NCBI RefSeq assembly: GCF_009914755.1
Contig: NC_060927.1
Source: the human T2T-CHM13v2.0 reference genome, Homo sapiens
Length of the DNA: 64,000 nucleotides
Strand: one strand, 5' to 3'
The position numbers were made by a program, and so were the translations under genes. Shown here piece after piece: positions 1 through 64,000 of this stretch (positions are counted from its first letter, which is position 1; every line of letters starts with the position of its first letter). The notes under the pieces are model-generated. The model did not search any database, had not been told where the DNA came from, and saw only the letters and a program-made list of their open reading frames with translations.

Positions 1-657
1 AAGCACAAATCCTCATGGTTGCAGAAAGGCAACCTAATTGCTCAATCCAGATCCTAGGATCTGCAGCCCTTGGGTCTAACGAACTGCCCCCTTTCTATCA
101 ACTGTTCCACCTTAGAGGACTCTCTCTATAGACTTTCTGTGGTAAGAGACATTAAACTGTACAGCCACCACATTTGCTGTTTGTTTTCCTACCTGCCATG
201 GAACATATGTGAAGATCTCAACCACCGACGTGTATGGAGATGTACCTACCCTAGAGAGCCTGCTAACATTGAAACCTACTGTTAAGAGCCACTGAAAGCC
301 ACCACCCTTCTCTACAAAGCAGTTGTGGGTATCCTTTCACACTCTCAATGAAGACTTCCATTTGAAAATCATCCATCACACTATAAATCAGTCTCTTCAA
401 CACGCCTCCTGTCCAGCCAGGAGAAGAGAGGAAAGCATTTAGGAGATGTTCCATTAAGCTGTTTGGTACAAAATGGATGAATTACTATTATTTTTTCTCT
501 CCAGCGTACCCAAGAGAGGCTGATTCTGACCCAAACCATTCACATGCACTATTTAAGAGAGACTTCATTTCACCTCCTGCTAGGTCAGGGAGGGGCACAC
601 ACCAGAGCCACACACATATTCACACATCCAGTTGGCTGTGCAGCATGAAGCACTGAC

Positions 658-763
658 CTGTTAGGCCGGCAGCCTCGGCAGACAGGAAGGCACTCCAAGA
701 AAGCAGGAAAAACAGGCCGGTTTCCAGCATCGGGAACTCACACAGCTTGGTAAATTTGGTCAA
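658..763 (-). CDS. SLC9A9: SLC9A9 (NHE9) internal coding exon, probably exon 8, 106 bp
   Basis: The minus strand translates to [35 protein letters not shown] plus G, matching recalled NHE9 transmembrane sequence. It is preceded by an AC acceptor (764-765) and followed by the U2 donor AG|GTCAGT (657-652). It continues in frame from the exon at 5155-5293. Exon number is from recall. Confidence 0.97.
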
Positions 764-776
764 GTGAGGAAGATAA

Positions 777-787
777 GTTAAGGGAAA
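777..787 (-). promoter_or_regulatory. U12 branch point sequence
   Basis: TTTCCCTTAAC (consensus TTCCTTAAC) about 14 nt upstream of the AC 3' splice site. Confidence 0.93.
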
Positions 788-1649
788 CAACAACAGCTTT
801 TACAGCTACATCTCCTTCTTGGCTGAGAATAAAAACTGATCTGGTGATGATAGCTCTAGAGCAAAGTAAAAGAACTGATATTCAGACCTGACTGGAAGGC
901 CATAATTCTCACTGGGACCTACTTTGAAGGCCAGCACGAGTTCCATGCTTCACCGGGGGCTGAACGTGCCTGTAAAAATTCAAACCTGTGTTCAGATTAA
1001 AAAGGTGTCTTCCTAAGACTATAAATTCAGCTCACTGTGGGCCTAGCCTCATCCCTTGGGATGCACCCCTCAGGAAAGGTGTAGCAGGCACGGAAAAACA
1101 AAGCCAAGGAGAGTGTAGGGGGATGAGATGCTGCAAGTATGTCAGTACCAAGGAGCGCTGCTCCCTCGGGAGTGCAGTCTGTGGGCAGACGACCTGGTAG
1201 AGTCTTCTCTCCTGGGGATGGAAGTAGGATCAGAAGAAGAAGTTACATTCAGTGACAGGGAAGCTGTCCATGCCCTCTTGGTATAAGTAGGATAAGGAGA
1301 AGGTATGTTATTTATAGGTTCCATTATTAATGAACCATTATTATTGGTTCATTTTGACAAGGATGACACTTGGTCAATGGTCTATAAATTGCAAATAGAA
1401 CAAAGGGATAGTAGTGATTCAAGTTGGGCAGAGAATGGATCATGCGGAGATGATTAGGAGTACGTGATCGATGGGAAAGGGTTAGGTTGCAATTGTGTCA
1501 ATATTAGGCACAAAATGCCCTGACAAATAAGGAGATGTGATCGTGTTGCATTTTTATACTGCTACAACAAAATCTAAAGAAAATTTCACACTAAGAGACA
1601 TTTAGCAGGGGAGCAGGGAGCAAAAGTGTGACCTCTGGAAAAGAACATT

Positions 1650-2062
1650 TTATTCTGATTCTTGACTCTGCCAGTGACTGGCTGTGTGATTTCTCAGCAG
1701 TATATTAACCTCTCTGAGCCTCATTTCTATTCTACATGAATTGACAATGAGAATAATACCTGATCCTACATGAAAGTAAAATGTGCTGAAGTATGGTAAA
1801 CATGTTTTGTAAAGTTTTAGAAAGCACAAAGGCAGAATAATATCATGGTGGGGAGTGTAGCATTTGGAAGCCAATTCTACCTGGATTAAAATTCACAGTA
1901 TTCACTTGGACACATCTCTTGACCACTGTGTGCCTGAGTTTTCCTGTCTGAAAATGAGAATAATAATACCACCTACCTCAGAGGTCTGTAAACTAGTTAA
2001 TATATGTTAAGTACTCAGAACAGTGCCTGGCATGTAACAAGTGATATGCAACTTGTCTACTG
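1650..2062 (+). mobile_element. Two adjacent MIR SINEs
   Basis: MIR core motifs 'aacctctctgagcctca', 'aaaatgagaataataatacc' and 'aacagtgcctggca'. Confidence 0.8.
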
Positions 2063-2704
2063 TGGTCTAAATTAATTTTTGGTTTTTTTTGGTAAAACAT
2101 CTTTTTGGGAAATAGAATCAGTAAGGATCTGGAAGCAATTCTTTATCTGCTGTAAAGAATGGGCTGCCCTGAGATCCTTTTACAATATTCCCTTTTGTTA
2201 CTTAGAGGGAAGTCTTTGTTTCTAGTGAGGTCTGTTCTCCTGAATTCCCTCTTCTAGTTTGTTTTAAAGAGAATGTTCAGGGCAGGTGAGTAACAAAACA
2301 GCAATCAGCTATCTAACATTCTTTTCTTTCAATCTCCTCCAGAAACTAGTTCAGCTCTGGGTCTGCAGAGCTCAGGGGCCTACAACCCGAGGAGACAGCC
2401 TCAGAATGAAATGGGTAGGTGGTTAGGAAGGTGAGGAGGACAACAGTAAGCATTTATCTCCTTCATAGCCTGTGTCTGTAGAGCCTGTTGAAGACCACCA
2501 AATACTGCACGATCAATGTCACCACTGTTACCGAGCCTGTTTCTTCCGTCTCTACACCCTTTCTTTCAGATCTGATGCAATCTTATGCCAGACTTCCAAT
2601 CTCCAGGAATTTTTTCTTCCCTTATCAACCTGTTCACATATGTTACACCTTCCCCTCACATCAGGTAGAGAAGAATTCTGATTTTAGTTTCTCCACTTAG
2701 CGTA

Positions 2705-3410
2705 GCCTCCAGAGCCCAAAAGCCTGGGTTTGAATCCTGGCCCTGAAATGTCCTAGTTGTTTGGCCTTAGCCAAGTTGTTTAACTTTAATTGTCTCAGTT
2801 TCCTTAGCTGTAAAATTGGGATAGTAACAGTATCTACCTTCCAGTGTTCTTGTAAAACTTATCTGATGATCCATGCAAAACACTTAGGGCAATGGCTGGC
2901 ACACAGTAACGTTTTCAATAAATGTTAGATGATGTGATTATTACCATGCTCACTATTACTGATATATGATCCTGAGTGAGCTACGTATCCTCCTTGAGCC
3001 TCAGTTTCCTCGGGTGTAAGGTGAGGAGGACAATAACTTGTTTTACAGGGTTGATTCAAATGAGGAGATGCATAGAAAGGCTCTGGCACATGCTAGACAC
3101 TCACAAAATGTTCCTATCCTTGTTGCTGTTACTCACTCTAAACAACACCTGGCCTCCACACAGCTCCAACTAAGAATTAAGAGGCAATAGGGAGCAGTGA
3201 AGAGAGCATGTTCGGCCTCTTGATTCTCACTCTCCGGGTTTACTTGCTGGCTGCATGACCTTGGGCAACAGCTTACCCTTTCTAAGCTTCACATCCAATA
3301 AAAATAGCATCTGGTGATAGGATCATTGTGAAGGTTAGATGAGACACTCATGGAAAACACGTCGTAGGCAGCCTGTCATAGCATAAGTACTGGGTAGGTC
3401 ATTTTTTCTT
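2705..3410 (+). mobile_element. Three tandem MIR SINEs
   Basis: Cores at ~2705-2945, ~2950-3130 and ~3180-3410 ('tgaatcctgg', 'ctcagtttcc', 'gaccttgggcaa'). Confidence 0.8.
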
Positions 3411-3419
3411 GTTGGAAAC

Positions 3420-4280
3420 CAGCACTACCTCTTCTGACTGACTTTATTTCTGTCAATGGAGATGCCATTTTACAAGGTTCTCAGGATGAAACTTTGGAGT
3501 AGCCTTTGACTGTCTCCTTTTCTTTATCTCCAATAGCCAGCCAATCACTAAGTCTTAGAGATTTTTCCTTTTAAATATCAGTCCCCTTCCTGATGCTTCC
3601 CCCGCAGTTCATCATCACAGTTTCCCTTGATTCTAGTCTCCTTCCTCTGATTCATCCTTTGTTCCAGTTCCTCATCTATATTTTAAAAACAGGACTGTCA
3701 GTGTGTCACTCTCCTGAGCAGAAACCTTTGGCAGCTAATTGTGGACTAGAGAAAGAGGCTCAGACTCTTTGAAATACCACTTCAAGATATTCCACAAGCT
3801 GACTCCATCCCTCCTGAGTCCCCTCATCCTCCATTTCTCACTAGCTGGAGCCCTCTGGTCCTCCCAGGCATGTCTTCCAGATGCCACATTGGTCCCACTG
3901 CCATACCTTAGTGAATGCTAGTCTTCGCCTCCTGAATCACCGACTGCTCAGCCTTTGCCCCTATTCTATCTTCCAGGCCATGCCCAAAACCCACTCTGCT
4001 TATAAATACTGCTTTTCAAATTATTTTCCAGAATCATAAAGTTGGCCAAGGGTATTATACTATTCCAGACACAACAGCCTTGTCCCAGTTTGAGTGTTTA
4101 CAGTGTGATAACTTCGATGCGGCTCTGGCACTCACTTTCTATCCCAGTCTTAATGTAGAGCTCATCTTTCTAAGCCTGTCACTCACTGAGGGCAGGGTCC
4201 TTGTTTTACACATCTCCTGACTCTTCTTAGATACCCCCAGTAGAATGAAGCATTTTAGCAGCTGCTCAGTGAATGTCTGG
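3420..4280 (+). mobile_element. L2 LINE fragments
   Basis: Contains 'ctttgactgtctcc...ccaatcactaagtc' and a 3'-end-like 'tgagggcaggg...gctcagtgaatgt'. Confidence 0.55.
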
Positions 4281-5145
4281 GCAAGACCCCATAGAAAAAG
4301 GCCCCCAATATTTTGCCTTCTCTTTGCCTGGGGCCTTCACCCCTCTGGCACACTTCTTCCTTCTCCTTCCCCTGAGGTCTTTGGCCCTAGATCTTCTGTT
4401 CTACCTCTCTTCTGTGGCTCCACCTAACCCTTATACTTGACATTGGCCTTCTGGCCTTCCTCCTCTACTCCAGCTTACTTTTGCCCTATCTGAATGTTCT
4501 AAGTGAGCAGCCCACCAGACCAGCTTCTTTCTTTGGCTCAGATTCTCTAGAAACTCCATCTATCATCCCAACTTCCTAACAACAACAAAAAGGAATCAAA
4601 TGACATGATTGCTCAGGTATGGCACACATATCATTTCAGCATTGCTTGCAGGTTCCCTTCTATAAAGTAGCTGTGGATGCTTGTTTAGACCCACAGTGAC
4701 CTCTGGCTTGAGCTACCCTGTAAGCTAGTGATTGAATAAGCCTGAAAAAGAGGCAGATCATACCCAATTTATCACCCTTAATCAATTGTCTTATTCTTGA
4801 CCCTGGATCTTCAGTTCTTCCTCTTGACCCTAGTAAGGCCAATCCTGATGGTTCCCGTTCACTAGTTTTCCTAGGTGATATTTATTTAAGGCTGTTGATG
4901 TCCTAGGATCAGATAGTGTCAATAGCATTAGAACTGACCTTGGGCAAGAAGAGAGCTTGGGCCCCTCTGCCACTGGTACCAACCTATGCCTCCAGGGGTG
5001 ACTGAGAACCAAGATGGCACCAGTGGTGCCGTATGAAACTTGGACCAGACTATCTAGCCTTTTATGGGCCTGGAGGTTGTCCATCATCAGAAATATTCCA
5101 TGGATACTGACTGTTCTTGACAGTCCCAGCTTTCCACATACAGAC

Positions 5146-5154
5146 AAAGGATAT
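5146..5154 (-). promoter_or_regulatory. U12 5' splice site ATATCCTTT
   Basis: Exact match to the U12 donor consensus RTATCCTTT, directly after the last exon codon CTG. Confidence 0.96.
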
Positions 5155-5293
5155 CAGTGCTGTGATGATGGCATACGCAGACCCCATTGCAAATGAGCCA
5201 GCGAAGATTCCCAGGAAATTCCCCACAGACTGGAAGAATGCTGCGGCATCAAATGCATTTGGATTCTCCTTGGGACTGTAAATGGATATAGAA
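5155..5293 (-). CDS. SLC9A9: SLC9A9 (NHE9) internal coding exon, probably exon 7, 139 bp
   Basis: The minus strand reads 1 nt plus [46 protein letters not shown]. The acceptor is ccctcttctcttttcAG (5294-5310), phase 2. The exon ends at the ATATCCTTT U12 donor. Confidence 0.97.
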
Positions 5294-5326
5294 CTGAAAA
5301 GAGAAGAGGGTGGAGGTTAGTTAGTG
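5294..5326 (-). promoter_or_regulatory. U2 3' splice site with tandem branch points
   Basis: The minus strand reads CACTAACTAAC (two yUnAy motifs), a polypyrimidine tract, then CAG. Confidence 0.85.
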
Positions 5327-7074
5327 ACTTTCATCTCATAGCCCAGATAGGATTTCGCACCCACTTTGGGGAGAGGTATCTTTCCCTGTAATGTTGGGTG
5401 CTGGTTGGAAGAGTTAGGGGAAAACAGATACAGAAGGGGAGAGTTGGAGAATGCAGAAATCTTTCTGCTTCCTTATAGCCCCATCCCATGGGATCTATAT
5501 ATTGCTGCCAGTCAGTAAACATTTTTATATTGGAAGGGTCATAAAGAATATTGTTTCTGAGCAAACTAGGCATTAAAACATGGTAGGTGTATAAGGAATC
5601 TGCTGAGAAGATAGATAACTGTGAATTATTTAGTGGCCATATGTCTTCAGTGCTGTTATATATTCACAGATGTTCCTGATAAAAAGTGCACTTTTATGGC
5701 CTGTGCACAAATGGGTGATACAAATCACCGTGTGCACAAAATATTCTGCCATGATCTTGTCATAAACCACAAAGCATTCCTCCTCTCCAGTGTAACCCTT
5801 CAGAAACAGAGCACTGATGGTGCTCAGAACATCACAGTACTAACCCCCATGGAGAGACAAAACCCTCATTTTCCCACCAAAACAAATGGCAACAGCTGCC
5901 CAAGGTCATCTTTTATACCCCAATTCTGGCGGCTGCCAACAGATTTATTTCCATAGAGAAAAATCAATCCACCAATAGGCAGTCTGTTCACTTAAATATT
6001 ATTGAGGATGTCATATAAGCTATTTTTTTTAAAACCAGGGCCTCAGATCCCAGAGTGTGAATATGAAGGATAAGGCATGTCCTATTTTAGGAAATATGAA
6101 CTCCATATTGAGCATTAAAATGAACATATGTGCTAGATCCACTAGCTTTAGGGAGACTAATGAAATGACATTTCAGATTTTTTTTTGCAGTTTTTTATTT
6201 TAATACAGGATTTTAAAAACTAATCAGGAAAAATCAAGAGTTTAGCAGTGGGTTTTGGAAGAAACTCCAAAAGTAGCAGTGTGGAGAGCAAAAGTACACT
6301 AGACACATTGACTGAGATTAGATTGGATTTTACAGAGATGTAACTGAATCTTTTATCTTGCCAATGATTAGAGCATGTTAGCTCTCTGACCTGACTTTTG
6401 GTATCCAGAGATGACTTAAGAGAGAGCAAGGGGAACCAACTCCAATGCTTCTACAGGAAGATGTGTGGCATCAAAAAAGGTAGTTTTAAATGGTCTTAGT
6501 TTTTTCCTGGATGTCTTTAAACCCCCAAAGTAGGCCAAACACTTCTGCTTTGATCCTGTAATTGGATAAGGAAGATGAATGTGGATCTTGAATGAAGCCT
6601 TGAAATGTATGCGAGAAAAGGACTGCCTTTGAAGTGTTTTTCTTTTTTGTAAAGTGTTGTGCTTTGCAGGAAAAAAGGAAAAGTAAACCCACATCTGGGT
6701 CCTTTGTATCTGCAAGTCCTGGGAAAAGGTATAAAACTCCACTGGTTGTTAGGAAACCTGGTGCCCAAGGCTGTGATGCTTGATGTGTTTGAGTTGACAT
6801 TCTCCAGCATGTTTCTTCCTTCCAGTGAAGAAACAAGAGTGATGAGAAAGCATTCCATTTGCATTCTGCCCTTCAGACAAAGGTTTTTGCACAGTAGCAC
6901 AGCTTTAGAAGTAATTCTATTAACCTGTGGTTGCCACTAGTAGATCTGACCCATAGAACAAGCACGGCTTTATCCTTCTCTCCACCTCCATAACTTCCAG
7001 AAGTGTTTCCCTGGCCTGGTGCTTCTGGAATTCTGAGCGCTCCCATCACATCATTTGGCCATACCCTGTACCAT

Positions 7075-7285
7075 TATTTATGTACGTTTTTCTTTAAATC
7101 ATTTTTATTCAAATTCAGGAGATTTTATTAAAGAATATCTATGAAATCATAAGTTCGATGTGCTAATTATATTTCTTTTTAATATATGTAAAAATAGGTA
7201 ATTTAGAAAAAGAAAGTTCACCTGTATGTCACCTAAAATCATCTGGGTGTGCCCACTGATCTGTAGTCTGCACTTTGGGAAATGT
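7075..7285. mobile_element. hAT-Charlie relic (MER113-like)
   Basis: End motif 'cacctaaaatcatct...cactttgggaaa'. Confidence 0.45.
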
Positions 7286-7534
7286 TCTCTTCCTTCCCAC
7301 TCAACAGGGTATGATCACTTTGTTCGCCAAACTTTGTACCCTTCCTGTGATATTTGACTTAACTGAAGGGAAAGGCTTAATTATCCTTGACCTATGGAGA
7401 TTGTCCATTGAATTTGCTGGCCCTAAAGCTCCACAGACATATGCACTAGGTGCCTGCCATGTGACAAGTGACATATTTAATAGGTATAGGAAGTGGGAGG
7501 CAGGCAGGGAAGAGCATAGAGAAGGGAAGCAGGA

Positions 7535-7920
7535 TTTGATCCAATAAACATCTTATCAAACACCTGATATATGCAAAGCATAACTCGGCAGGGAAGCCTA
7601 AAATGTAAATGACAAATAGCTGTAGTCCCAGTGTTAAGTGTGATTTTGTGAGAAATACACAACATTTAACGGTACAAAGGGGAAAAGGGGTACTATTTTA
7701 GAATAAAGGAGGTGGCATTTGAGCAAGGTAGCATGTCATCAGACAGAGATGGGGAGAGAGTATTCCAGGCAGTGGAAAGAGTGTAAAGAAAGGCAAGGAG
7801 GCAGGTGAGTTCAGGGCAATTGCAAGACATGGCTGCACCTATGTGGGCACGTGTGGTGGGGTAAAGATGGGTGAGGCAGCATTACTCAGAACCTTAAGTT
7901 CCATGGTGAGAATATACTAA
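7535..7920 (-). mobile_element. L2 fragment
   Basis: Contains 'ggcatttgagc' and 'gtattccaggcagtggaaa'. Confidence 0.55.
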
Positions 7921-8029
7921 ATACCTCACATTTACATAATATTTAGCCCTCTTGTGCCTACAGTATAGCTTTATTTGATCCTATAATAGCTCTGTGAAGT
8001 AAGCAAGGCATGTTTTGTTCTCTCTCCTT

Positions 8030-8135
8030 ATCCCTTTCTCTCTCCTTCCTTCCTTCCTTCTTTCCTACCTTCCCTCCCTCCCTTCCTTCCTTCTTTCCCT
8101 CCTTTTGTCTTTCCTTCCTTTCTCTTTCTTTCTTT
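8030..8135. repeat. (TTCC)n / pyrimidine-rich simple repeat
   Basis: Seen directly; flanked by antisense MIR-like pieces. Confidence 0.9.
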
Positions 8136-8759
8136 GCATAAAAGACATAAACTAAAAATCAGAGAAACTAAGATCACACAGCTACTAAGTTCACAATGTA
8201 GATTTCTTGTTTCTCCCTTTAAAAAGGCGATCATGTTGTGGGGAAACATAAACCCACATCAGGATAGTTGAGTGACAGTGTGATGCTAACTATAAGGACA
8301 ACAGGAGTTCAGGTACTAGAACATTTATTTTCATGCCCGGGATGGAACATGGGCAGCACCTTCCTGTATACAAGCATAAGAGCGGAGTATGTTGACTAGG
8401 GCAACAGCACCGTCTCTCCTGGCCCACCAGCAGGTGAGACTCAGAACTTCTCAGGAAATCCTGCTTTCCTGCCTGGCTTTTCTGAGGCTGGACTCGGTCT
8501 TGCTTCTCTTTGGATGCCCAGGACACAGCCTGTTGTTTGGCACATGGCAGGGTATAAAAAGGCTGACGGAATGAAGGTGCGGGACAACTGGAAAGGAGAA
8601 AGGAATAAAGAAAGAAAAGCATGAAGGAAGGAGGCTTGCAAAAGCTCGTTATCTCTTGAAGCAAATCACCACCCACAAGATTTTTTAGCAGACATTGACT
8701 ATGCACAGTCATATTGTGGGTACTTTTATGGGTATCAATCTAATCTTGAAACTGACACC

Positions 8760-9015
8760 TGTGCCTCTTAATTTGAGCCCAAGATCTGATACTTATTGGC
8801 TATATGGCCTTGGGCAAGTTACTGCATATTCAGAATCATTTACCTCATCTGTAAAATGGAGATAATAATAGTATTTATCCCCTAGAAATGTTGTGAGGAT
8901 ATGAGATACATTTAAAACTCTTAGATATATCTTGTGGATTAAGTCGTTCCTTGAGTACTTATATGTACACTCAAATACTCAGTGAATGTTATTTATCCTC
9001 ACCGTCATCATCATC
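8760..9015 (+). mobile_element. MIR
   Basis: Contains 'ccttgggcaagttac' and 'cctcatctgtaaaatggagataataatag'. Confidence 0.8.
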
Positions 9016-9380
9016 ATTCTGCTGAGAACTTCCACAAGTCTCACAATAACAACAGGGTGGTCAGTTACCACTGTGGGCAAATGGGGTGTGACTGCCCTCA
9101 GGGCACACCAAGCTCTGAGGTTGCTGGGGCTGAACTAGTCACTTTTGCATAAGAACAACAGGGTGTCCAGGAAGGAAAGTACCAGGCAGGTACCGCAGAG
9201 AAATGGCCATAGGAGTGGGGCTAAAATGTTCTCATGTATTTCATGCAGCTCTTGGCTCAGTGGATCAAGGAGGGAAGGAGTGCCCTCAGCTGTGTGGGCA
9301 GGGGTCTGCTCCATGGACAAGAATAGGTCAGGAGACTCAGCTTGAGTTGCATCTCTTCAAGTTTAGTGGAGGATGTTCTA

Positions 9381-9797
<417 letters not shown>

Positions 9798-10069
9798 TCA
9801 TTCTGTTCAACAATAGATTATTCAGCAAAATTAGTTTGATGACAGTGTATTGGACCTATACTCAAAAATAAATGTGTGCAGCATCTTTTATTCAAAAATT
9901 TTGAAATGTATGAAGTATCCTAAATTCTTTGATGAAAGCAACATGAATAAGGATCATTTTGCTTACTGTATCATTTCACTTTCACAGACATTATTGAGAC
10001 TTCAGTGTTTCTCTACAACTCATCTTTTCTTCTATATGATGCTCCTGCAAGGAATGGGTCTGATAGCTT

Positions 10070-10325
10070 AGGCAGTGTTAAGAGCATAGAATCTGAATCT
10101 GAGTTCTGGGTGTAAGTCTCAGCTTACTGCCACTTACTGCCTATGTGAACTTGAGCAAGTTATTGAAACCACTTTTATCTCAGTTTCTATAAAATGATGA
10201 TGACAATAATAGTACCAACCACACTGGGTTGCTATGAGAATTAAATGGATTAATGTTTATAAAGCATTTGAAATGGTGTGTCTCACCCAGTAAGAACTAG
10301 ATAAGCATTTCTTAAATAAATCACC
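10070..10325 (+). mobile_element. MIR
   Basis: Contains 'gccacttactgcctatgtgaacttgagcaagtta' and 'ctcagtttct'. Confidence 0.8.
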
Positions 10326-11793
10326 TCTCTCTCTGAGTGCTTCATTTAGTTCTAAAAGAAGCATTTCAAACAAATGTTCAATCAAAACTTCTATCCAAAC
10401 AGAACTAAGATTTTACCACCTGTCTCTCCCACTCTGACTGTCCCAGGCCTACCATCTTTGGGTGGCAGGGATCATCTGATCATATGAATTTGTTTTGTGC
10501 AGAATGGTGTGTGGCACATAGTAAAGTGCTCAATAAATGCTAGTAATGAAGAAGAAGGAGGAGGGGGAGAAGAAGGAAGAAAAAGAGGAGGAAGAAGAGA
10601 TGTTGTGAGTGAAATGCTGCTGATAGTGAACATAAAATAATAGGTATGAAAAATATTATATAGATGGCACCACAACAATGCCCTCCCCTCTGTGGCTCTG
10701 GCTGCCCTTCCACTGTGGCCTTACGGAGTCATCTCTCTCCTGATCACGACACTCTTCCTCAAGGTCTCCTAGTTTCCAACACCACCTTCCCCTGTTATTC
10801 TTTACTGGGGCTGCTGAGACACTTTGCCGCACAGTTACCCACAGAAACTACCCAGCCACCTCAAGCTCCTGGCGGCCCTGGTTCCACAGGATGCTCTCCC
10901 TGACCGGTCCTCTCAAATCCCACAGCCTACTCACCCTCCTGGGTGCCCATGCCAATTAGAACAGCCCGCTTCTCCAGCCTCAGTCCAGCCTCACTCCCTT
11001 TGTTAACATGAAATCAATGTCGCTTGAAAGCTTATGAAAAGAACATATGAAGTGAACATATTGTATCTCTTGCAGGATTTCTATTAATTTAGTCATTACA
11101 GAAAAAATGAGAAAATGATTACTGTAGCCAAAGATATACAAAAGAACCTTCCATTTTCTCTGCCAAATATGTAATCCCTAACAAAAAAATTATTGGCACC
11201 AGTTCATTGAAAAGTTCTTGATTAGTTGGAACATACATAAATATGAAATGGATCTTTTTTCCAATCACTGCTTCCAGCTGTACTATATCAAATCCCCCTT
11301 TGTGCTGGGTAAGTAGTTCCATTAATGATATCTTGGTCAAATCCCATTACTGAGTTCCTTTCAGTTATTAAAACTTAGCGCAGCCCAACTTAAAACCTAA
11401 ATCTTCAAAGGTGGATTCCTGTTGTCCCTGTAGAATATTCTAGAGCAGCAGCAGGATGACTGGAAAGGAGGGAAGGCAGCATGCTCCTCCTCCTCACACC
11501 TGGTGCCAGTGTCTGCTGGTGATGGAAGCCTGGAGGAGGGCTGGGGAGCCCAGCTCTCCTCTTTATGGGCGTAACTGCTTGTCAGCGGTGTGTAGGGTCC
11601 CGGCCTGGTCTCAGTCTTTTTGCTGCTTTGTCCCTGTCTTAGAGACCTCTGTTGGCATGATGGCACCTCCATTTTGCTGAGAATCCCTTCACAGCTGCCA
11701 CAAGATCTTCCAGGTCTATACACTTCCAGCCTATTTCCTTGGGTTGGGTCAGTAGCCACTTGGGCAGCTCAGTGCCTGTCACCCCTCAGGAGG

Positions 11794-12233
11794 TGAAAGG
11801 AAATTCCTTGTGGACAAAGGACAGACAGAACTCAAAGTCATCCCTCTGAGCCTCACCTGAGACAAATGCATATCTGATTGTTTCTGCCCTATAGTTTATG
11901 TAAAAATACAGATTTCACTGAGCCAGACTAAATTGTATATTCAGTGGAAGGCTGATCAAGGACTCAAAAGAATGCAACCTTTTGTCTCTTACCTACCTCT
12001 AACTTGGAAGCCCCACTTCCAGCTCTCCCTCTTTACAGGACTGAACCAATGTACATCTTACACATACTATACACTCATGTCTCCCTAAAATGTGTAAGAG
12101 CAAGCTATACCCTGACCACTGTGGGCACATGTCATTAGGACTTCCTGAGATTGTGTCACGGTTGTGTCCTTAACCTGGTCAAAGTAGACTTTCTAAATTG
12201 ACTGAGACCTGTCACAGATATTTTGGGCTAACA
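11794..12233 (+). mobile_element. MER4-group LTR (ERV1)
   Basis: Contains 'caaagtcatccctctg...gcatatctgattg', 'aaccaatgtacatcttacac' and 'gggcacatgtc', and ends in 'ctaaca'. Confidence 0.82.
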
Positions 12234-13734
12234 TCGCCAATCTCCTTAATCTGGGGTTCCCCTGAGTACCTTCCATGGGCCATAGAACACTGGGCTGGGT
12301 GGGCTTACCCCACATACTCTCAAGGCACATCAAACCCAAGAGCCTTCAGGTTCTGCTCATGCTGACTCCTGCTTTCAGAAATCTTTAGGCCAGAAGAGGT
12401 GCTGGTCTCTGTGTTTTGTGTGAGCCCACACTCTGAGGGCCATGTCCAATAACTCCCTTCCCTTGCTCTGCTTTGAGAGGGCTTTGGCTCCACTGCAGGT
12501 TCTACACTGTGGGATGAGCTCGCAGCCTCTGTCCTTGCAGGTGGCACCAGCCTTTCCAGGTGATTCCAGTAGACTCCCCTTCCCCTTGGCTTAGGGAAGA
12601 GGAAGAACTTTCATGGGAAGGGATAACAGTATAACAGTTTACACCTCAAACACTGCACTCTCCCCAGGGATAACCCCTTTCCTTCCCCACCCCGTCATAC
12701 ACAGATGTGAGGCAAAGGGGATGGGGTGGGGGCGGGGGAAATGAGGCTGCTTCTGATGCCAGTTAAGCCAGCTGAGGGGTGAGCATCCTAACTGCTGGGG
12801 AGACTTGCTGCTCTTTTTAGTATGAAACCATTTAGCAACTTCTGTTTTCAGCCATGGTTCCTAACCCCAATCTGGTAAACAGGAAAAGATCCACAAGATC
12901 ATCATGTGACATTTATGTGGGAGTGCTTCTAGTTTCTTTTCTCCACATCTACAGCTGCCTTGTCATTCTGCTTTTAAAGACACATTTTAAGGACCAACAC
13001 AACATAAAGGGGCAACGAAAATGTGTAAAACCTGCTCTGTTTTTTTGGGCCTGGGTGTCACAGGTAGGAAGCAAGTAGATGAAAAACAATTACAGTGCTA
13101 TTTTGTGTTTAAAATTCTTTATGCCTTAAAAAAAAGAAGTGGATCCTTATCTATTATTTATCTTTTAATAACTGTACCAACCTGCCCTTTCTCAGATAAG
13201 TTGCTTAATTATGAATAAGGAATTGATTTTTATGGGGCCAAGAATTGTGTGTACACATCGGAATTCGTTCTGGCATCTCCCTGCCCATTATTCTGGCTTA
13301 TGTTCTGCCAAAGGCCAATGAAGCTCTGTCAAGAGAACCTGCTGTAAAACATAATGACTTCAGAAATTGGGGGCATTCCAGGCACCCTGGGAGGTTAGAA
13401 GAGCTGCTTCTTAATAATAAGAGGTCCTGGCCAAAGTTCACTGAGCTTGAGTAAGAACCATAGGGTTTTACCTTCCCAAGAGCCAAAGACCCTGCAGAGT
13501 CAAGAGCTGTGTTTGAGGGGAAACATCAATTAACTCTTTCTGCTTCTGAGGGACCATTTAATGACTGCTCCTTAAGAATCCAAATGTATACCAGAGAGTG
13601 ATTTTCCAAATCCTTGATGAATATCATCTTGTCATTTTGATGTCAGGCACAAGAGAAAAATACAAGAGGAATTCCGTGGGAAGGATAAGCTAGTGTATCA
13701 TGGCTTCCTCGGGAATAACGCAATCTCAGGCTGA

Positions 13735-14300
13735 ATTAATTGATTCATTCCATCCACAAATATTTATTGAACATCTACTAAGTACAGACATTGTTCTTAG
13801 CACTGAAGGTACTGCAGGGAACAAAACACAGCTCCTGACCTCATGTTCCTTACATCTCAGTGGAGAAGAAAACATAATAAATAGCTAAGCAAATAAATGT
13901 GTAATTCAATGACAAGGATTGAAAAGAAAAATAAAACAGCAAGAGAGGATGGGACAGAGAGGATTGGGATGGTCAGGGAAGGCTTCTCTGACAAAGATTA
14001 TTAAGTGGAGTCCTGAATGAAATAAAGGGAGAGCTTTCTAGGCACCGAAGCAAAGCTTGTTCAGTGGGTCTGAGAAGCCACAAGGAGGCCAGCATGGCTG
14101 GAGGGAAATGGTGGGGAGGACAGTGGTGGGAGTCAGGCTGGAGTCAGGCTGGAGCCGGGCCAGGGCCATGTCTTATAGAGCCTTTCGGGACATTGTTAGG
14201 ATTTTCTTCTAGGGTGAAAGAGCAGGCACTGGAGGGTTGGGGTAGAGGACAGGGGTGTGATGGAATATTCCAGGTGAAGTCTATGTTAGTTACAGTGGAG
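13735..14300 (-). mobile_element. L2a 3' fragment
   Basis: Contains 'cattccatccacaaatatttattgaacatctac' and 'gtcagggaaggcttctctga'. Confidence 0.75.
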
Positions 14301-14654
14301 GAAGGTGGGTGGGAGACAACATGATCCCATGACACTCTTCAAAGGCTGCAGCAGCCAAGCCTGTCCTCATCAGCCTGGATGCCACCACCTAAACGAGACC
14401 TGACAAATAACAGCAGACCACAGGAAATAAAGTAGAGTAGTGAAGAAAAAGATTGAGAGAAGTATGGGAGTTCAAAGTATAGATTAATTTAGCAGAAACA
14501 GCTGCAGTGAGCATTTGAAAGGTGGTTGTGCAGAGGAAGGACTGGACTCATTCTTTGTATTTCCAGAAGACAAGATATAGTCCAAAAGTAACGTATCATA
14601 GGAAGACAGATTCCCAGCTTTATATTATATTTCAAAATTTTCTAATTCTTAGAT

Positions 14655-14820
14655 CTGATGGAAAATGGGATGGGTACTATAAAAGGGTAGTGAATTCTCT
14701 GTAGTTGGAGATGCTTTAAACATAGAATAAAAGAGTTACTTGCCAGGGTGCTGTGGAGGAAATTCATGCCCTAGAGAGTTATAATGTGGCCTCAAGGGTC
14801 CTCCCACCCTGAGGGTCATT
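14655..14820 (+). mobile_element. L3/CR1 3' end
   Basis: 'gggtagtgaattctctgtagttggag...aagggtcctcccaccctgag' resembles the CR1 3' terminus. Confidence 0.5.
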
Positions 14821-15719
14821 GACTTGCTATCTATTTTCCAATTTCCTCCAGGCCTGCCAGGAAAGGTAGTAAGGTACTTGGCTTTCCTGTGCTAACCCAA
14901 ATCCTGACATTGGAAATGTCTGAGCACGCAGCCAGTAAGGAGCAGTACTTCAATAGAGGATGCAGATGATTTAGGTTGGAGCCAGGTTGATGATGACATC
15001 AAGAACAGTTACAAATTTCAGCACAGAAGAAAGCCTTTGACAGATTCCTAAGTGGCTCTGGTCCATTAAGTTCCAACTTTTAAGGTGACAAAGAGGCCTC
15101 TGAGTTTAAAATTGGTTAAAAGGGAAGAAGAGTTAAAGGAGGTTTGTTATGAATTATATGTGCATTTTCTTTGAAAAGAGATCTTAAATTACTTTCCAAT
15201 TTAGCTTGAAACATGTTGTCAGAATTGAATTAGTCTGTGGGCTTTGAGAAATATTCTCTTATACCTAATATTGAGAGGAAAGTGAATTTGAGATAGTCCT
15301 AAAGATAAAAGCAACTTGCAAATTCACTTCTTATTTCTTTTTCTTTCTTTGTATTTCTCTTTAAAGCAGAAATAGGAATTTGAATCCCACTACTGTGGGC
15401 CTATTCATTTAAGAAAGAGAGAATAATTCTCATGGCCTAATGGGAATTTCTATCCTTTCTCCAACTTTTCAATTTCTTTAATCCTCATTAATGAAATCTT
15501 AGCTCCAAAGAATGCTGTCATATGCGAAATTTTAGTCATAATAGATATAAAAAGGTATGGAAAAGTAGGTTAATAGCCACCAAAGATGGAAATCCAGCTA
15601 AAGTTAAAATATAATCATAAACAGGTGCAAGCAAGACCAAATATTAATCCCCACGGTTGAAAATAGAGAAGGAGGTCAAATTCTCCAATGTTTACTGAGC
15701 CCTCAAAATACGATTCCCT

Positions 15720-15885
15720 GTATTCATTTCTATGAAGCATTCACTATGTGTCAAGCACTATGTTAAGCATTTTTATAAGCATTATCTTCTTTAACCCTCA
15801 AAGTAAACCCCAAAGAAGGTGCTACTATTATTTCCATTATAGATAAGGAAATTATGGCTTAGATAGATTAAGTAACTTTTAAAAT
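15720..15885 (-). mobile_element. MIR
   Basis: Contains 'cactatgtgtcaagcact' and 'cattatagataaggaaatt'. Confidence 0.75.
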
Positions 15886-15927
15886 TTCACCTCATTTAAT
15901 CCTTCCAATTATCTAACAAAAAAAGTA

Positions 15928-16269
15928 CAACCATGCACTGCATAATGACATTTCAATCCACAACAGACTGCATATACAACAGTGGTCCGGTAAGATTACA
16001 ATACGGTATTTTTTTAATGTCTCTTCTCTACGTTTAGATACAGAAATACTTACCATTGGGTTATAACTGCCTACAATATTAGTATAATAACATACTGTAC
16101 AGGTTTGTAGCCTAGAAGATATAGGTTATACCATATAACCTAGCTGTGTAGTAGGTTATACCATCTAGAAGACTTGTGTAAGTACACTCCATAATGTCTG
16201 CATGATGATAAAATAGCCTAACAAAGCATTTCTTAGAATATATCCCTGTTTTTAAGACATGCATGACTG
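15928..16269 (+). mobile_element. Tigger3a-like DNA transposon inserted in a MIR
   Basis: TIRs CAACCATGCA / TGCATGACTG with TA on both sides, and internal 'tgtacaggtttgtagcctag'. Confidence 0.85.
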
Positions 16270-16759
16270 TATTGTTCTCAGTTCAGAGATAAATAGACTC
16301 AGGGAGATTAAATCACTTGCCCAAGGTAACTTGCAGGTAAATGGAGCATCATTAGATTCAGATCTCACCAAGGGAAAGCCTGTGACTGGGGAGTGGAAAT
16401 GCCTGGCTCTACCACCGGAATGTGCTCACAGAGAAATAACTCGAACATACACCCCAACTTCATAGACTGAGGCAAAGTCCACTCTTGGAAGTTGAAAATT
16501 TCAGGATTTCTAGTATTAATTTGCAAGAAAAAAAATTACATTAGTTAAAATATCTATTTCAATATGAGGAGTTTTGCTGACAACCTAGGGCTACTTACAG
16601 GCCAAGATTTCTTAATGGAGACCTCTCCTCTATATTGAATGGGTTTTAATATGAAACTATATCCCATATCTCCTGGCATTCATACCAACACCAACTTAGG
16701 TTTGCCATCCTACGCAGTTTGTCCTGTTTTTCCAAGTGGTGACTACTGTCTCTTTAGAG

Positions 16760-16925
16760 TAACTACTTATCTGTCTCAGCATCTTCATCTGGAAAATGGT
16801 GATAACAATTGTGTTTCCTTCATAGAGTGGGGATTAAATATGTTAATATGTGTATAGTGCTTAAAATGTTACCTACAACATGGAAAGCACTCCAAAAATA
16901 TTAGCTGTTATTATTGCTATTTGCA
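16760..16925 (+). mobile_element. MIR
   Basis: Contains 'catctggaaaatggtgataac...ggattaaat...gtgcttaaaa'. Confidence 0.7.
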
Positions 16926-18544
16926 TTAGCTATATCTTTCACCATTTGCTCAAAAGAAACTAAATAAAAACTAAGCTCTACTTCTAATAATATAAAGGCA
17001 TTTGGGAATTCCAACTAGTGTATTAGAACATTATAAGAATCTTTTGGGGTAGAATGAACAATAGGCTTAGAGTTTGATCAAATATTGAATTCATCTTTTT
17101 CTTAATAAGTCCTATAGAGCAGAAGGCTACTGGGATAGTATCAAACAAGGGGATGCATGTAAATTGTTAACAATCACTAAGCATGGACGATCCATGGTTT
17201 TGCAAATCTAACAAAGCTGAACTTTTAGCAGCCTTTCAGGGAAGGGTACACCGAGGTAGATATACCACAGAAATCCTGTGGCTACACCTGAAGGAAAATG
17301 TGTTTGTGAACAGAGGGTGTTTAATAAAGTTGTGTAGACTTGCTGATTAGCAACAGTCAAGGAAAAAAAACCATGAAAACAACGGAGTTTGCTTTCATGG
17401 CAAGATCACCAATTCACAGCTCACCACATGCTACATAGAGATAAAGAAGAATCAGCATAGGGCACTTGCTTAGATTGGAGCCTGCAGCGTTTCATAAATG
17501 CTGTGTGCTGAGGACTGTGATGAGTGGCTGAATAAAATGCTAGTTTCCTCTCTGGGTCAAAGGAGTCTTCATAGACAATGGGCTGCCTTCTTAATCTGGG
17601 TGCCTTTCATTCTCACATTAGATAAACCCCACTCCCATTATAAACAGCTGCCTGAGACGGCCTGAGGGAGTTTCACCTAGTGACAAGCCAACTCCTGGAA
17701 AATATTTGCACTGATAGACTCATTCCCCCAGACCCTTCCCTGATCTCCCATTTATTAGCAATTAAGTGAGCATCTGGGCCCCCATCACAGCTCAATTTAA
17801 TTAAGAATCTGTATCCATCTTCTTAGAGTTGCAGATAATTTCACTTCGGTTCAAGTTATCTTTGGAAGGAAAGCACATAGTTATCTTCTTAAACTAATGT
17901 ATTTCACAAAGGTAGTTGCCTCATTCCCACAGATTTCAGTGTCATGTGTGAAGCATGGGAACTGCAGGCCAGCAAATCTTATCAAAGGAAGTTTTGCTTC
18001 TATGTAATATTCTTAACTTATATGTTTCTAGGCGTTGCCATGAAGTGTATATTCTATAGAGGAGTCCTCTCTGGTATTAGCTCTTCAGGACATGGCTTTA
18101 TCTGGAATAAGAATATGGACTTTAACATATATTTGAATCTCAAGCCAATACAGCTTGTAAGAACTGATGTATTACTAACTCAAGCAATTAATAGACCTGT
18201 CTTGTCCATGCAATAAAGGTAGTTACTAACACAGAGTCAGAGGCTAGATATAAGGATGAACAGTTCATCTGTCAAGGCCATAGCCATGCCATGGAGGAGC
18301 ACAATATATTGCTTGGTGCCAGGAACTAGGGCCCTGCATGCTGGAGCAGCCTTGAAGTACCAAGAGGATGGTTTTTACATATCGAGTTGGACAATAGGTC
18401 AGAGGCTTGGGGAACATGTAGACTGGAAGACTACATAGGCATTGGGAAGGAGGGAGGTCAGTGGACACTTCAAGTTAGAAGCAGGTAAACAAGCTATCAG
18501 TAGCATGTGAACAACAAGCAAGGGACTCAGGAAATCAATATTCT

Positions 18545-18676
18545 GGAAGCCTGGGGATGAGTGTAAACTGAACATTTGTAAATGCATACATGCAATTTTC
18601 TGGAAGAAGATTCCTTAAAACTTTCATCACCTTCTCTATGTGGTCCATGACCCCCCAAAAGGTTAAAAACCACTGA
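18545..18676 (-). mobile_element. MER103C-like (hAT-Charlie)
   Basis: Terminus 'ggtccatgaccccccaaaaggttaaaaaccactg'. Confidence 0.65.
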
Positions 18677-18814
18677 AGTAGTGATCTGCAAATACTGACA
18701 GTAGAACAAGGAGGGAGTGTTCAAAAGCTGAGGCAAATGGTAACTGGCAGAAAGTGAGACAAGAGGAAGAATTGAATAATCAGTGCAAGGCACATGAAAC
18801 AAGAGGACCTTGGT

Positions 18815-18979
18815 GGCTGGGCGCAGTGGCTCACGCCTGTAATCCCAGCACTTTGCAGGGTGGAAGTGGGAGGATCACTTAAGCCCAGATGTTCAAGGCT
18901 GCAGTGAGCCAAGACTGGTCACTGCACTCTAGCCTGGGTGACAGAGCAAGACCCTGTCTCAACAACAACAACAAAAAAA
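18815..18979 (+). mobile_element. Alu monomer (FRAM-like)
   Basis: Single arm GGCTGGGCGCAGTGG...GACCCTGTCTC with a (CAA)n tail. Confidence 0.85.
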
Positions 18980-19575
18980 GTGCCTTGATAATGGAAGAAA
19001 ACCTGTGCCCTGGACCATGACTTTTGCACTCTTCCAGCATGGCTGGGATCAAACGTGGCTGCTCCAGGCTAGCAGACAACATATGTGAGAACACAATTAA
19101 ATTAATGATAGATCAGAAAGACTGGCTGTTCCTGATGCCTAAGTATATGTAGATAGAAAAGTGAGGTTTTGAGAGTTGTGTTTACATGGGAGTGACTGAC
19201 AGAGTTGGGAAGTGTAGTGGGTAACACCATGAAGCATACATTAATTTATGGCCTGGATCTGCTCTACTTTCTATTCATGATGTAAATGATGTTAACTGTA
19301 TTGATTCAATACATCAAAGGTCATCTGGCCCGGACTCACCATCCCTGCCACCATCACCAGGGCTCAGCTCTCTCCAGGTCAACCAGAATGTGTGAAACAC
19401 TGCAGCTCCCAGGCCTTGGTTAAGTTTACCCATGGCTAGATCTTCAAAAGATCCACTGTCTGCATATACATGTCATTAAAGCAAACAGGAGAAACAGGCC
19501 TATGCTCCCTGGAACATGGGGGAGAAGTGTTCCTTGAGGGAAAATTTATGAAATAAGTAACACCTTGGTAATAGT

Positions 19576-19689
19576 AATTAAAAAAAAACTTGGAATGCAT
19601 ATTCCTTTGTCTAAGATGGGTTAAAAGGAGAGAATTAAAAAAAAATTTGGAATGCATATGCCTTTGTCTAAGATGGGTTAAAACTAGAG
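19576..19689. repeat. 57-bp tandem duplication (2 copies, 4 mismatches)
   Basis: AATTAAAAAAAAA(C/T)TTGGAATGCATAT(T/G)CCTTTGTCTAAGATGGGTTAAAA(GG/CT)AGAG occurs twice. Confidence 0.95.
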
Positions 19690-20909
19690 AACTGTGCATA
19701 CGGTTCATAAAGAAGAAAGGACGTAGGTAAGGTACGGGCCAGAAGGAGGAGTTGGTACAAGGTGTCCAAAGGTAGGGCTCCTCCTGGGAGCACAGGTGGC
19801 AGAGAGTGAGGACTGCTTTTTGATGCTTTCCCTCTACTCCTTTTATAGCAAATCTCTCATTTTCTCTCTCTGTAGTTTTTATTGATCAGGTTTTCTTTTG
19901 TATTACCATTCTCACCATCTGATGGATAAGCTACCAGCTAGTGGGTACTGTTGTACTATACTCCCCAGGTGGAACCAAGGGTATATACAAAAGGTAGAAT
20001 TTAATAATTATATCCCAGTGTCTCCTCTGGATTAAGTGTATTCATTAAACTTTTATTCAAACCTATTATCACCTTCTTGGAAAATCCAATTAAAAAATAC
20101 TTTAGGGCCATTGTTAGGAAACATGCAAATAGAAACAGAGGTGATCCAGTGATAGGAGAGGAGAGTGTCATTTACATAAATAAAATAAAGGACTGTGGCA
20201 CCTTTCAGATCTACTGTGCATGTGTGAAAGGAAAAGAGAAAGAGGGAGAGGGGCTGTAAAATTTATAGTGAGAAATAGCAAAATCCTTGTTTTTATTCAT
20301 GAAAAGCCTACCTTATCACTTAATGCTAATGAATGTCATTAAAAGGATGTTGATGCATAATTAGAGATTATAGCACCTTGACTTCATGTGAAATGTGATG
20401 GTGAAGACCCAGGCAACCTCAACCATGGGAAAAGTATGATAAACCCCACAAACCTAATGCCAGAATGTGGGGACTATAATAAAATGGAGTCTCAGAGAAC
20501 CAGAAAAGTACCCCTGCCATCCTCTGCCTTGGATTTGCCTGACAATCCTTGGCTATGCCACCAGCCAGTCTGTGTTGGTGGCAATGGAGGGGAAGGAGGG
20601 TATTGGTTCTGTTAAATTATTTACATTAAAATGTTCAGCCCTTAAAATTCTGGATTTTAAAAAAAGAGCTTAATTGGTAAGTTCCCAAAATGAGGAGAGA
20701 GAAAAAAAAAATTTCTGGCTTTGCAAACCATAATACAGTACGCTAGCAAGATATAAAAAGGTAATTTGTTAGTAAACTGAGTGATCACCATGTGCAATCC
20801 CAGCTTAATTTTAGAGTCTTAAATACTGAATTTGGAAAGCATATATATCTATTTCAGCAAAATGTTCGATGTTGAAATTCTCTTGGACTTTGTGCTTTCT
20901 ACATTGCAA

Positions 20910-21140
20910 TGTTAATAGCTGCCGTTTATTGAGGGCCTCTTGCAAGCCAGAACTGTGATATGTATCTTATTTACATTATTTGTAATCCTCACAATAACCT
21001 CATAGCAGAGATAATATTATTTACATATCACTAGAGGAAATTGAGGAGTGTTAACCAGGTGGCCAAAGTCACGTGGTGAGCAAGTGGTAGGACTGACATT
21101 AGAATCCTGGTTGATCTGGTTCCAAGCTCTTCTGCATTTT
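20910..21140 (-). mobile_element. MIR
   Basis: Contains 'gtttattgagg', 'taatcctcacaataaccc' and 'gaggaaattgagg'. Confidence 0.75.
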
Positions 21141-22856
21141 GATGCTCCCACCCAGAGAACTGTATGTTGGGAAGTTTGTGCATCAACGAAAGGTTTGTTG
21201 TATGTGGTGGTCCCAAACGGTAAGTTCCTATCTTGGGTCCTATGTAGTCCCCACTGGTAAGGTCTCTAAAGTATCTAGTTTAACTTGTATCTGCACATTT
21301 TCTTGGCTCTTTATTTAATATTAAACCAGAAAAAAAAAATGTGGCCCCAAGGGCTATTCTGAGAAAGAAGAGCCTTTGAAACAGAAATGGAAAAGGATTC
21401 GCTTCCCTCCAGACTTTCCCCTATGCACAACAAAATGTTTATGTTTGAAAGGTGGAATGTTTGGCTTGTTATCTGGGAGGAAGTAGTATATCTGTCCTTG
21501 GCTGCTACTAAATTGTACAGATAATTAAAACATTATTTTTCTATCAGAACAGAATGTATTGCCAAATGGAGATTCCTTTGGGGACAAAATGATGAAAACC
21601 TATACCACCAAAGCAGACTGGAGTACATCTAGACAGGATGTCACTAAGAAATGGAACCTGGAAGACTTCTTTTTGAATGCATGATTTCTGCTTCAAAAGA
21701 CACAAGGATATGGGGCAGTGGTTTCTTGTGACTTAAGCTCATCAGCAGAGGCTCTGAGTGGAGCTAGTGGATTTGGCCCTCTTTGCTGAGCTGTTGGGGA
21801 GATCCTCCCACAAAATCATATTTCTTTTGGCTTCAGAGTTCAGCAAAATTGAGTATCTTTTTAAATGAAAAATTAATTATACTAAGATGTATTTCACTTC
21901 AGATGGTGATGATCCATTTTCTACCAACAATCCTTATCAAGCATCTGCTGAGGCTACCTTATCCAGGGAAATGCTTTGACTTCTTATGAAGAGAATGGTA
22001 TCTCCCTTCTTTATTGCTGCATTACTTTCAACATTCTCTTTCCTGAATCAGGATTTAAACCAATACATCCTTCAATCTTGCTTAATTTAGTGAAAACAAG
22101 ATTGTTAGAGTTGTATTCCTCTTGAGTCTCTCAATTAAGATCAGATACAATGCTATGAAAAAACTGATTAGGGTGATGTAGGTGAAGTATAGAAATGAGG
22201 AAGTGAGAGCAAGAGAGAGCACTGGACAGAAACTACAAGACTGGCAGAAGCTTGTACTGACTGAAAAATTAGCCATGATTGGCAGGACAAACGATATATG
22301 GGAATAAACGTGGGCAATAAAACAGCAATGAAGATTTCTCTGGGAAGACTCCTTCAAGTGGTGTTTAATCCCCGATCTGGCACTGTTGGGTGTACAGTTG
22401 CTTGGTTAGTTTAAATGAGGAACAGGCTTGGCAGCAGAAAGGAGGGAGATGGGACCTACTCCTTGTTGTACAATAGATTCTAATATGCTGCTTTGTCTTA
22501 GTAAAAAAAATTAAAATAATCCCTAGTGGCTGGGCTTTGAGGGGGGAATGTTTTTATGTTTCAGTCATTTTTCTGGACCAGGATGAGATGGAGGGTTTTT
22601 GCAATATGTTTCCTATAGCCTAGGGCAAAAACTTTCTCCGTGGGCTTCTCTATGTCGTCTGAGTGATGAGAGGGAAACAAACCAGGGTACGACATAGTTT
22701 AGTAAAGCCTGGATCACATGAAAATTTGGTGGTAAATACATACTCTAAAGCTTTAGGGCCCATAGCTAAAGAAAAAAATTTTGGAATAACTTTTTAAAAG
22801 AGATTTGAAATTTGTGAGAGATAAAGCAGATAATATAAATCCTAATCTCTTCTCAA

Positions 22857-22921
22857 CGTGTGTGTGTGTATGTGTGCGTGCACAAACACACACACACTCA
22901 TACACAGAGAGATACACACAC
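22857..22921. repeat. (TG)n followed by (CA)n
   Basis: Seen directly. Confidence 0.9.
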
Positions 22922-23231
22922 CTGGGTCATTTCATCAGGTATCAGAGTTCTTTGGAAGTGAGTGAAGGATTTTGGTTTTGATGGATGTTCTTGCTATACT
23001 CAAGGCTTTTTTATCTGTAGCCTTTTTGAAGTTTTATTATTTCCATAAGTTAATATTGATATCATTTTTCGGTTTCCTCATAGATAGATCCTGTCGAATT
23101 GTCTGGCTGTTTTTATCAAGGATATGGTCTATGGGATCATTAAAATGATGTGACATCATGCTTACAGAATATTTTAAAAACTCATTAAAAACTCAAAATG
23201 CAGGGTTTCTCCCTACAATGTATGAAGTCTT

Positions 23232-23547
<316 letters not shown>

Positions 23548-23652
23548 TAAACATATGTCACGGTAAATCTTTTTTTTTCTTCTATGTTCCTCTTCACTTA
23601 CCTTCTTCATGTTCAGTAAAAAGAAAGTGCCAGAACATATAGCATGAGCCAT

Positions 23653-24260
23653 TGTAAGATACATGGATGTGCTTTGGTTAAGGAAAAGGCCGAGGCGGAT
23701 ATCCAGGCGAGTATGAGTCAGCAAGTTTGGTGCGCAGGCACACACCTCCACTTATTATATAGCCTGTTCGTGTAAGTTCATGCTTGGCTTGGAGCCACTA
23801 TTGTCTGTAAAAGGTATAACTGTCCTGCTGACTCTGTGCACGGGGCTTAGCTCTTGGGGGGCTCGGCTCGGCTCAACACGGCTTGACATGGTGGGCACGC
23901 TGGCGTCCAGAGAAAGAGAGAGCCAAAGCTGTCCTTCTTGCAGACAGACAGGAGGGGGCCAAAACACAGCTCAGGCTTGTTTGTGCTCAAAGAGAGAAAG
24001 TTAAGCTGTTGACCCTGAAGGCAAGGGAGAACTGGCCTCGCAACCTTGCGTGGGGGTGGCCAATTCAAGCAGCTGAGACAGAGCGGACAGCGTAAGAAAA
24101 GCTGCTCAGGAGAGAGGTAGTTTAAGAAAGCTGTTGATGAGAGCTGCTGCTGAATAAAACCATATTCACCCGCCTGTGGCCCCCCGAGGGTTCTTTCTGC
24201 TCATCCACCCACTCCCCTCGGACTTCAGCATGGTGTGGACCTGGACCCCAGGATCTGACA
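23653..24260 (+). mobile_element. Solo LTR, LTR18B-like (ERVL)
   Basis: TG...CA ends, a perfect 5-bp TSD GCCAT (23648-23652, 24261-24265) and AATAAA near 24153. The start TGTAAGATACATGGATGTGCTTTGG resembles LTR18. Confidence 0.88.
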
Positions 24261-26583
24261 GCCATGAAAGATGTTGTTAATCTCAGAATAGAGTTAAGAG
24301 GAAATTAAAGCTTACTTTTAAACTATTTTACACTTACTGGCAGGCAGGAGCCAAGTGGTTCCTATAGTCTCAAATGTAGAGATTTATCAAAGCTGTAAGG
24401 AAGGTATGGCGCTAAAAGGTGCAGAAAACTGGCTTCAATTAACATTCTAATCATCACTGTCAACGCCATTATGCAACTCTGTGTAGAGTGGCATATTCGG
24501 CACTGTGGGGTTAAACATAAGCAGTGGGCGCTGCCTTCCCTAGAATCGCAGTATCGAGAGCTGTTGTCAACAGCTCAATTCGGGGCCTGCAGACAAAAGG
24601 TTCTGTACCCACTTACCAATTCCCTGAGCTCTCCAGTCCCTGGTAAATTGCTTTTGAACACATTCTCAACTTTTATCTTTTTTTTTTTAAATGAAAATGT
24701 TAGTGGGTAAAATCCAGTATAAGGGACACATTATTCTGAGAGCATAGCTTTCCCTACCGATACCAGCGTCATTTCCACTGCTCTGTAATAAGTAGCTGCA
24801 GCTGTTGCCATGGCGATTTTCATTTTTAAAAACTGTATCCATACAAAGACAGGCAACGCAGCTGTTTCCATGAAGCATCACGAAATAAGCCCAGATGTAA
24901 TGGCACTCCTGCCTTTTTCCAGAATTAAGGAGATGTGTCTAAAAGTCCAGGTAGAGCCAAAGGATGGGGCTGTAGCTGTGCCTTGAGAGGAGCCTCCTGC
25001 TTTCACTTGAAGCTCAGGACACTAATGGAGGGTAAATTAGTGGCGCTAGTGAGCGTTCAATTTCTACCCAGTTTTCTCAGGCAGATTCTTTGTACCAGTG
25101 AATCACTATTTACACTGTGATTATAACTTCCTCCAATAGCCTCCTTTGAAAAAGACACCGTCTTCCTCTAAATCCGCACATGCTACCCCGGAACATTACA
25201 AGAACAAGCACTGCTGATGGGGCTCAGTACTTGTTTTTCTGAAGTCCCGTGGCCTTCTACCTACATGTTATTAAAATGCTGCAAGCAAGCAAGTCAACAC
25301 AAGTTTTTAAAATCATTCTCCACTTTCCAGTTAGAGGAAGCGTGCTGCCTGCTGCTGCCCTTGTCCTTTAATATGGAGGGAGTTTGGTTTTCTCTGTGTG
25401 TGGTCTGGTAGGCACCAATAAGGACAAAAAGATACCTGTCAAGCTCACCATTTCCTGAACAATGGTATTATCTTTCTCAGGGAACAGGAATCTTTTGTTT
25501 GTTTCTATTTTTGTTTTGAGGCCATTGATTTGCTAGCCAAGCCAGATGCTGAAAATTATGTAAGTAGAACCCACAGGTCGCCTCAATCCCTCATTCTAAA
25601 CAAGATTCAAATGAGTTACCCCCTCACTGACCTGGAGAGCTATTTCTTCTGTCACATAGGTGCAGTGCACCAGATGGGACTGTGGCAGAAGAATAGTTAG
25701 GTGAAGAAAGCCTACCGTGTGCCTCATGGGGAAAGGATTTTAAAAGAAATTATATTTCCTGTCCATAGTCCTCCATCTCATATAACTATTTAACTCGTAA
25801 AAAACATAATTATGTTTCTGAATTTCTTTATATTTTGCCAATCAGTTACAGCTATTTTGTTGTTACTAAGAGCATTGAATTATAAACAGTATAAAACGCC
25901 AAATGCTCAGGAATCTAATAATAAAAGGACTTTTCCTGGAAAGCATAAGTAGTTCTTTTCTTCTATAAGGAGAGCCTCTGTTTGCAAAGAAATACGGCTG
26001 TGCTTAACATCTGAGTAGTCAGCAATCTTAGTGGTGGTGGTTGCTATTAATTGTAGTTGAGATGTGACCTACACATAATCCACAGAAGCCGTGGGGCTTT
26101 ATGAGCACAACAATTGCCTGTGTTTGATTCTACCTTGCCAGGGATACTCTCCAAGATCCTGCAAAATATCATTTCTCTCCTTTGCACTATTGAGATGCAA
26201 ATGGCGCTACTGGCTGACCACCGACAAGCTTTATGAGCAATAAGGAATCCAAATTCCTTCAAGGCATCCTTAAATATTAAAATGTCATACATAAACAAAA
26301 TATGTAATGAACTTCAAATAATTACAACAAACAAAAATCTTATGCGTCCCTCAAGACCTGTAAGAAATCAAAGGGTCTCAGAATATTTCATCTGTCTTAT
26401 CATCGAAGTAAGATATCAATGCCTCTTTCCATTTAAGAAAAATCCCAGAAACCAAATCAAAACAAAAAATTCTGGAGAATGCACTTGTCCAACATAAAGC
26501 AACTAAACAGTCACTGTCCCGATTATTGTTCTCTGGCGTTTTACCTACCAGCCCGGTACTGCTTCCAGATGTTTTGCTACCTT

Positions 26584-26970
26584 TTTTTTTTAATTAAAAA
26601 ATTTTTTTTATAATTATACTTTAAGTTCTGGGATATATGTGCAGAATGTGCAGGTTTGTTACATAGGCATACATGTGACATGGTGGTTTGCTGCACCCAT
26701 CAACCCATCATCTACATTAGGTATTTCTCCAAATGCTATTCCTCCCCTAGCCTCCAACCCCTCAACAGGCCCCGGTGTGTGATGTTCCCCTCCCTGTATC
26801 CATGTGTTCTCTTTGTTCAACTCCCACCTATGAGTGAGAACATGCGGTGTTTGGTTTTCCGTTCCTGTGTTAGTTTATTGAGAATGATGGTTTCCCATCA
26901 ACGATAGATTAGATAAAGAAAATGTGGCACATATACACCATGGAATACTATACAGCCATAAGAAAGGATG
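26584..26970 (-). mobile_element. 5'-truncated L1PA (PA7/8-like) 3' end with a 5' inversion
   Basis: Antisense 3'UTR at 26584-26895, then a sense segment at 26895-26970. The 16-bp TSD is GATGTTTTGCTA(C/T)CTT at 26568-26583 and 26967-26982. Confidence 0.93.
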
Positions 26971-27714
26971 TTTTGCTATCTTAAAGAGAAGCAAGAACTG
27001 AAAGAAATTCCCCTGGATGGACGAGAATTCTATAAGTGTGTGAAAAATACAACAAGTAGAACTCATTAATTTATCAGATTTTAATATTAACACATGGGTA
27101 AGTTGAGCTTTAAAGCTAATAACTCTACTATTTCTAAATATCAATGATCTGCAGAGATTGGTGACATTCTTATTCCCTACATAGAATTGAGATCACCCTC
27201 CCAAAACGCAATAAATCAGAGAGGTTGATCAGCATGAAAATGTCTATGTTGGTCAGCAACCATGGCTAAGGAAAGAATTAGGAAATTATTTCATAGCTAT
27301 CATGAGGAGCTAAAATAATGAAATATAGGAGATATAGACTGTTAAATTAACCATAAGGCTGAAAACATTTTCTCCACAAATGTTTTCAACTACTTCAAAT
27401 CCTCTTTTTCACTGTGCCCAAGGCTAAGTGAGAGGAGACCCACTGGGCTGCCTCTCTCACTCCTGGCAGGGCTTGCTGGAGATCAGAAGAATAATGCAGG
27501 GAGGAAGTTCTGTGTGATTTATTTCAACTGAGCATAACAAAGTGGTGAATGGGGATGTAAGCGGAAATGCTGCAAGTGTATTTGTGTAAGCACACATTTC
27601 ATTTCTCTTAGACATGGGAAGTTGAGGGGAGAAACAGTCTCAATAATGACAGTGGGGGGTTATTTTTCAAAATGTCTTGTCTTTGATGTAATTCTGATAT
27701 TAATGTTTCTATTG

Positions 27715-27860
27715 AGATTCATGTTTATTCATTCAATGAATATTTACTGAGTACCTCCTGACAGCCTGGCCCTATTGTAGGTGCTGGAGATATGCAAGTG
27801 AATATGACATGGAAGGACTCAGGGAGATAGGCAATAAATATACAAATTAACAATCAGTCT
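27715..27860 (-). mobile_element. L2 3' end
   Basis: Contains 'ttcattcaatgaatatttactgagtacct...gtgctggagat'. Confidence 0.7.
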
Positions 27861-29859
27861 TTTGAGATGGGAAATCATTTGTAACCCTCCCCACCCCCAA
27901 ATTTAAAATAATTCAGAATTTAGAATTACAAAGGGACTTCAACAATATCTCATCTGCATTTCTTCATATTCCCATGAAATAAATTTTGTGGTAAGCTTCA
28001 TTTTGTAGAATTTGGAATTGAAATTCAGTCAAGTTGAATGACTTGGCGAAATCCATTTCAACAGTCAATGGGGGAGCCAGCGTTTCTATTCTGCAGAACC
28101 TCTGCTCTTTCACTGTATCACACACCACCTCCACAGATTGTTTTTAACATTTGTGCTTCTATGTGCAGTTTCAAAATCTGGTATTAAACCGCTTTCCAAA
28201 TTCATGTATTTAACCCTCCCACCTCTGGTGCCAACTCAGCGCTGCAGATTTCAAATAAATCATTGCTTTCAAATTAAGTTTACTATAAAGAATCTATTGG
28301 AAGGTAATTTGATAAGTGGCTACATCAGATGAAATGTGAACATGACTTTGCATGATCACTGCCCCTTCTATAGGCTTTTCTGGAGGAAACACCTTCACTG
28401 GTCTCGAGACACTCTCACTTTGCTACATGGCATTGTGCCATGCCCCCCACTGTTCCAACATCCCCCCTCTACCCTCACTGTTCCTGCAGTACCCCTTGCT
28501 GCCATCATCACTGCACTCACACTCCCCTGGCTCAGACTTGCTCTGCAGTTCCTGGAGAAATTCTACTTTGTTGCCTTTCCAGCCTATATACAGCAGTATT
28601 CCCATGTCCTTTTTTGTTTAAATTCTTAGCCAATGTCTTTCTCCAAGTTTTAAAAACTAATTGTTCCTACAGGTTTTATTTGTCCTTAATATTATCATGT
28701 AAGAAATTAACTTTGGTGTTGTGTCATTTATTGTCTCAAATCAGCCAAGAGTTAGAGGCGAGCAGGGCTGTTTGACCACATTGTTTTGGCATGTCCAGGG
28801 CTTGTTCACTATGGGACCAGCAGCACGTAGCCCAGTCTGGAGCAAAGAGCCTCCTTCCTGTGCATGCTCCTGACATCAGCTAAGGTTCTGGCTCAGGCCC
28901 AAGAACTAGGTCAACACATTTCAAGATCTCAACGTGAGATCTGGGTGAACGTCCACCTCTTAAGATGTTCTCTCCAGTGAGGAAGGCCAGCTGGAACAGG
29001 TCAATTGCTCGAAACATTCACTAGCTGCCTTTACAAGGACTTAGTTAATTTTAACAATTCTTTTACCCTCTAGACATTTTTAATGCTTAAATATCTTAAT
29101 TTAACTGTTTAATAATAGTTATTGTACTTTAATAAATATTTCATTTATTTTAAATGTTTTAATAATTTCTTTTAAAAGACTAGGAAATATAGACACAAAT
29201 GGGGCAATTCTATAGTCTAAAATTATAGAGGTTAACTCTGTTTTTCCTGGTTGAATATGGTATCTGATGCTTAGCTCTGTATTATTGGGTAAGTTGCTGA
29301 AGCTACCCGTACAATAGGGATAATGATAGCACTTGACTTCCCCAAAGAAACCCCTTTAACCTTGGAAAACGATTCCCTTCATTCAGTTTCAACTCTGTCC
29401 CTGAGGGCCATTTAAGATGCAGCCCTCCTAAAAATATAGCATTTGAAATGGCATTTCCAAGATTTGTGGATAAGAATGCTGATGACCACATGTGAGCATA
29501 ATGGCGCTTTAAAGCCAAGATTTCCTCTTCCATAGTCTATGCACAGAAATCTGCAGCCTCAAGCTCTTAAATTCTTGAACACATTCAGGTTTTAAGGAAA
29601 CTGTTGACTTTATCAATGTAGAGATGGGAAAGAAATATGCAAACTAGGCCTGCACCTTTTCATACCATTTGGTCCAGGTACATTTGTCTCCTGGGATTGG
29701 AATTATATACATTTCTCACTGATCAATAACATAAATATTGACTTTCACCCATAGAAGTCATCTCTGAATGGTCTTCATCCAATACTTAAAAGTGCTCACA
29801 TCTGAGATTCTAGAAGGACCATCTAAAGTATGTGAGATCCAAGCATGCTTCCAGGTTAC

Positions 29860-30350
29860 TGTGGTAGGCAGCCTTCAAGATGGCCCTCAATGATCCCTGA
29901 CACTTGGTATTCACGCCCTCTACATTCCTCTCTCACATTGCACTAGGGTGGTCTGTGTGACCAACAGAATTGGCTGGAAGTGACAGTATGTCAGTTCTGA
30001 GATTAGATTGAATCCATTTTGGTTGCTCTTTCATTCTCTCACAATATTTCTCTTGAATTATTCTCTCTGGGGAAAGCAAACTCTTGTGCAGCCCTGTAGA
30101 GAAGTCTGTGGCAAGAAACTGAAGTTCTCACTCAACAGCCATATGAGCAAGCTTGGAAGTGGATCCTTTGGTCCTGGTCAAGTCTTCAGAGGCTATAATC
30201 CTGGCCAACAGCTTGTCTGCAACCTCATGAGAGACCATAACTAGAACCAGTCAGCCTAAAGAGATCTTTAGAAACTGTGAGATCATAAATGTTTGCTATA
30301 TTAGGCAGCAAAGTTGTGATGTAATTTGTTACACAGAAATGGACAACCGT
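29860..30350 (+). mobile_element. MLT1F-like MaLR LTR
   Basis: Starts TGTGGTAGGCAGCCTTCAAGATGGCCC and ends 'gaaactgtgagatcataaatgtttg...gtaatttgttacacag'. Confidence 0.85.
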
Positions 30351-30854
30351 TACTTAGGCTCTACCTTTGTTTCATAGCAGATCACCAGAAACAACCTGAC
30401 GTGAGTATTTTAGCAGTGGCTTTATTCAGTTAGGGGTCACTGTTTTACTTTTTGCTTTTACAGAGGGGTGACTTTTAGAAGGTGCATTTGAAGAATTCTT
30501 CTGTGTCTTTTGTAAGACTATAATCAAGAACATTGTCTATGACGTCACTTCATGCTTTATTTCTCACAGAATTCGATAACAGAAAAAAACACATTGTTGA
30601 TGACTTGAGTATTTTCTTTAACTGACCTGCAGAATCATAAAAACTGACGTGCTTTCCTTTTCACTCTGTTGCCAGGATGCTCTGAATAAAATTTAGTTCT
30701 AAATTAAGGTCTATTTTGTGCCAGATACACATTTTTTTTAAGAAAGTGATACAGTTTTTTACTTTTAGTTATCCTTTTTGAAATAAATATTCCTTAGCCC
30801 TGTAAGCCCACTCAAGTTCTTTATGGAAGTAATTAATTCAAGGTACTGTGAATT

Positions 30855-31190
30855 TGTTGATTCCCTGTTACATGCCAAGCAGGGTGCGAAGCTCTGGAAA
30901 CACATAGATGAATAAGACAAGAAGTAAGGTTTTCTCTTATGGAGCTCAAAACCTAGTGATGAAGAGCTATGTGGAGAACCAAGCATAAAACTAGGTGACA
31001 GACACAGTCTTCATAGAGTAAATGTAGCAAGCTGGGAGTGCTAGTGAGAGAAGATGACTCCTGAGTTGGGATGGCAACCAGAACTGGGCCTGATGAAGAA
31101 GGAGAGGCTGGCATTAAGGCTCAGAGAAAATAATAGTTGTCTAGGATGTGGTGAAGAAGTTTAGTATGACTGAAGTGGGGTGGAGTGAAG
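30855..31190 (-). mobile_element. L2 fragment
   Basis: Contains 'gatgaataagaca...ctcttatggagctca'. Confidence 0.55.
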
Positions 31191-31896
31191 GTGGAAGTAT
31201 ATAAAGTGCAAATCAAACACAATTAATATGCCTCCGAGTATGTGAGAACACAGTTTACATGGAAGAGATTGCAATACAGTAAAAGCTACTTTTTCCACAT
31301 TAGGTACTGGCTAAATTATAAATAGCTAACCTACCAGAGAATAATAAAGCCATTTAATAACAGTTTACAGTACTCCCACTCAGCTGTGATATTGTTGAAT
31401 TCTTGCAAAACAAGAAAGAAGCAATACTTTAGAACTGGAAACATGTCCAATTCTTATTCATTGCCCACAGATTCTGGCAAGTTTTCAATGAGGGCCCCTC
31501 CGGTTGAAACAAGTTAGAGACTGAATTCTGGAGGCTCTGCTTCTGCAGGAACCATTAAGCGTCACAAAGGGACAAATGCACCAACATGAAGCAGAAGTGA
31601 AAGCCCCTTTTCTGCTTGTCTAAACCACATGGAGCGCATTATGTTCATATTTACTACAAGTGGTCTCTATATTTTCTTTACAGGACTTTAGATTGTTGCC
31701 CCAAATAACAAATATACTTCCTTTGGAGCGCATCAAAAGAGCAGGGCCAACATCCTGATCTCAGTGTATTAAAGAAGTGCCTGAGTGCTCAAACATTCAG
31801 CAGCTAACCAGATTCATCAGCCCTTTACACATTTGGTAGGATTCTAATGGTGACTTCTTTGATGGTACACTATAACTTGTTCTAATCTTTAGAACA

Positions 31897-32228
31897 GAAG
31901 TTGCCAACTCAGGTGCCTGCAAGGCCACACCTGTGATGGAAAGGAACAACCTGTCTGTGGAACCCAGGAGAATGATGGGAACCCCAACACACCAAGCCAG
32001 CAGCTATTCCCACACACTGGCACAGGGCTGCAGTGTTGGAACATGAACTTTCTGGTTATTTTTGCTTGTTTGTTTAAGAGAAACTGAAAGTCTAAACCAT
32101 TGTGTAAAATTTGCCAATTTTTAAATGTTGGCATCGCATATAAAAGATTTAAGCTGTGTGTGGACTAAACAAAGTACATCTGCAGATGAGATCTGGCCTG
32201 TGGACCACACATTTGTAACTTAAGCTTT
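31897..32228 (-). mobile_element. MER102-like (hAT-Charlie)
   Basis: Antisense counterpart of the motifs at 44012-44360. Confidence 0.6.
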
Positions 32229-32688
32229 AGACAATCATATTAGCAGATATTATCTCTGGCATATATTGAAGGAATTGTACAGAAACCACTTTTAAGGCCT
32301 CAAATTTGTTTTCGGTGACCTTATGACATCACTCAGTGCTGACAGGTGTATAGAACCGTGTTAAGCAAGTTATGCAACCTCAGAAAGCCATTAAAAGATG
32401 GTTCCAGATACAAGTACAAATAAGCTGATAGAGAAATCTCTCCTGCATTTGTGTATATAAATTATAACAATGTTTTAAACACATAGCTGAACTCAAATCC
32501 CCAGAGGTAAGAAACAAAGGGAAAACCCACAGTGAGAACGATAAGCTCTGCTCCATGCTATTTATAAAGAAAACCCTCACAAAAGATGTGTGGGTGCTGC
32601 TTTAACTGACCTGAAGAATCATATAAATTAATATCCTTCTCATTTCATTCTAACATTGTCTCACAAAAATATTTAAAAGATATACATA

Positions 32689-32971
32689 GGCTGGGCACGG
32701 TGGCTCAGGTCTGTAATCCTAGCACAGCACGTTGGGAGGCTGAGGTGGGTGGACCACCTGAGGTCAGGAGTTCGATACCAGCCTGGCCAACATGGCAAAA
32801 CCCCTTCTCTACTAAAAATACAAAAATTAGCCAGGCATGGTGGCAGGCGCCTATAACCCCAGCTACTCAGGAGGCTAAGGCAGGAGAATTGCTGGAACCT
32901 GGGGGAACGAGATGGAGGTTGCAGTGAGCTGAGGTGGTGCCACTTCACTTCAGACTGGGCGAAAGAGTGAA

Positions 32972-32975
<4 letters not shown>
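32689..32975 (+). mobile_element. AluS (Sx-like) with its tail replaced by a microsatellite
   Basis: Dimer containing 'cacctgaggtcaggagttcg' and small internal insertions. Confidence 0.92.

Positions 32976-33030
<55 letters not shown>
32972..33030. repeat. (CT)n(AT)n compound microsatellite
   Basis: Seen directly at the Alu 3' end. Confidence 0.95.
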
Positions 33031-33031
<1 letters not shown>

Positions 33032-33049
33032 AAACCACTATGAAGGGAA

Positions 33050-35560
33050 GGCAGATAATTTAAAAACATTAAAAAGAAGAGCTAGTAGTGTAAAAAGATA
33101 GAAACAGAACAGCCTGAAAGATTTTCTAAAACAACTGCATTTAAATAATTAAAAATATCATTAAATTAAATATAAAATACAATGAAAGAATAGGACTCTA
33201 GACAATTTGAAAAAGGAAGAATTAAAATCTAGAGTGTAAACCATAGGCAATAAAATTGAAAACTCAGTTGGCACAGCTCAACCGAGAATTAGAACAGGAT
33301 CTGAGGGAATCATCCAGAACACAGGTTAAAAAACAAAAAGATAGAAAGGTAAAATGTAAAAGAATGTTAATGGGCATGCAGAATAAATTAAAAAATAGTC
33401 CAACATATATCTGTTGCAGAAGAAAGAAGGTAGGTGAGAGAGGAACTATTCTAAGAAATTTTTTTTGTAGAACTGAAGAAACATATCAAATTCTGAGTGG
33501 AATAAGTAAAATAAACACTCAGATTTGCTGTAGTAAAACTGTACAAAATACAATACATAGAGAGAAAGTAAAATATCAACCAGAGAGAAAAGACAGATTA
33601 GCTAAAAAATAGAATAACAATTACAGAGCATATTTTAAATCAATATCAAAAACAAAATAAATACAAAAAAATATAAAATATAATTACCTAATATCAACAA
33701 AGTTCTGAGGGAAAATATTTGTTAATTTTGAATTCTATATCCAGATAAACTATATTTCAAAAGTGAGGACAAAATAGATTTTTAAGCAAAAGAATAATAA
33801 TTACTGCTAAATTACTACTACCGAGATAATTTACTAATCATATGCTTTTAGTAAGAGAATCACTAAAGGAAAAACTTCAGAAAGAATAAAACTGAACACA
33901 GAGGAAAGAGTAGGTGCATGAAGCATTGTTAAGCAAACAAACTGTTAAACATGTAGAGAAGCCAAAGTAACCACTAATTGTAAAATAATAATGATTACTG
34001 AATGGTTAAAAATAAGGTAGAACTAAAACACTAGCAAATTGATAGCATAAATAACGGAAGGGATGAAAATCATTAAAGCATTTTAATTTATACATAGTGT
34101 CCAGGATGATGCTAGGAATATTTGTTTATTTCAGAGCTTGTTAATTATGTATTCTATGTTAATTATGTAGGCTAAAATTTAAGGATAATGACTAAAATAA
34201 TGGAAGAAACTAGAAAGAGTCACTCCATAGTAATAGAACAACAACAACAAAAGGGACATAGAGAATTCAATAATCAATCCAAACAAAATCAGGAAAGAGG
34301 AAAACAAGAACCCTAGAAAAAGCATTTACATTGAAAACACAAAATAAGGTATGAGATATATTTATATATACATATATAACAGATGTATATTTAATATATA
34401 TAAATGTTTGGCATGTGATTTATATGTGTTTTAAATGTGTTATGTTTTATAGCACAAATATTTTTAACTTATATATGTATAATTTTCACAGGAGTACAAA
34501 GAGGTATATTCATATACAGAAGGATATTCACATGGCATTTTTGGAATACTGAAAAAATGACAACACCTCAAAGGTCTAGTAATAGAAAATGCGCAAATAA
34601 AGTGTAATATATAATGAAATATTAAACAACAGTTAACATGAATGAATTGTGTCTAGAATTACCAATATGGATAAATTGTAAAAGACATAATGGTGAAGAA
34701 TAGCAAAAGCAAGTTGTAAAAGGATAACAGAGCAGACTCTTGACTGGCTACCTAAAAGTCATCAATAGCCTCCTTTTTTATTTTTCTGGTGATATTCTCT
34801 ACTGAGGGTGCTGAAAAGTTAAAAGAATCAGCAACTTGCCCTTTCTTGCAGCAAGGGGTACATCAGTTCTAGCAAATAATATGCAGTGAACATCTGTGGG
34901 TGTTTTCCCCTTCCCAAAAAGAAAGATAAAACTTAACAAGAGCAAGGCTTTTGGCTGTTGGTCTTCCCTCTTTGTCCTCCCTGGAATGTGAACTTCTGAG
35001 GTTTAGTTTGCTAACTTGCAAGCAACAGGTGAAGAGTCACACACCAGGATAGTGAAGCAGGATGGATAGATGACATCAGCGGGCCAAGGACCACCACGGT
35101 GGGCTTTCCCTAGACTTCTTGTTATGCAGACAAACAATATTCTTAGTTCTTTAATATCCTGTGGAAGGACTTTTTTTCTGGTACTGGTAGCTAAATGCAA
35201 TGTAATTGAAACATATAAGTACAGTATAATACCATTTATGTAAAATTTTAAAAATATAGAAATCTGTTATATATTGCTTATGGGTACAGACAGACATAAC
35301 GCATATGAAAAACTGGTCAGGAAGGACCCACATTGAGGTTAAGATGTGGTTACCTGTGCAGAGAAAGGTGTTAGGGGAAGGGAAAGAATAGGGAGGAACA
35401 GGACTATGGCTGTTGCTATATTTTATTCTTTTAAAAAGAGTTCTAAAGTAATATCAATGCTGAAAAAGAATCTGAGTGATGAGTGCTAGTTTTTTTCTGT
35501 ATATAGCTGAATTATTTTAAAACTTTTATCTAGAATAAAATAAATTTGAAATTACGTAAA
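33050..35560 (+). mobile_element. Ancient L1 (L1M/L1ME/HAL1-like) fragments
   Basis: A-rich strand with ORF1-like 'gaattctatatccagataaactatatttcaaaagtgagg' and 3'-end-like 'agtataataccatttatgtaaa'. Confidence 0.6.
34731..35213 (+). mobile_element. Old MLT1 (I/J/K-like) MaLR LTR nested in an L1ME 3' end
   Basis: MLT1-like motifs 'ctggaatgtgaac', 'gacttcttgttatg' and 'gtagctaaatgcaa'. L1ME-like sequence resumes on both sides. Confidence 0.6.
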
Positions 35561-36039
35561 CTCCTTAGCTGTCTATGATGCGACACGGTTCGTTGTGGGT
35601 GGTGCTCTGTAATTCCCTTATCTGATCCATTTTTCTCACTCCAGTGAGTGAAAGCAGGGTTGAAGATGAGTCTATTCTCCATCAGACTGTGCTATGTATA
35701 GATCCACTGCAACCCTAGCAAATGACCTAAGAGAACAGATTCCTGGGAAGCTTTCATGTTGTGTCAGGGTAAGCAAATAACAGTTCTGGACACAGTGTTC
35801 CAAAAACATTAGATGACTGCATCTAAAGAATGCAAGCAAGATGCAAGCAAAAAAACATGGTGATTGGCACTTGGAGTTGGTGAAGACAAAGATATGGAAT
35901 AACGACAAGCTTGAAGAAATCCCAGCTCATGGGTGAATTTTCTATAGAATAGGATAGCCTAGAATCAATACTTTTTCAATTACATTTAAAAATTGTTTAC
36001 ACAATCTAGTATTTGGGCAGCAAGCTAGGAATGTTGTAG

Positions 36040-37090
<1,051 letters not shown>

Positions 37091-37529
37091 TTTCTCTGAG
37101 CAGCCAGCCATTATCGCAAACCCCACCTTGGAGGCTTTCCTCTCTTGAAAACTAAACCAAAAAGGTTCTGGACTAAGGACAACAGGCATGGAGGGAGCAG
37201 GAGTGGGATACAGCCCTGACTACAGGTTGGTGAAGTGAAATCCATAGAACGAACTGTGAGAACCCCAGACCCCTTTCCACACAGGGCTCCCAGAATGTTG
37301 GCATTCAACTTAAACCTCCTATGAGAGAAATTATCTGGAGAAATAGACTGGTTCACAGATAATGAGATTTAGAGGTGCCTTCAAATAAAGGCCAGATTTC
37401 TTAGTTATCCTACAGTGAGGCTCACCAGTTGATGAGCTTAGAACTTGCCCCTGCTCCAGTCCCTCTTTCTTTTTCACCTCCCTCTTAAATACGGTTACTC
37501 AGTCTGGGCTTTCTACAGAAGTGAGGAAA

Positions 37530-38190
37530 AACAGAATCAAAAGGACCGAAAAAAAAATTGCAGAAAGCAAACACAATTTAAGGTGCCAAAAAAAACTTCC
37601 AAAAACTATTATCAATATTTTCAGAGGCAAGAGAAGATATTGCATTCATGTAAGGGCATAGAAGGCTAGAAAAAAATTTCAGAAAAACAAAAAAGCTTTT
37701 AGAAATAAAAATACAAGGATTGAAATGAAAATTTCAAAATTGGAACATAAAGTTGGGGAAATCTTCCACAAAATATTTATATTGATAGAATATAGATAAA
37801 AAGATGTTTGAGTGAGTGATATAAAGAATTGAAAAGCAGAAGAGAAAAGATGAGATCACATCAGTTGGTCCAATATTTTTACTAAATAGGTTCCATAAGA
37901 AAGAGAAGAGAGAAAAGATGAAATTATCAAAGGAATGGCATGAGAAAATTTTCCACATTACAAGATATGAATTTCTAAATTGAAGGGCCCAAACATGAAA
38001 CATGATGAGTAGAAACGAGCATTATACCAGACACATTATTGTGATATTTCAATATAAAATAAAGATAAGAGTCTAAATGATTTCTTGAGAGACAAAAGAT
38101 AAATCACAAATGCAGTGATAAAAATCATACAGCAGTAGATTTCTGAAAACAGCACTGAAAACTAGAAGACAATAAAATATGTCTTAATTA
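37530..38190 (+). mobile_element. Ancient L1 ORF1-region fragment
   Basis: Contains 'aataggttccataagaaagag', 'gaaaattttccac', 'attgaagggccc' and 'agacacattattgtga'. Confidence 0.6.
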
Positions 38191-38310
38191 CAGCCTGGGA
38201 GCCTGAATAAAAATAATAGGTAGACTCAGAGTGGATCTTGGATGGAAGGTCAAGAAATCAAGTATAATAATGTTATACAAAGTAACTGGAGATTAAAGGA
38301 AAGAACCCCC

Positions 38311-38590
38311 TTATTTTTGAGACAGGGTCTCACTCTGTCACTCAAGTTGGAGTGCAGTGATCCGATCATGGCTCACTCCAGTCCCGACCTCCTGGGTCTA
38401 AGTAATCTTCTTGTCTCAGCCTCCTGAATAGCTAGGACTACAGGAACACACCACCATACCTGGCTAATTAAGAAAAAAAATATTTAGAGATAGGGTCTCA
38501 CTATGTTGCCCAGGCTAGTCTCAAATTCCTGGGTTCAAATGTCTCAAGCCAAAGTGTTGGGATTACAGACATAAGCCACCATGCCTGGCC
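38311..38590 (-). mobile_element. AluJ (diverged)
   Basis: Antisense dimer with a small deletion in the left arm. Confidence 0.9.
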
Positions 38591-40129
38591 TAGGAAACTT
38601 TGAAGTTAAAGCCTTGGGTCAGTCATCAATGTCAGAAACATCTTAAAGAATAGATAGTGAGTACTAGACTTAGCCAAGATAGCCTCTTAGCTTGCCCCTA
38701 TAGAGGGTGGGTCTCTACAGAGAGGCGTTGACCCTATTCACCTGCACAGACAGTGATTGCCATTGTCAGTGTCAAGTTTGAAGAGAAATAGATGTCACTA
38801 CAGCAGCATAGCAGTTAAACTTTGCATTTTCAACCTTTTTCTTTCAAAGTCTCAAACCCTGAACCAACATGAACTTTCATGAGTGCAACCCATTTAAACG
38901 GAATATTGTCTGGGAGGAAGAACCAAACTCCATGCAATCCTAGTGTCCTCAGACAGTCTCTCTCTCACTTGTGGGATAACCCTAAGTGAATAAGAGCTGG
39001 TGTGACTTGAGCTCACATTGATCTTCAGGGTGGTACCCCTGTGCTCCAACATGTTTCCAAGAGGCGTCTGGGTATTCGGATGCCAGACCACCAACATGGA
39101 TGCCTGATCGAAAGCAGAGGTAAGTAATTGCTTCTCTGAAGTGATTTCAAGTTTCTCCAACAGAACTATGTGTATTTTCATTTCATAGTATCCCTTTATT
39201 TATAGCAAAACAGACCAAAATACCTGCAACTAGTCTGAGCCGATTTGAAATGACAGGTATGGGAATTCCCAGTTGAATTCACACCAAGCTACATTTTCAT
39301 ACATCCCTAAGGGCAAATTTTGTGACATCTCTCACCAGAATGTTCCAGCCTGCCAGATAGAGGTGAATACTGTGATTTCAACTTGAATATTACACATAAA
39401 CAAAAAGAATTATCTCAATAGCAACTTGCTTAAAGAAGCATCTTATAAACCTGAAGCACTTTAAGAACACTAAATTGGACTGATATGGATTTTTTCCCCT
39501 AATGTAGAAAGATATATATTAAAAAAAGGCCACAGCAGGGGCTGAAATATGTGACAAACAATTTGGAAACAGCTGTGCTGATTGTAATAGCCTCCCAATA
39601 ACATACTGCTTGTATTTTCTTCTCAGTTTGATTCTTTGACTCCAGGAAGTACTGGAAAGATACAAAACATTTTTCTATGGCAAACTGCTTTTAATATGAT
39701 CAATTACCTTTCCATCTTTATGCTGGGCTATGGTTTAAATTGCATGATTAATCTTTAACTCAAAGAGGTCTGAGGTGTGCTCTGTTTTTCTCCCTTTCTT
39801 TCTTTTCAAAAAGCATCTTAGAATTAAACAAAAATGTGAAAAAGGAATTTCAAATATCTATAGCAAGTGGTTTAATTTTTTAGCAACTATAGATGTTAGC
39901 TTACTGAAAAGAAAATTAAGACTGTTGTGAAACAGTCTGTGACTTTTATATGTTTAAAGCTCTGGCAACCAGAATCTCCAGAATATGTTGAAACTTCTCA
40001 AATTTTGCAATCCAGTTTTATGACCACAAAATCTTCCAGAAAGGTATGTTAAGTGCTTACCAGGTAGTATTAACTAGTAGTAAGTCTGGTATTTCTTACA
40101 TTTTAAAAATAATCTGGAATTTGTTTTCA

Positions 40130-40620
40130 TGTAAGGTCTGATGGTAGAATTATAACTTTCTTTTGTTTTTTTATAATTGGACAGCTAAATGGCTCAACTT
40201 CATCTCTTTCCTCTCTTCTCACTGAATTATAATGCCACTTTTAAACACGGAGTACATGTGCAAAAGTGTCCACAGACATGCCTCTCTTTTTTTTTTTCTG
40301 AATGTCCTATTCTATTCATTTGACCTCTCCATTCCTATCCTCATACCACATTGCAATAATTATAATTTTTTATTCCATTATTCTTTCTACTGCTAAATTG
40401 CTTTAGACCTTATTGTAACTCATTTATTCTTTCATATGAAATTAAAATAATGTTGTCCATTCTAGAAAAAAATAGCTCTATTATTCTTATGGGAATTGAA
40501 TTACATTTTAAAATTAATTTTGGGAAAATTAGCACTTTTAATATTGAACTTTCCTATCCAACAACATAGTGTATCTCTCTTCTATTCAAATGTTATAATT
40601 TCTTTCCTACAGATTCTTTA
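40130..40620 (-). mobile_element. Ancient L1M fragment
   Basis: Contains 'gaattgaattacatttt...ttgggaaaattagcac...ttcctatccaacaacatagt'. Confidence 0.55.
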
Positions 40621-41471
40621 TGTTACCTCTGCTGTGCTTTTAGTTGTCCCTCAGCTCCACAGCAGAAACACATCATCTGAATGAAACTTAGTCCTTCCTT
40701 AGTTTCCTCTGGGAGACTTCACCAAGGCAGGCAATAAGGGTACCATCTCTGAGGGTTAAGACAGGTATTTCTAGCATTTCCTAGGCTCAATTTCATGTTC
40801 CTGTTTCTGGTTAGCTCTCTACACAGGTTGTGTACTCATTTTTGCTATGCCTGTATCAATTTTTGATCCTTTTTCTCCCTCTCACCCTTGCTATGCATCA
40901 TTTGGCAAGCTGTATATTTAGTCCTTTGATCAGTGTCTTGATTTGATCAGGCTTGCAACCATTTCTGCCTCTCTTTCATACTGAGCCACAAAGCATATTC
41001 AAGGATATGTCCGGCTTGGGGGAAAATAGGCTGTACAGAGCTCTCTTCAGATTCCAGGCACTTTAATTCATAGTTCTCCAACAGACAATAGAGTACATCT
41101 TACTGACTGCCTAATAAAAAGAGGAGAAATTGCCCTCTGAATGTGCTATAATTGGATCATGTCTTTACTCTCATGGTATTCAATAGGGATCCAAGATGAT
41201 ATAAGGTTTTTTATCTCTCTATTAGTGTGAGACAGATATAAACCACAGTTAGGAAATCAGAAACTTTCCACTCCCATGATGGGGAATCGAATGAACAATT
41301 CAGATTCCACATTTATGGTAACCTTTTATGTATCAGGTGGAGTACTCGGTGTTTTCTGAGATATTATCTGACTAAGCTTTTCAAAAGATAGCCATGAGCC
41401 CAGAAATTTGAAATTTAAGAAAAGGTTATGAAAGCTTAAGTCCATGTATTGAAATTATGACAGGTGATAAC

Positions 41472-42197
41472 TGTCATGTTCAGAGTTCTTCAGAGTCCTT
41501 CAGAATGCACTGGTCCTCTTGCAAATAAGAAGAAACGGGGTTCTTGGTATAGGCCCTCATGGACACTGGGGGTGGGACAGGGAGACAGCATGGCTTCTCC
41601 AGGGGTGTGCTACCCACAGTGATGCCTGCTTGGTGCTGCTGGCAGCAGCCCATGAACAACATATACAAGTCAGCCAACTTGCCTCAGAGTCTCGTTACTA
41701 AACCTAGCAGACCCAGAGGCCTGTGAATTTAGAATGATAATCCCAAGTGCACTGGCCACACCACAGGCACTGACAGTCACCACCACGCCTATGGTTAAGA
41801 AAGCAGATGAAACATTATTATTGGCTCAATGCAAGTTTCATGAGCCTTACAACAAAGCCTATCCTTCCAAGAATAGTTCAAACTCACTTTATGAATGAAT
41901 CACCTGGTAACTGACCGAGATTGAATACAGGTATAAGAACAGAAATCTTCCAAACTCTAAGAATGGTCCACAGATGGAGACCCTCTCCATCAGGCAGTAA
42001 TCATTTGGCCCAGACGGTATCTTGCCCATGCCCTTATGCCACTTGCTCCTCCTCTCTGTCTTGTAAGAGCGCTGGCGAAACAAACTGCTTGAACATCAGA
42101 CTGTGTCTAAGACTCATCACTGGAATTGGATGGAAGAGGAAAAGCATCCCCCTGCAACCTGGTTAACTAGAACCACTCAAGAGGCCTGAATGTGACA
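41472..42197 (+). mobile_element. Solo LTR, probably ERVL class, family uncertain
   Basis: Inverted termini TGTCA...TGACA with a perfect 5-bp TSD ATAAC (41467-41471, 42198-42202). Strand is inferred from a U5-like right end. Confidence 0.72.
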
Positions 42198-42214
42198 ATA
42201 ACTCAGAGTCAATA

Positions 42215-42750
<536 letters not shown>

Positions 42751-43780
42751 TAAATTTCATATTCTTTACAGTACAATATTCTGCTTTCATTCACTTTTAC
42801 CATCTGCACAATTCTAAGAAGTTTAGAGAAGGTTGGTTACCTGATTTTATAATGTAAAACATTAGAAACAGTGAATTAGAAAGAGTTGGGAGACTACTAG
42901 AAGTACAAAAATTTATGACTGAAATTGAAGGAGGAGAAAGCTTTTTAAAAACATCCCCAAACACCAAAAACACCCCCAGAAAACTCCTCAAAACAAATGA
43001 CTTGGGGACAGTGAATGAAGAGGCAAATAGTTCCATATGTCCTCAATAATCTTTGAGGTTATCACTGGATTATGGCATTAAAAAGGGTTAACCTATATAC
43101 AGTCTATGCTGCTTAAAATGTCGAGAAAATTTCCCAGAGAATTTTGGGAATAGAAGGGACGCTTAGGGATCATGATGCCGAGCTGACTTATGGAAATAAA
43201 TAATCGAGGTCTAGAAAGTGACAGAGTTGATTCAGCCAAGTGCTGGTCATTGGCAGAGCCCAGCACAGACCTCACTTTCCCTAAATCCTGGCCTAGGAGG
43301 CTAACAACTCCTCCTGGCTTCTCCCAAGGATGTTTAGTGACACCTTAGAAACCTCTCATAAATATGGATAAAGAAGAGATCTCCTTGTTTGACATTGTTA
43401 AATTAGATGTCTAAATTTTACGTGTATCTTTTATCAATTGCTCATTTTTGCTCAATAAATTAGATACTAGATAAGTGCCTGCCTGAGAGATGATCATGCT
43501 CCAGTCAGAGAAACCAAGAAATAAAACAAAAGAGAAAGCACAGTGTGATAAGAAGAATGCTCAGGATGAAATGGGAGCCAAGAGGGCACCTAACACAGCT
43601 GGGCTTTAGAAAGAGTCAGGCATGTTTTCCAAGACAGGTGTTTTGCATTCAGTCTTGATGATGGATGCCTAGGGAATGAGCCAGGTGAATAAAGGAGGAA
43701 ATGCCATTTTGGGTAAAGGGATAGAATCTATCATCACGTGGAGTCTCTAGAGAAGTATCAGATATCTTACTTTGATTAGG

Positions 43781-43994
43781 CAAGAGTCAGCAAACTATAG
43801 TCAGCCTAATCCATTCTGTTTTTATAAATAAAGTTTTATTGGAACACCAGCCATGCCCATTTATTGACCTAGTGCATATGGCTGCTTTTGCACTACAACT
43901 AGTGTCAAGTAATTGCCATCAAAACCCTATGGCCCATAAAGCCTAAAATATTTACCATCTAGCCATTTACACGAAAACATTGACTGAACCCTGG
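43781..43994 (+). mobile_element. MER58A-like (hAT-Charlie)
   Basis: Contains 'aaataaagttttattggaacac' and 'aaagcctaaaatatttaccatct'. Confidence 0.8.
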
Positions 43995-44011
43995 ATTAGA
44001 ATAGATGGAGG

Positions 44012-44360
44012 CAGGGGGCAGATTGCACACTGGTGGCCCGTGGGCTTCATCTGATTGCTATGCTTTATTTAGTCTGCTCATTGTCTTTTCATTTATTAGT
44101 TTAAAAGAAAATACATTTAACATTTTAAAATTAGGAGAATTCACATAGAAAATCCAGATTTTTAACTTCTTTTGAAAAATCAGATCTGTCCCTTTTGGAC
44201 CTACTTTTCAGCATGGCAAGAATTAGAGCTAAAAAGCAGCAGTTGCCTTAAGGTGGGGAATGGGCTCTCCATTTTCCCGTTGTCCTTCCCACTCTCTCCC
44301 AGCCTACTTCACTTATCTATCTACCTTAGCCCTGTAGGAATCTAAGTTTACAAATTCCTG
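44012..44360 (+). mobile_element. MER102-like (hAT-Charlie)
   Basis: Contains 'actggtggcccgtgggc' and 'cacatagaaaatccagattttt'. Confidence 0.65.
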
Positions 44361-46769
44361 AAGAGGCTGGAGATAAAGGTGGTAGTGATTCAATGAAGGG
44401 CTAGGAATTATTTGTTAAGAACTTTCAACCTGATCCTGAGACGCCAGGCAGCCACTGGCCTCTGGCCTGACAAGACTGGTCTTTTAGAGAACAAGACTGA
44501 TAGCAACATAAAGAATGGACTATAGGAGAGAGAGTCCAGAGGCAATGGGATCACTTAAGAGGCTTTTGAATAAGTCCAGAAAGGATTGAGGGAGATCATA
44601 AAGTGGTATCAGAGTGAAGGTAAAGAGAAAATGGATCCTAGGAATATTTGCATGACAGCCAAGAACACAGCTGAGACTGAGATACAAGTAGGAGATCTTG
44701 GAGTGCTGGAACCGTGGGAGGAAAAGCATTAATATAGACCATTTCCTGAGCCCTCTTAGGGAATTCTCAACAGAGTCCTAAAGTCAATAATGCATAAGGC
44801 CTACTTTATGTGGCCAACTGATTGAACTTGTGTCAAGAGAGTTTTATATTAAATACATTGGGAGCTTTGGAGATCAGAAGTTGGAGGAGTATAGAGAGGG
44901 TCTTTGGAAGGGAGTGTAAAGAAAAGTATTCGATGCCAATGGTCAGAGCCTTCCATAATAGGAGTAGAATATTAGGGTAGCTGAAGGGAGAAGGGGCTTT
45001 GTCAGGAGTCTCAGGGCCCAATGTTCATTCCAGATTGGAAAGTCTGGTAACTGTAGAAAACCACAGACATCCCACAGGGGCTCAAAGACAGTACAAAGTT
45101 CATTTGCCACTTCCCACTCTTTCCTAATTCTGTCTAGAAGACAAAAGGTGGTTCCTGCTGGTGAGAGAGAGGTGGCCTTAGGACCAACCTGGCACGATGA
45201 CAGGAGAATGACCATTCTTCTCAGCCTCCTTGGATACACTACAGGGGAGACATTTCTTGCCTGATGAAAAGATCCTGATGAGCCTTCAAAGATATCCTCA
45301 TCTAACAGTAAGAAGTATCACCTTACAAAACTGAAATGCCACTTTCATCTGTGAACACAGAAATAATATCAAAATAGCTATTTATTTGAAGAAGAAATAA
45401 AGCAAGCAGATAGAATTTCCTATCTACTTGGCCTAGTGAAAGACTCAGAGGGTTTAGACCATTCTTCTGAAGAGAGAATTGGCAGTTTCCATGGAGCATC
45501 ACATCAAAGGGACTGCAGAACCATGAAACCCTGCATTTTGAAAATTGGGATAGCTTCCACAATCAAGCTCATCATAACAGTGAAAATAATTTTACAGAAG
45601 AGAAAGAATTGTTCTTTAGCAACCTACACACCTCTATCTAACTCATTCAGAAGAGCTGCTGAGGTAGTTTTCTAAGCCCTGTATTTTATTGATATTGTAG
45701 AGAGATGTTGAAGAATGTCCACAAGGAGTAACTGAAAGACAAGAGGAAAATCAAGGAGGTTAAAAAGAAAACACAGAAGATGCTGCCACTATAAAGATTA
45801 TACAGTTTCTCAAGCAAAATCCCAGACAGTGTTCAGTTTTTAAGAGAACTTGTCATAAATGTTCTAAGCAGAGTAATTTTGTTTGTGTAAGGGAGAATAA
45901 AGAAAGAAAAAGCATTTCCAAACACTAACTAATACTTAGAAAAAAGGAAGCTTACGCAAAGCAAACCGGAACCATTATGCTTGTCTGATGAAAATGGGAT
46001 TTTCAAATTTGCAAAAATTTACATTGTATACATAATGCAGACACATTTTCCATGCATAGCAGTCAAATATTAAAATCTTTACAGAAGCTTTTATTTTGTG
46101 TAATGCATGTATACAATGTTTTGCGTTGCCCTAGATAAAAATTCATCTCATGGTGTCATGCTGTGTCAATCCCGAGGAAAGGCAAATAAATCCTCATTTT
46201 ACCAGGACAATAGCTTTGGGTAAGAGGATAAACTAGCTCTCATTAATCTCCACTCTTTTCCAGCTGAATCCAGAGGACCACCCACATGGACAGCAGTTTA
46301 AGAAAGGACCAAGTCGAAGCACTTCTAAGCATACCCTTTTCTTTCTCAGTATCTCAGCAACTTCTGGTCCCGCCAACAGAAGAGGCCAAGTAATAAATAC
46401 CATTTTCATCATGTTTTACAGTTTACAAAGAGCCCATCGCATTAAGTTTTCACAAAGTTGCACCTGTATTTTGTTGAAGGTCAAATAGGGTAAGAAACTT
46501 GTCCAGGAACATTAGGAAGTGGCAGAGGTGGAGCTTCAACCTGGGTGTCTTTGGTCACCTAATACCTTCCCACTAAACCCCTTAACACAGCTGTATCTTA
46601 GCCACAGAAGAGAAGTGAGAGGCTGAGAGAATCCTTCTTCTGGTAGCCCCTGCCTCCATGAGTGATGCTATAGTCCTTTTGTTCATTTGCAGGGAGAATC
46701 CTACCTTTAAAAGACTTTTTTGATCTATTTCATTTGACATGTAATTCATTTACCTCACTTCAAAATATA

Positions 46770-46970
46770 CCATATATCTGATCCATCCTAAACTCCTCCA
46801 CTTTCTAGCTGAGGGGTTTTGGCAAGTAGTTGAACCTCCCTGAACCTCAGTTTTCTCATCTATTAATAGGATAAGAAGTAAGTATAGCATAGTTGTTGGG
46901 ATTATTAAATGAGCTGGGATATGTAAATCACTTATCAGTACTAACACATAGTAAACACTCAAGTGTTAAA
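46770..46970 (+). mobile_element. MIR directly upstream of the pseudogene
   Basis: Contains 'cctcagttttctcatct' and 'cacatagtaaacactcaa'. Confidence 0.75.
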
Positions 46971-47323
46971 ATTTAAAAATCAGCAGGGGGCTGGGCTGTG
47001 TTGAGTGAGAGGAGTAGTGCACCTGTACAGAGACCTGTGGTGGTGAGCTCAGACAAGCGCCCAGAGGTGGTGGACAAGCACCAGGGAGCCCACGTGGGTG
47101 TGGGCATCCAGAACAACTCCTCAGGCAGACTCAGCAAGAACTCAGAGGGCACCTGAGTTGCTCTAGGTGGTAACCAGCCTTTGAAAAAGGAGAAACAGGG
47201 GGGTGGAGCCAAGATGGCCGAATAGGAACTGCTCCAGTCTACAGCTCCCAGCGTGAGTGACGCAGAAGATGGGTGATTTCTGCATTTCCAACTGAGGTAC
47301 TGGGTTCATCTCACTGGTGAGTG

Positions 47324-47650
47324 TCAGAAAGTGGGTGCAGGACAGTGGGTGCAGCGACCAAGTGTGAGCTGAAGCAGGGCGAGGCATTGTCTCACCCAGG
47401 AAGTACAAGGGGTCAGGGAATTCCCTTTCCTAGTCGAAGAAAGGGGTGACAGACGGCACCTGGAAAATCGGGTCACTCCCACCCTAATACTGCGCTTTTC
47501 CAATGGTCTTAGCAAACGGCACGCCAGGAGATTATATCCCGCGCCTGGCTCAGAGGGTCCTATGCCCATGGAGCCTCGCTCATTGCTAGCACAGCAGTCT
47601 GAGATCAAACTGCAAGGTGACAGCGAGGCTGGGGGAGGGGCGCCCACCAT
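47324..47650 (-). CDS. L1 antisense ORF0 (open, 108 aa); expression unknown
   Basis: MVGAPPPASLSPCSLISDCCASNERGS...RVGVTRFSRC... lies in the L1 5'UTR. The Kozak context is gcaATGG. It is contained in the 47324-47719 ORF of the track. Confidence 0.6.
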   Translation of the reverse strand: MVGAPPPASLSPCSLISDCCASNERGSMGIGPSEPGAGYNLLACRLLRPLEKRSIRVGVTRFSRCRLSPLSSTRKGNSLTPCTSWVRQCLALLQLTLGRCTHCPAPTF

Positions 47651-48225
47651 TGCCAAGGCTTGAGTAGGTAAACAAAGTGGCCCAGAAACTTGAACTGGGT
47701 GGAGCCCACCACAGCTCAAGGATGCCTGCCTGCCTCTGTAGACTCCACCTCTGGGGGCAGGGCATTGCCAAACAAAAGGCAGCAGAATCCTCTGCAGACT
47801 TAAATGTCCCTGTCTGACAGCTTTGAAGAGAGTAGTGGTTCTCCCAGCATGCAGCTGGAGATCTGAGAACGGACAGACTGCCTCCTCAAGTGGGTCCCTG
47901 ACCCCCGAATAGCCTAACTGGGAGGCACCCCCCAGTAGGGGCAGACTGACACCTCACATGGCTGGGTACTCCTCTGAGACAAAACTTCCAGAGGAACGAT
48001 CAGGCAGCAACATTTGCTGTTTACCAATATCCGCTGTTCTGCAGCCTCCGCTGCTGATACCCAGGCAAACAGGGTCTGGAGTGGACCTCCAGCAAACTCC
48101 AACAGACCTGCAGCTGAGGGTCCTGACTGTTAGAAGGAAAACTAACAAACAGAAAGGACATCCACACCAAAAACCCATCTGTATGTCACCATCATCAAAG
48201 ACCAAAGGTAGAGAAAACCACAAAG

Positions 48226-49242
48226 ATGGGGAAAAAACAGAGCAGAAAAACTGGAAACTCTAAAAATCAGAGTGCCTCTCCTCCTCCAAAGGAACTCAGC
48301 TCCTCACCAGCAATGGAACAAAGCTGGACGGAGAATGACTTTGACGAGTTGAGAGAAGAAGGCTTCAGACGATCAAACTACCCTGAGCTAAAGGAGAAAG
48401 TTCGAACCCATGGCAAAAAAGTTAAAAACCTTGAAAAAAAATTAGACAAATGGCTAACTAGAATAAGCAATGCAGAGAAGTGCTTAAAGGACCTGATGGA
48501 GCTGAAAACCAAGGCACGAGAACTACATGACAAATGAACAAGCCTCAGTAGCCAATTCAATCAACTGGAAGAAAGGGGATCAGTGATGGAAGATCAAATG
48601 AATGAAATGAAGTGAGAAGAGAAGTTTAGAGAAAAAAGAATAAAAAGAAATGAACAAAGCCTCCAAGAAATATGGGACTATGTGAAAAGACCAAATCTAC
48701 GTCTGACTGGTGTACCTGAAAGTGATGGGGAGAATGGAACCAAGTTGGAAAACACTCTGCAGGATATTATCCAGGAGAACTTCCCCAATCTAGCAAGGCA
48801 GGCCAACATTCAAATTCAGGAAATACGGAGAACGCCACAAAGATACTCCTCGAGAAGAGTAACTCCAAGACACATAATTGTCAGATTCACCAAAGTTGAA
48901 ATGAAGGAAAAAATGTTAAGGGCAGCCAGAGAGAAAGGTCGGGTTACCCACAAAGGGAAGCCCATCAGACTAACAGCTGATCTCTCGGCAGAAACTCTAC
49001 AAGCCAGAAGAGAGTGGGGGCCAATATTCAACATTGTTAAGGAAAAGAATTTTCAACCCAGAATTTCATATCCAGCCAAACTAAGCTTCATAAGTGAAGG
49101 AGAAATAAAATACTTTACAGACAAGAAAATGCTGAGAGATTTTGTCACCACCAGGCCTGCCCTAAAAGAGCTCCTGAAAGAAGCACTAAACATGGAAAGG
49201 AACAACTGCTACCAGCCATTGCAAAAACATGCCAAATTGTAA
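48226..49242 (+). pseudogene. L1 ORF1p, disrupted
   Basis: Reads MGKKQSRKTGNSK...PLQKHAKL* with in-frame TGA stops at 48535 and near 48613. Confidence 0.95.
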
Positions 49243-49305
49243 AGACCATCGATGCTAGGAAGAAACTGCATCAACTAACAAGCAAAATAACCAGCTAACA
49301 TCACA

Positions 49306-53129
<3,824 letters not shown>

Positions 53130-53355
53130 ACAATGAGAACACATGGACACAGGAAGGGGAACATCACACACCGGGGCTTGTTGTGGGGTGGGGGGATGGG
53201 GGAGGGATAGCATTTGGAGATATACCTAATGTTAAATGACGAGTTACTGGGTACAGCACACCAACATGGCACATGTATACATATGTAACTAACCTGGACG
53301 TTGTGCACATGTACCCTAAAACTTAATATAATAATAATTTAAAAAAAAGAAATAG

Positions 53356-53736
<381 letters not shown>

Positions 53737-54779
53737 GACTGCACTAGCTTTTCAAAGCCGTAAGGAGATTTGGGATTTCTTGAAGGCTATTGCACGTGTT
53801 TTTGAGAGAAGTTATTGTGAACTTGCACAAGTAGTCATTGATAGTGCAAATGTAACATTATACATGGTGCACTTACAGAGTGCTATGATGAACTGGGGAA
53901 TAGATATCAGCTTCCAATCTATTGCTTGGCAGCAGCAATCACCATGACAGAGAAAAAGAACATAGAGACTCTGAATGTTCCTCAGCCACCACCCAATTCT
54001 AGTTATGAATGTCAGCTCCGTTTGTGTCTTGCCACAGGCAAAGCCCTCAAACTTTTGGTGTGCAGCACAGACACAGTATGCCACATGCAGAGGCGGTGAC
54101 TCGCAGCAGAAGGAGTGGAACTATGTAGTCAGCGGTGGTTCTTTTCTGGCAGACCTCTCACTAACAAAATGAAATTGGAAGAGCCAAAGATCCCAAAGGA
54201 CTGTGCTGTACAGGTTAGAGTGAGGCAACCTTTTCAAAACCCAACACCAGTTGAGAACTGAATTGGTCCCATTGGCTGATCCCCAGGCCCCTCCCGCTCC
54301 TTTTCATTGTTGCTGTCATTTCCTACTGGATGGTGTGAAATTTCTTTGCACTGCTCTGAATTCCCTATGAATGGATTTAGTTCTGAGGAATTACAAGTGA
54401 AAAATTTCATCTGTGAATGAGACCAACACAAATAATTAATAAAATACAAAGAGCTAAAACAAATAGTTGGAAGCTGGTAATGAATGAGCTTGGGTGGAGG
54501 TGAACATTTACTTCTCCAATTAAACTGTGAGCTGCCAGGAGGGCAGCCCATTATTTACTTAATATATCTGTATTTATTGTATTTGATTTATCTAATTTAA
54601 TGTATTATGTATTTTACCCTTCTAAACACCATTAGGAAAATACGGCTTTCTCACTGTAACTGCTGGGAAGGAGCATGCTTTTGTTTAGAATGTGAGCAAC
54701 TGGGGAGCAGAAGCTGTTTTCCTAAGGGACAGCTAGATGGAGGATGGAGGGATGGAGGGATAAAAGGAGAGAAAGGGTA

Positions 54780-55164
54780 CAGATGCACCTCCACTTACGA
54801 TGGGGTTACATCCCAATAACCTTATGGTAAGTTGAAAATATCGTTAAGTTGAAGATGCATTTAATATACACCTAACCAATGGAACATCATGGCCTAGCCT
54901 AGCCTACCTTAAATGTGCTCAGGTCACTTACATTCTCCTACACTTGGGCAAAATCATCTACCATAAAGCCTATAATATAATGTTGAGTACCTCATATCAT
55001 GTATTGAATACTGTTCCAAAAGTGAAAAACAGAATGGTTGTATGGGTGCTCTTAGTATGTTTCCTACTGAATGAGTGTCGCTAAACACTCTAGTATTTAG
55101 AGTTGACAATACTGTAAAGTTGAAAAATCATTACCTCAAAGCATTGTACATTGGAGACCATCTG
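54780..55164 (+). mobile_element. MER47A-like (TcMar-Tigger) DNA transposon
   Basis: TA|CAGATG...CATCTG|TA termini and 'cttacgatggggttacatccc'. Confidence 0.85.
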
Positions 55165-56012
55165 TATTATAAACACTCACTCTATCATATTTAACGTTAG
55201 TAAGATGGACTATAGAGACATATTTTAGTCATTTAAATGACTATGTTTGATTATTTCTGTTAGAATAATCATTTTTTGAACTGCAAAATAATTTTATGGC
55301 CTAAACTTTGGTGGTATCAGAGTTCATAACATAAAATTAGAAGACATTTTGTCAACAGTCTCATTTTATAGATGCTGTGAATCAGGCCCAAGGAATGTAT
55401 TTAAATATGTATTTAAAATATTACAGTCAATACTATTCTATTTTCTCCCAGATTAATATATTCAAAACTTCTTATTGAGCAAAAATAATAATAATGTAGT
55501 TCAGTTAAGTATATATATTTTTTCCAAAAGATTAAATCAATCATCAGCAAAGGAGCTACACTATCGAAATTTAACTATTTAGTCTTTTTGGGGTAAATTA
55601 TGACCATCTCCCTGTTTTCCTCTGTAACATCTGCATGTAGAGAAGTTACTTTTGTGGTGACATCATCAAGAGATAAGGTAATGTCTTAAAAATGTAACTG
55701 ACTCTAATCAGTAACCACACGGGGGAACCACTAAATAAATAAATGGCCTGTCCACCCAAATAATTTATCAATTAATAGACAATCATAAGCTTGACAGCTT
55801 GTCTGAGGTCCAAACTACTGACTCAACAAGTACATACTGAGTATCTACTAGTGCAGACAACTGTGCTGAACGAAGGTATAGGTTGGTGAGGAAAACAGAC
55901 ATTGTCCCTGCTAGCATGGAGTTTAAAATATATTAGGGAATAATAGACAATAAATGAGTAAACAAAATATAATTACAAATTATGATAAGTGCTACGATTG
56001 GGGCATAGTATT

Positions 56013-56114
56013 TAGAGTTGCCAATATTAAATACTAAGACTTTATTCATTATTGATCTGAAATTCAAATTTAACTGGGTGTCCTACATCTTTATTTGCTA
56101 AATCTGGTAGCCCT
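56013..56114 (-). mobile_element. MER53-like (hAT) fragment
   Basis: Contains 'atctgaaattcaaatttaactgggtgtcc...tttgctaaatctggtagcccta'. Confidence 0.7.
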
Positions 56115-56121
56115 ACCAGTA

Positions 56122-56168
56122 TATGTGCATGTGTGTGCGTGTGTGTGTGTGTGTGTGTGTATGTGTGT
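56122..56168. repeat. (TG)n microsatellite
   Basis: Seen directly. Confidence 0.95.
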
Positions 56169-59100
56169 AGTGGGGGGCAAGGGAGAGAGATCTACTAGCT
56201 ATAATAGTCGGGCAAAATTCATGCCAAGACACTCCATTTAAATTGACATTTGACAGATGAGAAAGAGCTGTCCAGGAAAGAAAGAGGGTGGAATGGTGGG
56301 ATGTTTTAGGTGGCACTGGGGGTAGAGAATTCCAGACAAAAAGAATAGCATGTTCAAAGGTCCTGAGATGTTCATTCACTCAACAAGTGTTTATTAAGAG
56401 TCTATTATGAGCCAGGCATTAGGCACTGGGGATTCAGTGGTGACCAGAACAGAAGCACTCCTTGTCTTCTTAGGGCTGTAAATCTGAAGGACCAATGGAG
56501 GATGTCAAGACACAGCAGCAGAGAAATCATTTTTGGCAAGGAGATGAAAGATAATCCAATTATATTATTTTTACTTCCTTAGTGGCTAATATGAGGCTCA
56601 ATGAAAAAACAAAAACATGTATTTTTTGTTAATTCAACAACCATTTATCCTCAACTTGGCCTGGGGGAAAAAGAGAAAAAAAAACTGACAGACAACCTTT
56701 TGTTATTCTTTATAATAATTATCTTTGCGTTATTCATCAAGGAGATGCTTCAAACTCAGTGAGAAGTGAAGTGAACTGAAATACAGAGATTTCACATTTA
56801 TTTAAATAACTCCTTAAGCCAAGCCATTTAAGTAGGGAAAAGAGGCAAAACCCAGAGAAGCAACAGCAGAAAATAACCACTTGTCTGATTGATTGTGTCT
56901 CAAGAACTGCAGAGCTGCTCTAGCAATGTAACCACCTTCTAGGAAGGTGCAGGATAACCACAAATACCTTCCATTTTAGTGAATTGTCTTTTTGCTCTGA
57001 ACATGCCAGTTTATTTGGGGTGAAGAAGTGATTCTTGTGGATAGGAGCATAAAGCCTTTTCTTTTATCACAGAAGCTAAGGTAGATTATTTCTGCCTTGA
57101 CTATTATCGGTGAGATTTTTCAGATAAGATCAATTTTGTTAATGATAATGCAGTTCATGGTGAAAAATAATCAGAGTTTAACTCTCAGACCCTGGATTGA
57201 GTTTACTAAGTGAAAATTTGAGGGGGAAAATGGAATTCTGATTTATAGCTCCCTTTTGAGTTTGATCATTTGAAAAAATTTAAAAAATAAATTCATATTC
57301 CAATGTATTTTCTGAATATGATAGACTTTGCTTACAGTATATTTCTTTGGAAATGCTGTTACCTAAGATTATTTATCAGTTAATAGCTTAAAACAAAATC
57401 TGGTAGGATGATTAAAATATAATTAATAATTCAGAGACTAGTTATGTCAAACTAACCTTAAATACACAAGAAGTCTTTTTCCAGCTCGTTGCTATATTTT
57501 GGGAATCTTGATATTTTATTTAGTATACTTGCTATACCTCTCAGATTCATATCAATTGCAAATTTGACAAGCCTGCAATCGGTCCCATGATTTCAGTCAC
57601 TGATAAAAATATTAAACAGGATAAGTCCTCAAATAGAGCTCTCTGCAAAGCTACTAGAAATACTGGATTTTATTGCTAAATAAATCAATACCCAATTACT
57701 TAATTTTGCCTACATCTAACTCTAAATCCTTCAAATTAGTCCGCAAGTTACTGATGAGAGGCCAAGTGCCTTGCATAAATCCAAACAAAACTTAGTAGGG
57801 ATTAAAAATAATCCCTGCATTTGGGTCAAAAATTCTAATGCACTTTTGAAAATATAGAAGTAAACTTGTTCACAGGAGAGCAACTACAATGATGAAGGGA
57901 ATCAGAACTATATCTTATACAGAACTGAAGTAGGAACTTGCAGAGGAGACAACATTTAATTCTTTTTGATAGTTTTACTTTTTCTATTATTTAAACAGCT
58001 TTCATATCAAGGAGAGGGTACTCTTGTTCAATATTACAGGTGACAAATTCAAATTTCCACAGGGGTTGGGCAGGCAATGTGAGTGAGGAAAGTCTCACTC
58101 TTTCACATTTCGTTCCTTGATAGAGACATGAGCACAAAATATATTGCCTTTCCTCTTATCTCTTTCATAAAAAGCCACTGTTCAAACTCAATACCCCATA
58201 GCAAATGGTCCCTAGGCTCAGTTTGGAGGTGTTGTGCCTGGGTTAAGGGGAGGGATAGCCGCTTCTTAATGCCAGCTTAATTGTTGTCAGAGGAGATGTA
58301 TCTACACTCTCCCAATATTCCTACATCTTCCAGTTTTTCCAAAAGAAACTAGAAATCTGGATTTTTATGCTAGTTCTCTTGATTTTTTAAAATTTGGACA
58401 ATAAATTTATATTTTTCTAAAAAACACTTTGCTAGTCAATACTGGGCAGGCACAACAATACATAGGCTGCTCCTGACTATGATTCCCACATGCTGGACCA
58501 GAACCAGTGACTTGAAGATATAGAGAAGCAGGCAAGAGATGAGGAAGAACTTGCCTCCTCAACTGCCCACCTTCTCCTGAGATCATCAGATCTAAGCAGA
58601 GCAACCTCATGTGATCATATTGGATATGATTTATATCTGTGACTGGATTACAGACCTTTAACTCCTTGTCTCACTTTGAGAGTCAATGGTTCCAAACAAA
58701 GCATTCTCTGGGGATTGAGGGGAGAAAATCAGTGGCTGGCAAGTTCTTGAGAGTGTTTGCCCGAAAGGTAGAATACGATCTCAGCTTTGCAAAATGATTG
58801 CCATTTGGAGGCAGATGACTTAGAGGGAATTTCTGGTTGACAAAACAGCAGGCACAAAAGAGTAAAGGTGGAAAGGAGAGTGGCCTGGGATGGGGGTCAC
58901 AATGAAAAGATTCTAATGGAATGGAGAGTTTATAGCAATTAAGCCTGGGGGTCACAACTGGCCATATCCAATTATGTTTGGCCATCACATGGTTTAAAAT
59001 AAAAATTGAACCTGAGGCACTTTTTGAGTGCATGTACCCTCCACTTACCTACTGACCCCGTCACTTCTTGTCTTGTATCCAGGACCACCACACAGTAACA

Positions 59101-59819
59101 TTACCCAACTGATCCCCAAAATTCTTAGATCTTCCACCCCAACAATAAATTTTGATTTTATGGAAATTTATTTTCCTGAGACAAGTTTATGTACATATAA
59201 ATTGAATACCTCTTGAGTAGTATTACATGGTTAGTAATTTGGAACTTAAAGAAAAAATAATATAAATGATAAATTTGAGGTTTGGGTTGCAGCTAGAGGA
59301 AAGTTTCATTTATATTTTTAGAAGTCCACACGTTAAGTGATAAATCTCATATTTGTCTGATTTGATAATCTGTTCCTATGGTTTGGGAGATGGATGTAAC
59401 TGTTCCACAAACATGGACACAATTCTGAGCAGGGATATTAGGGCTCCATCAGGTCTGGTTAGGCCTATCCTGTTCCAAGTCACCAAACTAATCAGTTAAA
59501 CAACTGGTTGGTTGGCCAAAGATTTCACTTTTCAGTCAATTGTCCTGGCATCAGAGACACATGCATTCCTAGAGTTTTACTCTCATCATTTAAAGTCAAG
59601 TTTTGCTGTCACACAAATACCTTATGCCTTTTACAAACATCCCTTCATTGGATTCTTACTATGTTCCTATCCATTCATTCATTAATAGATAGAGACCTAC
59701 CAACAATAAACGGCCAACTCTTATGCTAGTTATAGATGATCAGGATACAGCATAAATACAACTTACAACATCTATCAGGTGAGCAGGGAGATAATTTCAT
59801 TCCAATTAAAAATGCATTT

Positions 59820-61450
59820 ATTTCTTAAATCATTTTTATTACAGAAGTAAAATAGTAATGTATTTTCTGCCTTAAAGATTAAGGCTATGTAAAAGTATAT
59901 AGAGTAAAAACCCTTTTACTTACATTTATATGCATTGCTATACAGATATAATTTTTAAATAAATACTATTATACACTATACATTTTCAGAAACTTCGTTT
60001 TTTAACTTAAAATGTCTTAGAGGTTTTTTCAGGCCATAAATTTTTTTAAAGCTCCAAAGTGTGCCATTGTTTGTATGTAGCACAGTATATTTAATCTTTC
60101 TTATAGACATTTTGACTATTTACATTTTTTTGTTATTACAATGATACAGTGTATAAATATCTTTGTTGATGTAAGCAAATATTTTGTAAGGTAGATTGCT
60201 AGAAGTACCTTCACTGGGCACATTTAAATTTTGGCTGATACTGGCAAAAAGATTCTTGAAAACATTGAACATATCTATAGCTATACACACACAAGATCTA
60301 TAAAATACTATCTATTTCTTTATTGTTTCTAGGATTTGAATTTTATTTAGGAAGAGTATTAATATTCTAAAATTCTAAAATATGCTTCCAATGTTTTTGT
60401 AGTTTTTCTTAACATTGAGCTCTGTAATCCTTCTAGTTTCATTTTAGGAATGACGTGAATTAGGCATTTAACTTTTCTCCCAAAGGAATAGCCCATTGCC
60501 CCACACTATCTATTAAAACACCCAAACTGTTGCCTTTATATTGGAGGAACAATCTGGCTTAGGTTTCACATTCTTTCCCTCAGAAGTGAACATGTGCTGC
60601 CTTTCCATCTTCTGAAATTGAATGTCACTGTGGTCAAGTCGAAAGCCAACCTGATTATTTCTGCTCTTGTAAGTGACTTGAATTTTCTGCCTATGTGCTC
60701 CCATAATCCTTTCTTTAAGCTTGAAATTCAGTAACTTTTTCAGATTATCTTATGCTGTCGATGATTCCAAATGAAACTTTCCTGAAATCTAGTGGGTCCT
60801 TTATGTCTATCTATTTATTACATTGTTTCGGGAGAATATTGTTTTACACCATGTTCTTATGATATTTTTCCAAGTGTTTTCTTCTTCAAAACCATCCAAC
60901 TATCTGTCATTCATTTCTGTCATATTCTCTGGAGTCATTATATCTTTGTTCTTTTCTACTTTGTTTTGTGTTATTTCCCCAAATGCGTCTTCTATGTATT
61001 TAACAATATTTTCAGTGAAGTTCATTGTATTTTTGTGGCTTCTAGTGTCTTTTGTCTCTTTAGTGATTTTATTGATCTCTCCAACTTTTTCCCTGAGTAT
61101 TGCCAGCACACTTTTAATCTCCCTTAATTATTTTATATCTCTTCTATAAAATTTTGAACTTTGCTCTGAACATTTTTGTTTGCTTGATACTTAGGAGCAT
61201 TTGCTTGATGTTTATTGCTTCACACACACACACATATAGAGACAGAGAGATCCATATTTTCTGCAAGTCCTTCAGAATAATGGAGAACTCTTTGTCTACA
61301 ATTTTTCTGAAATACTTTGATGTATTTGTTTGGGGATTGTGGGCTCTTCTTTGGCTTAAATTCCCTCCATTATTTATAAAAAATTACTTTGCAGTTTTAA
61401 TGAATATATATTACTCCCTCCTTTTTGATTATAACTCATCTTTTTAAAAG
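59820..61450 (-). mobile_element. Ancient L1M fragments (antisense)
   Basis: T-rich strand with ORF1-like antisense motifs 'ttccctcagaa' and 'gccaacctgatt'. Confidence 0.55.
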
Positions 61451-61545
61451 CCTGACTATTATTTAAATAATTAAATAATAGTACAGGGAAAGGGGTGAAA
61501 TAGGGTAGAGTAAGCTGAGGCTCACTGCTGTTTTAATTTGGGTTT

Positions 61546-62001
61546 TGTCCTGGTTATCTAGTGTTGCAGAGCAAACCACCCCACAACTGAGTGACTTAAA
61601 ATAACAATCAGTTATTTTGTTCACATTTCTGCAAATTGGGCAGGGTGCAGTAGGTCCAGCTCATTTCTGCTCCACGTGGTATCAGCTGGGGCAGCTTGAA
61701 TGGGGTTGCAGGATCCACTTCAAAGATGGATCGCCCACATGTCTGGCAAGTCTTGCTGGCTGTCGCTCCCTCTCCAGGTGGAACTCTCCACAGACTGATT
61801 TGGCTTCCTCACAGCAAGGTGGCTGGGTTCCAAGAGTAAGTTCTCTAAGCGAGAGGAGGTGGAAGCTGCTAGTTACTAAAGGCCTGGACCTGGAAACTGG
61901 GACAGCATCCCTTCTGTATTCTTTACACTGAAGGTGGGGCATAGACCCATTTCTGGATAGGAGTGTCAATGAATTTGGGGGCTATGTTTTAAAACTGCCA
62001 C
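61546..62001 (-). mobile_element. MLT1H-like MaLR LTR
   Basis: Antisense MLT1 motifs 'aaaccaccccacaactgagtgacttaaaataacaa' and 'ttttaaaactgcca'. Confidence 0.8.
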
Positions 62002-63029
62002 TGGCTGTCTCAAGCATCTGTCACCAAATCTGTTATTTCCTTGCTATTGGGAATACATCTTTTTGTAGTTTATGGCATTCAAATTGAGGTGGCACAGAGA
62101 AAAACCCCCGAAGTTGCGGATGAATTATGTTTTAATTTGAAAACTTCTCCTTTTCTTCCATACAAATAGCCTCCAGCAGAGTCCTTGGCTAGGAAACCAG
62201 AATGTGTCAGCATGATTTCTATTTGGCTGCTGTTTTGAGGGGTCAGACTATTTTCCCCATTTTCCCCTGACCCATCTACCTGATCTTAACTGTGCTCTAA
62301 ACAGCAGAATATTGGATGCTCCTTTCAGTAGTATGATGTGCTATCAGGTCCGAGAGAAACAGACTTGGCTCAGCATCTTACCATCTCTTGTTTAAGATTT
62401 CACATTATTCAGCGGCAATACTTCATACTTAAATATTTCATAGTTTATAGTTTGGAGTTGTGAATACTTTCCTGTTTCAACGGCTATTTTTTTTCTATTT
62501 TTCAGTGTTTTTCTTAGTTTTAGTTTGTTTTCAGGGAGTCTAGTAGAATAAAACTATTTTATCCTGCTGTCTTAAGCAGAAGCTCCACATGATCTGTAGA
62601 ATAGGCTTAAAAATATATGTTGTGGTTTTAGAAGTGAGTTTACATTGAAGATATAGTTTACTTGTGGGAGAATTGGCTTTTGAATCTTGTCATCCTGTCT
62701 CATAGCAGCTCTCCTTATTGTTTGTGGTGTCTTTTTGGTCCTTTACTAAAGTTAAAATTTTTCTTCTCAGATATCTTGTACATTTATTATTTAATGTTAT
62801 TCTAATTATGTTAGATTTTTAAGATGCTATTATGAATAAAACTGTTTTCCATTACATGTTCTCATTAATTGTTGCTGAAGTCCTGGAAAGCTACTGACTT
62901 TTGTCTGTCAATCATCTGTCTAGCCAGATTTCCGATTTCTCTAATATTTTGCCATTTAAGTCTCTTGTATTTTCTAAGTAGACAATCATATCCGCTCATC
63001 TATTAAGTATTTTATTTTGATTTTCCCAG

Positions 63030-63282
63030 TTTTAAATTTTTTAATATTTTTATAGATTTAGGGGGTACAGGGGCAGATTTATTACATGTGTATATTGCAT
63101 AGCTGTGAAGCCTGGGCTTTTAGTGTATCCATCACCCAAATGGTGAACATTGTACCTAATAGGTAATTTTTCAGCCTCATTACCTTCCACCCTTCCACCT
63201 TTTGGAGTCTCTAATGTTTATTACTCCACTCTTTATGTCCACGTGTACCCATTATTTAGCTCCCATTTATAAGTGAGAATAA
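63030..63282 (-). mobile_element. L1PB-like 3' end
   Basis: Reads 'gatttagggggtaca...ttagtgtatccatcacccaaatggtgaacattgtacc...tttagctcccatttataagtgagaat'. Confidence 0.85.
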
Positions 63283-64000
63283 ACAGAAGTGCAAAGCACT
63301 GGGGAATGAGATAATCTCCTGAGACTTCTACTTCCCCATCTCTGCAGGAGACAGTGAGCCTGACAACATGCAGAGTACACCACTACTAAAACCTACAAAC
63401 AAGCAGCATTTGAGCAAGCCACTACACTAAGGCTATCTATAACCAAGGAATTCATACGGAGCCTTAGCCCCCACCCCAAGATCACAAATTAGCAAAGCCA
63501 AATGACCCTACCCAACATATGCAACAGTCACACTTTCAAGGGGAAAAATAAAGTCCCATTAAAATGAATGTAAATTCAAAAATAAGAAGTGACAGTTTCT
63601 CCAGATGAGAAGGAACCAACCAATTCTGTCACCATGAAAAAACAGTGTTGTAACACCCCTCAAGGATCACACTAGCTCTCTAGTGATGGATCTTATCCAA
63701 AATGAAAATTCTAAAATGACAGATAAAGAATTCAAAATATGGATCATAAGGGAGTTCAACGAGATCCAAGGGGAAGTTGAAAACCAATACAAAGAAATCT
63801 GAAAAACAATTCAAGATATGAATGAAAAATTTACTAGAGATAGATATTTAAAGAAAGCACAAAACTCTGGAAATGAAAAATTTACAGATGGAATTACAAA
63901 ATACAGTTGAAAGCTTTAACAATAGATTAGACAAAGCAGAAAAATTTCAAAGCTTGACTACATATCTTTTAAATTAACCCATTCAGACAAAAATAAAGCA
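63283..64000 (+). mobile_element. L1PB-like 5'UTR/ORF1 portion, running off the window
   Basis: 'cagatgagaaggaacca', 'aaggatcacactagctctc' and 'aatgacagataaagaattcaaaatatggat' are typical of older primate L1 ORF1 starts. Confidence 0.75.

What the first reader, a model, noticed from the sequence alone, without database searches (positions are those of the whole stretch)
47324..47800. L1 ORF0 splice donor is phase-matched to the SLC9A9 exon: predicted ORF0-NHE9 fusion
Seen: the L1 is antisense to SLC9A9, so its antisense promoter points in the SLC9A9 sense direction. ORF0 is open from a strong-Kozak ATG at 47650. Its donor after coding nt 191 is intact (TTCCAG|GTGCCG, exon end 47460), while the donor after nt 106 is GC (47545). 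Nt 191 is phase 2, and the next SLC9A9 acceptor (5293) is also phase 2. Joining gives ...CGA TTT TCC AG|T TCT ATA TCC = R-F-S-S-S-I-S-I-Y, in frame. Established: primate L1 antisense promoters drive chimeric transcripts, and ORF0 forms fusions with host exons through these two donors. Inference: this locus could encode a lineage-specific protein of 63 ORF0 residues joined to the C-terminal part of NHE9, expressed when L1 is de-repressed. A phase match has roughly a 1-in-3 prior, so this is only a testable hypothesis.
Basis: partly seen in the sequence, partly recalled or inferred. Interest (0 to 1): 0.8.

Follow-up and report, generated by a model that had tools for sequence, protein, structure and literature searches.

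The report
Intronic L1PA4 with in-phase ORF0 donor
An old, dead LINE-1 element in an SLC9A9 intron has an antisense reading frame that would join in frame to the next exon, but its splice site is weak and published RNA data show only unspliced RNA here, so the predicted fusion protein is unsupported.

Summary
The ORF0 ATG is at 47650 in a GGCAATGG context. The frame is open, with GT after nt 191 (exon end 47460, phase 2) and GC after nt 106. The SLC9A9 acceptor at 5293 is also phase 2, and the join reads ...[13 protein letters not shown] in frame. The element is a 6151-bp dead L1PA4. Its donor features are typical of its family rather than special to this copy: 7 of 7 close relatives share them, and the same 17-mer occurs 1047 times in the genome. 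The nt-191 donor (CAG|GTGCCG) scores about 0 bits on a crude matrix, against 5.1 bits for the young-L1 form; stronger nearby donors are out of frame. Published data argue against the fusion. SLC9A9 is absent from the EST catalogue of spliced L1-antisense transcripts. A brain and glioma study lists this same L1 (Id_668) with 8 reads in 11 samples, contiguous across the donor, so unspliced. A fusion would also lack NHE9 residues 1-252, including the ion-binding Asp244. Verdict: an ordinary intronic L1 with a one-in-three phase coincidence; the fusion is unproven and unlikely.

The parts
47198..53348 (+). Full-length, dead L1PA4 element (6151 bp), antisense to SLC9A9, in the intron between the exon encoding ...GESVLNDAVAIVLT and exon 5293-5155
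   Evidence: The 5' end GGGGGGTGGAGCCAAGATGG and the short A-tail are seen. The ORF1 ATG is at 48226, giving a 5'UTR of about 1028 nt. The longest + strand frames are only 327 and 572 aa. The length equals the 6151 bp of the L1PA4 listed as Id_668. Identity of the two was checked by the spacing to the next L1: 41,703 bp in hg19 against about 41,694 bp here.
47183..47197 (.). 5' target-site duplication GAAAAAGGAGAAACA; the 3' copy GAAATAGGAGAAACA lies at 53349-53363 (14 of 15 bases identical)
   Evidence: Read directly.
47324..47650 (-). ORF0-like antisense frame: 108 codons plus TGA, with the ATG at about L1 nt 452
   Evidence: Of its first 63 residues, 47-49 are identical to the 70-71-aa ORF0 of three young-type copies.
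47458..47460 (-). Site equivalent to ORF0 splice donor 2: last exon base 47460 (coding nt 191, phase 2), GT at 47459-47458, context CAG|GTGCCG
   Evidence: Crude matrix score is -0.14 bits. The same 17-mer occurs 1047 times in the genome.
47543..47545 (-). Site equivalent to ORF0 splice donor 1, not a GT donor here: CCAG|GCGCGG, phase 1
   Evidence: GC at this place in 7 of 7 close relatives. GT in 3 of 4 young-type copies looked at.
47394..47396 (-). Competing, better-scoring donor TGG|GTGAGA inside the extended frame (coding nt 255, phase 0). Joined to exon 5293 it gives a stop after 14 residues.
   Evidence: 2.76 bits.
47763..47765 (-). Upstream ATG (about L1 nt 567) opening a 59-codon frame that overlaps the ORF0 ATG out of frame
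   Evidence: Present in 6 of 7 relatives.
46897..47496 (-). Span of the published chimera Id_668 (hg19 chr3:143339171-143339770), converted to window coordinates (within about 10 bases). It is contiguous across donor 2 and the L1 5' end and does not reach the ORF0 ATG.
   Evidence: Conversion is anchored on the L1 start and checked.
5155..5293 (-). SLC9A9 coding exon (139 nt) encoding the last base of Tyr252 and NHE9 residues 253-298. Strong acceptor, phase 2.
   Evidence: Acceptor rank.
658..763 (-). Next SLC9A9 coding exon; the predicted fusion frame stays open through it

Best explanation
This is an ordinary, fixed, coding-dead L1PA4 retrotransposon lying antisense in a roughly 73-kb intron of SLC9A9. 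Like more than a thousand copies of its family, its antisense strand keeps an ORF0-like frame and a GT at the donor-2 position. The phase match with the next SLC9A9 exon is a one-in-three coincidence. Minus-strand RNA over its 5' end is either low-level unspliced L1-antisense transcript or SLC9A9 pre-mRNA. An ORF0-NHE9 fusion mRNA is not made at any meaningful level. Shown: the anatomy, the family-typical donors, the absence from the EST catalogue, and the unspliced published reads. Inferred: that the weak donor, the start-site positions and the upstream ATG keep any in-frame product negligible.
For: Anatomy and dead coding frames. Family-typical features: 7 of 7 nearest relatives have GC at donor 1 and GTGCC(G/A) at donor 2; 4 of 5 relatives that could be evaluated are open through nt 191; the donor 17-mer has 1047 genome copies and 0 in the reversed control. 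Weak donor: -0.14 bits, against 5.13 for the young-type CAG|GTGCGT (764 genome copies); 12.7% of 3317 GT sites do as well. Competing donors at 47396, 47483, 46754 and 46705 score 1.7-4.5 bits and are out of frame or lie after the stop. An upstream out-of-frame ATG overlaps the ORF0 start. Eleven AATAAA/ATTAAA signals lie within 7.2 kb downstream of the L1 end. Literature: SLC9A9 has 0 hits in the Criscione 2016 supplements, whose EST rows are mostly L1PA2 (317) and L1PA3 (113), with L1PA4 at 34. Pinson 2022 Table S2 lists Id_668 as an unspliced-type chimera with reads 0,1,0,1,0,0,1,1 in gliomas and 0,4,0 in controls, not validated and with no EST. In that study 2.9% of chimeras were spliced, 12 of 36 tested started near +200, and host-locus transcription drives same-orientation chimeras. 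No paper holds SLC9A9 together with 'antisense promoter' and 'chimeric' or with L1PA*.
Against: Nothing in the sequence forbids the fusion. The ATG has a good context, and the frame is open to the donor and through two SLC9A9 exons. The acceptor is among the best 3 of 632 candidates in 42 kb. Minus-strand RNA does exist at this L1 in brain and glioma, and the authors found 31 of 32 tested L1PA1-7 chimeras to start in the L1 antisense promoter. Eleven total-RNA samples with single-digit read counts cannot exclude a rare spliced isoform. My donor matrix is built from recalled textbook frequencies, not MaxEntScan. I could not see the Denli 2015 list of 57 ORF0 fusions, the Garza 2023 and Adami 2025 supplements, or the other 4 of 5 RefSeq SLC9A9 transcripts.
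Confidence: 0.85

Rival explanations
1. A rare in-frame ORF0-NHE9 fusion mRNA is made from this L1's antisense promoter in some tissue or tumour, but the product is a non-transporting truncated protein of no consequence.
For: The phase match and open frame, the strong acceptor, minus-strand reads at the L1, and the report, via reviews, that ORF0 fusions with host exons occur.
Against: The donor is weak and has better out-of-frame competitors. No EST exists. The published reads are unspliced. The base rates are low: 57 of about 3200 ORF0 loci fused and 2.9% of chimeras spliced. The fusion lacks residues 1-252, including Asp215, Asn243 and Asp244.
Confidence: 0.07
2. Antisense transcripts from this L1 do splice into SLC9A9, but from stronger donors (47396, or 46754 and 46705 in the flank). 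This gives out-of-frame or non-coding chimeras that are degraded or act only by interfering with host transcription.
For: Those donors score 2.8-4.5 bits against -0.14 for donor 2, and 47396 joined to the exon stops after 14 residues.
Against: No spliced EST exists for SLC9A9. The Id_668 reads run contiguously to 46897, past 47396. The matrix is crude.
Confidence: 0.05
3. The minus-strand reads at the L1 5' end are simply SLC9A9 pre-mRNA, and the L1 antisense promoter of this copy is silent.
For: The data are Ribo-Zero total RNA. The gene and the antisense promoter point the same way. The read span stops at window 47496, short of the classical +450 start region. Id_668 itself was never validated. 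The authors find that chimera levels follow the host locus. CpG is half decayed, and the roughly 120-nt 5'UTR segment that holds the ZNF93 target is retained.
Against: 31 of 32 tested L1PA1-7 chimeras in the same study did start inside the L1 5'UTR.
Confidence: 0.4
4. The fusion is a functional hominoid-specific NHE9 isoform, for example a dominant-negative partner or a decoy for the C-terminal tail.
For: Only that it would keep TM7-13, including TM8 of the dimer interface, and the C-terminal regulatory tail.
Against: All of the above. In addition, TM1 (the other half of the TM1-TM8 dimer contact) and the ion-binding residues would be lost. There is no sign of constraint: ORF0-like frames in relatives end at 60, 81, 87, 172 and 194 codons.
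Confidence: 0.01

Closest known systems
L1 ORF0 and ORF0-host exon fusions (Denli et al. 2015, Cell 163:583; seen only through Criscione 2016 and two reviews)
   Same: The frame lies antisense in a primate L1 5'UTR with its ATG at about L1 nt 452 in a good context. 47-49 of the first 63 residues match young-copy ORF0. There is a GT after nt 191. The L1 is antisense in an intron, so its antisense promoter faces the downstream host exon.
   Different: The canonical 70-71-aa frame and stop are absent (108 codons here). Donor 1 is GC. Donor 2 has C and G at +5 and +6 instead of G and T, about 5 bits weaker on my matrix. No fusion RNA or peptide is known for SLC9A9.
Spliced L1-antisense-promoter chimeric transcripts known from ESTs (Criscione 2016; e.g. 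L1PA2-MET rows in its supplementary file 8)
   Same: The same architecture: a full-length L1PA element antisense in an intron, upstream of coding exons.
   Different: Those have spliced ESTs and are mostly L1PA2 or L1PA3 (317 and 113 rows against 34 for L1PA4). SLC9A9 has none.
Unspliced L1 chimeric transcripts of normal brain and glioma (Pinson et al. 2022, PMC9396940)
   Same: This very L1 is catalogued there as Id_668 (L1PA4, 6151 bp, host SLC9A9, chimera on the gene strand), with the contiguous L1-plus-flank shape of the unspliced majority.
   Different: Nothing differs; this is what the locus is on present evidence. Id_668 itself was not among the RT-PCR-validated chimeras.

Membership tests
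L1 ORF0 (Denli 2015) | Frame on the antisense strand of a primate L1 5'UTR, ATG near L1 nt 452 with a good Kozak context | tested here: met
   ATG at 47650 is L1 nt 452-453, context GGCAATGG.
L1 ORF0 (Denli 2015) | Sequence homology to the 70-71-aa ORF0 | tested here: met
   47, 48 and 49 of 63 residues are identical to three young-type copies, whose frames are 71 aa.
L1 ORF0 (Denli 2015) | Canonical length and stop (about 70-71 aa) | tested here: not met
   108 codons here; one extra base after the donor changes the tail.
L1 ORF0 (Denli 2015) | Two GT splice donors inside the frame (after nt 106 and nt 191; positions recalled, and seen in young copies) | tested here: not met
   Donor 1 is GC. 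Donor 2 is GT but in a weak context.
L1 ORF0 (Denli 2015) | Transcribed from the antisense promoter and translated | not testable with these tools
   The only evidence is 8 unvalidated total-RNA reads that do not reach the ATG.
ORF0-host exon fusion / spliced L1 chimeric transcript | L1 antisense to the gene and upstream of an exon, with compatible phase | tested here: met
ORF0-host exon fusion / spliced L1 chimeric transcript | Observed RNA junction between the L1 donor and the host acceptor | tested here: not met
   0 SLC9A9 hits in the Criscione supplements. Id_668 is contiguous. No paper links SLC9A9 with L1PA* or with antisense-promoter chimeras. Raw RNA-seq could not be searched.
L1PA4 subfamily | RepeatMasker call, and the long 5'UTR that keeps the segment deleted in later L1PA3 and younger subfamilies | tested here: met
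   Labelled L1PA4 in Pinson Table S2. The distance from donor 2 to the ORF1 ATG is 770 nt, against 647-650 in young copies. The 129-bp ZNF93-site deletion is described in PMC7110667. Best other copies are 92-94% identical.
Functional Na+/H+ exchanger (NHE, Pfam PF00999) | Complete 13-TM fold with Asp215 and the Asn243-Asp244 'ND' motif | tested here: not met
   The ND motif lies in the upstream exon (...GESVLNDAVAIVLT). The fusion would start at residue 253. The residues' roles are taken from Winkelmann 2020.

The most novel reading that the evidence does not exclude
In brain or in demethylated or tumour cells, a minor share of antisense transcripts from this L1PA4 starts upstream of 47650 and uses the weak donor at 47460 to reach exon 5293. 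This would give a hominoid-specific protein of about 457 aa: 63 ORF0 residues, one Ser, then NHE9 253-645. It would keep TM7-13 and the regulatory tail and could disturb endosomal NHE9 dimers or their partners. NHE9 is a gene linked to autism and ADHD (recalled).
Probability: 0.03. Interest if true: 0.45.

Novelty: already known. Interest (0 to 1): 0.12.

Why it matters
If the fusion were real, it would be one more case of a primate retrotransposon giving a new N-terminus to a host protein, here in a gene linked to neurodevelopment. As it stands, the locus mainly shows that an ORF0 phase match is cheap. Thousands of L1 copies carry the frame, one in three intronic copies will be in phase, and in the older subfamilies donor 1 is not even a GT and donor 2 is weak. 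Scans for ORF0 fusions should therefore weight donor context, subfamily and junction evidence rather than phase alone.

Tried and rejected
- Papers not held: Denli 2015, and Speek 2001 and Mätlik 2006. The ORF0 donor positions therefore rest on recall plus the young copies seen.
- The search of earlier findings was not open.
- Paper reading answered 'closed' for the supplements of Garza 2023 and Adami 2025. These catalogues of neuronal and stem-cell L1 chimeras may bear on the claim and were not seen.
- The Lanciano 2024 supplements hold 6 SLC9A9 mentions. The two shown concern other L1s. The expected hg38 coordinates of this L1 gave 0 hits, but the relevant file was cut when stored.
- A strict regex for the neighbouring L1's 5' end found nothing. 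blastn then placed it.
- Donor 1 as a GC-AG intron was considered and rejected: its context CAG|GCGCGG is poor and it is phase 1, so out of frame.
- No structure or complex prediction was run. It would not bear on whether the RNA exists.
- The one paper holding SLC9A9, LINE-1 and 'chimeric transcript' is an unrelated bisphenol A study, judged from its title and the start of its abstract.

Full report
**Observation**

On the minus strand the ATG sits at 47650 in the context GGCAATGG. The frame runs 108 codons to TGA at 47326-47324. After coding nt 191 the sequence is TTTTCCAG|GTGCCGTC (last exon base 47460, phase 2). After nt 106 it is CCAG|GCGCGG, a GC. The SLC9A9 exon 5293-5155 follows a long pyrimidine tract and CAG. 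It reads NHE9 sequence from its second base ([20 protein letters not shown]...). This matches horse NHE9 chains at E = 6e-23; 8 distinct PDB sequences matched at E <= 0.01, all NHE9 or NHE6. I located the upstream coding exon with a Pfam PF00999 search of the window's own genome. It lies about 14.8 kb beyond the window's end and ends ...GESVLNDAVAIVLT-TA|GTAAGT. The natural junction codon is therefore TA|T (Tyr), which confirms phase 2. Joining 191 nt of ORF0 to the exon gives ...[14 protein letters not shown]..., open through the next exon as well.

**What the element is**

The L1 runs from 47198 to 53348 on the + strand (6151 bp). It is flanked by a 15-bp target-site duplication, identical at 14 of 15 bases. 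ORF1 starts at 48226, so the 5'UTR is about 1028 nt. The longest sense frames are 327 and 572 aa, so both L1 proteins are broken (intact lengths are recalled). The genome search gave 5725 first-look candidates. Of the 40 scored, the best non-self copies are 92-94% identical. Pinson et al. 2022 Table S2 lists an L1PA4 of exactly 6151 bp on the + strand in SLC9A9, as Id_668. I checked that it is this element by spacing. The next + strand full-length L1 in that table (an L1PA5) starts 41,703 bp further in hg19. In the window's genome an L1 5'UTR starts about 41,694 bp further.

**The donor features are family traits**

In the 7 nearest relatives, 7 of 7 have GC at the donor-1 position. All 7 have GT at donor 2, followed by GCCG (4 copies) or GCCA (3 copies). 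The 17-mer around donor 2 occurs 1047 times in the genome, with 0 hits for the reversed control. The variant ending GTGCGT occurs 764 times. The 4 fetched copies of that variant have a short 5'UTR (donor to ORF1 ATG 647-650 nt, against 770 here) and a 70-71-aa ORF0 ending RCVRHPFL. Three of these 4 have GT at donor 1; the fourth did not match my pattern. So the canonical ORF0 with two GT donors belongs to the young, short-5'UTR lineage.

This copy belongs to the older lineage, which keeps a 5'UTR segment of about 120 nt. PMC7110667 describes a 129-bp deletion of the ZNF93 target that arose in L1PA3 and is carried by younger subfamilies (passages read). Of the 5 relatives my script could evaluate (2 of 7 lacked the search core), 4 are open through nt 191. 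Their frames end at 60, 81, 87, 172 and 194 codons, so an open frame of 63 codons is nothing special.

**Donor strength**

I used a position matrix built from recalled textbook 5' splice-site frequencies, so it is crude. Donor 2 here (CAG|GTGCCG) scores -0.14 bits, and 12.7% of the 3317 minus-strand GT sites in the window score as well or better. The young form CAG|GTGCGT scores 5.13 bits (top 0.4%). The natural upstream SLC9A9 donor scores 3.44 bits. Several nearby sites score better than donor 2:
- 47396, TGG|GTGAGA: 2.76 bits, phase 0, giving a stop 14 residues into the exon.
- 47483: 1.67 bits, phase 0.
- 46754 and 46705: 4.2 and 4.5 bits, both after the stop.

The SLC9A9 acceptor itself is strong, in the top 3 of 632 YAG candidates (2893 AG sites in all) over 42 kb.

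**Other obstacles**

An ATG at 47765 opens a 59-codon frame that overlaps the ORF0 start out of frame. It is present in 6 of 7 relatives. Pinson et al. cite L1 antisense start sites at +300 to +500 and at +150 to +250, and 12 of their 36 tested chimeras started at the +200 region. The ORF0 ATG is at about +452, so many antisense transcripts would not contain it. Eleven AATAAA/ATTAAA signals lie in the 7.2 kb downstream of the L1 end. The first 600 nt keep 16 CpG, against 29-33 in three young copies.

**Published RNA evidence**

Criscione et al. 2016 catalogued 988 spliced L1-antisense transcripts from ESTs. SLC9A9 gives 0 hits in the 10 held supplementary files; only SLC9A7 appears. The EST rows per subfamily are L1HS 54, L1PA2 317, L1PA3 113, L1PA4 34, L1PA5 12 and L1PA6 30. 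That paper also relays that 57 of about 3200 genic ORF0 loci were seen fused to an exon.

Pinson et al. 2022 used Ribo-Zero stranded RNA-seq on 8 gliomas and 3 control brains. They list Id_668 at this L1 as a chimera on the gene strand at hg19 chr3:143339171-143339770. Reads were 0,1,0,1,0,0,1,1 in the gliomas and 0,4,0 in the controls. It was not RT-PCR validated and is not known from ESTs. In window coordinates this is about 46897-47496. It is contiguous across donor 2 and the L1 5' end, so it is unspliced, and it stops short of the ORF0 ATG. In that study only 44 chimeras (2.9%) showed splicing. The authors conclude that host-locus transcription drives chimeras that run in the host gene's orientation. 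Because the data are total RNA and SLC9A9 runs the same way, these 8 reads could equally be pre-mRNA (my inference). Against that, 31 of 32 tested L1PA1-7 chimeras did start within the L1 5'UTR.

Full-text searches found no paper holding SLC9A9 with 'antisense promoter' and 'chimeric', or with L1PA*. One unrelated paper holds SLC9A9, LINE-1 and 'chimeric transcript'.

**What the fusion would be**

The product would be 63 ORF0-like residues, one Ser, then NHE9 from residue 253. Winkelmann et al. 2020 (passages read) describe a 13-TM fold. Asp215 (TM5) and the strictly conserved Asn243-Asp244 (TM6) form the ion site, and dimerisation runs through TM1 and TM8. The ND motif lies in the upstream exon, so the fusion would lack TM1-6, the ion site and half of the dimer contact. 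It could not exchange ions on its own.

**Verdict**

The best reading (about 0.85) is an ordinary dead intronic L1PA4 whose antisense RNA, if any, is unspliced. I put a rare in-frame fusion mRNA at about 0.07 and a functional fusion protein at about 0.01.

**Limits**

I had no raw RNA-seq, CAGE or Ribo-seq, and no MaxEntScan. The Denli 2015 paper was not held. Two supplements were closed. Four of the 5 RefSeq transcripts were unseen.

Noticed in passing
window 5154 down to 764, minus strand (intron between SLC9A9 exons 5293-5155 and 763-658): This intron looks like a U12-type AT-AC intron. It begins CACTG|ATATCCTTTG. It ends ...TTTCCCTTAACTTATCTTCCTCAC|TTGACC, with a TCCCTTAAC branch-site-like motif about 13 nt before the AC. 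Whether it is listed in minor-intron databases was not checked.
   Followed up: partly
G000:C3 about 146,408,893 (window about 88,893, outside the window), + strand; locus L014 from about 994: A second full-length L1 lies antisense in SLC9A9, in the preceding intron. It is L1PA5 in Pinson Table S2 (Id_669) and is 84% identical to this L1 over the 5'UTR. It has more chimeric reads than Id_668: 3,1,4,0,3,0,0,2 in gliomas and 0,3,0 in controls. A third, an L1PA4 (Id_667), lies further downstream in the gene. Their ORF0 state and phase were not examined.
   Followed up: no
genome-wide, from loci L002-L013: Donor 1 of ORF0 is GC(G/A) in the long-5'UTR copies and GT in the short-5'UTR copies. Donor 2 also gains G and T at +5 and +6 in the short-5'UTR copies. 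So both canonical ORF0 donors, and the 71-aa stop, look like acquisitions of the younger L1 lineage. The sample is small: 7 and 4 copies.
   Followed up: partly
window 53349-53480: Just after the L1's 3' target-site copy comes a short unique stretch and then a T-rich run followed by GAGACAGTGTCTCACTCTGTCAC. This looks like the end of an Alu on the opposite strand. It adjoins the annotated UBTD2P1 pseudogene (53738-54258).
   Followed up: no
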